This document shows positions 1 through 64,000 of a stretch of DNA of 64,000 nucleotides, piece by piece; position 1 is the stretch's first letter; every line of letters begins with the position of its first letter. The DNA comes from Podarcis gaigeae. Lineage: Eukaryota. The notes under the pieces are model-generated. The model saw only the letters and a program-made list of their open reading frames with translations, was not told where the DNA came from and did no database searches. Both the position numbers and the translations under genes were made by a program. The stretch is taken from the NCBI GenBank assembly GCA_964106915.2, contig OZ066921.1. One strand, given 5' to 3'.

Positions 1-400
1 GACTGGGAATCATGCCTCACCTCTTCCCAGAATGCTCCCAGGGCCTTGCGTGGCCCTAGCCACTTGCCAGGGGGTTTTGGACAAAAGCATGGGGAGCCCC
101 TGGGTTCCTTTAATGGAAAACCCTTGAAGCAGAAGCAGCAGCATTTTGGAGGGGCAGGCACAGCCGAATCCATACACCTCCACCAACCAATTCCAAGACC
201 AATGCCTAACCACAAACCTTACAAGCTGTGACGATTTGCTACGCAGTAGGCAAAAACCAAGTGGCACACACTAATCAGCCAAATGGACAAAATTCCTACC
301 AGGCCCCTGCCCCAAAGCAGACGACCCCATGACAGGCATAGCAAGGTCAAGCAAACAGCCTAAAATTAAGGGAGGGCGGGTGATCTGAAGTAAGCAGCGA
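1..400 (-). mobile_element. Dispersed LTR-like (possibly DIRS/Ngaro-type non-autonomous) repeat, left part; split by L2 and probably continuing at about 2082-2250
   Basis: Reverse complement shares colinear blocks with 40400-40790: GGGGCCTGGTAGGAATTT, GTAAGGTT..GGTTAGGCATTGG, CCTGCCCCTCCAA, CAAGGGT.TTCC.TTAAAGGAA, CAGATCACCC. Confidence 0.55.
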
Positions 401-401
401 A

Positions 402-446
<45 letters not shown>

Positions 447-2081
447 TTATTATTTATACCCCGCCCATCTGGCTGAGTTTCCCCAGCCACTCTGGGCGGC
501 TCCCAATCAGTGTTAAAAACAGTACAGCATTACATATTAAAAACTTCCCTGAACAGGGCTGCCTTAAGATGTCTTCTGAATGTCAGGTAATTCTTTATCT
601 CTTTGACATCTGATGGGAGGGCGTTCCACAGGGCGGGCGCCACTACCGAGAAGGCCCTCTGTCTGGTTCCCTGTAGCCTCACTTCTCGCAATGAGGGAAC
701 CGCCAGAAGGCCCTCGGCGCTGGATCTCAGTGTCCGGGCTGAACGATGGGGGTGGAGACGCTCCTTCAGGTATACAGGACCGAGGCCGTTTAGGGCTTTA
801 AAGGTCAGCACCAACACTTTGAATCGTGCTCGGAAACGTACTGGGAGCCAGTGCAGATCTCTCAGAACCGGTGTTATGTGGTCCCGGCGGCCACTCCCAG
901 TCACCAGTCTAGCTGCCGCATTCTGGATTAATTGCAGTTTCCGGGTCACCTTCAAAGGTAGCCCCACGTAGAGCGCGTTGCAGTAGTCCAAGCGTGAGAT
1001 AACCAGAGCATGCACCACTCTGGCGAGACAGTCCGCGGGGAGGTAGGGTCTTAGCCTGCGTACCAGGTGGAGCTGGTAGACAGCTGCCCTGGACACAGAG
1101 TTAACCTGCGCCTCCATGGACAGCTGTGAGTCCAAAATGACTCCCAGGCTGCGCACCTGGTCCTTCAGGGGCACAGTTACCCCATTCAGGACCAGGGAAT
1201 CCTCCACACCTGCCCGCCTCCTGTCCCCCCAAAACAGTACTTCTGTCTTATCAGGATTCAACCTCAATCTGTTAGCCGCCATCCAACCTCCAACCTCCTC
1301 CAGGCACTCACACAGGACCTTCAGCGCCTTCACTGGTTCTGATTTAAAGGAGAGGTAGAGCTGGGTGTCATCTGCATACTGATGAACACCCAGTCCAAAC
1401 CCCCTGATGATCTCTCCCAGCTGCTTCATATAGATATTAAAAAGCATGGGGGAGAGGACAGAACCCTGAGGCACCCCACAAGTGAGAGCCCAGGGGTCTG
1501 AACACTCACCCCCCCACCACTTTCTGGACACGGCCCAGGAGGAAGGAGCGGAACCACTGTATGACAGTGCCCCCAGCTCCCAGCCCCTCTAGACGGTCCA
1601 GAAGGATGTTATGGTCGATGGTGTCAAAGGCTGCTGAGAGATCCAGCAGAACTAGGAAACAGCTCTCACCTTTGTCCCTAGCCCGCCGGAGATCATCAAC
1701 CAGCGCGACCAAGGCAGTTTCAGTCCCATGGTGAGGCCTGAATCCCAATTGGAAGGGATCCAAATGGTCCGTTTCCTCCAGGCGTGCTTGGAGTTGTTCA
1801 GCAACCACCCGCTCAATCACCTTGCCCAAGAATGGCAGATTTGAGACTGGGCGATAGTTGGCCAAATGGGTCTAAAGATGTTTTTTTAAGAAGCGGTTTA
1901 ATGACCGCCTCTTTCAGCGGGTCTGGGAAGGCTCCCTCACAGAGGGAAGCATTCACCACCCCGCAAAGCCCATCGCCTAGCCCTTCCCGGCTCGCTTTTA
2001 TCAGCCAGGATGGGCAAGGATCAAGGAGACAGGTGGTCGGTTTCACTCGTCCAAGCAGCCTGTCCACATCCTCGCTGCGAG
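401..2081 (-). mobile_element. 5'-truncated L2-clade LINE (RT plus C-terminal region, 3' UTR, (TAT)n tail), fairly young but frameshifted
   Basis: Three overlapping minus-strand ORFs give LINE RT motifs (NYRPVSNLPFLGKVIERVV, LLDLSAAFDTIDH, GVPQGSVLSPMLFNIY, QYADDTQLY) and the L2-type C-terminus (SRLDYCNALY, HITPVLRDLHWLPV). The 3' stem-loop is at about 460-500 and the (AAT)n tail at 402-445. Confidence 0.92.
530..2081 (-). pseudogene. L2 ORF2 reverse transcriptase, disrupted by two frameshifts (about 1520 and 1865)
   Basis: ORFs 1813-2109, 1506-1865 and 530-1531 join into one continuous RT protein across two frame changes; YADD catalytic motif present. Confidence 0.9.
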
Positions 2082-2252
2082 CATTGTATTTAACAAATAG
2101 GGCTATCAATCAACAAATGGCAACATCTAGATTTCCCCAGTAACAGCCCGCCCCTGCTTAAAGGATGGCCAAACCATTTGCCTAGTAACAGTGAGGTGTC
2201 TTGTCAGCCCCGCCCACAACCTGTGCTCTTCATGAGGGAGAACACACTTTGT

Positions 2253-2330
2253 TGGAAGCTACCCAGAGTGGCTGGGGAAACACAGCCAGATGGGTGGTGT
2301 AAAAATAATAAATTGTTGTTGTTGTTGTTA
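2253..2330 (+). mobile_element. Very short L2 3'-end fragment with (TTG)n tail
   Basis: CCCAGAGTGGCTGGGGAAAC.CAGCCAGATGGG matches the reverse complement of the L2 tail at 460-500. Confidence 0.75.
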
Positions 2331-2334
2331 TGTA

Positions 2335-2745
2335 CAGTGGTACCTTGGTTCTCAAACACCTTGGTACTCAAAAAATTTGGAAGCCAAACTTCAAACCTGG
2401 CAAGTGTTCCAGTTTGCGAACTGTTTTCAGAAGCCGATCATGCTGCGTTTTGAGTGTTACGCTTCTGATTTGAGTACCACACTTCTATTTTGAGTATCAC
2501 ACTTCTGTTTTGAGTGCCACGTTTCCATTTGAGTGTTACACTTCCATTTTGAGTGCCACACTTCCATTTTGACTGTTACGCTGAGATCTGTCTGTTTTTG
2601 CTATTTATTTTGCATTTTTGTTTTTGTGGCCCTTTTGTTTTGTTTTTGTGACTGTGTGGAACCCAGTTCAGCTACTGATTGATTGTTTGTGTGACTGCAG
2701 TACATTGTTTATTGCTTTCATTTTATGTATCAGTGGTCTCATTAC
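2335..2745. mobile_element. Truncated Tc1/mariner (Tigger/pogo-like) non-autonomous element with an internal tandem array of about 20 bp
   Basis: Starts TA|CAGTGGTACCT like the four complete MITEs. TTTTGAGTGYYACRCTTCYR is repeated about 7 times at 2448-2580. No right TIR found. Confidence 0.6.
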
Positions 2746-3837
2746 CCATTGGGCTTCCTCCTTATCTATATACTCACCCAACACTGTGATCATACCCTAT
2801 ACGCATACAACCATAGCATCACCAATTGTGTATAAAAGTCTGTGCACACATAATTTGTAACACCGAAAACTGGTTTATGGTACACTCAAGGAGCAGAAAG
2901 AGGAAATAACCATCGGAATGCCCTTATGAATGAGAAATCTAAAATAGTGCCCACCTGCTCAGCAGAGATTTGAAGAGCTGCTTTAAGTCCATTCTAAATG
3001 ACACTCCACAATGCGAATGATGAGCACCCCTTCTTCAACACTCAACTGTATCTAAAATCAGCTTCAACTTCAATCCATTTGAAAGCCTGAGCCATCGCTA
3101 ATATGAACTAGTATGCTTTTTTGTCACACTGGACTACTGTAGTGTACAATCCCCTCGGGAGGCTGGTTGGAGGCAGCTGCCAAAGCACCATCATGAGTGC
3201 CAACTCCCCTGTCATGAGTGCCAACTCCCTTCAGTACCAGCAGGCTTACCAGCAATGATGGTGACAATGAATAGGTGTAAGTCACCCTTTCCCCCACACT
3301 GCACAGGCATGATTTTGCTTGGGGGGGGCGTATTGTGGTAAATTTTAAAATTCTATGTTGTGTCTTAACTGAAAATCATCTTATGCTTACAAGCCTGGTT
3401 TGCTACTAAACAAAAAAAGTAAAATGCCTTGCAAATCAATTACTAGTTTAGAATTTTATGTAGTAGTTCCTAGCTTCTTAAATATACTCTAAAAAACCCA
3501 GCTACTGTAAGCTGGCAGAACTTATTAAAAGTCCTGTTGTAAATCGTACCCTTAAAACAATGTTTTTCCTCATTTTTACAAGTTGAAGCCTGTAAAGGGG
3601 GGTGGGAATGGGGAGTTAGAATGGCCTTCAGAGGATCTTCTCCTCTACATTTTCTTTTGAATGTAGCTTTTTCTACCAGAGAAAGGGTCTTTGTTGAAGT
3701 TGCATCCAGTTTATCGAACTGGTCCTTTAAAACATGCTGACCCTGCTGCCATATTTATTGTATTTTAGGCATCAGACAATGTTTCCGCCATCCTCCCATG
3801 CCTCAGTAGTCTTTTGGATTATTTTAATGTACTTTAA

Positions 3838-3878
3838 AGTCGGACACGACTAAACGACTAAACAACAACAACAACAAA
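3838..3878 (+). mobile_element. RTE-BovB LINE extreme 3' end
   Basis: AGTCGGACACGACTAAACGACTAAAC followed by (AAC)n, the characteristic BovB terminus. Confidence 0.75.
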
Positions 3879-4809
3879 ATTGTCTTTTACTTTGCTGGTT
3901 GTTATTTTGAATTACATTTCTATATGTTCAGAATATTTTTGTATTATTTTGTCATTATTGTTGCAAGCCACCTAAGGCTTCAATCCTAACCTCCCACCCA
4001 CCAACAGTGCCAGCAGAGTTTTATGTAGTGGTGGAACCACTGCTGCGTCTGCAACCCTGCAGTGCATGGTGGCCAGGGGGCAGTAAGAGTGCTGTACCAG
4101 TATAGAGATGGTACAGCCATCAACCTCAATTGTGACACACAATGATAATGAGGCTAGCCTGGAATGCAATGAATCATGGGCTGGCTCAACCCTTTTCCAT
4201 CTCCATAATATCCCATTTCAGGGCCTTTCATATGCTACCATTGTCAGGCATCACACCAACAGCAATCCCGCCAATGTATTCACAGGGTAGAAAGAGCAGA
4301 GCAACACTGGCGAAGTGACATTTGCACCACTCCTTCAGCAGTAGCCAACAGGCTACTTAACCAAGAGAGCTTGGTAGAAGAACTCTTCCGCCTGATTCAC
4401 CAACACCTCCAACTCAATTAAAGGGATTACTGTTCAATGCTGATTGCAACAAAGGGCATAATACAAATGAATGAATACATGAAATGATTATGCAGTTCAG
4501 ATTTATGGCTGAAATGCTTGGTTTGGACACTCATGTAGCAATGTATGTCTGTTACACTTCAAACTGATAGTGGAGGGATCATGTGGTTTTAAACTTGCAT
4601 CTTTTTAATGTATTGTTGTCTTTCATGTGTTTTTGAATTTTGCAAGTTTTAATACTGGTGTTGTTATAGTGTATTGTGTTGTATGTCAATACCACTGTTT
4701 ACTGCCTTGAGTGGACAAAGTCCAGAAATGCAGCTAATAAACATTTAAAATAAATAAATGATTGCATCCTCACCTATGTGGAAGGAACCTATAACAGGCG
4801 GGACTTTTT

Positions 4810-5750
4810 TACTAAATTATGGTGGATAATCATGGGCAACAGGAAATGCGATCGGAATATATGAAACTGTGTAGGAATTAATGCATATTCAAGTAAAGAA
4901 CTATGGAATATTAGTCTAATAATGGATGTTGGACTTTGAGATAAAGTCATCATACTGGACTAGAAAAGACTATTCTGGACATTTAGCAACAACAATTGAA
5001 GAGCCCCTTTTGGATTTTTTTCTGTGTGGAAAGGAAAATAAATGAACTTGAAGTGTCTGGTGTTGAAGATTGGAAAAATCTAGCAGATTGAGGAACAGCT
5101 GGATATTTCTCTGGAATACAGCTGGATACCATTCTGGAATATTTTGAATAATCTTTATATACATAATTGACAGATGGGGAATCAGAAGCCTTAATTTCTT
5201 TCTCTTTTCTTTCTCTTTTTATTCTTCATGATCTTCATTTCCTGCATTTTCTCTTTTTCTTTCTTCTTCTATCCACTTCTATCCACCTTTGTTTTGTTTT
5301 GTTTTGTTTTGTTTTGTTTTGTTTTGTTTTGTTGATGTCCTCTATTGTGGGTTAAGGAGGGTTTACACAGGAAGGTGATGGATGACTGATGTAGGCCCTA
5401 TATGAGAGCTGGGGAAGGGAGTATCTCCCTGGGTGGGAGGTTTGGAGAAGAAAGGGAAGTTCCCAAGTGTATTTTTCCACCTTTTTTTCTCTTTTCCATT
5501 TTATTTATTTGTTTGCTTTTATTTACATGTGATGACCATTGTGCATGGGGTTCTGTTCCTAGCCCCTGCACGCATCAGCGGAGCTCATGTAAGCCCAGCC
5601 CACCCTGTTCCACCCTCTTCCATGTCCAAAAGGACCTGTGTGTCAGTGGTTGCACATCAATTGGACACTCAGACAATGATTGCTGCCTGCAGTTTCCTTT
5701 TTTTAAAAAAATGTATTGTATGCTGAAAAGTTTCAAGAAAAAAGAAAAGT
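4810..5750 (+). mobile_element. Decayed L1/Tx1-type 3' fragment
   Basis: Remnant C-terminal codons (W-I-P-F-W at about 5123), pyrimidine-rich UTR with (TTTTG)n at 5289-5332, and an A-rich end at about 5725-5750. Confidence 0.35.
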
Positions 5751-7096
5751 TCTATGCTGAACTTTCTTACCTTTATAATGGAAAATGCCAGTCCTCCAAA
5801 GCACTTTTGTTTTGGCGGTCCCATTTGTGAGAATGTTTTGTTAATGAAGATCTCCTTCCTTTGTCTGTTCTCCCTCCCCCTTCCTTTGCACTATGGTAAA
5901 GTCATGTCAGATGACACTCTTCAATTACGGAAGAGCTTTTAATTCCAACAGCAGCTGGCTAGGCACTTCTTCTAGTATATCTTGTACTCCTTTTGTATTC
6001 TACACTCCAGCTTCCTTTGTCTTATACTTTTTTAAATGACAAACAGCCAAGGGGTTTTTAATTAGGAAGAGAGCTTAAAAAGGCATTTTTTGCTTTACCT
6101 TGGAAGGAAAAATGGAGCATTGACATTTCCCATGAAATGTGCCAGAGTTATTTTCTGCTGTTTTGAAACTAGTCTGTTTCCTAGAACAATTCAAAGACAC
6201 TGCTTTTGACCGTTAAGGTTCTGGGTGGCTTGGGAACTGCACACTTTATGGACCATCTTTTTCCTCATGATCCTGTGCAAGTATTAAGTTATTTCCTGAA
6301 CCTTTTTATGGGTCTAGTCAGCTTCAGAGGTCAAGTGGGTAATGATTGAGGAGGGGGCCTTTTTGGTTGTAGTTCCTTATCTTTGGCCAATCTGGGTGCA
6401 AGTCCGGTTCCCCTGTCAATGGCAGGAGTAGACCTTTCTTCCACCTAGGACTTAATGAGTTCTAATGCTCTGTATCGGCTCTATACATACCCAAAGCAGT
6501 GAGATAAATTGAGGTGATACAGGACAGACTGTCATGTTTCAAGTTATATTGTGCCATTAAGGAGGCATGTTGAGACGGATCTGGGAACCCACAGTACTTG
6601 AGGTGGAACATAAAGGATCAGGCAGTCCTCAAGGTCCTTTGGGCTTTGTGAAGAACCTCGAAATTAGCTCTGCACCAAATCAGCAGCCACTGAAGCTCTC
6701 TTGGTAAAGAATAATGTGTTGCCAGTAACATCCTCCTGTTACTGGCTGCTGCTTTCTTTGCTTGTTGCAGCTTGCAGACCAGATACAAGGGCAGCTTCAT
6801 ACAAAGTGTGCTAGAGTAATCATTCAGGGCCACTGCAACTGAAAATGCCCTGACTAGTATCCCTACCTGCTACACCTCCCCTTGCAGAGCAGGGACTCCC
6901 AAGGCTGACTACAGTTGTTGGGTGGAAAAAAGGGGCTGTTCAAATAACCTAGTCTCAAGCCATTAGTGCAGGGATGGAGAATCTGTGGCCTTCCAGATGT
7001 CGTTGGACTCCAAAAATGGTTGGATAATTAGCATAGCTAATTATCAGGAATGCTGGAAGTTGTAGTCTATGTTCCTCACCCTTCCTTAATGGACTA

Positions 7097-7338
7097 CAGT
7101 GGTACCTCAGGTTACAGATGCTTCAGGTTACATACGCTTCAGGTTACAGACTCCGCTAACCCAGAAATAGTGCTTCAGGTTAAGAACTTTGCTTTAGGAT
7201 GAGAACAGAAATTGTGCTCCGGCGGCACAGGGGCAGCAGGAGGCCCCATTAGCTAAAGTGGGACTTCAGGTTAAGAACAGTTTCAGGTTAAGAACGGACC
7301 TCCGGAATGAATTAAGTACTTAACCTGAGGTACCACTG
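7097..7338. mobile_element. Tc1/mariner (Tigger-like) MITE, copy 1
   Basis: TIR CAGTGGTACCTCAGGTTA...TAACCTGAGGTACCACTG, TA TSD on both sides, internal CAGGTTA repeats. Confidence 0.9.
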
Positions 7339-7819
7339 TATATGCCTCTATTTTATGTTTAGTTGCTTTACTATGCTGGCATAACAGTAATATGCTCAAA
7401 GACACTCAGTCTGCATTTGAATGCTTAAGTCCATTCTTTTATTATTGGCAGCTAAACCTTTGCATTTTTTAAAAAAAATGTTCAGAGATATCCGACACTT
7501 TAGTCTATAAAACACTGTATCAAGAAAGATTGGATTCGTTTCAGCCTGTCACTTTAATGAAATGGATCTCATTTCACTTTAATGAAGCTAACCCAAGTTG
7601 AATATTTTGGCATGAAAAACTATTCCCCACACCTCCATGCATGCAAGCGTAAGAAATGAATTGTGGAGATCTTCTTTTATGGAGCTGCTGAGCTAGTCCT
7701 ACCCCTTGTTTTGTTTCTAAGTGATTTTTCAAAAGGTCTGTGCAGGCAACTAAAATATGGAAACAATCAATGCATGGAAAAGGAAGTGGGATAACATTTG
7801 CTTGCCCAGTTCCCAAAAT

Positions 7820-8350
7820 TATCATAGAATCATAGAATTGTAAAGACTGAAGGGACCATGAGTATCATCTATTTTTTTTAATAGATATTTATTAAGGTTT
7901 TAAAAATTATATTCAAAAACAAAACATAACAACAATACAACAATACAAAAAACATAAACAAACAAAAAAACAAGTATAATTTCATTCCCTTATTTTCTTA
8001 TACCTTACTTTCCCGACTTCCCCATACCTCCCCTCTCTGTATTCCAATTTCTATTTTATTACTTCAGCAAATCCTTTCCCTTAATTTCATTTAGTTTTTA
8101 ACCCTTCTTTTCTTACTACTTATCCAATCCAGCTGGAAACCACACAATTTCTAAACCGACGTCATTCTAACATTCGTTAACTTTGCAATATTTCTTGAGA
8201 TAGTCCTTGAATTTCTTCCAATCTTCTTCCGCTGTCTTGTATCATCTAGTCCAACCCCCTGCAATGCAGGAATCTTTTGCCCAACATTGGGCTCACAGAT
8301 ACAACCCTGAGATTTAGTCTCATGCTTTAACAACTGAGTTATCCCAGCTC
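7820..8350 (-). mobile_element. Short element with CR1-type 3' tail (TTCTATGA repeats) and tRNA-like head, interrupted by an L1 fragment
   Basis: ATCATAGAATCATAGAA...AAGGGACC...CATCTA|GTCCAACCCCCTGCAATGCAGG. An empty homologue lies at 55853-55930. Confidence 0.7.
7872..8238 (-). mobile_element. 5'-truncated L1-type LINE 3' end
   Basis: Poly(T) at 7872-7879. Minus strand encodes KTAEEDWKKFKDYLKKYCKVNEC*. Exact 10-bp TSD GTATCATCTA at 7862-7871 and 8239-8248. Confidence 0.85.
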
Positions 8351-8700
8351 AGAATCCAAAATGTTCATCATCAAGACCCTTTCATACCCTCCAGTGTTCC
8401 TCAAATGAAAATAGGGACATACTATTCTACATCAGGAAGCTTCTTCCACATTTGATTGTACTGTATACATATACAATACGTTGTATAGACATATACATCT
8501 GTCACCTTGGGCCTATTACAACCTCTCAGCCTAACATACCTCACAGGATTGTTATGAAGGAAATAATGTGTAATGGAAGGTATTATGTACAACATCTTCA
8601 ACAGATAAATGAAAGGGGGGGTTAGCTGTAAGCTGCCAGGGAAAAAATGTGGGGAATAACAATGACAACAACAGAAACTGTGAGAGTGATCAGGAACTTA

Positions 8701-9064
8701 GTAAAGGTAACGGGACCCCTGACTGTTAAGTCCAGTCACAGACGACTCTGGGGTTGCGGCGCTCATCTCGCTTTACTGGCCAAGGGAGCTGGCAATTGTC
8801 CGCAGACAGCTTCCGGGTCATGTGTCCAGCATGACTAAGCCGCTTCTGGTGAACCAGAGCAGTGCACGGAAACACCGTTTACCTTCCCGCCGGAGCAGTA
8901 CCTATTTATCTACTTGCACTTTGATGTGCTTTCAAACTGCTAGGTTGGCAGGAGCAGGGACTGAGCAATGGGAGCTCCCCCCGTCGCGGGAATTCGAACC
9001 GCTGACCTTCTGATCGGCAAGCCCTAGGCTCTGTGGTTTAGACCACAGTGCCACCCACGTCCTA
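8701..9064 (-). mobile_element. Sauria SINE, full length
   Basis: tRNA-like head (GGGACG.GGGTGGC.CTGTGG; B box GGTTCGAAT.CC), ACCTTT-type tail, 13-bp TSD GATCAGGAACTTA at 8688-8700 and 9065-9077. Confidence 0.92.
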
Positions 9065-9436
9065 GATCAGGAACTTACTAGAGAGTAAATTCTATTGAAC
9101 TCAGTGGGACTTACTTCTGAGTAAAAGTGCTTAGGACTGCAGAGTAAGACTGCACAGTCTTCACCCAGTTACCTTGGAGCAAGCTCCAGACACCCCAAGC
9201 TCCAAAAGAGCAAAGCTTGTGGGTTGGCCCTCATAGTCTCTGAGCCTTGTTTTGGGATGTCTCAGTTGCATACCAGGGCCTTTGCTCATGCTGAAGTGTG
9301 CATAGGGTTACAGCCTCTGTGCTCATTAGGAAATGTGTAAGATCTCACAATTAACTCTTTAACTAGAGATAGTGATATATTTTGTCTTGCCTATGAAATG
9401 TAATTTAACAGAAAACAGTTACTGTAATTAATAAGT

Positions 9437-9917
9437 GCAGAGAAAATCAGGAAAGGAGGGAAAGAACAAAGGAAGGAGAAAAGGGGAAGTTGAGAAGCAG
9501 AAGAAAGAAAAAACAGGAAAGGGAGAATGGGAATGATAGAGAGTGAAAGTGAAGATGACGGGAAGAAGAAAATGAAGAGAGGAATAAAGAAAGGGGAAAT
9601 GGGAGAGGAGAAGAGTAAAAAAATGGAGAGAGAAGAAAGGGGAAGTGGGTGAGGAAGAAAAGGAAGGAGGACTGGGGAAATGAGAACAGGAAGGAAGGAA
9701 GGGGGGGGGAGAAAGAAAGGAGAAACTGGGGAGAAGAGGAGCCTTGGGGGAAGAGAAAAGGAAGGAGGTAACCCAAGGGAGGAAGAAATGGAAGTGGTGG
9801 GGGAGATGGGATAAGGACATTTTTTGGAAAAGGGGGAAAGAGGATCAGAATTGGTGATGGGGTGGGGAGCAAAGGAAAGAGGGGAAAGATGGGCTGGGAA
9901 AAGGTGTGTGGGGAGAG
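9437..9917 (+). repeat. Polypurine (G/A-rich) low-complexity tract
   Basis: About 480 bp that is almost entirely A/G on the + strand; it produces spurious F/S/P/L-rich minus-strand ORFs. Confidence 0.85.
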
Positions 9918-12351
9918 GTTGGTGCAGTTATCACAATGGGAAGGCATTTAGCCAAACAAAGTGAACAGTGAATGGTGCCTCCCCACTCTTAAAGGGGTCA
10001 AAATGGCATCTTTGCTAAAGCTGCAAGCTAGCTGCAAGCCCACTGCCCCTTTAAGAGCAGTTTAAATCGAGACTCTTCACGGCAAAGGAAGAAGCTGTGA
10101 TAGCTTAATTGTTTTCATGGCAGTCCTGGAAAATTCAGGGCAGTTGGAGGGTATGCCCTTCTGATAATATGTTTGCCAAGACCCCTGTGCCTCTTTAATA
10201 GTGAGACAGTTGAAACACAAAGTCTGAGCTTTGCATAAATCCACCGGACAGTGGTGTCCTGGATTAATACCATCTAGCAAGAAGGGAAGGTGCTAGATTT
10301 TGCCTTCCTGTAAACCTGAGACTATCAGGATCCTATCTGATTGGATATTTGGTTTCCCCCTATGCCAGGCTGGCCCATCCCTGGCCCTGGCCATCCCTGC
10401 TGTAGCCAGGGTTTTCCTCCCTATCCATAGATAGCAAAGTAGTTGGTGCTGGAAGGCACTCCTGGTAACTGTAGAGTGACTTTGAGACACTTTTATGGTG
10501 AGCAACAAAATAATAAAAAAAGCAAGCAGTGGGAGGGGAACTATTTTCAGCCCAAGGGAGGCATTCTTCTGTGTGTGACTTTCTGAAGGCCACATGTCAA
10601 TGGTGGGGGTGGCCAAAGGTAAGAGTAGGTAGGACAACACATACCTTTATAGAGTAGTCAACATTTGAATCATTCAAAACATCAGAGGTCTCTACAGAAG
10701 CACACCTCCCTCCAGGCAAACAAGGGCAAATTCTAGCCAGGCAAAAGGGCATATAGCAGAGGCAGTGAGGAGTGTGGTCTGAGAGGAAGCATGGGCAGAA
10801 TGGAGAGGTCTGGATAGCCACATACAATCCCTGGGTTTGAGGTTCCTCTCCCCTGCATCAAGTCACCATTTCTCAGCCTCCCTAACAGGGAATTTAAGGC
10901 AAGAAGACCTGGGTACAGTTTACCAATTCAGCAATATGACTACTGTGGAAATAAGTCCTGCAACTCTCTTGCCTCTGCAAAAGCTGCTGTCAATAGAGTC
11001 TAATTGCTCCAGATAGATCTTTTCCTTCCTTGAAAGAGAGAGGCAAGCTCATTTCACTATTCATGATGTACCCAAATGGATAAAAGCAATCTTTATTCCT
11101 CCAGTGCTTCTAGTCGAACAGCTCAGCCATATATATTGGATATGCATGACAATCATTTTTAACCTTGAAAGAGCGAGTTTCCAGCTGAGAGAAGCTTAAC
11201 ATACACTTAGCACCTGCTGGCATCCCTGGAGGATAGGTTCCTGTTTGGCTGCTTTACCAGATAGCCTGCCAAGGCACCTCATAGATCCAATTCTGAGTGT
11301 CAGGTATGGCAATGCATAAAGCAATCGTACTGTGTGACCTGTATTAATTGGTCAACTTCTCCTCAGTGACTCATCACCAATTTGGCAGACAACAGTTACT
11401 TTCCACATAGGACTCATTTTCTCTGCCAGAGAGAGGTGTGGTGTTGGGGTGAGGGATGACTAGTGATTTTTCTAATGTCATGGCTCACATTTGCACTTGT
11501 TTCATCTAGCCGCTTTGCTGAATCAGGCCAAAGGCCCATCAAGTTCAGCACCCTGTCCTCACAGAGGCCAACCAGATGCCTACAGAAAGGTTGTAACAGT
11601 GCAGCCATGCTCTCTCTCTGCTTGTGATTCCCAGCACCTGGCTTTCAGGGGGCATACTGACTCCAATATGACGGAAAACTGAAATACAAGTCACTATTAC
11701 AATCAGGATAATTGTATGTTGGGTGATCAACTGAATTTGCCTATTCAGGAGTGCCTTCTAAGAGACTGTAGTACCATGTTCAAGACAACAAATCCCTTCA
11801 GAAAGTTGTCTGGCATGCCAGAGACCTGACTGTACCAACTCTTCTGGTTTCAGTGGAGACCTGATCTGACCTATCTCTGTCCACCTAGGATGGATCTAAG
11901 TTGGAGGGCCAGGAGAAATGTTAATTGTTATTCACAGTTTACCATGGGAATTCCATTTCTTTGTCTAAGAAACAAATACATTTGGGAGCCAGTTTCAAGA
12001 CTCTGTTCTTAGTGTTCTTTGAGTCAGAGAAACATAACAAGAACTTTGCTACTGTGCTACACTCACTGCACGTAAAATTATTACCTGGCTGTGCTGCCAG
12101 AAGTGATATCTGGGGTGGTGTTTGAATGACCTCCTCCATTGGTATTATGGGATTTCAGCTTTCACAGCATGCCTGCTTTTCTAGGTCAACTCTGGATTTC
12201 ATGGCTGCCATGCCATGACTATCATGTGTCCATTTCAGTACATCATGGACCCAACATTCCTGACGTGTCAAGGTGTTTGATCTGTTTTTTGTTACAGAGT
12301 AGCTTGGGAGTGAGTCAGTAGTGGGAGAAATTGCCCTCACCCCTTTGTCAT

Positions 12352-12354
<3 letters not shown>

Positions 12355-12387
<33 letters not shown>
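12355..12387. repeat. (GA)n microsatellite
   Basis: Direct inspection. Confidence 0.95.
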
Positions 12388-12391
<4 letters not shown>

Positions 12392-14257
12392 TTTCAGTGA
12401 TGACCATATTGGTTTATTCTTGTTTGGATTTCCTCTTCCAAAAGGAAATGACTCTCAGCAAGCAACAGAGAGAACATGCACCATTCTATAAATCCAATAA
12501 CAATGTGCCATGTTTGAAATGTGTAGTGTGTCATGACTATGTACAAACATATCTAGCAGGTTTAGACAATACTTCATTGCAACGTGGATTAGAATAATTT
12601 GGGTGACCGTGGAATGATTCATGGGCCATTTTAAACGTACATTGGCAGATAACTGCAGAAGAAAAATCCTGTCATTCAAATGAGAAAAATACATGCTCTA
12701 TCATATTGAAAATCTTTACTGCAAAGCACATCATGTCTGGCACCTCTCAATATACATTCACTGTTGACAGGACAGTGCACTCAATTGTCACGAAGTACTC
12801 TAAGTACTAAGATCTAAGTGATCCTAATATTCTTGGCAATCATTTATCTGTAAAGCCACTTTCATTTCTACTGAAAAGGAGTGTTCAATTGGTAAAAATT
12901 CTGATTAATGTGCAAAAGTGCCCTTTGTTAAATCCATCATCAGCACTATACAGGATCAACAGAATAAGGCTTACAGATGGAAGAACAATGCAGAGTGACT
13001 TGGGTACCTCATGTTTCATAAGCAACATATGTTGGGGAAAATGGAGAACAGATGTGACTTGTTTAATTGAGGAAGCCATAGCCATTTTGACTTACTGTCT
13101 CATCACATCAACATTCCTAATTTAGGTTGAATGTAATAGTGTGGCCACCCATTTTTTTTCCCTCCCCAAAGCATACTTAGGGATGCTGTATGTGGTTTTG
13201 TGTATGTGGGCGTGCGTGTGATTTCCAATACCAACTGCCCTAATCCACAATTCCTGGACTATTGTGTTTTCTGTATTCCAGACCTAATAGTGCCACTGCA
13301 CAGATCAATGTGGAAATGGAGTTCTAGGTAAATATATGACAAAGTGACAGAAACCAGAAATAGGCAGGTTCTCCCATCCTTAAACAGATCACTTCAATCT
13401 TGAAACAGCTCCATGAGCTCCCAGTAGATTTCTAATCTACCTGCTGGCTTTGGTCTTTATGGCAGGGTCAGGAAGCAACTGGCCAACTTTGGCAAAGCCC
13501 AGGACCCAGTTGGCTTTCAGGCATTTGGAAAGCACAGCACAAACTGTTTTGCAAGCTTGGTGCTCGGCACTGCCCAAGCCCAAAGTATAGGGTTGCCAGA
13601 GTCCCTTATACTGTACTTTCCAAGAGCACAACCACCAGCTGACGTTTAGGTGCTAGGGAAGCTCTGCTCAAAGGACTTTCACATGTGGGTGTGCATCCTG
13701 TAGTCTCCCATAGAAAATCAATCTTACTTGCCAGAACGCCAATCCATCTGGAGCCAGGTGTGAGGGTATACACCTAGTGTTTGGGTAGAGAATTTTCCAT
13801 ATAGCTTTCTGCCCCATCTCGGAGTTTTTTTCTTCAACATTTTCTTGAATTATGGACTGACAAGACTGAGCCAGCTGAATATACAGTCTTGGCAGAGTTT
13901 CAAATGTGGATATCTAAGAAGTTCTATTTCCTTGCTCTCTTCCCTATTATTGATGTGCATAATAATTATATATCTTTTTAAAAAGACAAATCTACCCAAA
14001 AGGTCAAAATCATTGATGTTTTTACAGATGGCACCCTGGGGAATTCAGAGTGTAATCTTAGCTCATGTTTGTCTGAAACTGTTACTTGAATGCTTTTTAT
14101 GAGATTCATCAATTACTTTAAAGGCAACCTTGCTGGACGATGTAGACTTTGAATTGCTTACTAGATTGTAGCTGACTGTGGAAAGCTAACAAGCACCTGC
14201 ATATATTTAAAAGCATCTCTGTAATTTTGTGGACTAAAAATTAAGCAAGAATATGGT

Positions 14258-14801
14258 CAACAATACTAAATTGTTCAGGGTTATCAAAACAAAAAGAGAT
14301 TGTGAAGAATCTCTCCAAAGTACAATGACGAACGCAATTCAGTGTAAACAAACGTAAAGTGGGGCAAATCAGTTCAAAAAGAGAACAATCTGAATTTCAC
14401 ATATACATTCATGGTGTATGAACTAGCAGGGACTGACTCAGGAACAACATCTTGAGGTGATGATAGATAGCTTGATGAATATGTCTACCAAGTGTGTGTC
14501 AGCTGTGAAAAATGCAAATTTCGTGCTTGAAATCACTAGGTAAGGAATTGAAACTAAAGCCACCGATATCATAATGCCATTAGACAAATCTATAGTGTGA
14601 CTTCATTTAGAATATTGTGTACAGGTCTGGTCACCCCACCTCAAAAAGGACATTGTCGAATTAGAAAAGGTTAAGAAAGTAGCAACCAAAATGACCAAGG
14701 GGATGGAGTGACTCTTCTATGAGGAAAGGTTGCAGAGTTTGAGACTTACAGCTTAGAGAAAAGGCCTGCAAGAGGTGACATGATGCAAGTTTTTAAAATT
14801 A
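14258..14801 (+). mobile_element. Old CR1 LINE ORF2 3' fragment, left half
   Basis: Decayed CR1 motifs [41 protein letters not shown]. It stops at AAAATTA, and the reading resumes at 22913 (TGCATG...). Confidence 0.85.
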
Positions 14802-15189
14802 CACTGGTCAACAAAAAATTGTTGTCTGCATTTTTTCAGTTGATTTAGGATGAATCTGATGCGCTGAATCCAAAAATCACATTGGTTTTGCTCAATCAGG
14901 TCAAGTTTTTGAGCTATGGCCACATGTCATTTTTTATGTTTTTGTTCACATGTACGCTTGTGTGGAGCATTTTAGAAGAAGTTGGTGGGGGTAAAATACC
15001 ATGTCGAATAATTGTTTTGATTGGAAATGATTATTTTAATGACAAGAAGTATTCAGGTCCGATTGTTCTGGGTGATTATGTCGAAAAGGGATCAGTTTGA
15101 AGTCATAAAACCTCAAAATCTTCCATAAATTGGTGCGGCAAAGCATAAAGTTGGGGGATCAAAACTAAGTTAATGGGGCAGCCGCCCCA

Positions 15190-16321
15190 TGAAGAATTAT
15201 CAAAGGACTCTGCTGAACTATTGGCATCCAGATTGAAGGAAAAAAACCTCCTCTCTGACAGTGCTCGCATCAGCTTCTTCTGCAACAGGCATCAAGAGTA
15301 CCTCCATTTTTTTATCGGAAGAGAAGGACTTGGTGTACTGTGCAGATATTGCGCAGCTTCTGCTCAAGCTTGGAGTGCCACAGTACGAACCCAAAGATTG
15401 GAGACTGTTCATTGATAGCAGCAAGTGATCACTGAAATGTGTTCTGCTACACAACGGCAATCAGTTTGCCTCTACACCCCTGGCTCACTCGACTACACTG
15501 AAGGAGAACTATGAAGCAGTGAAGTATGTGCTAGAGAAAATTGGTTATGATCGGCATAAGTGGTTTATTTGTGTTGACCTGAAGATGGTGAACTTTTTGT
15601 TGGGACAACAGTCTGGCTTCACCAAGTACCCATGTTTTCTGTGCATGTGGGATAGTAGGGACCGTGCTCAGCATTACACGAAGAAGGACTGGCCTGTGTG
15701 GGAGGAATTGGTGCCTTGCAAAGAAAGGAATGTCATCAACGACCCTCTGGTGGACAGAGACAGAATACTCTTCCCACCGCTGCACATCAAGCTCAGCTTA
15801 AGCAGTTCACCAAGGCTCTGGACAAGGATGGTGACTGCTTCACTTACTTGTGCCAGGCTTTTCCAGGATTGACCATGGAGAAGTTGAAAGCTGGCATCTT
15901 TGACGGTCCTCAGATCCATCAGCTCATCAGAGATCCAGAGTTCGGAAACTCAATGAACGAAGTGGAACTGGAAGCGTGGAATGCATTTGTTCTGGTAGTG
16001 AAGAACTTTCTTGGCAACAATAAGGCCAGAAACTACACAGAACTTGTCAACAACATGCTGACTGCTTTCAGAAACCTGGGCTGCAACATGAGCATCAAGA
16101 TGCACTACCTATTTTCACATATGGACCAGTTTCCTGAGAACCTGGGTTCAGTGAGTGATGAGCAGGGGGAGAGATTCCATCAGGACATGAAAGAGATGGA
16201 GACCAGGTATCAGGGTCGCTGGGACGCAGTCATGATGGCTGACTACTGTTGGACTCTGAAGAGAGACCTCCCTGCCGCTGCGCATTCCAGGAGTTCCAAG
16301 AAGTGGAAGTTCAAGCCCTGA
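15190..16321 (+). pseudogene. Chapaev3-type transposase, N-terminally deleted, with frameshifts and a stop
   Basis: LSKDSAELLASRLKEKNLL, WRLFIDSS, DLKMVNFLLGQQSGFTKYPCFLCMWDSR, PPLHIKL, GIFDGPQI, SDEQGERFHQD, MADYCWTLKRD across ORFs 15173-15415, 15519-15872 and 15698-16321. Confidence 0.88.
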
Positions 16322-16410
16322 AGTTTGAAAAATGGTGAAGCAACATGCAATTTACGTGTACTTACCTTTATCAATGCCCACCATTCAGTTTACAGTAATC
16401 AATGTTTCTA

Positions 16411-16434
16411 TCAGGGTTAGGGTTAGGGTTAGGG
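16411..16434 (+). repeat. Short interstitial telomeric tract TCAGGG(TTAGGG)3
   Basis: Direct inspection; sits exactly at the Chapaev3/LTR junction. Confidence 0.85.
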
Positions 16435-16664
16435 GGATACTGTATATAGTTTTCACTCAGGTCTGTAGATAGTTTTCACTCAGGTCCGCGTCAGTTATTT
16501 CAGGCGGGAAACTCTGGGCTGTTGTTGCTACAATGTTGACAGCCAGCTGCCTATAAAAGCAGGCCGGCTGAGCTGTTTGCAGTCAGTTCTATTCCAGCTT
16601 ACAAAATAAAGAGCTACTTGGAGAAATCGCTGTGCCGTCTGCTATGTCAACCCACAACTTAACA
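16428..16664 (+). mobile_element. Short solo LTR
   Basis: TATAAAA at about 16551, AATAAA at about 16605, 3' terminus CTTAACA, 23-bp tandem duplication at 16441-16486. The 5' TG and the left TSD are missing. Confidence 0.7.
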
Positions 16665-16795
16665 ATATGTGTTGACAAAAATCAGCTGATAATGCCACAA
16701 AAATGTAATCGATATTGTCACAAGATCTGATTTTTATTTTTTTTTTCAAATCAACACAGCACAAAAATCTGACCTGATGGCTTCCGGTTTCCGTC

Positions 16796-17293
16796 ACTGA
16801 ACTGAAAGGGAGTGTGGAGAAACTCCGGAGGAGTTCTCCGAGTAATACAGGGGCTTGGGGGTGTCGCAAAGGCACTGCGCCCCCCCCAGAAAGCTCAAGG
16901 GGGGAAGCCCTTGAGGAAAAGAGCCCCAGCCATGTGGATGCAGCTCCCCATTTTTCCGGGTTTCTTTTGTTAAGGAGCTCGAAGCGGAGAGCCTGCTAGC
17001 ACAAAAGGGGAAACAGCGACCCTGTATTACGAACTGAAAGGGAGTGAAAGGGAGTGAACTGAACTGAAAGGGAGTGTGGAGAAACTCCGGAGGAGTTCTC
17101 CGAGTAATACAGGGGCTTGGGGGTGTCGCAAAGGCACTGCGCCCCCCCAGAAAGCTCAAGGGGGGAAGCCCTTGAGGGAAAGAGCCCCAGCCATGTGGAT
17201 GCAGCTCCCCGTTTTTCCGGGTTTCTTTTGTTAAGGAGCTCGAAGCGGAGAGCCTGCTAGCACAAAAGGGGAAACAGCGACCCTGTATTACGA
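16796..17293 (+). repeat. Tandem duplication of an approximately 237-bp CpG-rich unit at the L1 5' end (period 262 bp)
   Basis: 16796-17032 and 17058-17293 differ at only about 2 positions by eye; the spacer is made of GAAAGGGAGT pieces. Confidence 0.9.
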
Positions 17294-18877
17294 TGCCTCT
17301 GGCTCCCTCTGAAGAATGCGATGAACCTCCTCAACCATAAGAACGGAACCCTTAGTGTGAGTAGTCTTTTTTTATGCCGAAAAATTTAATGTTACACTAA
17401 GAGAACATCGGATGTTAGAAGATTTAATCTGGGAATTTATCTCGATAGAGGACTAAAATGGTGCTGGCTACAAAGTAGCAAGGAGGAGACAGGAAGTTTT
17501 TTTTCTTTCTGCCCGACTGTGTGAGTTACTAAGTAACTGTCTTGGACTTCTAATGTAACAAACGTAAAAATTTGAAACATTCCACAACCCTGGACAGCCA
17601 GCCTCTTTGGAGAGGAGCGGCTTAAATCTAAAATCTAAAAAGAGAGAGTAAATTACGAAAGGCTGCAGAGCAGTTTGAAATGGAGCTTTGCAGATCAGGA
17701 GAGAAGAGCTGCCTATGGAACTCTATGTAGAAGGGCACGGAAAAAAACGGCTCGAGAAAACCGTCGGAAATATTAATAAAAAGAACTCTCCCTAACTTGT
17801 TGGCTATCGTGGACACGCTGGAGGTTTGCTCAAAGCCTCTACGACTGAAACAAAAAACCATACGAAGCTAAAATATATTCCTCCAGCCCACCCTGTCAAA
17901 ACTGTACATATACCATGCTCATAAGTTCGTGATTATCATTTTTTTTCCCTCCCCTGGTCCCCCCCTTCTACCCCATGTTCAGTTATACCATTCATGACAT
18001 TTACATTTTTGTGTTAAGTCAAAAAATAAATTGGTTACTCTATATTTTTTTCCTTCCCCTCTCCTGTCCCCTCTCCCTCCTCCCTCCCCTCCAACTCTGT
18101 TTTACTGTCTGTTTCTCTTTCCTCTTTATTTTAATAACATAACTAACAACTTATTCAACCTACTTTCTACTCACCAATTTTTGGAGGAACTCTAAATCAT
18201 CGGAATCATAACATTTAATTTAGGACGATCCTTTATCTCCTGAAAACACAATCAATGGGATAACAGCTAACATCTGAGGCACCCAGTGTGGTTTCCTGGA
18301 TATAACTACACCTCACCTAAGACCGAATAAAGAGACGCATTGGAATTTGGAACTGGAAATTCCAGAGTGCAATAAAACTTCGCACAGCCCCCAGAGTGCA
18401 ATAAAACTTTGCACAGCTCCCGCGAAATGGACTAAATAAATAAGTGGCTGAAAACTACAGGATTATACAAGTGGCTGAAACTACTGAATATATAGAGACT
18501 ATACAACTTCTTCTTTCCCCCCCCTGGAATATAACAGAAAGACACCGATTTTTGTTTATGCTTTTTTATTTTTTGCTCCTCTCCCCTCTGTCTCTGAAAC
18601 AATTATACTAATATACTAATACAAAGCAAATATTTAACAACAAAAAGTTTCTGGAAATATAAGTGGGACTGGTTAATATTGTGTGAATAATTGATGTAAA
18701 TAAACTGAAATAAGGTATTGAAAGCCCCCTTGATACTAAGAAAACAAAAGAGGATAGGAGGTCAGGAGGGCAAGAGTTTTAAACTAATACAGTTTAAGGT
18801 GTTTATGGTGTGGAAAACATAAAAAGGGGGGGAAATAGATTGTGAGCCCTTTAGGGGAGAGAAATATAAACCACAGG

Positions 18878-19905
18878 ATGTCGGGGGGAAATGGTAAAAA
18901 AGTTGGAGGGACCCCGGGAGAAAGAAAAGCATCTCGACAAGAGGAAATTAAAGACTTAGACTTTTTGTGGTTTAAGATTAAAGAGGAATTTAAGCAAAGG
19001 GAAACACACATGGAAAACAAACTAGGAGAAATACAGGAGCAAATTGATAGGAAAATAGAAAGTGCTGTAGGCGAACTCTCGAAAAAGATACAAGATTTGA
19101 CAGTTAAATCAAAAATAATTGAAGACTCCAATAAAAAAACACAAAAAGATTTGAGGGACCAAAAGAAGGAAACAGAAAAGCTGAAGGAAGAAGTAAAAAA
19201 ATTAAATAAAACACAAGACCAATTATTGGACAATTTAGCTATGACAGAAATGCGTCAAAAACATCTTAATTTAAAATTTAAAGGGATCGCTGAAGAAGCA
19301 AATGAAAACATAAGAGAAAAATAGTTCAGGAACTTGCAAAATGGTTGGAGATGAAAGAAGAACAAATAGCATATACAATAGAGAACGCGTTTAGAATAAG
19401 AGGAAAACCACAACAATTTAAGTCCAAAAGAATCCCCGGAGACTGTTTAGTAATATTCAACTCCATTGAAATGAAAAATATAATATTAAGAAATAGTTTT
19501 AAAAGAAAGTTGATGATCTGAGACCGTCCAATCACCATCTTTAAAGAAATTCCAATTAGGATCCTGCGCAAAAGGGAAGGATACAGACAGTTAACAAGTG
19601 TTTTGAAGAGGAACGCAATACAATACAAATGGGAATTCCCAGAGGGGGTTTCCTTCTATCATAAAAATAAAAAATTCAAGTTGACAGATATTCATGAAGC
19701 AGAAAAGTTCATGAGAAGATACGAAAAAGACCTGGGTAAAGAAGAAGTAGGACAGCGAGGAGGCGACTTGGTCGCAGGGGGGAGTGGAGGGGGTGGAGTC
19801 GAGGAGGGGGGGGAGTCAGAGGAGGAAATGGAGGATTTTAGATCGGAGGAAGAGGAGGAGGGAGAAGACAGAGACTTCAACAGAAAGGGAAGCACCAGAC
19901 TTTAA
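18878..19905 (+). pseudogene. L1 ORF1p (coiled coil, RRM-like, CTD, acidic tail), disrupted
   Basis: K/E-rich coiled coil in ORF 18842-19324, frameshift at about 19320, AFRIRGK/PGDCLVIF, stop at about 19519, IFKEIP..YKWEFPEGVSF. Confidence 0.85.
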
Positions 19906-19945
19906 ATCAGAAAGTAGGATAAAGTGTACTTAGTCATAACTTGAA

Positions 19946-21719
19946 ATGACCATTAAGTTTATATCGTGGAATGTGAATGGCTTTAACGATAAGTCCAAGA
20001 GGAATAAATTTGAAAAAATTATAAAGAAAAAAAATCTATGTCATTTGTTGCCAAGAAACTCATGTTGCCAAAAAACACAAGCATATTTTAATAAATAAGA
20101 AGCTGGGAATAGAATTTATCAACTCAGACTCAAAAAAGAAAAGAGGGGTAGTAATTAATGTGAAAGAAAAATTAGAACCCAAGCAAATATGTAAGGATGA
20201 GGAAGGAAGAATCCTAGGAGTACAAATTAAATACCAGGGAGAAAAAATAAATGTGGTAACAGTTTATGCCCCAAACTCAAATAGACTGGAGTTTTTTTAA
20301 AAAATGGAGCAATTCTTATTAGACTTAGATAATAACAAATTGGTCTTACTTGGAGATTTAAATGGAGTACCGACACCAGAACTAGATAGAAGTGTAAGAA
20401 AAAAGAAGTTAAACCAAGGGAAATTACCAAAATCCTTCAATGACCTTGAGGAAAATTTAGATCTAATAGATATATGGAGATTTAAAGATTGGCAGAGACT
20501 ACTTTCTAAATTTATTTGGCAAGGAAAAAGACCAAGGATTAAATTCAAATTGCTCATGGATCAAAAAGACAGGGGGGGATTTGCGGTCCCAAATTTACAG
20601 TTATATTATGAAGCAGCATGCCTTTGTTGGGTAAAAGAATGGATTGTCATTAAAAATAAAGATTTGTTAGATCTAGAGGGTTTTAACTTAAGATTTGGAT
20701 GGCATGACTATCTGTGGCGGGATAAAGGAAAGAAACATAAAGATTTTTCTAACCATATTATTAGAGGGCCACTGTTAGAAGTGTGGGAAAGGAATAAAAA
20801 ATTATTGGAACAGAAAACTCCCTGGTGGTTATCACCAATCGATATACTGACAAAAAAGAAAATAAACACTGAAGGGGAAAGATGGACATATGAAGATCTA
20901 TTAGTTAGAAATGAATCCGGGTGGAGAATCAGACCATATGAAGAAATAAAAAATAAGTTGACTGGCTGGATTCAATATCACCAAATTAACTCCATGTGGA
21001 CGGAAGATAAAAAGATTGGGATAAATGAGAAGAAATCTAGATTTCAGATTGAAATAATAGAAGGAAGAACAAAATTACTATCAAAAATGTATAACCAGTT
21101 ACTTGAGTGGGACACCAAAGATGAGGAAGTGAAGGAGGTGATGGTGACAGTGGACTTGGGTTATAATATAGAGTTTGACAAATGGAAGGCTTTATGGTGT
21201 AAAGGTATGAACTTCACGGCATGTACAACACTCAACGAGAACATGTATAAGATGATGTACAGATGGTACATGACGCCGGTAAAATTGGATAAAATTTATA
21301 AAACAGGTGATAAAATGTGTTGGAAATGCAAGAGTAAGGAGGGCGACTTTATACATATATGGTGGTCATGTGAGACACTTAAAAAATTTTGGGAATCTAT
21401 CTATAATGAATTTTAAAAAGTCCTCAAATACACCTTTAGCAAAAAACCTGAAGCTTTCCTCCTGGGGATAATTGGCGAAGAAATCAAAAAGGAAGATAAA
21501 ACATTTTTTCAATACACAACAGTGGCTGCCAGAACCCTCATAGCACAGTATTGGAAAACGTCTAAAATCCCAACGATAATAGAGTGGCAATCTAAACTAT
21601 TTGACTATTTAGAACTGGCAAAATTGACATAGAAAATAAGAAATCAAAAAAGTACAAAATTTAATAATGAATGGGATAAATTTAAGTTATATATGGAAAC
21701 AGAAATAAAAGGAAAATAA
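19946..21719 (+). pseudogene. L1 ORF2p remnant: APE endonuclease fused directly to the C-terminal/zinc-knuckle region, RT absent
   Basis: MTIKFISWNVNG, QETH, VYAPN, GDLN, LIDIWR (endonuclease), followed at once by DWQRLLSKFIWQGKRPRI..GGFAVPN..YY and CWKC-x8-H-x3/4-C. No QG/ADD RT motifs. Confidence 0.9.
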
Positions 21720-21769
21720 AAATGTTGATAAAAAACAAATATATATTTGAAAAATTCACAGTAGGTATG

Positions 21770-22529
21770 TGTCAGGACTGCCGCTAGGTCCCAGCTCACA
21801 GAGGACCAACGCCCAGTGGATATTATATACAAAAGTCTTTATTGAAGTTTAGTTTCCATTTCCAAGCTCTGGGCGCGCAGGCCCACGTCTTAACGCTAGA
21901 CCGGCTAAGTCCCCTCTGACTCACTGCTCCACCCACACCAGTTTAAGATTCTAGCCCGGCTCCACCTCTTGCGCTGCTCTTTCCTGCGTTGGGTCCTTCT
22001 GCCCTCTGGGGTTCCCTCCTTCCTGGACTCCTCTGACGCGGAGCCTCCTGAGTCTTGCCCCTCCCTCCGGCGGGCTTTAGGACCTGGCTCCCTTCCCGGG
22101 CTCCCCGCTGTGCCGCGCTCCTGTACATTTGAACTTGGCGCGCGCGCCCAGCCGGTGACTTTCCTTCTGACCGTTTCCCCGCTTCCTGATGTGGGTGTAG
22201 CCAAACCTGACTCCTCTCCTCCCTCTGGTGGTGAGGACACTGGTCCCGACTCCTGGGACTCCCCCTCCCCACTGCGCTCTGGTGGAGACGCTGGTCCTGA
22301 TCTCCAGCTGCTGCTCAGGGACTCCCCGCTGGCCCCTCCCTCTTGAGGTTTCTCCCTTGGAATCTCCCTTGCTCTGGCCACCGGTGCTCCCTTCTGTGAG
22401 TCCTCCGATTCGCTAGAGAGGCTTGTGGAATAACTCTGGCCACTGTCACTGCCTGCGCCCCCCTCGTACTCCTCCTCCTCACTCTCCATTTGCTCCCCCT
22501 CCTGTGTCTCTCCTTCTGAAACCCTGACA
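21770..22529 (-). mobile_element. Solo LTR (760 bp) inserted in the L1 3' UTR
   Basis: TGTCAGG...CCTGACA terminal inverted repeats, exact 5-bp TSD GTATG (21765-21769 and 22530-22534), minus-strand AATAAA at 21838-21843, CpG-rich (young). Confidence 0.92.
21905..22489 (-). CDS. Hypothetical LTR-encoded 194-aa low-complexity protein (acidic N-terminus, Arg-rich C-terminus)
   Basis: ATG-initiated, uninterrupted, in LTR sense orientation, ending upstream of the poly(A) signal. No recognisable domain. Confidence 0.3.
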   Translation of the reverse strand: MESEEEEYEGGAGSDSGQSYSTSLSSESEDSQKGAPVARAREIPREKPQEGGASGESLSSSWRSGPASPPERSGEGESQESGPVSSPPEGGEESGLATPTSGSGETVRRKVTGWARAPSSNVQERGTAGSPGREPGPKARRREGQDSGGSASEESRKEGTPEGRRTQRRKEQRKRWSRARILNWCGWSSESEGT

Positions 22530-22912
22530 GTATGAGATAACGCTTACTACGTAAAATTTGCTTGAAAAATGAGACACTGCAGATAAAAAATATGTTAACT
22601 TTATTCCGAAATCGAGATAAAGGGAAGTCGATGAGTGTTTGTCAATGTAAGTTGAGTTGTCTATGTTTTTATGTATTACATGTTTCGTTTTTCTTTTTCT
22701 TTTCTTTTTTCCTTTTTTCTTGGCTGTGTAAGTATGTTTGTGATATGTATGATATGTATGTTAAAAAGCAATAAAAAATATTTTTTTAAAAAAACCTGAC
22801 CTGATGGAGAGAGACGGATGCCATTTCCTGATTCAGCAGTGCAAAAATACCCTAAATCAGTTGTAGAAATCTAGACAACATTCAAAAAGTAAAAAATTGT
22901 TGCCCAGTGTTA

Positions 22913-23046
22913 TGCATGACATGGAGAAACTGGATGGTGAAAAGTTTGTCTCCCTCTCTCTCTGACACTAGAATGCATGGACATCCAATGCAGCTTAATG
23001 TTGGAAGATTCAGGACAGATAAAAGGCAGCACATAGTTAAATTATG
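22913..23046 (+). mobile_element. Old CR1 LINE fragment, right half
   Basis: Continues the CR1 frame from 14801 (MHDMEKLD...TR.HGHPMQLNVGRFRTDKR). Confidence 0.85.
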
Positions 23047-24331
23047 GAAGCACGCTTGCATGGCCCCACATTTCAGCTGCTGCAAAGAACACAGGAGCTT
23101 TGGGAGCTTCTAGACAAAGTCAGGGGGCATTGGAACACCTGTAATAAAGCAGCGAAAGGTGGGAAATCTACTCAACACCACATCTAAACTACCACTGAGC
23201 TAGAAGATGCACAGTGCTGGTAAATAATGCATGAAAAATAACTTCAGTGATTGTCGGCGAGAGCTAAGTTACATGACTTTAAGTATGTACAGAAACTTGG
23301 GGGGGGACGCCCACTTTTAATGACTTCATCTTGGTTGATCTTTGGTATCAAAGAATTTCTGAGCCTTCTCCCACCCCCACCCCTTGCATATGAAGAGGAC
23401 TGTTATGGCTTTTTAATGGATACTAATTTATTTTATTTCTCTTAAGTGTTTATTCTCTCTCCCTCTCTGCTTTTAAGGCATGCATGTCTCTAGGGGGAAA
23501 GTAGCACAGTACTTTAAATGGTCTGGATTTGCATATGAGCGAGTACAGCTTTTGTGAGCTGCAGAGTACTTTGGATTTAAAATGAAAGTAAATCCACTCA
23601 TCTAGCTGGGTACTGAATAATGGATGGTATGCTTATCCAGGCTCAGAGCAAAATCCAGACATCAGTGCGGAAGCACTTTGCACCTTATGTCTATGTTCAG
23701 TAGCTTCATTTCAACTAGTCTTGGGGGGAAAGGTGGCAGTTTCTTTTGTTCCCTCCTCTTATTGGCTGTTTACAGTGGGGACTTGGCCTTGATGGTGACA
23801 TTCTTTGGACCACGATAGTGATCAAGATAATTGGCAGAGGTGGAGAGCCTTAGGTCTAAGGGCCGTATGTGCCCCCTCCTCAGAGCTCTCAGTTTGGCCA
23901 TGGGACTCTCCGTAGGCCACATGCCTCACCATCCCTGCTTTACAATTTCCATGCATTTTGAAATCTTATACTACCTCATGTTTGCCTGGATGGAGGCTAG
24001 AGAGTGGTATGAGCATCTGTAGAAACTAGGCTACTGAACAAGGGTAAAATTTAGATTTGCTGCTCCACCTGCTTTAGCCTCTGGCCACACTCATCACTGA
24101 AATGTGGTCTACAGAAGGTTGCCAAGAGAAAATATGACCTTCAGGCTGAAAAGTGTTCCTCGCCACTACTTTAGAGGTATTTATATTGCTATCTTCATGT
24201 AATTGACCAATGCACAAGGGAGTTGTGGGATTGTTGTTAATAGTCCAATTTGGCCAATGATGTACATGCCAAACACAACCCACACTGGCTACATATTTGC
24301 TGCCTGAATAAATGAGGCCATATTCAAATAA

Positions 24332-24708
24332 TGTCAGGGCTGGGTTATGAGCAGCAATCTCAGGTGAGCCTCAAGTCAGGGATCAGAAGCCATGGAGCAA
24401 GCCAGACTACAGAACAAACCAGCCAGCTGGGTTGAAAAGCAAGCAAGCCATGTCAGGACCAAAGAGCAAGTCAGGACAGAAGAACTGTCAGAATGAAAGC
24501 AAAACACATGCATACAGCAATGCTCAAGAAGACCAAAGTGCTCAAGGAAAGCTCAAATGCAAAAGCAAGTCTTTCCTTCCCCTTCCTACCCAGAAGGATC
24601 CAGTTGTCAGGTTAGATGGGCAGAGTCAGTCTGGAGCATTCTTCCCTAACAAGGCTGTCACCTTCAGTTCAGCGGCTTGCCAGGTAAGGTAGCCACACAC
24701 ATATGACA
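24332..24708. mobile_element. Possible decayed solo LTR
   Basis: TGTCA...TGACA ends and internal AGTCAGG repeats; no TSD found. Confidence 0.3.
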
Positions 24709-25339
24709 GCAGCCACTAAACACTTACAGATGTAAAGCTGCAGCAAAACGAAAGCTGCATAGGCTTTAATCTGGAAATGAATTTTGGGAAATTCTTCTAG
24801 TTAACACCAGCATTCATGAACGGTGGAATGCAAAGCAGAGCAAGAGCAGAGAAAAGAAAAAAAGAAAAATGAAAGGGATCCACTAATCGTAAATGAAAAA
24901 GGATGTGCATTGTGTCTTGTACTTTTCCAACAAGATCATTTGGTTGCCCTTGCCTATCACTGGGGTTGGAGGTGGGGGGAGGAGGGGAGGAAGGGATATA
25001 TGAATCACAACAATGGCATAATGACATTTATTATTTATTTTTCTTTTCATCGATTTTTAATGTTATGTCAAATCAAAGGCTGATGGGGGATTCGACGTGT
25101 TCTGTTTTAACATACTGGCTTTGTAATGCTTTCAGTAAAGTAATTATTTATTCCAAGTTTTTATGAGGTGAAGAAAATCAAAGAGGTGGAGGGAATTCAA
25201 ATCCTATAGCACATTTCATATGCAGAAAATCTCCCCTTAAAATGTATATACTGAGCAGTATACCTGTGTGTGCTTATTGCTGTATTTGCTGGTCAGTGAT
25301 TGACTTGGCGCATTGTCTCCTCACTAGTAGGTTACACCA

Positions 25340-25546
25340 GTTGGGACTTTTTTCAGTTTAGAGCAGGGGTCTGCAACCTTTCAGACAAAAAGAGCCACTT
25401 GGACCCGTTTCCGAAGAAAAAAAAAACTGGGAGCCGCAAAACTCGTCATTATAAAAATAACTTTTTTGTCACTTTTTTATTATTACTTTGTTTGACCCCT
25501 CAGAATTACTCCTCCTCATAGAAATAAACGTTAAATTAACAAGTTA

Positions 25547-25590
<44 letters not shown>

Positions 25591-26230
25591 CTTCACTCCC
25601 CTTCAAAACAGTGACCAGCGTACATGCCCCTTACAATGTAGCGGGCGGGCGGGAAGGTGACGTCGGGACGGTGTGTGACTAACGCCCCCACTGCCCCCAT
25701 GCGACGTCACAGCCAGTACAGTGCCCGCCACAGTGGGGAGTGTCGGGGCACACAATGCGCCTCCTCCCCTCGCTAGTATCTGCCCCGGAGCCGCAGAAAA
25801 GGTGTAAAAGAGCCACATGCGGCTCCGGAGCCGCGGGTTGCTGACCCCTGGTTTAGAGAAAGGCAATCAGTGGAGACATGATAGAGGTATATAAAATTCT
25901 GCATGGTATGCAGAAAGCAGCCAGAGAAAAGTTTTTCTGCCTCTCTTTTGTCATGCTAAAACATGGGATCATCCAACGAAGCAGAATGTTGGAAGATTCA
26001 GGACAGACCAAAAAAAGCACCTTTTCCACACAGTGCCTAGTTAAACTATGTAATTCATAGTGATGGCCACAAACTTTGATGGCTTTGCAAGATGATTTGA
26101 CAGATTCATGAAGGATAAAGCTATTAACAGCAACTAGTCACAGTGGCAGTTTTCTACCTCAGCTGTTGGAGTTGGTAGGCCTCCGAATGTCAGTGGCTGA
26201 AAACCATGGGAGGCAAGAGTGCTCTTGTCC
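25340..26230 (+). mobile_element. CR1 LINE 3' fragment split by a hAT MITE
   Basis: LGLFFSLE|KRQSVETMIEVYKILHGMQK...GRFRTD, followed by CR1 3' UTR. Confidence 0.8.
25364..25850. mobile_element. hAT (Charlie-like) MITE containing (GT)n
   Basis: TIR CAGGGGTC(T/A)GCAACC, exact 8-bp TSD GTTTAGAG (25356-25363 and 25851-25858), CpG-rich. Confidence 0.92.
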
Positions 26231-26544
26231 TTCTTGTGGATAACATATGCTCATCCTTTTTACGGTGTTTCTTCTCCTCTCTCCTGTCGAAACATACTGC
26301 TTCTCTTAAACCCACTCTTTAACCTTACTTTTCCCTAGCTGATGAAAACTTAATCTAAAAATAGGGTAAGTCTATGTTAAAAAATACTTAACCTCGCACA
26401 GTAACAGATTTAAGCTACAAGTTTGACCCCAATGTTAGAAGGATTTTGACTGCATTGGTACTATGCTACACATTTATGGGCATTTGACTTAATAAGACTG
26501 ACTGGAATAATGCTTTTCACAAAATCAGCTCAGTAACTCTGCAA

Positions 26545-26810
26545 ACAATACAAGGCACCCCACAGGTTGCTTTTTAAATCATTTTTCGCAGAGAACAGGA
26601 CTTCCAACATAAAGAGCTAGTTACTTTTCTTTTGGACCCAGCTCAAAGCTGGAAAAAGTTAGACAATTTGCAAATTCATAACTGGAGACAAAAAGAATGG
26701 AAAATGGCATGCATGGAAAAATTCACAAAAGAGGTGAAAACATCAAAAGACAACTATCAGATAACAACTTTACTGGTACCCTTTTATAACACATATGAAC
26801 AAACATAATC
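26545..26810 (+). mobile_element. Decayed L1 ORF2 C-terminal remnant
   Basis: Translates to AQSWKKLDNLQIHNWRQKEWKMACMEK...WYPFITHM, typical of L1 ORF2 ends. Confidence 0.55.
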
Positions 26811-28050
26811 AGATTTGCCCCTCATCATCGACACACTTTCATCTTTGGAGCAATGTGCTTCAATAAATCCTTGCTTGGCTTTGGGGCAGAGGGAAATACC
26901 TTTGTCGATCTATGTACTGATGTTTTGTATTTCGGGAACTTATTTATTTATTTATATTTAAACCAGGAGGCAAGGCAACTGATAGAATGTACTGCCTGCT
27001 TATATCAGTTAAATTCTGGCTACAGCAACCTCTTAAGGTTTGATGTTTGGCCTTTTGAGGGTGCAAACCCTTTTAGCTGTTAGCTAGAATTATTAAAAGT
27101 AAATGATTTGCAGATTAATCTCCATATCAATAATGAAGATGTCCTTTCCAATTTATGTAGAGGATTTTGATGCAGAACCCTTATTTATGTGGTGTCTTAT
27201 TGTTTAATTAAGTCCAGAAATAAACTTCGCTGCAGAAGAAATCTGTCTAAATCAGGCAAACGAATCTTTTGGTTACCAAATTAATAACTTCATTGATGCC
27301 AACGGTCTTCCATTTTCACTCCATTACATTCTGAAATTTATGTTCAAATGGCATAGCAAACAAATGAGATTTTCATTTAGAAAAAATAAGAATGATAAGA
27401 TTGGAAAGGGGGGGGGAGAGAAGCAATTTAACGTCAATAAATTATTTTTAAAATGATTAAATGACGTATTCCATTAGCTATAAAAAGGGAATTAAAGGGC
27501 ATTGGTTTATGAACAGTCAGTCATCTGGAGACCTTTGTAACTCTGGCCAATTGTACCTGTAATAATTGCATGAGAGAACTTTATGGTGTCTCATTTGATA
27601 TTTCTTTTCTTCTTCAAAGCTACCACTCTCATCAACGTAATGATTAGAATGTGACAATGAAAAGACTAGAATAAATTATATTTTGTTCCCAGAGTGCACA
27701 AGCTAAATGTTTCAAATGGTTATTTTGCTTTGTGTGCTGCATGAATACAGATAGCTGCCTGAACATCACAGAATACCCAACGAGTCTCATTTAAAACAGA
27801 ATACGAGCCTGCAGAGAGGTGACCAAACTACCACAGAGTAACACAGGTTACAATCCTACACATTCTGCTCTCACTTTAGGAGCACAGGAAGCTGTTTTAA
27901 AGCAAATCAGACCATTGGCCAATCTAGATCAGCATTGTCTATACTGAACTCCCCAGGAGTGCAGGCAGGATTCTCTCCCAGCCCTATAGGAAGCCCACCA
28001 ACATTAGAAATGTTGTTATTTATTTCATTTATGAATCACTTTCTATGAGG

Positions 28051-28597
28051 CATAGGAACATATGAAATTGCCTTATACTGGGTCATTGGTTCTTCTTGCT
28101 CACTATTGTCTCCCAGACTGGCAGTGGCTTTCCAGGGTTTCAGATAAAATCTCACCTAACCCTACCTGGAGGTGCCAGGGATTGAAAGCAGGACCTAATA
28201 TGGGAGGTAATGCTGTGATGTTGGACTGGAAGAAAACTATTGTTGTCTATTATATTTAACAACAATTGGAGAATTAACTTGCATTGAATGAAAGGAATGA
28301 ACTGGAAAGTCCTCGACTGAAGACTGGGAAAATATCACCTAGCAGAATATTAATATAGATTGAACATTTGACTGTTTTGAAAAAAAATATTTCATATATA
28401 ACTGACAGATGGAAAGTTGGAAGTCCTTTTTACCTATTTCTTTTCTTGTTATCTTTCTTTCTTCTCTTTCTTCATTTTCTATTATCTCTTATTGTATTTC
28501 GAAAAGCACTAATAAAATTGTTGGGTTTTTTTGAAAAAAAAGAAAGAAACAATGAACTTTTGTGTACAGAGCAGATGCTGTCCCACTAAGCTATGGC
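28051..28597 (-). mobile_element. Squam3-like tRNA-derived SINE interrupted by a plus-strand L1-like 3' UTR (about 28197-28545)
   Basis: CATAGGAACATA..GCCTTATACTG tail, B-box remnant GGGATTGAA. The head resumes at about 28550 after an AATAAA/A-rich end. Confidence 0.6.
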
Positions 28598-30087
28598 TTT
28601 TCTCTATCTCAAACTGATTTATAATAAAGTGAAAACAAGTGTTGGTCTCTCTGTCTTCTGCTCTACCAATCCCAGTAAGCTCCAGTCACACACCTCTCCT
28701 GTCTAACACACAAACATACATAAGCAAATCAATTTGTGTTCTGTATTAGAATGGATAAAGAAAAAAAAAAACATGTTCCCAAACCAACTGGATATCTCAG
28801 CTGGTTACAACATGGTCTGACAATGCCAAAAGTTGTAGGTTTGCATTGCGGTGGGTTGGACTGGATGATGCTCTCAGGGTTCCTTCCATCTCTACAATTC
28901 TCTGATTCTGTGAAACAAGCATTCACTCTCTAAACTCAATTCTCTTCTGTCATTGGTATTGTTTGACTTCATTATGAACTGCTGGGCTTTTGTGTAATAA
29001 AAAGCTTTTTTGGCCAGAATTAATATACGTAATATTTATCCTTTTTTTCCCCTTGACCTCCGTAGCTTTGAAATCAATTTCAAAATGACTAAGCAGCTCT
29101 GTTCATTAAATGTATGCTTCCTTTCTGCATTTAAAAATAAGACTAATCCATAATTACTTTTATTATTTTCATCTACAGTAGAATAAAGATAATTTTTACA
29201 AACCCAAAGAAAATATAATCAAACGAAACACTTGTAATTCCTAACAAAGGAACAAATGTGATTATTATTTTTTTGCTTTTCAGCACTGCTGATTCAGTTG
29301 AAAAATCCTGCTTTGGAGGGGGTTGGACTAGATGGCCCTTGAGATCCCTTCAAAGTTCTTTGATTCTCTGAAATTAATTAAGTGAACTTGGGAAAATATG
29401 AAACAAAGATGGTGCACCACCATCATCTCATTGAACTTCTTTCTCAGTCAAAGCAAGTGCTAACAGCAGCATCAGCCATATCAAGGCACATTGGGTTGTA
29501 ATCTTCTGCCCAACAACATTGGGAAAAGAAGCAGCTGCCTTATATCAAATCAAACCATTGGCCCTTCTAGCTCAGCATTGTCTTTTCTGACTGGCAGCCA
29601 GGGATTGAACTTGGAACCTTCAGCATGCAAAGCAGATGCTGTATTATTAAGCCATGGCCCTTCCCTTCTCACAAGGCTGCTCATAAGCTGTAGCGCAGGG
29701 ATGGTTGATGAAAACCAACACACTTCCTAAGGTCCAAGTAAATACAACATTGTGCCACAGTGCACATTTTCCCCCCTTGTATAAAGTAGCAGCCATAAGC
29801 CTGGAGGTGACCGTCGCATGGATCACTGTGGCCAGATCAGGGCAGGAAAGGTGGGGAAGGATAGCTGCTGCTGCTTTCAGACTGCAAATGATATGTACTG
29901 TAATTTATTATGTCACCCCCCACACACATTTGCATTGCATATTCTTTGCATTGAAAAGAATGGGGTGGAATGATGTAATGGCAATATAATTTATGTCATT
30001 AAGATTGCATTTAGTGAAACAAATAGGGTAATTTTGGGTGGATGATGAACTGCAGAAGAAAGAAACCACACTGAATTTGATAAATAC

Positions 30088-30482
30088 AGGATGGGGATAG
30101 GAAATTCAGTCCACTTTCCAAAACAATACGTAAACTGCAACACAGCTATACTTTAAAATGTGGACTTCTCTGAATTTTGCAATGTAGCCAAGTATAAAAA
30201 TTAGAGCAAATTATATTAAAATGCAATTGTTAATGAATAGCATTCAAAATGCACTACATAAGAGGACATTGTTAACTAAAGATGTGTATATTAGGATGTG
30301 TATATTAGGCACAATTCCATACAATGATGTGCGTATTCCAATAAATTTGTACTAGAATACCGATAAATTTTGATGATGACTTTGTTTTGAAAAGTGCAAA
30401 TATATGTAGAAATCCCAAGGATTGAACTGAAGACTAGAAAAAAATGAGAGAAACTAAGATTGAAAGATTTTCCTATCCCCAC
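30088..30482. mobile_element. AT-rich non-autonomous element (AGGGATG...ATCCC ends); related copies at about 45805-47225, 54154-54830 and 60737-61119
   Basis: Shared motifs TTCTCYRAATTTTG, GTGTATATTAGGCA.AATT, GAATT.AA and GAGAAA.TGA in all four regions. Confidence 0.6.
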
Positions 30483-32384
30483 CTAGGACTCAAGGAATTT
30501 ATTTTTGAGTAGACATGTATAAGCTTGTACTATAAAATCATCAATTTGCTGCTGATTTATCAAATTCCTGACACCCTGAGAAAGAATTAAGAACCACATG
30601 AGAAAGAAGATGAAAACTTTTTGGTTTTTTAAAGTTTCAGTGAAAGTTGTTTGTTGTTTTGGCTCCGGGTAGAATCTGTGCTTTTTGTTTTATAACTTCA
30701 TAGTTAGGATTTTTATTTTTATTTGTAAAACATTTTGAAGCTCACTGACACACGACCATATGAGTGACCTGTTTGGCATTTTCTTTACAACTTTCTTATC
30801 CTTATACTTGGCAAACTAAGCAAAACAAATGATTTTAAAGAATCATCGAAAATACCCAATGGAATGAAACTGAACTTTTTGAAACATCCAAATACTTATT
30901 CTGTTCTTTTAGTTTGTCCTAAAAATAACCACACTGAACTCTCTCTCCCCCCCCCCTATATATATTTGTTTTAATTAGAATAAAATAGTACTCAGTTTGA
31001 AATGCACCAAGCTAAGATTCAGCCCAGAAAGAAGCTTTTATTTCTCTCTCTCTCTCTCTTTGCAAGCTAGGTTACAAACTCTAAAATCCAAGTTAGCAAC
31101 AAAAAGTGCTGACACTCCTTTCTCCACAGTTTCTTGAACTTTGCTGCTATAAAAACACACAAAATAAGTAGAGAAGGGTGGATAGTAAAAATGTCCTCAA
31201 GTAACAAAATGTCCAAGAATGCATAATTACGGATTTCTCAAGGACTTGTACACTCTGCACATATTTCCAGGTTATATTTCACTCTAGAGTAAGCAGCTAG
31301 AGGATCTTTTGGCAGCACACTGTCAGTGTTAAGAGCTATAAAATGTTTCAGACAACAATAGCCAGAGGCAATTTGTGTAATGTGTACTCTTTTACAAGAT
31401 GCAAACAATGGCAAAAACCCACAGACAGGAATTGACTTGAAAGCAAAGGAGATTTCATTTTGCTTAGGGCCTCTCTCTCTCTTTTCAAAGCAGTTGTATC
31501 AAAAGCAGCAATTTTATTCATTAAACAGGATTTTAACCTACAGCAACTATGCTTCATCCTGTTAAGGGCCAAAATAACACGAGGACAAACTCAAGAGTTT
31601 ATTGTAAGAAACAGAAAATTGTTTATTTGGTGCCAACAATAGACTTTTTAAGGTGTTAAATGGAATATAAGCATGCGTTCACATTACTACCTTAAAGCAC
31701 AGTGGAATTATTCTTACTATTTTTGGTGTGCTTCGTGGCCGCTTCCCCTCAGCGATTCACATCAGCACAACTTCATTAGAGTCATATTCATTTCTGTTTG
31801 TGTGCACACTTGGGCTGCAGGGGGTACTGATTGGGCAGGGATCTATTTACCCTAGGTAAAGGTTTCAACACCTTGGCTAGAGACGAATTAGGAATGGTTT
31901 AAGGACTCCAGCCAGTGTGAAACTGATTTGAGAAACAACACATCAAACAGATTGCATAACAAAATACAGGGTACATATGCATTCTGGATATCGTCTGAAT
32001 GCCGATTAGAAACTCAGCCCTGAAAACACAGTAATTGCACAGTAAATGGGAATGTGAACAGAGCCTGGGACGGCCTCCTGAGAGCTGCTTTGGACATTCC
32101 AAGGAAGTGTGGACCACAAGAAGAGCCCTGCTGGATCAAGACAATAGTCCATCTAGTCCAGCATTCTGTTTTCAACGTGGCCAGCCTATAGGAAGCCTGC
32201 AATCAGGACCTGATTGAAGCAGCACTCTCCCCACTTGAGATTCCCAGAAATTAGCATTCATACAGTGGCCACTGAACATTGCCATCATGGCTACAGGCCA
32301 CCTATAGCCTTCCCCTCCATTAATCTGTCTAATCCTTTTTTAAAGTCATCCACATTGATAGCCGTTACCACAAAGGGAGAACTT

Positions 32385-32774
32385 AGGAAGCTGCCTTACA
32401 CTAAGGCAGACCCTTGCTTCCCTCTATGTCAGTATTGTCTACACCAGAGCTTTCCAAATTGTGTGTCACGACACATTAGGTGTGTCAGCTGCAGTGTGTA
32501 GGTGTGTTGTGCAATTGCTTCCCCCGGGGCTGGAAAGGGATTAGTTTAACCTCTGGTTTGCTAGTAAAACTAAATTACTGTGTCGCAAAATGGTGCATGT
32601 TTAAAAAGTGTGTCAACAGCATGAGAAGTTTGGAGAGCTCTAGTCTACACTGACTGGCAGTGTCTCTCCATAGTTTCAGGCAGGAATCTCTCCCAAGCCT
32701 ACCTGGAGATTTGGGGAATTGAACCAAAGACTTCCTGCAAGAAAAGCAAATATTCTACCACTGAGCAACAGCCC
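32385..32774 (-). mobile_element. Squam3-like SINE inserted in a CR1 3' UTR remnant (about 32115-32940)
   Basis: AGGAAGCTGCCTTA..CAGTATTGTCTACAC|TGACTGGCAG..GAATTGAACC..CTACCACTGAGC. Confidence 0.75.
32445..32642. mobile_element. hAT MITE nested in the SINE
   Basis: TIR CAGAGCTTTCCAAA / TTTGGAGAGCTCTA and exact 8-bp TSD GTCTACAC (32437-32444 and 32643-32650). Confidence 0.88.
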
Positions 32775-35667
32775 TTTCTCAGCTTCCACCTCTTGAGGAA
32801 GCAAATTCCATAGTTTAACCACACACTGTGTGAACAAGTACTTCAATTTCTTTGTCCTGAGACTTTCAGCATTCTACTTCATTATATGGCCCTGATGTCG
32901 TGTTATGGGAGAGGAAGAAAAATGTTTATTTCTCCACATCATGCTCAAAACCTTTCTGCCTTGTTTGGGATCAAGGCCTGCTCAGCGCATGGCTCTAAAA
33001 ATGCAAGGATGCTTCATCCCATCTATAGAATAACAGTAATGGTACTGTGTAACCTCAGCACCTGATAAAGGAACAATCTGCACTGGTAACAGACACAAAC
33101 AACAGCCTCACAGTCAAGGTGGCCATAAAGGTCACCATAAACTCACATTGGTAGCCAGTCTGATTTAACATCCCCTTTTCCACCAGCAACCTAGCCTGAT
33201 TCATCTCTTGCTCCACTGATGACTTGCTGGCTAGCAAACCAGGCTGAGAACCACAGGACTACAGCCCTTTTGTGTTGGCTTATGCCAAAGGCTTGCACTC
33301 TTGCCAGGCAAAAGATTGAAACAGAATAAAATACTGTAAATGCCACCCCAATCTCCAAGCGGTGCAAGATTCCAGGGGTTCCAGGTGCCTACCCAGGGTT
33401 TGGTTTCCTCCAAATGAAGAGCAGCAGAGGCTGTAGTGTCTTTAGGATATATGGTTTATTTGCATATATTTACAACCTGAGCCTACAATGGAGGAGCTCA
33501 CAGCATAAAGGGCCATTACCCAAAACCTGACCTGGCTATTCTAGCAATTGAATCCTTGCTGGTTCCGTGGATTAGAAGGGACGCAGGTATACAGCCTAAC
33601 ACCCCTCTCTCCCACCCCACCCCCCAAAAAACCCCTCACAACAATAAAGTACCTGGGGATGTGGGGGAGAAGGGGAAAAGATAGTCTTCAGTCATTAGTC
33701 CAAGTGAATCTTCTTCCATTTGCATACCAGCCCCACCCCTCCCTAGAATTTGAAACATCCCTGGAAGTTGATAATGAAGGGTGGTATATAAACATTTCAA
33801 TTAAATAAATAACATTTTTATTAATGTGTGCAATATTTTAATCATTTTGCACCCAAAACCATTTTCTGTAGTCTTGTAATATCATTCTATATCAAATGCA
33901 AGCTAAGGAAATTACACAGGTTTATGTAGGTGTTAAGACTACACCTACGTAAACCTGTGTTAGGCTGGCCATAGGATTTCCCACAAGAGTCTACAGAGCA
34001 GAAATGAACTGAATTCCTCTTGCAAGTCTTATACATGACTAGAAAGTGGCAAGACAGTTTGCAAATGAGCAGGTGTTTGTAACATGTAACCTTAATTGAT
34101 TATTCTCTCGGGCCCTTTGTGCAATGGAGGCAGACTAATCTGTGTTTTTGCTTTGATTATTTATATTGGAAATGGGTGTAAATGGCAGGCTAATGTGTAT
34201 TTCAAAGGGAGAGCAAATAAGGACAGAAGCATTAATCATTTCACAACACACCAAAGGGTCACTCTACCTCTCTGACTTCCACACCGTGTCAGTATGAAAA
34301 CAGCAAATGGAAATGGGCAATATATTCTCATCTTGAATGCCTGAGTCATAAAGGCTTAGGGACTACTTTTTCTCTATAGATCTGCTCAGTCTGCTCAGGT
34401 TAAATCTGTGTAGAAATCAATCCATGGGGAGAGGAGCAGTTGGAATGCATTGTTAGCTGATTGTTAACCTTGGGCCTGATGGAGCAGCCTGTGGTGGGTC
34501 CAATAAGGTCACATGGGCAGAAACCAATGAGATTACATTAGCTCTGGCTTTATTCCCCCCCCTCCTTCCTTGCAAATGTGTGGATGCTAAAGCATTGCAG
34601 ATGTATAAGTACTTAGTCACTAACTAAACTGGAAAATATCTAAGCTTGGTTTAGGAGGGGTCCCTGCTGGCATAATTTCTAGTGTGGCTTAATGTCGCAA
34701 TAACTATACATTACTCAAAAAAACCACCACTAAACTCCATGGGGAAGCTCCCAGCTAGGTACTGGGGCCTGAATTAGCTAGTCTTAAAGGTGTCACACAG
34801 AACTGTCACACAGAACTATTAACAAGATCTGCAGATCTCCAGTCCTATGGGGAAAAGTTACCCCCACCCAATTTATACATTTCTATGCCTTCTTTCCAGA
34901 ATGTGGAGGGATAGTAAATGGTTTGTTTGCATGAGTTCATTTATTTTCCAGGCTCAAGACACTTCAGTTCTAAATGAAGCACCTGCAACATTACTGTTCC
35001 TGTTTCTGCCCTACAACATTGTCACCAGAGTCTTACGGCGATCACCAAAAGTGAGATCTCATGGCTTCCTTTGAATAAACAAATATAAAATTATAATCTT
35101 CTAGATGCTGCCCCAAATATTGCTAAGCCCAAGTCAAGAGGATACTTGTTAGATATGGATAAAACATTCTGTACACTCCCAGATTGTTCAGATACTCCTC
35201 GGTGATTATTGCAGCTGATCCTAAGCACATTGTTAAGATTTATTAGCTACCGGCAGGTTTTGTTTCTGAGGGGGTGATATTTCAGAATCTATATATCAGG
35301 ATTTTGCAGGAACGGAAATCGTGCAAGCATTTTAAATCCAAAGGGGCCCCTGGAAATAGAATCACACTAATAATGCCAGTATTAGTTGCAGCTGATGTCT
35401 CTTTGAACTCCAAAAGCTTTTCCAGTCTTTTTATAGGTGTAAAAGGGAGCAAAATCCTTGTAACTTTACCTACAGCATCTATCACTTGCCACCACAAATA
35501 AAAGATAATTTGGGACACTGTTTTATTTATTCCAGATTGGTAATGCTATCCTAACATTGCAGGGGGGAAATTGGTTAATAAAAACAAGCACCAGAACTTG
35601 GTGCCCAACTGACGTTGCTGGGGCAGAAAGCAAGGAGGCCAACACTAGGTGGAGCCAGAGTCAACTA

Positions 35668-35893
35668 CAGTGGTACCTTGGGTTACAGACACTTCAGATT
35701 ACAGACTCCGCTAACCCAGAAATCGTACCTCGGGTTAAGAACTTTGCTTCAGGGTGAGAACAGAAATCATGCAGCCGTGTTGTGGCGGCAGTGGGAGGCA
35801 CCATTAGCTAAAGTAGTACCTCAGGTTAAGAACGGTTTCAGGTTAAGAATAGGCCTTTGGAATGAATTAAGTTCTTAACCCGAGGTACCACTG
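35668..35893. mobile_element. Tigger-like MITE, copy 2
   Basis: TA|CAGTGGTACCT...AGGTACCACTG|TA; colinear with 7097-7338. Confidence 0.9.
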
Positions 35894-36119
35894 TACTTCT
35901 AGTTGTTTCTCTAACCTCCCCCTGGCTGTGTTTTCCAAGGGGAAAACTGATAGACAGTGACACCCCTGTTAATTGTTGCAATTAAGAAGCCAGGAAGCCA
36001 GGGGAGGGGGCTAGCTGAGGGTAGAAAGAGGTTGTTTGGGCAGTGCGCCACTTGCCCTAATAGTCCAGCTTCCACTGAAAACAAGCCAACCAATTATTCT
36101 CTCAGATTATTTATATATA

Positions 36120-36206
36120 TATAATGCTGTACTGTTTTTAACACTTGATTGGGAGCCGCCCAGAGTGGCTGGGGAAACTCAGCCAGATGGGCGGAGTATA
36201 AATAAT

Positions 36207-36244
<38 letters not shown>
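36120..36244 (+). mobile_element. L2 3'-end fragment followed by (CA)n
   Basis: Near-identical to the reverse complement of about 450-530. Confidence 0.8.
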
Positions 36245-36250
<6 letters not shown>

Positions 36251-37883
36251 TCTGGATGAATAGTTTCCGTTCACTCAATACTGAAAAACAGAGCAAAATA
36301 GATTTTCAGAACATACAAGTACCAGGGATGTGATTTTACTCAGCAATGATAATCTTGTCAGAGCTGTCAGTACACTCTTTTATCCATGTGACATTTTAAT
36401 AGGCAGGAAAGCCACGTTAGGCTAAGTAAGCTATAAAGCACTCAGTCCGAAAATGACTGACAACAGCAGGCTCACACAGGGAGAGCAGACCACTTACACA
36501 TTCCAGAAAACATGGTTCACCAGTTACAAAGATTTGGCTGACCCTTTCCCAAATCCTTAGTGCAGCATTTCTGTTTTATCTAAGGAACAATGAGTGGAAA
36601 TATAACTTAAAATTATGATACAGCTGAAATCCTATTATCTCATTCACCATAATCCACTTTTTCTTTCACCCTGCTTTTTAGCCTAAGTTAATGCCACTGT
36701 ATATAGCACTTTCACATACAATAAGTTCTTTTATCTTCGTGTCTCTATAGCTCCCCTCATATCTAAATAGGATCCTTGATGAAACACAACTTTTCCCATT
36801 GAAATATTTGGATGACTTGAACAATCCTATTTTGAAAATTATTTGAATTGTAAAAGATCTAGTAATGCCATTTTAGGTTATGTGGTTGAACATTTCAGAC
36901 TTAAGACAACAGAAATTAAAAATAAAAACAAAAACTTTGTATGTTACTGACTGGATTCCACAATTGTTTTGCTATCTTTTGCATTTTAATCCTAATATTT
37001 GGTGATGGCCCTTGGTTGAAATTTGAATAAATGCACCAATGTTAATGTTCAATCCACTGATTCTTGGTCAATGATTACAAAGTATGCAATGCAGTATAGC
37101 CCCAAGTAATGCATGGGTCAGGGATTTCCCACTGACAGTTTGACCCTACAGAAACCCCACTCACACAATTTATATTTGTCAAAATGTGAGGAGAGTGAGT
37201 TCACATTAAGGGTGTGCATTCATTTGAAATGCAACCTGGGGAGGGGGTGAATGAATGAGTGTTGTTGGTTTCATTCATTTTTTATATTGAAAATGAATGG
37301 GAATTAAAATGAATGAGAAGCCCAATCCTTTCTCATTCATTTCTAAACATTTTGCATTGGAGACATAATCTGGAACTGCCAGCTCAGTTCACAGAGAGGT
37401 CATATGGATGAGAGCAGTGAACCTGACATATACAAAATAGGGTCGTTAGAATGGAGTACCTTTGTTCTCTGTGTGTGTATGTGTGTATGTGTTGCAGAAT
37501 TTATCCTTTGGAAGAGGAGAAGAATGCTTGGTTTCAAAAAATTCATTTGAATGAACACAAAGAAATTACAAGCACAATAACTGCAACTGGGTCTCCCATT
37601 TAAATCAAACGGAAGCTTATAGGATGTGTGCCTTTTTATATAGCTTGTAAAATGAGAACTCATTCCACAATCTAGCTGGACATTTGGCAAATCTTTCCCT
37701 TGGTAGGTAGCAGAATGACTTCTAAAAACTGTCATTTGGAAAGCGAACTCTGGAGTTTCTGGCAGCATAATACTGGCTGGATGTCCCAATGAAACCAAAT
37801 GGGGAGAAATAGAAATGAATGGAAAAAAAGTTAAAGCACATGAACTCATAACAAATGTGGCGGCGGGGGGGGGGGGAGAGGGA

Positions 37884-37919
<36 letters not shown>

Positions 37920-39790
37920 GATTTTTAAGAATGTGAATGAATGGAGGTACGAAAATAAAAACTTCCACACCTCTAGATCAAATGAGGGGGACCTTCCTGG
38001 GATTAGACATTGTCTTAGGCATCCCTGTACATTTGCCACTTCCTCTCCAGGGCTGGCCCTGCCATTAAGTAGAGTCAGCAATCTGTTTCAGGCACCAGAT
38101 ACTAAGAGGACAGCATTCCCCCAAACTAGACTGTTGCTGTCATTATGTCTTCTGAACAGGTCTCTAAACTACTTCTCTAAACTAGCCTGTGTCCCTCAGG
38201 TGCTAAGGAGGATGCTATATCATTGTCAGTTTCGGAGTAGCTGCCATTTTAGTCAGCTTTGGTATGTGGAATGGGGGTGCCATCTTGTCCTTTGCCTCAG
38301 GCAGCAAAAAGTTCCTGGCTGGTTCCAGTCTCCTTTCCTTTCTCTCACTTGTTTTGTGAGAGAAAAGTTTCAACATGTAAATTAAGACTAAGGTTCTGGT
38401 TGTGTTGGTGTAAAAGAGCTCCACAGTTGTAGGGCAGTCCCCAAACAATTCTACTCTACAAGCAAGCTCCACACGAGTCTCTTTCACCCTGATAGGAAAG
38501 GGTTCCTAAGCTCTGGGAAGCTTCTAATCATGTTTAGCTAAATGTGTTCGGAAGCCTCCTTCAGAACCTCTAGATCAACATGAGACAGTTGGGATAAGTT
38601 TTTCAATGGCTGTTCTCACATTGGCTAAGCAGATCCTTGTGGGAAACCCACAAGCAGGATTCAAGCACCACTCTCTCCTCTTGTGGTTTCCAGCAACTGG
38701 TATTCAGAAGCATGACTGCCTCCAACTGTTGAGGCAGAGCATAGCCCTCTCCTCCATGAATTTGTCTAATCCTCTTTCGCAGCCATTGAAGGTCAGCCTG
38801 CCTGGTTGCTTAAACACTTGAGTATTTGTCCTTGCAATAGCACATCGGTAGAAATGTTAGCCCATGTATTTTTTAAAGAGGATTATAACTTCATGATTTT
38901 ATATTGGTATGTATATTCTTATATCCCCAGTATTTTCTCTACAATATGCAGACTTATTCTACGTTTTAATTTAAATGGTAAACCCCAATATTACAGAAAT
39001 TATAGCTGAAGTAGTCATCAAAACATAGCAAAATGGTTTATTATTAAAGGGAAGATGAGTTCTGAATTAAAGTTGTCTACATTTTTAAATGATTTGGGAT
39101 CATTTTTGGATTTTGTTATTCTCTATTTCTAAAGGCACAATTTCTGGGAAACTATATTGTTGTTCTCTGTTGCGGTTGTCTTTGATAACCCTATATGGTA
39201 TTTGATGTTTATGGCCTGTAGACCAATTAAATGGGGTGAGCAGCTCCAGACATACTTTTCACTGAACATTAATGAAGATTTGTACTCTTGATGACATAAA
39301 GGCAGTCACACCAGCCCACTTTCAGTAATGGGTTGCAAATGTTTTGGGGTGGTCACACTGTGACTTCCTACGGTGGTCCTGTAATTTCCTACTGAAGTCC
39401 CATAACCTTTTTATACCACACATGTCTGGGCAAAATTAACTGGTTTGACTAGTAACCTTAGCAGGGAGCCAAGTATGTCCTTTTCTGTGATTGGCCTGCA
39501 GAAGGATTCCCCCCCCCCCATCTACTCCATACTGCTGTGTTGGGTAATTAGATTGGTTGGTTAAATTGCCCTTGTTAACTTGGCACATTTAAGGTGAATA
39601 GTAATGCCACAATCTTGTACATTGAACTCTGCAACCCATGGGGCAGAGCATGGATCACTTTTGAGGTTAACTAGTGTTATTCACTTGGTGTTTTGCTGTC
39701 CCAAGGAACATGATTCAGGAAAACCACCCTCCCTACCTTGAGGGGCAACTTTATTCCCTGCACGGCAGTATCTCCTAGTTAACAGGCTTA

Positions 39791-40153
39791 AAGGTAAAGG
39801 TAAAGGTACCCCTGCCTGTACGGGCCAGTCTTGACAGACTCTGGGGTTCTGCACCCATCTCACTTAAGAGGCCAGGGGCCAGCGCTGTCCGGGGACACTT
39901 CCGGGTCACGTGGCCAGCGTGACATCGCTGCTCTGGCAAGCCAGAGCCGCACACGGAAACGCCGTTTACCTTCCCGCTGGTAAGCGGTCCCTATTTATCT
40001 ACTTGCACCCGGAGGTGCTTTCGAACTGCTAGGTTGGCAGGCGCTGGGACCGAGCAGCGGGAGCGCACCCCGCCGCAGGGATTCGAACCACCGACCTTTC
40101 GATCGGCAAGTCCTAGGCGCTGCGGCTTTAACCCACAGCGCCACCTGCGTCCC
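39791..40153 (-). mobile_element. Sauria SINE, full length, young
   Basis: (ACCTTT)n tail, B box GGTTCGAATCCC, CpG-rich, 17-bp TSD CCTAGTTAACAGGCTTA (39774-39790 and 40154-40170). Confidence 0.93.
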
Positions 40154-40170
40154 CCTAGTTAACAGGCTTA

Positions 40171-41057
40171 GGAACCTGATAAAATTTGGGGTCATATCCT
40201 ACATATCGGATCCTCTTCAAGGAGGGTATGTGTTGCGCTCGGGTCCCCAGGCATCTCCCACCTCCTGGTGTGGGCAGTGCTATGCCCTGCTCCACTCTGG
40301 TTGGTCGTTTCACTGTCACTTGGTCCCTAAAGCCAATGGCTTGGCTTGGGGGGTGGCCGCAAAACATTATTTAATCCCTGCGCAATGTTTACTGGACCTC
40401 TTTGCCTTTGCACAGCAGATCACCCACCCACCCACCCCCTTTATTTGCATTGCAGCCACAAGCAGCTGACTGAGCTGCTAGAGCCTTTGCTTGCTGCAGC
40501 ATTGCTGCTTTATGGTAACAGGCCTTGCTATGGATGTTGTTGGTCGCCTGTTTTGCAATGGGGGCCTGGTAGGAATTTTTCATCTGGCAGATTGGCAGAG
40601 CCATTTGGTTTTCACCGATCACATAGCAACCCCAAAACTTTGTAAGGTTAGGCGGTTAGGCATTGGATCAGCAATGTGTGGGGAGGGGAGGTGTGGCCAT
40701 CACCTGCCCCTCCAAGCTCAAGGGTATTCCGTTAAAGGAATCAGGGGTTGGCCTGAGTCTTGTCTGAAACCCCATGGTAGGGGCTAGGGCCATACCAGAA
40801 CCCCACGGGGGCACCAGAAGGAGTTTGTCGGTTCGCATTGGCAGGGCTCCCTCTGGCAGTGTTTTACCCTTTTATCAGAATCCCCGCAATGTGGGTGGGA
40901 GTCTGATATAGTTTGGATGATTCCAGTGCCTAAGCCAATATCACTCACATTCTGTATTCAATAAAGTTGTGGCCTAAATTTTGCCCAATCACTTAAACTA
41001 AAATCCTGCATCACTGTGTCTTCATTTTTAGGGGGTGGTTGGGGTCTCAAAGCACAA
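40171..41057 (+). mobile_element. LTR-like / DIRS-Ngaro-like non-coding repeat; probably starts at about 39685 and is split by the SINE
   Basis: Homologous to the reverse complement of 1-400. AATAAAGTTGTGGCC at about 40960. No TG..CA ends or TSD seen. Confidence 0.55.
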
Positions 41058-43055
41058 ATGGTTTAATTTCCTGCCCCCTATGCATAAGTTCACTGTGGTC
41101 TTATGTTATATATTTACTCAATTTTTGTGTCTTATCTCATTATTTCTGGTTTCCTAATGCAAAACAGAATCAAGTATGTCTGAATGCAGCCACAGTGTAT
41201 AAGGACATTTATTTACCTACATCTATCCTTTAAAATGCCTTTAATTTTATGTTCCCAATTTGTAGCTCCAGATCTATCAAAATATGTAATTTCCTTTCAC
41301 AGTTGGCTCCTTGATGAGCTATTCTTCAGTGTTACAGTTTAAAGCATAATGCCATTTGATGAGATCAACATTCTCCTGTGGTATACAAACCATTCATTAC
41401 CTTTGGACAAGACATTTTTATTTGAGAAGTAACTTGAAATTGAAAAAATAGGCATAGGGCATTTTTGATAAGGGAAAATGGGAGAACACAAACTCAAGAA
41501 AAATTATTAAAAAGTGGTGCATGCATGCAAGTCAGTGTGCACATGCTCTGGAAAGCAAAGCTAGCGTTATTAATTTGTTCAATTCTATGGATGTCTACTC
41601 AGCAACAAACCTAGGTTAATGTGCATAACATTGCAACCAGGTAAATCAACCGGGGGGGGGGGGAATCCAACCTAGACTACTTCTAGACTTTAATGCTGCA
41701 TTTTGAGGAATTCTACTACCCATTTGAGAAATTGATTGTATTCTAGAGCTTTGGACATGTGCATTATTTTCTTCTATTTATTAATCACTTCCCATAAAAT
41801 ATCTCAGTGATTTCACAATAAAAACATCAGCAAGAAAAACAATGACATGATTCCATTCATGATAGTAATTTTAGCAATGGGGGGAGAATTCATATGTAAA
41901 AACAGATTTCTATGCTTTTCTATTCATTCAAATGGAGGAAAATGTTAAATGAAAGTTAATCAGATGTCCATGCAGGCTGTTTCCTTTGTTGTAATCAATG
42001 GGACAGCCCTTGTGAGCATATAAGAGTTGACGCAGGAGTTCTGGAATCTCAAACCCTCTTAAGATTCCCATAGTACAAAGAATAATTATAAGAGGGTTAA
42101 ATAACAGGAGTCTGAGGAAGAAGGGAAAGAATGCTTGATAACATTTGAAGCATAAAGAATATTTTCTGAACCTCTTAACAGCATAGCAGACACATAGATT
42201 TTATTGATTTTTTTTAAGCCTGCTAACTAGTTGCAGTTGAGATGAAGCTGAAACTTTTGAAATACATAACGCTAAAAGAAATCAGATGTTGCTACAAAGT
42301 TCTTCACTTCATATCTCTTTGCATTCTCACCAGCACATGTTCACCTCTGCTGTCTATGCATTAGACAGAACCTCCTGCAAACTTCATTAGGATTTTCTCC
42401 TCTGTTGGTCTCACAATAAGGAGTCCTGAGTTCTCACACAGATATGATCAGAAAAAAAATGTTAGCAAGGTAAGAATCTCTCTCTCTTATCTCTCTCATT
42501 GTGCATCTAGAAATCCTTACACAACTCAGTGGCCCTGAAGTCAGGCAGAATTATTGCTCAGTTGGCAGCTAGCTGGCTGCCTTTGATAGGATTATGTATG
42601 TAAAATAATGATGTGCTTTACTGCCTGGGATTAAAAAAAAGTGATAATGGCTTTTCCATAAGCATAGCAAGATGGAAATATGCATGATTGCACTGGAAGT
42701 ACTGTGTAGGTTTTGAATTAGAAGATGCTGAATGCACATCTGCTTACTCTTGCCTTCGACACTTGAGGTGTGTGTTTTCAGGAAACCTTCCCCTTGCACA
42801 TTCATGTGACTGCAATTTGTTTTAACTGTTTTTAATGCTAATTTTTAATTTGTTGTAACCCACTGGTGACAGACAGGTAAATGATGATGAAGATCCACAT
42901 TTTCCCCATCTCTGTCACAAAGGATCAATTCACACGTTGCCTTTTTAGGCATGCTGATAAAAAGGTAAGATAAGATTGCAGTTTCTTCCCTCCTCCCCTC
43001 AAAATGTTTGATACATATAACCTATCTGACATGTGTTTGCAAACTTATTGAAGAA

Positions 43056-43220
43056 GGACCATATATCCGCAGTGCAGCTTCTGTTTACATGCGGAAGACT
43101 CCAGGCAGGGCTGGGAAAAACTTCAGTCTGAAACTGCAATGAACCCCTGCCAATCAGTATAGGAAATATTGGCTAGATGGACCAATAGCCTGACTCAGTA
43201 TGAGGCAGCTTCTTATGTTC
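43056..43220 (+). mobile_element. Squam3-like SINE (decayed)
   Basis: GGCTAGATGGACCAATAGCCTGACTCAGTATGAGGCAGCTTCTTATGTTC tail. Confidence 0.7.
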
Positions 43221-43360
43221 AACACACCAGTAAATTGTATGGGAGCTGTGATGGGTTGTAACTCCCTGTTGCATCTAGTAATTGGCAACTACTTCCCCTG
43301 ATGTTTGGTAGGCAACTAAATGTGGCAAATCTATTTGCCTGTTGTTATTGTTTTAAGTCA

Positions 43361-43500
43361 CGATGTCACGCTGGCCACGTGACCTGGAAGTGTCTCCGGA
43401 CAGCGCTGGCCCCTGGCCTCTTGAGTGAGATGGGCGCACAACCCCAGAGTCTGTCAAGACTGGCCCGTACGGGCAGGGGTACCTTTACCTTTACCTTTAC
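43361..43500 (+). mobile_element. 5'-truncated Sauria SINE
   Basis: Matches the reverse complement of 39791-39925; (ACCTTT)3 tail; 15-bp TSD TATTGTTTTAAGTCA (43346-43360 and 43501-43515). Confidence 0.92.
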
Positions 43501-45290
43501 TATTGTTTTAAGTCAGAAATAGTTCAGTTTATTCTAAGCCGCTTACAAACCCAAATCAGATCCAAAACATCACCAAGAGTGCAACTGATTCTTCCAAACA
43601 CCATCACCTGGCACATTCCCTTCCCTTCTGCTCTACTCTCTCCAGACAAATAACATGTATAAGGCAAGCATTATGAATCACTTAGGTTCAAATTATAAAC
43701 CAAACAAGTTATAATGAACTTTGGTGGCTATTGCCAGCGGAGGGCTTAACTACACTTCACTCTTTCCAGGCATTGCCTGTGCACCCCCACCTCCCCCCCC
43801 TGTTGCTTTACCTGTGAAAATCTGTTCTTTAAAGCTCAACGGGAGCAAACAGCAACCCACTTAAAACCTTTTTTGCCATTTGCTCTGATTGAGCGCTGAA
43901 GAGCAGGTTTTCACAGGGAAAGCTCCAGGGCAAAAAAAAAACACCTCTTGGACACTGAGCTCTTAAGCATAGACCTGTGCCTGGAAAAAGCTGGGGGAAA
44001 GTTAAATGTGCCCTGAGTTTACAACTAGTGGCAAACTTGTTTGCTTTCCTGTAGCATGAAATGGCATTTGTTTGGAAATTAATCCATACGTTCACAGGAA
44101 AGCCCCATCTGCATTATATATTTAAAGCAATATCATACCACTTAAAACAGTCATATTTTCTCCCAAAGAATCCCGAGAACTGTAGTCCAAAGGTACTGAG
44201 AGTTCATAGGAGAACCTATTGCCCACAGAGCTACAGGAAAGAGGGATTGATCACTCTGGGAATAGTATGGGTTATAGTCTTTGCTTGTCTACTCAGAAGA
44301 GAGTTAACGGACATGATTAACCTAGGTTCATTGATTTCAGTGGGTCTACTCTGAGTAGGATTTAGTTGAATCCAGCCCTATGTTTCCACTGGACATCTAT
44401 TGGAAAATGAAGGCGCCTGAGTAGGCTCCCACTACCCAAGCTGGTGACAAAGGTGGGTCAAAGAACCAAAGAAGAAATTGACCCTTTCCTACTTCATCCG
44501 TAAGGTAAGCCCTTTGACAAATTCTCTACATTTGGCACCCTCAAAAAATGTAAAAAGTTTTTCCCTATGGTCACAGCCAGGGTGCAATCCTAGAAGGCAC
44601 TTTGAGCTTTATCTGATTCTGGTATTGAATTTTCATGTTCAGATACAAAAAAAAACCCCGTTATACTACAGAGAAGAAACGGGGGTGAGGAGAAAACCCT
44701 AAAAAGAACTCTCCTGTGACAATCCTAAAAGACTTTAATTGCCTCTGGGCATAGTCAGAAAGGTCTGTTATTGCAAAAAATCTGTGTAAATTTTTCCCCA
44801 AAGGAGTATGATTATCCTTAGCAACTGAAGGGTCCAAATGGTTGCCAGCCCATCCATGACGGCAGCAGCTACAAAGGCTAGATTTATTAATGACTTCAAA
44901 CCCAAATTACTGCATTTTGTTACACTTGATTTCAAATAGTGTGGATCATTATTTTGCAAATTATTATTAATAGAGTTCACCCTGAGTTTTGAAAGGCTGG
45001 AGCGCTACAGCAAAGTACTAATTGAAATTCAACTTGCAATTTTGCAGAAAGGAGCTGTTCAGTCTGGAGTGGCTTGTGGTCACAGAAATTCAGATGGAAG
45101 CCATCACAGCTTGTGTCTCAGTTCTACTTCATATGCTGAATGGAGATAAGTGAAGTAGTTCAGGTGCCTTTTTAATTCTTTGTTCTGGGCTTCTGGAGGA
45201 CGTAACTGCAATACATTTTTATTATTATTATTATTTTGTAGAACAGCAGTGAGCAAACGTTTGAGTGCCAAGGTTATCATTCCTTTAGGG

Positions 45291-45428
45291 CAGCAGTTCT
45301 CAACCTGTGGGTCCCCAGATGTTGTTGGATTACAACTTCCATCATCCCTGAGCTCTGGCCTTGCTAGCTAGGGATGATGGGAGTTGTAGTCCAACAACAT
45401 CTGCAGACCCACAGGTTGAGTACCGCTG
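45291..45428. mobile_element. Palindromic hAT MITE (138 bp); decayed relatives at about 6969-7085 and 57308-57446
   Basis: Arms of about 60 bp in inverted orientation and exact 8-bp TSD CTTTAGGG (45283-45290 and 45429-45436). Confidence 0.92.
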
Positions 45429-45881
45429 CTTTAGGGCAGGAAATGAGAATCCCCTGCCTGTGGGCCTAATAAGGTCTGGCGAGAATCCCAATTTGAGCCC
45501 GTGAGGCAATTTTTCCTAAACCACATCCACTTGGACTGCCAGAAATGATGTCAGGTAGAAGGCAGGTAAAGGCATGGCTTCCACTCTGGAATGCATTTCC
45601 AGGATGATTCAATAAATGCAGACATTTGTTAAATTTGCCTTACAGGGCTTGTCAAGCTTCAAAGATTCCCCAACCCTGTCATGGGCTACATATTAGTGAC
45701 CACCAGAGACTGAAAAAAGGGGATAGGAAGACCCCTCTCTCTTCCCCTGCCTCTTCATTTATTATTCATTCATATTTCTGCTGTGCCCCCCTCCTCTTTC
45801 ACACAGATGGGGAGAAGAATTTGATTCAGTTTGTATTTAGAGGTGCTACCTAATTAACACTTTCTACATGAACCAAAGGAT

Positions 45882-46259
45882 GGGACGCGGGTGGCGCTGT
45901 GGTCTAAACCACTGAGCCTTTTGGGCTTGCCAATCAGAAGACTGGTGGTTCGAATCCCTGCAAAAGGGTGAGCTCCCGTTGCTCTGTCCCAGCTCCTGCC
46001 AACCTAGCAGTTCAAAAGCACGACAAAAAGTGAAAGTAGATAAATAGGTCCAGTGGGAAGGTAAACGGTGTTTCCGTGCACTGCTCTGGTTTCAGTGTTC
46101 TGTTGCACCAGAAGTGGCTCAGTCATACTGGCCACATGACCTGGAAAAACCCCCGCAGACAAAAGCCGGCTCCCTTGGCCTGTAAAGCGAGATGAGCACC
46201 GCAACTCCAGAGTCATCTGCAACTAGACTTAACTGTAAGGGTCCTTTACCTTTATCTTT
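45882..46259 (+). mobile_element. Sauria SINE, full length
   Basis: GGGACGCGGGTGGCGCTGTGG head, GGTTCGAATCCC B box, TSD TACATGAACCAAA (45865-45877 and 46260-46272). Confidence 0.92.
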
Positions 46260-46398
46260 TACATGAACCAAAACAACCATCTCCACAATTCACATTTCTC
46301 CAAATTTTGAGATGCAGTTCTTCAGCCAAGTAAAGTATACAAAAATGTGCATTCCAGGGTAAATTGTCCATAGAAATGCATATAGTAGTGAAAATAAC

Positions 46399-47011
46399 TG
46401 TCCTGAACCCGGGGCCCACCTAGCAGCAAGTCCCGCTGATGTATACAGTAGGTCAAGATCAAAGTTCAATGGTCAGGAAACATTGTCTGGAGTCAAACCA
46501 CATAAGCCAAGTCCACCAGTGAAGAAGCACAGTCTCATAGAGGTCCTGGAGAATCCAAGCCAATGTCCATCACCTTGGGCAGTTGAGTAGACAGAGAACC
46601 AAAGCTCTGCTCTCCTTTACTTGCTTGTCTTGATTGTAGCACCTGGGCTTGATGAGGCATGTGATCCTCACCTGTCCTGAGCCTAATCCAGCTGAAGAAT
46701 CACAGACCACTTCCCAGAGCTAATGAGCCCCACCTGGCCAGCTAGTGAACTAGACTGTGTGTATCACCAGCTGCTCCATATGCCTCAGAGCCCATCTTGT
46801 TCATGGAGACAGTGGCCTCCCTGGCTCTGATGATAGGTCCTGCTCTTGGTCCCTGCACACTGAGCCCCATCCCCTTGCCATCCTGATAGTACTTTTCACA
46901 ATCCTAACCTCTCCTTTCCCATCCCCAGCTTGTCCCGGTGGGTCCCAGTCACAGCTGTACCCCTCGCCAGGATCCTCTTCCTCCTCTCTGTTGTCCTGCC
47001 AGTTCATGACA
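46399..47011 (-). mobile_element. Older solo LTR nested in the AT-rich element
   Basis: TGTCCTGAAC...GTTCATGACA (9/10 inverted match), decayed 5-bp TSD ATAAC/ACAGC, host repeat continuous on both sides. Confidence 0.7.
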
Positions 47012-47485
47012 ACAGCATACATTCAACATGCATTGTGTTGCAAAAATGTGTGTATTAGGCAAAATTGCATACAGATGTGACCAGGGAAAATCCACACCAA
47101 AATACTGATGAATTTACATGGTTACTTTTTTATGCAAATCAATGTGGAAATGTGGAGAATTGGAATTAAAATTATTAAGATGAGAAATTGAAAAAACCCA
47201 ATTTGTGGATAGATTCATCTATCCCCCCCCCCCCAAAGTTCATCCATCATATCTGGGAAGAAGAGAAACACGGGCTAAAAAGGAACATCTCTTCCTGCTC
47301 TCATTCTGTCATGCCATCTTCTTTCACTTCCTTCTGTCTCCCTTGCCTCTTCTCCCTCTTTCACAGCCACCCACATCCCCATATTCACACAGTCCTCATT
47401 CCCACAAATCCCTTCCATCAGCAGCCTCCCATTCACATACTTCCCTTCTGTAAAGTTTTACACCCACATTCTCTTTTAAGGAAAG

Positions 47486-47533
47486 AAGGAAGGAAGGAAG
47501 GAAGGAAGGAAGGAAGGAAGGAAGGAAGGAAGG
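47486..47533. repeat. (GGAA)n microsatellite
   Basis: Direct inspection. Confidence 0.95.
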
Positions 47534-49214
47534 ATAGTTCTAGGGCAGGAACAGAATGATCTCCTTTTTCACTGACAGTTCACTTTTCCTTCCATGTTGG
47601 GTGGCATTTGACCCAAATTGAGGTTTAGAAGAGGTTGTGGGGTTGTCCAAAGCAACGCAGCTTGTGGGCAATAAATTACACAGATCTGTTCCAGGGTAGA
47701 GAGACTTAAATGCAACAACCAATCCACATAAAATGTTGCTAGTCAAAAGAAGGTAATTGTTAATAGATGTCAACAATAGATCTTTGGGAACCGATACTGT
47801 CTCATTCAGTATACATCAGGTCCTATATCCCTAGTGGTATTTTCAACTCTCTTAAGGCTGCAAATCCAACTCAGCCCAGTTGGGCTTATTTCTGAGTAGA
47901 CAAGCACGGTCAGGAACATGGGTGCTAGTTGCTAGTTAGCAACCAAATTGAGAAGGCAAATTTGGGATTAAGAACTGGGATTAAGGAATGGACTAGACAG
48001 AAACGGAAAGCATTAGAGGGGAAATTGTTGTGCTTCTTCTGTTCAGAACATCTATTTAACTGCCACCAGGTTTTAGAATTGCTGTGGCTAATTTCTTTGA
48101 GACACCCTGCTGATGAGACTAATCACCTTTTAAGGCAAGCTTTATGCTACTTAAAGCTGATTGCCAGCAGTTTTATTATTCATCTTCAAACTGCTTCAAA
48201 GGAGGATATAAAAATGTTGCTTGATGAAATTGATAGAGCTATTGAGTGTTGCAATTTGCTTTGCTAAACACCTTTCCGATACATGCATTCCACAATCTGC
48301 ATATACAACAGCTTGGGAATGCTTTCCCACAAGTTAACAATTGGGTCAATGAGCAGAAGTACTACTATGGAAGGGGTATATTAGGCAAAATGCCCACCCT
48401 TAAAACAAATGACTGCTTCACCTGTCTCTAGCTGCTTCTTCTCCAGCTCTCACTTAAAATGAAAGTGAATAAAACAACCAATAAATGAGAAAGTGGGAAC
48501 TCCTCTGTACCATCTTGCAGCATTTGCACTAGCTTTAGCTGACCTATCAGGAGCTGCAAGTGCTAGAATTTGGACCCTATTCCTCTGTGTACTCCACGAG
48601 TACCATCTTTGTGAGGGAGCATCCTATTTCAACAGAACCCAAATCACACCAGATGCCCTATGAACCATCACCAGTGGACCTCTAATCTTGGTTCCACTGA
48701 CCAATGAAATGACAACTCATAAGAGTGTAAGAAGAGCCTGCTTGATCAATGGCCCATCCAGTCTAGCATCCTGTACTCACAGTAGCCAACCAGATGCCTA
48801 TGTGAAGCCCGCAAGGAGTACCTGAGTACAGCATCACACTCCTCATTTGTGATTCCCATTGCCTGGCATTCAGAGGTACAGTGCCTCAAAAAGTGGAGTC
48901 CAGAAACTGAGGAAAAGCCCCAAACACTTGCCTTTTTAACAATCCTGTTTTGTTTTTTTCTAATTCTGGGAGACCCATTGCTGACAATGCACCATTTTAT
49001 GATGTCCTGGAGATCCAGCACCCTGTTTGTTGGTTTGTTGCTGTTTATATCCAGTCTTTTTCCTGGACTGGGACTTAGGGTGGCTTCCACAGATTAAAAC
49101 ATGACAGATGCAATACAAAAAGCTAAAAACATGTAAAAGATTATCATAAAAAACTGTAATATAATTAAGACAATATAAAAATTCATCCTTTCCTTTAAAA
49201 AAAAAGTTCCTAAA

Positions 49215-49450
49215 GGCCTGTCAGCAGAAGGACAACAGAGAGTGAGCCAGTCTAGCTTATCCAGAAAGAGAATTCCAGTGCAGCCACTGAGAAGGCCCTC
49301 TTCCATGTCCACACCAAGTGTGAGGGTGGTGGGACTGAGAGAAGGGTGTCTCTTGAAGATCTCAGAGTCTGGGCAGGTTCATGTGAGAGAATACAGTCTT
49401 TCAGGTAGCCTAGGCCTAATCTGTATATGGTTTTTTTAAGGTCATAACAT
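49215..49450 (-). mobile_element. Old L2 ORF2 C-terminal remnant; similar remnants at about 59390-59650 (+), 60515-60690 (-) and 62180-62380 (+)
   Basis: LGLGYLKDCIL..PAQTLRSS..LLSVPP..RAFSVAA resembles the C-terminus of the L2 at 530-800. Confidence 0.7.
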
Positions 49451-51180
49451 AACCAAAACTTCTCCATTTTAGACCTGTTGAATTTTCTGATTCTATCATA
49501 TCCTTCACGTATGGACAGAATCTCCCCCACTCACCTCCTCCTATTTAACCTCCAACATTGCTTTTAGGTGAGATTCTTTGACAAATCTGCTTCAGTGATT
49601 TGCACAGGAGAGCAGTCCTCTTGCTCAGAAAAAAAAAATGCAGAGGCAATTTCTTCTATGAAATAAAGAGTTGCTGATAACACCTTGCAGGACCTCATCA
49701 GTTGTTTTGCCTAATTATCATAGAATTATTAAATCGGTTGTCAGCAGCTAAAACATTGCTTTTCTTCTAGTATGGATTTTCCCCTGAAGTGCACTGAATT
49801 AGCTTTCTTGTTCTCTAATACAAAAGAACACAAAATCTATACTCTAATTTATGAGCAATGGATAACAATAATAAGACTTACTTGTTATTTATAAAGAGGC
49901 ATTGTGTCTCTAGGCCAAAAAGTTCTTTTGCAGCTGTAGTCATTTTACCCCCAGAGATGTCAATTCAAGATTGCACTTAAGCATAGTTTATTAGTCCAAT
50001 TCCCTACCTAAACGTCAGAGAATTTTCATGTGAAAGAGCACACCCACGGCATGGCAATATTACCATGTGTTTCCTAACTCTTTGTTGATGCTCACAATGA
50101 CAGATATTCAGCCCTCCAACCAACGCTTCCGATTCATTCATTCCTGGACATAATGGGAGTCTTCAGCAACATCAAAGACTTAATGGTATTATCCTTGTGA
50201 TGCCTTTTATCACACTGCTGAGAATGACCTAATTAATTGTACTGCCTAAGAGAGTTTGAATTTGGCTAGTTTTACTAGAATCTCAGCATGCAGAACAGCA
50301 AGACAGAGAAATGTGGCTTAGCCCCACTAAATGTGGGCCAATTTACATCGGTGTGGCGGATCTCCTACCTTTCTAATATAGTAGATAAACATTCCCATAC
50401 AAATGCTTCTTTATGCCTTTGATTTTCTTGATGACCTTAATATGTCTTGCTGCCATAATGTAAGGAAGTACCCAGCATAAATGCATCTATTAGTTCTGTA
50501 GTATCATTCTCAGAGGTATATACATTTAAATATGTTTTAATAGTGTAAACATTTATTGCGCTTAACTGCACAGACCATCAAGCTCCTGAATAGTTTGGAT
50601 CCAACTCAATATAAAGTTAGGTACATTTATTTCTCTCTGAAATTTAGTTTTTCACACCAATGGGGCTGACATCTAATGTTATGGGGACTAATGTTATGTT
50701 TGGTTGGATCTTGGATTGTCAGTAAGTAGCTCATAAGTCTCAAGGTGGGGCTAGATATTATTCTATATCCTAAAGAATCATCTGAAAACTGGTTTCAGAA
50801 AACCACAGAGGACAGAGATCACTGCATAAACTCAAGCCCAGGTCCTGAAGCAAGGCTGGGTTCAAATTAGAAGGGATTGCCTCTCACTGGGAAATGTACA
50901 GCATAAGGGGAGGTGGTATCTGTTTTAAATTGATTTATACATGCAGTTTGGTTGTTCCAATCCAAAGACATTTGCCTACAACCAACTACCTCTTGCATCA
51001 AGCCATTTGTGCACAACAGTGAAAAAAACCCCACCAACTAATTATACACATTTTTTATTCAAAAATACACATTGCATATTATACCTATAACATGCATAAA
51101 AGCCTAAAGTTCTGTGTAGTATATTTCTGCAACATAATTTTGTAAGTATTAATCATATTTGTATTCATGAATATGCAATA

Positions 51181-51422
51181 CAGTGGTACCTCAGGTTAAG
51201 TACTTAATTCATTCTGGAGGTCCGTACTTAACCTGAAACTGTTCTTAACCTGAAGCACCACTTTACCTAATGGGGCCTCCTGCTGCTGCTGCACCGTCAG
51301 AGCACGATTTCTGTTCTCATCCTGAAGCAAAGTTCTTAACCTGAAGCACTATTTCTGGGATAGTGGAGTCTGTAACCTGAAGCGTATGTAACCTGAAACA
51401 TATGTAACCTGAGGTACCACTG
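51181..51422. mobile_element. Tigger-like MITE, copy 3 (opposite orientation)
   Basis: TA|CAGTGGTACCTCAGGTTA...TAACCTGAGGTACCACTG|TA. Confidence 0.9.
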
Positions 51423-51590
51423 TATTATAATATCTGTTTATGTGTTGGCTACTTTAGGAAATCTGGAGTGCATCAATGTATAACGTGGTTGGAGATGTGA
51501 GAACTGTGAGAACAAGATGCTGGACTAGATGGGCCTTGCACTCATAGAAACATAAAGGTGTAGAGTTGGAAGGGGCCCAAGGACCATCTA

Positions 51591-52300
51591 TTTTTTTAAA
51601 AAAAAAATATTTTTATTAATTTTAAGAAATACAGAAAAAAGAATAAAGGATAGTTATAAGAAAATAGAATAGAAGAATAACAAATTTCCATGTTCTTTTT
51701 CCATCCAATCTAAAGGACTTCCCCACATCCTCCAAACCCTGCGTTCTCTGTCATATAAAACATCAGCAATTTGTTAACTTATTTCAAAACTTATTGTATC
51801 TTCTATTTTATCATGTTCCCTGATTTCAATTTTACTATAACCCAATTCTTGTATGCTTTGTATTAAACACAATAAAGTTATTTCATTATTTTACCTCTAA
51901 ATTCTTGTGTCTTAATTTTCATTTCATTAACTTACATTTGCTGAAGCTAGAGTTTCCTGAAAGGTGCATTTTTTTAACATTCATACAGCTTATAGTGTTT
52001 TTTCAAATAGTCCTTAAACTTTTTCCAGTCCTCCTCAATTGTTTCTTCTCCCAAGTCTCGAATTCTGCCAGTCATTTCAGCCAATTCCATATAGTCCATC
52101 AACTGTGATTGCCATTCCTCCAGCGTGGGTAAATCTTGTGTCTTCCAATATTTTGCAATCAGGATCCTTGCTGCTGTGGTAGCGTACATAAAAAAGGTTC
52201 TGTCCTTCTTAAGCACTCTCTGGTCTACCATGCCCAGAAGGAAGGCCTCTGGTTTCTTAGGTAAGGTAAATCTCAGTACCTTTTTTAGTTCATTATGGAT
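51591..52300 (-). mobile_element. 5'-truncated L1-type LINE 3' end (ORF2 C-terminus plus 3' UTR)
   Basis: ELKKVLRFTLPKKPEAFLLG..YATTAARILIAKYWK..EEDWKKFKDYLKKHYKLYEC*. T-rich tail at 51591. TSD-like G(A/T)CCATCTA at 51582-51590 and 52304-52312. Confidence 0.88.
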
Positions 52301-54539
52301 CTAGTCCATCTAGTCCAGGATCCTGTTCTCATAGTGGTCAACCAGATTGGGGTTGTTCCTGTGAGATTTGTGGTTTGAGTTCACTGTGAAAAGAAAAATT
52401 GCAGTTGAATATGAATATGCATATGTGACTGAAGAAGACAGATGCTCCATCTTAAATCTATGTGACACATTGCAGCCAGGTACGCAGGCTTCAGAAGGGA
52501 AGAAGGTTCTTCTTTGTGTTCACATTTCCAGCTCCAGCTGCAGTGATTTTCAGTAAAAGAAAAGGGTACTTAGAAGCAGGAAACTTAACACTGTCCTCTT
52601 CTATCGAGTCCTGATTTAGGGCAGATTTTTAGTATTGCGTACAACAGATGAGTTAACATTTCTGTGATAAGAGTATCAATAAGAGAAAGGAAACCTTTGG
52701 GCTTCTAGTTGATCCAGCTGTTGGACTACAGTGTCCATCAACCCTGACAAGTGGCTAAAGAGCGAGGATAGGTAATATAACTGTGAAGGAGGTTTCATGC
52801 GGTGAATCTCAATCCAAAAATTAATGAAAGGGACCATCTTTCTATAAATTTATCTTAATGTTAGTTCTTAGCCAGTATATCAGGGTGGGTGATTTGTTTG
52901 TTTTCCATCTAATTACTGTAGATCTGTGTTCCTCACTTCAGACTAAGATACAGTGTCTGAGAATTTAGAGTTTAAATGCAATTTAATAGCTCCATCCAGT
53001 GTTTGCTAATGGCATATTCTTATCAACAAATGTAACATGAGGAAGGGTAGGGGTGGGAAAATGAACTTGACCATGAAAAGAAGCAGCTTCATATATTTAG
53101 TTGCTGGGAGGTGCAGGGGACTCAAATGAAATGAGGTATCTATTGATCTGACTGCATACAAAGTCACACAGCAGAGATAGAGAATTTAATCATGGCACCA
53201 TTCTTTGGAATACGATTAAGCTCCAAATGCTTAGAAGTATCGATCTCCCTACAATATCCATATTTAAGCTGTACCGGCAAACATATAATTCCCTCTGATT
53301 TACAATCCCCTATCACATTTGCTTCAATGCACCCTCTATTCTCTAGTCATCGTGTTCAGTGCTATAAACCCTTTGCAAGGGTGTTTTGGGGTTTCTTGCA
53401 TACTGAATTTTGTGCTTTCCAAGTCAAAACACAGCTGGCATCTTTAAAATAATTTTATTTGGCAAATCATCAACTTCTGATCATTGAAAAGTAAATAAAA
53501 TGAGCATTAACCTAATAAGACCAATAAAACAACCAAGTAATCAAATTCATATTAAGAGATGGGAATGATTCAGAATTCTGTTTACAGAGTTACCATGGCT
53601 GAAAAGACATAATTTTCACATACTAGGGGACTGGTCTCTTTCTAAGGCAGGGTAGGGGGATGGGAACCCTTTGAGCCAGAAGGCCATACTTACTTTATTG
53701 CCAATCTTCTGAGGCTGGATGCCAGGGGTAGGAAAGGTGAAATTTAAGCGGAGCAATGAATGTGCAGCACATGATATTCTGGTCATACAAATGTTAGGAG
53801 GCTTCTAAGTGCAAACTCATATGAATCTCTTGAGGAGGGTGCCAAGCAGATGGCCCCTCATTGACAAATGGAGTGTTCTGAGAGCAAAATGGAGGCTACA
53901 GCAACATCCCCCCCCCTTAGGCTTCTACCATGGGCTGTGTCCCAAGCTTAACCATGCCAGATATGATTATGCACAGCTTTGTACCAGACTGGACATGAGA
54001 ACATAAGCTCTCCTGTGTCAGGCCAAAGGCTCATCTAGTCCAATATCCTACTTTCAAAGTGGTCCTCCAGATGCTTATTGGAAGCCCATAAGCAGGATGT
54101 GAGTGTAATGGCACTCTCCTCACTTGGGACTTCCAGCAACTGGTTTTCAGACAAGGGATGGTTGGATCCATCCATCAATTTCAGTTCTCTCAGTTTCTCA
54201 TTTTTGCAATCATATATACTGGTCTCCACAATTTTGCTGCAATTCCCAGTTTTTTTAAAAAATTAAAAGTGCTCATGAAAGTATGTCAGCATTTTATTGC
54301 AAATTCATACTAATAAACCCATTTTTGTATGCATTTTTGCCTAATATACATTTTGTTTAAAGCATCTTTCCATACTGTAATAAGTCCTTGGATGTCATTT
54401 GCACTAATGCCTGCATTTTTAGGCACACTTTAGCGAGCACTTTTATATGCATTACTTGGCTGGGGAATTGCACTACAAAATTCAGAGATGTATGAATTTT
54501 GAAGGATGACTGTGTTTTGGTTTCGTATATTGCCTTATA

Positions 54540-54765
54540 CAGCGGTACCTCGGGTTACATACGCTTCAGGTTATAGACTCTGCAAACCCAGAAATAGTGC
54601 TTCAGGTTAAGAACTTTACTTCAGGATGAGAACAGAAATCGTGCTCCAGCGACGCAGCAGCAGCGGGAGGCCCCATTAGCTAAAGTGGTGCTTCAGGTTA
54701 AGAACAGTTTCAAGTTAAGTACGGACCTCCGGAACGAATTAAGTACTTAACCCGAGGTACCACTG
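54540..54765. mobile_element. Tigger-like MITE, copy 4, nested in the AT-rich element, itself inside a CR1 3' UTR
   Basis: TA|CAGCGGTACCTCGGGTTA...TAACCCGAGGTACCACTG|TA. Confidence 0.9.
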
Positions 54766-57464
54766 TAATGTGTAAATATGGAAGGTTCATTGTTACAGGT
54801 GAACATAATCAAATTTCCCCCTCATTCCTAGTTCAGCATCATTTCCCCTCTGACAGTGGAGGTAGAATACAGCCATTGTAGCTCATATCCACTGGTAGCC
54901 TTTTCCTCCATGAATTTGTCTATACTCCATTTGAAGCAATCCAAGTTAGTAGCCATCACTTACTACATATTGTGGAAGTGAATTCTGTAGATTAACCACA
55001 GCAGAGGTACTTTATTTTGTCTGTCCTTAATCTTCCAACAACTGATTCTTTACAATTCAGCCTATGATCAATGAAGTAGTCCATCTTCCTGCCACTCGGG
55101 GGCTCTAACTATTCACTTTGGAGTCAGCTTTACTGTTTTCATTTTTAAGGGAGGGGTATTTGAATTCCCATGAATGGAAACAAAAATCTCAACACAAAAT
55201 AAATTGCACCCATCAGCTTTAGTCTGTCTCCAGAAGTTCCCATTCTGTTAAAGATGAATAAGAGCAAATGAAGTCATGATGAACTTTCTCAAATAGTGGA
55301 ATTCTGTATAGTTGAGACTATGCTTGTGTGTGTGTGTGGAATATGAGCTTTAATTATCCAAGTATCAAATTTTAAATATCTGATTTGACCAATTATGAAT
55401 ATGCATTACAAGCTGTGATACTGCAAAGTTCCAATTAGTTTGTGTTTGAAATTCAAATTCTTTCAAAATAATTTTTACATTCTGTACTAAATAATCATAA
55501 CAGAATTATCAAAGCCATCAATAGCAAATGTTAAAGGTGTTGCCAATGAATGGGAACATCAAATTATCAATGTGACATACTTGTCACCTGAAACCAACTA
55601 GCTTTACATGGGCCTCTGAGTTATCAAAGTTATTTTAAAAAATCAAATGTTATATTAAACAACAGATTAACATATCAAACAAATTTTAATACAAGAAAAT
55701 AACCATCTCTCCTCCACAAGCATGACCCACATCTAATTTAAATCATTTCTTTAAAGAAAATGAAATTATACTCAAGAAACGAAGCATACAAACTGATCTT
55801 ATGCATGCATTCAGGAGCAAATACCACAGGCTTCAATTTGGCTTCTACCCTATAGAATCATAGAATAACAGAACAATAGAGTTGGAAGAGACCCTTAGGG
55901 TTACCTAGTCCAACTCCCTGCAATGCAACACCTCAAGTTAATCATGCATAGAATTGAACGCTATGTGCATAAGGTGTCTTGGACCATACTTGGATACAAC
56001 AGTAGAGACAGGCCCATGGCCAAATGTGTCCTCCAAAACTTTTTGTCTGGCTCTCAGGATTCTCCCTATGCCACATGCCCTTGCTGCAGCAGCTTCCCAG
56101 CATTTTAGACACAGAGTCTTTCCCACTTATAACTGGAGGTGCTAGGAATTCAACATGGGACCTTCCACATGCAAAATAGATGCTATTCAACTGAGCCAAA
56201 GCCCTTCGCCATAAGGATGTTGAATTTCTCAATAGATCTGAACCTGGAACTTTCTGCTTGCAAAGCAGATCCTCTTTAAGATGGGTCCATCCCTACACAG
56301 TCACCTGAACCAGTGCACAGTTTCAGCATGGGACTTTCAGCATCCAATATACAGTATACCATTAGCCTGTAAACCTTCTCTATATTTCTTCAAACTAATA
56401 AAATTAGACCACATTATTCTCATCAGTGCTTTTTTTCTAGAAAAAGGAGTGCTGGAACTCACCATGAACACCTCCCTCTTTCTCTCAGAATGGCAATGGC
56501 GCCCACCTGAGAGGTGCCAGAACTGAATTCCAGTGAGTTCCAGCTGAAAAGGCTGCTGGAAAATGCACACCTTCTACATAGACCAAGTGCAGTATGTCTT
56601 GCTGAATCTGAGACTTGGTTACTGGATGTGTCTGTCATCTGTTATGACAGATGGCAATTGGATGTGACACCTTGCACAATAGGCCATCATTCAACACAAT
56701 TTAAGAAGGGAATTTCACACAAAATGTAGGCGTTCTAAGAAGCCATTTGTTCAAATGGGAGCTGCCATGAGTTCTTGATCTAGTGAATTGTACTGCCCAG
56801 GCCACCGTGTGCTTGCCACGCACAGCAGCTCTTTTCTGGACTTCAGAGTGGAGGTTATTTTCTGCCTTTGGGGCTGTGGATGAAAAGTATGCCTTGATAT
56901 AATAACCTAGGCAGCTCTCCTAAAATCCATGGTGATTGATCCTCTGAGAGATCAATACTAGTTCAACAGAACTGATGAAACTTCCAGACAGCACCTGAGC
57001 TGAGATGACTCCATTGAAATATTATTTAGAGCTGAGCTACACTCAATATTCTCTACTTTTGCTCTTTGGATGGAAACTGAAGATGCATGCTCAATCATTT
57101 GCCTCCCCCCCCCCCAAAGCATTTAGATTGTGTAGACATTCACTTAAAAAGAAAAAATCTTGTTCAGTTTCATTCTTCTCCTGGCTCCTGGATGCCTTTT
57201 CCTCCTTCCTGGATTGAATACTCAGCTGATCCCACCCAGATAGGGATCACAGAAAATGTGGTGATGCTCTAACACTGTGTAGCGCTGTTTAGCAGGAATG
57301 GATGCATCAGGGATGGGGAGCCCTTGAACATCAAGATGCTGCTATACTCCAGCTCCCATCATCACTGACCATTGGGCTCTGGTGGCTAGGGCTGATGAGA
57401 GTTGGAGTCCAGCAAAATTTAGAGGGCCACAGGTTAGCCACCCCTGTCCTACCTGATAGCTCAA

Positions 57465-57683
57465 TATAGCTGTCAACATTCAGATTTGAAAATAAGGGAT
57501 CAGCAGCCTCGAAAATAAGGGATCAGCAGTCTCACCTGTCCCGGGGAGCCTCAAAAATAAGGAATCAGCAGCCTCACCTGTCCCAGGGACAGTCTACAGA
57601 AAATCTGACAATCCAGGATAGCAGCAGGAAGCAGCGTTGGAATAAGGGAATTTCCCACAAAAAAGGGAAGGTTGGCAGCTATG
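57465..57683. mobile_element. hAT-type MITE with internal AAAATAAGGGATCAGCAG repeats
   Basis: TIR (T/C)ATAGCTG(T/C)CAAC and 8-bp TSD TAGCTCA(A/C) at 57457-57464 and 57684-57691. Confidence 0.8.
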
Positions 57684-60600
57684 TAGCTCACCATCTTAAA
57701 GGGAGAATTACATGAGTTAAATTTGCAGCCTCACTAACTGGAAATACAAACAAAAGTTTGCATGGGACTGCAAGAATATCGGTCCTTTCTAGTATAAGGA
57801 AAAGTTTAAAAATCCCCTCCCCCATTTTGCTCCCTTTCTTCTGAAAACATTGATTCAGGACACCCTACAGGTAGAAATAATTATTTTGTTACCTGATGAC
57901 TCTTCAAGTATTCCACGACAAAAGAGATATTTTAGAAACAGCAAGACTAATGCTTTCAGATGGGAACAAGTCTATCAATAAAGGTCAGTGTGACAATGTG
58001 ATTTATTGAAAGACTCTGCTGCTCCAAGCTGTTAGTATTTCAACATTCCATAATACATGGCAGAAATTTGTTTATTTGTATTTAAGTTCCCTGCTGAACC
58101 CTTGTTCAAATTCAAAAAATATTTCATTATTTATTGCTGCTTTTAGAGATGTGGGAGGTGACATTATTCAGCTTTCATAACTATTCCTAACTGGTATAGA
58201 GCAGTGAGGACCCGTAAGGGGGCAGGGGGAATAAATTAGCTAATAAAATAGCTACTTGACTAAATGCTTCGTCCAACAGCCTAAGAGTAAAAGAACAGTG
58301 TTTTAATCAGAAAAGCTAATCCCTCCATGAAATATTTCAATGCACAAAGGGTTGAATTGCACAAAAGGGTATGAACTGAGAGTTAAGGAGTGATGCCACA
58401 TAGATCAGGGACTGGAGGCTAGTGAGGCAAGGCACATTGGCACAATACAATTATTTTACTATGATTTCATTGATTTTATTGCATCGGTCAGAAATGTTGC
58501 TAGCAATTTAATGAATCAACTTAATAAAGATAGCAATAAATGAATATTGTAAATTTATGATGCCAATGCACTTGAACACGTCACAGATAAAACGTCCCTG
58601 TCCAGAAGAGTTTACATTTTAAATCTATTAATATCAGGCCATCGGTGACTTGTGCTGCCTGATGAAGAAGAAACTGCTAATTTCAACTTGTTGTGTTTGC
58701 TCTACAGAAGAAAGCAGCTTTTGAGTCTTTGGTTAGTGATTTACTCAGTCCTTCAGCAAGTGCAGCATCATGATAGAGGGCAATGTGTGAAGTCCTTACA
58801 TCCCTGAGTAACTCATATTGGCTTTTCTTTGACACTGAAGCAGAGGGTGCAAGGAAGGTGACTTTCATTAAAAGCCAAGTGCTGCACTGGAACTCCAAAT
58901 TATGTAGGAGATAAGAGTTCGATAGAGAGGCTGCCTTGGTTTGCTGTTAATTATAGGATTGTTCAAAGTTCCAAAGCTATCTGATTACATTAATTTATCA
59001 AAATCTTTCTGCTCCCTAATTAAAACATAAACATGTAGTGTGTGTAATTCAAGTTGTGGGTTTTAAAAAAACCAAGCTGCTGAGGTCTCATTTCCCATCC
59101 ATTCTGTGTTCAAACATTAGCTACTTTCTGCAATTCCTTACATGTTGCGGTATTTATTTTGCATATTATTTAAAGCACTTCTGTGCTGCCCTTCTTGCAT
59201 CATGAAACTCAGTACAGTGTGCATAAGAAAAGCCTTGCTTGATCTGGCGAAAGACCCATCTAGTCCAGTGTCCTGTATTTGGAAGCAGACTGTCTTGGAC
59301 ACTGAAGATAGCACACAAAACCATCATGGGTGGGAGCTATTAATGCTCCATTAATTTGCTTAATTTTAATAATAGCTTAATGTGGCAGAACCTACACGTT
59401 GGAACTCCCTCCCTATTGATATCAAGGCAGGTGCTTTCACTGTATTCTTTTTAGTGCCTGCTGAAAACATTCTTGTTTGGAAAAGGCTGCCCAGATGTTT
59501 AGAAATGCTGTTGTGAATTTTAATCTGTTTTGGTATTATGACTTCTTGTATGTTTTAATGTATTGGATCCCTCTGCCCCAATTTTATGCTTTTATTTTGT
59601 GTTTGTTTTTACAATCATGCAGTATATAAATTTTATGAAATAAATAAATGTATAACATAAAAAAGTGGATTGCATGGGCTTCCCACTTCCTAGGGCAGGT
59701 GGGCAACCTCAGTCCTGGGGGGAAATGTGGTCCTCCAGGTCTCTCTAACTGGCCATTAGGACTCTATTCAGGCCATAACATCCCACCCTAAGCCAAATTC
59801 TGACTGGTGCTGCTCCACACTGTTCTGAGTGTACAAAGGTAAGAATCACATCTATTGCTCTGTTCACTTTTACTTGCAGCTCTGTGCATCACTGGCACGA
59901 GACCTCCAAAAGGTTGCCCATTAGGCAATGTAGGCCTTGGACTGCAAAATGTTTCAGTCTTGTCACCCATCCAAGCATGAGCCAGGCTTTGACCTTCTTA
60001 ACTTTAGCAAAGTGGCTGCATCACACAGCCTCATATAAAACCCTGAAACAGATGCAGGGTTGTATTGCAACCAGTAACATCTGCAGACAGTGTTAGAGTT
60101 GATGCAAGTGGAATCCTTGATCTGCAACTTGTGCAGAGTAGAAATGAATTTGCTTTCCACCACCAGAATGAGTTTCAAAGCTTTACTAGAAACAGTCTTA
60201 AAATAGTTACAAATAAACGTTACAAAATACAAAATAACACATTGCTCTTTAACAAGCAAGCAATGCAGTCCATTCCTCTTGTAAGTCCTTATGGCAGTTT
60301 CCTGTCTCTGGTTCCAGATAATGACTCTTGCTTGCCTGGATGGAGGATAATAGAGAGGGCTGTGTGAGTGTGTGTAGAGTGCTGAATAAATATAACATTT
60401 ACATGTGTTGCTCCACTGAGTTTTGTTTCTGGGCCCACACACCACTGGCACACAGCCCTCAGAAGGTTTCTGAGAAGGGAGGGCAGCCTTCAAGTTAAAA
60501 AATGTTCCCCACCTCTGTGATACAAGTGTCATAATCAAGCATGCCGCCCTTGGGATGGCATTCCACTGTTGGGGTGCCACCACAGAGAAGGTCCTCTTTT

Positions 60601-63600
60601 TTGTACATGTACAATGCACCATGACTACCAACAGAGCATGGGAAAGGGCATCTTCTAAGGAGTGGTTCCACAGTTTCAATGGGTCTACCAACTTGGTTGA
60701 ATATGCCCTGAATTTAAATAAAGAATCTTAATGCTTAGGCATGTCAATTTAATGGAAAGTTACCCAATTTGCACTTCCTGAGCAGTATTTCATGAACTGA
60801 AATACTGAAATTCACACTTTTCTAAATTTTGTGTTGCAATTCTCCAAACAAAGACTGCAGATAAATATGTGCATCTTAGTGAAAATAACACAAAAATGCA
60901 TTCTGTTAGGAGAATATTTTTCCTTTTAAAATACATATGCTAGGCAAAGTTGCTAGGGAAAAAATAATTTATTAGAAGAAATGTGCACAAAACAGAATTT
61001 GAATTTTCATACAGATCTGCTCACCTCAAAAAGATTGCAAATATATGTGGAAAGTGCATAACTTAAATACTTAAATAGGGAAGACTGGGAAACTGAAATT
61101 GATAGATTTGTCCATTCCTGCTCCCCTGTGGCTCACTGTTGGGCATTCGTTATGTCAGGAGCATAGCGCCTCTTTTATTTCTTAAGGATTTTAACCCACT
61201 ACTATATATATATAGTATATATATAGTATACTATATATATTAGCAGCAGCAACTGTGTTGGCAGCCTGATCACCATTTTGAATCATTTCACAATGCCTCA
61301 GAGTTGGCACAATCCTGGAGCATACAGGGAAGGTAGAGGAATGACAACCACCACTAAAATAGTGGAGGAAATTCCACAGAGTGCTGTTCTTTTTCTCCTT
61401 CCTTTTTTTTGCTGGATGGGTGGGCAGCAAAGAGAAAGGAAAAAATAGAAATCAGGAAAATGTCTTCTGAGAAAATTCTGTTCAGCTTTAGTCCAAACAG
61501 TGCATTCTAGCAGAGAAGGAGCATCGACAACAATAATAACTTCATGTTACACGCTGGATTAATTGTCTCAAGTGCATAGGTTTGGGATAAGCAGTGCCTG
61601 ATTCCTGAAAGGCAGCAAAAGGATCAGTGGTGCTTTTTCAGTTCAGTGAGCCGCTTCTCTGATACCCCCCTTTTTTTCCCTCCCCAGCAATTCGCCTTTC
61701 AAAGCAAAAGTCTTAATCCCAGTTTCTGCAGTCTATCATCATATGTAAGCCCTCCATATGTCTAACTGGCACTACAGTGGATAATTCTCAGTGAATAATT
61801 CATCAGACAAACTCAGCTTTTGTTTTGGCTTTTTGGTTTTATTCCCCTGCTGGTAGCCTAAACCCTCCAAAAGGCCAGAGTTGCTTAACACAGTAGTGCT
61901 TGGTTTTTATTTTTGGTGGCTAACACTTTTTCTGTGGAACTTGCAGATAAGTTAGACCAAAGTGTCTACCAATTGCTTTTTATTAATTTATTAAGAATCA
62001 TTCAAAAACAATCTCAAAATTCATATAAAACATGCAATGAGCAGAGAGAAATTCATCCACACAGTTTTCAAGTCCCAGTAGATAGCTTTAAGTGAAAGTA
62101 CAGGCTCTTTCTAGACATGTTTACTCAGAAGTAAATTTGAATTCTTGACTTTTAGATCAGCAGAATTGTAGTGTCCAGATCATTCCATTCCATTGCAATC
62201 AGGAGAGGCTGAAGGTGTTGGACGCATATCTGGAAATAGTGATGGGCTTGATGAGGAATAATAACCTGAGGCTGAATAAGGCAGATGTGGGATGGGTGGA
62301 TCCTGAGTCCTGGAATTAGTTGTTCAACTGTTATTGGAGAGGCTACACTCCCCCTTAAGGAACAGGTTCATAGTCTTGTTTCGTATAAGGCAGCTTCCTA
62401 GGTTCCTATGAAACTTTTTTAAGAAGGAGCATTTCTCCAATACGTCTGCTTCAGGAGCTGGTGAAAACAGACTATTGCAAAGTGAACATCAGGCAGAGAA
62501 AAGCCTTAAGTATTAGTAGGTAAGCTATCGACGTGGCCCTAGGACTGGTTCAAGTACACAAAATTACCTTCATGTTCAGCTATCGGTGAAGTGTTAGAGG
62601 ATATGCCAGCCTCATTACAGGTCAACCAACACACCTGTTCACCTTTTGTATAAAAGTATCTATCAGTCTGAAACAGCACTCAGCACGTGTAGCTGCAGAG
62701 ACTGAAAGTTGGACTGAAAGCTGCAAGTGCCTCTCCCACATTGTCATGTTGCAAAAACTGAAACTGATCCCACAAAACTGAACCAGGTGGTGTGTTGGAC
62801 CATGGTATTCTAGTAATTGTGAAGATCAGAAATTTTATACCTTCCTATTCCATAAATAGCCCAGGGCTTCAAAAAGATTGTAAGCTGTGTCCACTGAAAG
62901 ATCCCCCTGAGCATTCAGGAATACTCTGAATTCCATATGTCTCAGCATGTAGACCATATATATGGGTTCACCATCCCATAAGAGGTTATTGACACCAGGA
63001 AATGATCTGCCCATTATAACTGAGTTATCTCAATCCCCCTCTTATATGCAAAGTATTCTTCACACACCACTGGGGCAGAGACCAAATCAAGGATGTGTCC
63101 CACTCTATGTATTGAATGGATGTCGAACTGAGATAGCCTGGTAGTTAATTTGGAGGCCAGGAAGTCCCAAACTGCCCCCTTCAGAGTGATTTTGGTATGG
63201 ATGCTGAAATCCCTCTTGGGACTAACTCCGTCAGGGGGTCTTTTATTTTATTTTATTGGTTCCCTAATCAAGCTTTGAATTTGCTCATTAGCAACCCAGT
63301 GGGACAGATGGTAAAGTGTGCTCAGTGATTAATAGCCACAGATGCAATATTAATAATTCATCATAGGTCATTCATTTTAACCCAAAGCTTTGCTACCGGC
63401 TCTGATCCTCTATTAGGATACTGCGATATATATTTTGATAGCTTCATATAACTGATCGACAAATGGCATATATGCATAAGGATTCTTATCGTGTTGTCAA
63501 TGCACAAATTCAAATCTGAGTAGAGGAAATAATTAGCATTGGTCTAGGAATTGGCCAGGTAGACCAGCTGGAGCCAAATGTTAGCAGCTGCTGGGCAGCA

Positions 63601-64000
63601 GGGTGGGTGGTACACCAGCAGCTTCCCCAATCTGTTTCTTTGGCCCAACATCTGATGCAGACCCTCATAGCCTCCACTCCAAAGTGAGAGGTTTTCACAT
63701 GAGAAAAACAGAACATTTCTGAGGTGCAGCAAGTTCAGTAACTTCCAACCCTCTGGCCTGGACTGATGCTTTATAGAGTACCTGGATAGACACAGCTGGG
63801 TGAGATCCACCCTACCCAGCTTACCCACCTAGGTCTTGGTGATACACGTCAGGTTTGAACCCTCCTCCAAAATAAAATTGTGGATAAGTGAAGTGTTATA
63901 TACCAACCAGGTGTTCAATAACAGCACCACCAGTGTGAAAGACTATGGGGCATATCTATCAGGCAGAGATAAGGAGAGAAGATCTGAAGAGGGGATGGTC

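Follow-up and report, generated by a model that had tools for sequence, protein, structure and literature searches.

Two independent L1 insertions at the same bond of CR1-type repeat tails in Podarcis gaigeae point to a preferred landing spot

Sequence-specific integration among the relatives of L1 is known mainly from the Tx1 group, and L1 proper is viewed as integrating at T-rich sites with weak specificity, by reading shape. LINEs with an APE-type endonuclease that are specific for rDNA or repeats, such as R1, are strictly specific, and the specificity of their endonuclease has been demonstrated. Within the Tx1 clade, several target-specific LINEs insert into other transposons, including Xenopus Tx1L in Tx1D, crocodilian Tx1-Mar in Mariner-N4_AMi and others in LTR or Harbinger elements, a family being considered target-specific when more than 20% of its flanks lie in one target (Kojima 2015, PMC4494074). 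The canonical nick of the human L1 endonuclease is 5'-TTTTT/AA-3'; this enzyme recognises the shape of DNA and makes few contacts with the bases (PMC8565326). A limited literature search, which is not proof of absence, found no description of an L1 proper that prefers CR1 tails. Here we describe two L1 fragments, known as event 1 and event 2, within 64,000 nucleotides of Podarcis gaigeae (assembly GCA_964106915.2, contig OZ066921.1; hereafter the window). The two cases point to a preferred landing spot, whereas a dedicated site-specific lineage is not provable from two events.

Both fragments are 5'-truncated, end in an A-tail and are flanked by target site duplications (TSDs), the hallmarks of L1 insertion (Table 1). 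Event 1 retains the last 23 codons of ORF2, ending in KTAEEDWKKFKDYLKKYCKVNEC and a stop codon, followed by a 3' UTR of about 290 nt and an A8 tail that is read directly as T8 at positions 7872-7879 of the plus strand. In event 2 the last 108 codons of ORF2 are intact and end in ...EEDWKKFKDYLKKHYKLYEC and a stop codon, followed by a 3' UTR of about 380 nt and an A7 tail. The TSD of event 1 is perfect over 10 bp and ends in CATCTA, as the initial annotation had stated, and that of event 2 is only 7 bp long. Event 2 also carries five extra bases at its 5' junction, a feature absent from the initial annotation, and we infer that these are untemplated or microhomology filler.

Table 1. Positions of the two insertions, their target repeats, the uninterrupted tails and the control L1 in the window
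Feature	Position	Strand	Basis
Event 1, L1 fragment, 5'-truncated, 367 bp including A8	7872-8238	minus	
Event 1, TSD copy adjoining the A-tail, GTATCATCTA	7862-7871		read directly
Event 1, TSD copy at the L1 5' junction, GTATCATCTA	8239-8248		identical to 7862-7871
Event 1, target SINE, 3' part: CR1-type tail with ...GGTCCC... and ATTCTATG-type repeat end	7815-7861	minus	colinear with uninterrupted tails after removal of the insert
Event 1, target SINE, 5' part: head tRNA-like by eye, body, end ...GGGGGTTGGAC	8249-8375	minus	window comparison
Event 2, L1 fragment, 5'-truncated, 710 bp including A7	51591-52300	minus	
Event 2, TSD copy adjoining the A-tail, CCATCTA	51584-51590		read directly
Event 2, TSD copy at the 5' junction, CCATCTA	52306-52312		read directly
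Event 2, five extra bases at the 5' junction, making the local repeat TCTAGTCCA/TCTAGTCCA	52301-52305	minus	read directly
Event 2, target, 3' part: CR1-type tail (...CCCCTTCCAACTCTACA...TTTCTATGAG)	51541-51583	minus	window comparison
Event 2, target, upstream part: related to an abundant repeat carrying CATCTAGTCCAGCATCCTGTTCTCACAGTGGCCAACC	52313-52370	minus	window comparison
Uninterrupted CR1-type tail, variant TGGATG	28842-28913	+	window comparison
Uninterrupted CR1-type tail, exact GGACTAGATG	29306-29394	+	window comparison
Uninterrupted CR1-type tail, variant TAGGTA	55857-55927	-	window comparison
Control: L1 of another clade, close to full length, ORF2 tail 52% identical	16781-22794	+	

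In both events the plus-strand poly(T) begins straight after CATCTA, and GTCC follows the second copy of the TSD. Read in the sense of the inserts, the A-tail of each fragment abuts the TAGATG of a CR1-type 3' tail, and fragment and tail have the same orientation. The pre-insertion sites were rebuilt from the window coordinates by removing the insert together with one TSD copy, and were then compared within the window. Both rebuilt sites align gap-free across the junction with the three uninterrupted tails, which had been reported as empty versions of the motif and proved to be so. This colinearity places both nicks at 5'-CATCTA/GTCC-3', and direct reading of the junctions thus bears out the earlier observation that both poly(T) tails start at the same phosphodiester of a CR1-type tail in the same orientation. 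In the CR1 sense strand the entry point is GGAC^TAGATG in both events, the second-strand cut lying 7 or 10 bp further on. The nick site has neither a T-tract nor an A after the cut, so that the T-rich/A (TTTT/A-like) feature of L1 is missing from both, again as first noted. No microhomology to the target was seen at the L1 3' end. Scans of the window found no A-tail joined to TAGATG beyond the two events, no further interrupted half-tails and no other insertion at the same bond.

The target tail, which we take to be CR1-type from the known features of CR1 tails, contains a short hairpin (GGTTGGAC...GGTCCCTTCCAAC) followed by a 3'-terminal repeat of the ATTCTRTG type, according to alignments and folds. 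When the nicked strand of either target was folded, the bond fell where the loop of a small GGAC...GTCC hairpin meets its 3' arm; this hairpin is weak, at about -5 kcal/mol over 80 nt, with stems of only 4-6 bp. Five CR1-type tails with a ATTCTATG-type end are present in the window, and two of them are occupied. The initial annotation had placed both insertions in the same short repeat, and this holds for the CR1-type tail and fails for the sequence upstream of it, which belongs to different families. Without the insert and one TSD copy, the event 1 site is an uninterrupted short SINE whose restored 3' end runs from ...GGGGGTTGGAC directly into TAGATGATAC, then GGTCCC and finally ATTCTATGATTCTATG. 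Neither ARAGORN nor Rfam called a tRNA in the head of this SINE. The event 2 site without its insert is a repeat other than that of event 1, ending in the same kind of tail.

The surroundings of event 2 contain further repeats. Two inverted copies of a CATCTAGTCCAGCATC...-type repeat flank its target tail and make a long imperfect palindrome at 51490-52350. A very high-copy repeat lies at 51179-51424, with sharp boundaries at 51178/51179 and 51424, and dominated the contigs from four of four lizard runs; it is presumably a SINE common to these species.

The two fragments are independent L1-type insertions by target-primed reverse transcription (TPRT), and not copies of one composite, because they differ in truncation point, 3' UTR and target repeat. 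One keeps 23 ORF2 codons and the other 108. Their 3' UTRs cannot be aligned save for the last ~30 nt, which share a terminal AATAAA..TAT(T)nA7-8, and no further copy of either 3' UTR was found in the window. The earlier description of two L1-type fragments with a common ORF2 end, different truncations and diverged 3' UTRs is therefore accurate. The ORF2 tails also fall in different subfamilies: the C-terminus of event 2 is identical to P0162 at 98 of 108 residues, and the closest proteins to event 1 are P0172 and P0217 (18 of 23 residues each) and P0163 (18 of 21). The target repeats have the tail alone in common, and the TSD of event 1 reproduces the variant sequence of its own target copy, TAGATGATAC being private to event 1. 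Amplification of a composite, template switching and 3'-transduction were considered as sources of the pair and were rejected because of the TSDs and the unlike junctions.

Oriented CATCTAGTCC sites occur seven times in the 62.9 kb of the pre-insertion window, or about 5.6e-5 per oriented position, and at this frequency two random landings at the same bond are very unlikely. Shorter parts of the motif are more common, with 111 oriented occurrences of TCTAG, 35 of ATCTAG, 12 of ATCTAGT and 7 of the full 10-mer in the window. The chance that both events would fall in the 10-mer is 0.004 if TCTAG is what is recognised, 0.04 if it is ATCTAG and 0.34 if it is ATCTAGT. Since both events are in the 10-mer, these counts suggest recognition of about 6-7 bp or more, and two events do not tell whether a generic 7-mer or the CR1 tail itself is recognised.

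We named the group to which both fragments belong the EC clade, after the ORF2 end ...EEDWKKFKDYLQKHYKLYEC (...KLYEC). Queries with the 108-residue tail, by word search and by representative search, returned mostly fragments. A longer query, P0135 (715 residues), returned many ORF2 proteins of Podarcis muralis with 1236-1246 residues and 74-89% identity, and the C-terminal pattern of the group is ...EEDWKKFK.YL.K..K..EC. Full-length relatives, including P0159, P0160 and others, carry Pfam domains PF03372 and PF00078, that is, an endonuclease and a reverse transcriptase (RT). P0159 aligns from residue 4 to 1234 with residues 9-1251 of human L1 ORF2p (E = 6e-182). The Cys motif of the group is CX2CX8HX4C (CWKC-8-H-4-C), the form reported for non-mammalian L1 by Boissinot and Sookdeo (PMC5381506). 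The L1 architecture of APE-type endonuclease, RT and C-terminal Cys motif is thus found in the full-length relatives, the fragments in the window consisting of the ORF2 tail only. From these protein comparisons the EC clade looks like L1 proper; its Cys motif of the L1 type and its colinearity with human L1 speak against a placement in Tx1, but are not a tree. The clade is a large and abundant Podarcis L1 group, apparently active, and many of its copies in P. muralis have an intact ORF2.

Summed Logan-contig depth over the 3' UTR of event 2 (51603-51937) was about 4e5-9e5 in organism A against about 1e2-2e4 in three other species; the single-copy depth of organism A was also several-fold higher than that of the other three species' runs, and summed contig depth is not copy number. 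This excess may reflect a species-specific burst of the event 2 subfamily. The Logan contigs end at repeats and at the T/A run (51586-51617); none of them spanned either junction, and they yielded neither an empty orthologous site nor any paralogue flank. In metagenomes, neither a protein query nor a junction pattern gave a match.

We also aligned 17 endonuclease domains of the EC group and, for comparison, 15 of other L1s of Podarcis and Anolis. Positions aligned to the human catalytic residues are conserved and match those of the other lizard L1s. The loop of the beta-B5/B6 hairpin has the same length as in other lizard L1s and retains the His by which the human enzyme touches the minor groove (PMC8565326). 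No clade-specific change in the catalytic residues or in the length of this loop was therefore found in the alignment. This lack of any sign of re-targeting is weak evidence, because the L1 endonuclease reads shape.

Other L1 copies were compared with the two events. The TSD of the control L1 (16763-16780 and 22790-22807) is 18 bp long, with one mismatch, and begins in an A-run, unlike the 7- and 10-bp TSDs of the two events; its site shows the T-rich/A feature of an ordinary L1. It includes an ORF1-like region, the start of an endonuclease (…ISWNVNGFN…) and the C-terminal part of ORF2. Within its 3' UTR lies a TG...CA element of about 760 bp (21770-22529) that looks like a solo LTR and is bordered on each side by the 5-bp duplication GTATG (21765-22534). 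Elsewhere, a weak tblastn match (30%) to an L1 ORF2 tail at 26503-26760 on the plus strand, in which no clear tail or duplication was seen, is probably an old degraded L1 3' end.

Flanks of further EC-clade copies were read from proteins. In P0172, a UniRef protein of Podarcis muralis from the event 1 subfamily, the first 130-140 residues are a frame-shifted RT that we take to be BovB from its conserved motifs, running straight into L1 ORF2 near reference residue 419. The join contains no residues that TAGATG could encode. This arrangement implies an L1 nested in BovB, whose target would probably be an A-rich site lying some 18-20 nt upstream of the join. The upstream flanks of P0207 and P0037 do not resemble a CR1 tail either. 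Assuming unspliced gene models, at least one EC-group copy (P0172), and probably as many as three, would thus lie outside the motif, and the flanks at the motif are both of the two junctions in the window and none of the three inferred from proteins (P0172, P0207 and P0037). None of the 271 proteins retrieved has a translated CR1-tail flank. In three truncated proteins, P0273 (MS/LEIW), P0272 (M/DAKE) and P0162 (M/VEK), a Met that is absent from the reference ORF2 (P0160) stands exactly at the truncation point, marked here by the slash. We followed this as a lead and rejected it, as it amounts to no more than chance or a single mutation, at a roughly estimated 5% per truncated copy.

The explanation that we prefer, tentatively, is that the L1 machinery of the EC clade favours the CR1-tail bond as a non-canonical integration site, though not to the exclusion of ordinary A-rich ones. 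In both of these independent TPRT events by one abundant wall-lizard L1 group, the strand that primes the cDNA was nicked at 5'-CATCTA/GTCC-3' (GGAC^TAGATG in the CR1 sense), where the loop of the tail hairpin meets its 3' arm. Judging from the two events, the nick would be made by the EC-group L1 endonuclease itself, the choice depending on at least 6-7 bp around ATCTAGT through their sequence or shape, and the site would recur because CR1 tails are so common. In its favour, the control L1 differs in both site and TSD, and a non-exclusive preference fits P0172, P0207 and P0037. Against it are the number of events, the ordinary endonuclease, the poor pairing of a ...CATCTA primer with poly(A) and the weakness of the hairpin. 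Rather improbable, in our view, is a stronger version of this preference, in which a lacertid sub-lineage of true L1, not Tx1, has evolved a strong preference for GGAC^TAGATG and uses the 3' hairpin of CR1 or of CR1-mobilised SINEs as a landing pad. The target itself could instead be responsible, if the hairpin of a CR1 tail is nicked or distorted at its loop/stem junction during replication or by another nuclease, and any L1 RNP, or a structure-specific L1 endonuclease, uses the 3' OH. The use of the same loop/3'-arm junction in both targets, the lack of special features in the EC-clade endonuclease and the shape-reading of the human enzyme with few base contacts (PMC8565326) are consistent with such an origin, as is the rapid cleavage by L1 endonuclease near DNA ends and at mismatches reported in 2025 (PMC12809410). 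However, the TSDs and A-tails of both events are clean, as is usual in endonuclease-dependent TPRT, the hairpin has stems of only 4-6 bp, the single non-EC L1 of the window used a site of another kind and no other insertion occupies the same bond of a tail in the window; we consider a structural or lesion-based origin unlikely.

The initial annotation had favoured a dedicated sequence-specific LINE lineage, working like Tx1 elements, for which the CR1-tail motif is a regular safe harbour. The two EC-clade 3' junctions in the window are both at the motif and in one orientation, and transposon-targeting Tx1 families exist in crocodilians (PMC4494074). A TAG/ATG target in one frame would also produce the non-native Met of P0273, P0272 and P0162, with which chance or mutation is also compatible. 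The Tx1-like part of the proposal is weakened by the colinearity with human L1 ORF2p, the CX2CX8HX4C motif and the ordinary endonuclease, and the variable TSD length (7 and 10 bp) also speaks against the proposal. Strict safe-harbour specificity is unlikely, given that P0172 passes from BovB RT into L1 without TAGATG-encoded residues, that the flanks of P0207 and P0037 are unlike a CR1 tail, that translated CR1-tail flanks are missing from all 271 proteins and that the group is a large active L1 group and not a small specialised family. Taken as a whole, a dedicated lineage is quite improbable. Coincidence, meaning two ordinary L1 insertions at the same base of an abundant repeat, is favoured by how common CR1-type tails are (seven exact motif sites in 63 kb), by the small number of events and by the reading of many windows, which selects rare coincidences. 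Under uniform insertion, however, the second landing at a homologous oriented site has a probability of about 5.6e-5, lower still for a site so far from the T-rich sites normal for L1, and the common orientation, the same L1 clade and the unusually short TSDs in both events make coincidence improbable as well. Finally, the pair could derive from a composite of L1 fragment and CR1 tail amplified whole, which the initial annotation had named among the results that would overturn its claim, or from a template-switch chimera formed during CR1 or SINE retrotransposition. L1 and tail are indeed co-oriented, and both tails end in a CR1-type repeat. Such an origin is nevertheless disfavoured and extremely improbable: the truncations (23 and 108 codons), the 3' UTRs, the tails and the upstream repeat bodies are all unlike, the 5' side of each insert is the rest of the same repeat with a TSD of its own variant sequence, and no microhomology backs a double template switch.

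If the site is a real hotspot of an active amniote L1 at a position free of T-tracts, then L1 target choice can shift without obvious remodelling of the endonuclease, and these lizards offer a natural system for asking what sets that choice. If it is a minor secondary site only, the two events are an ordinary pair of nested insertions. In comparison with known systems, the locus resembles R1-type LINEs in the precise nick position within a repeated and conserved target, known here from two junctions. As with Tx1-clade LINEs, an APE-type LINE has entered another transposon more than once, each time at the same position and in the same orientation. Unlike the Tx1-clade elements, the EC clade is colinear with L1 proper, is represented by two events and has other copies that apparently lie off the motif, and its target is the tail of another LINE/SINE system. 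Overall, the two insertions share with canonical L1 the 5' truncation, the A-tail, the TSDs and the ORF2 architecture of endonuclease, RT and Cys motif, and differ from it in the CATCTA/GTCC site and in TSDs of 7 and 10 bp compared with the 18 bp of the control L1.
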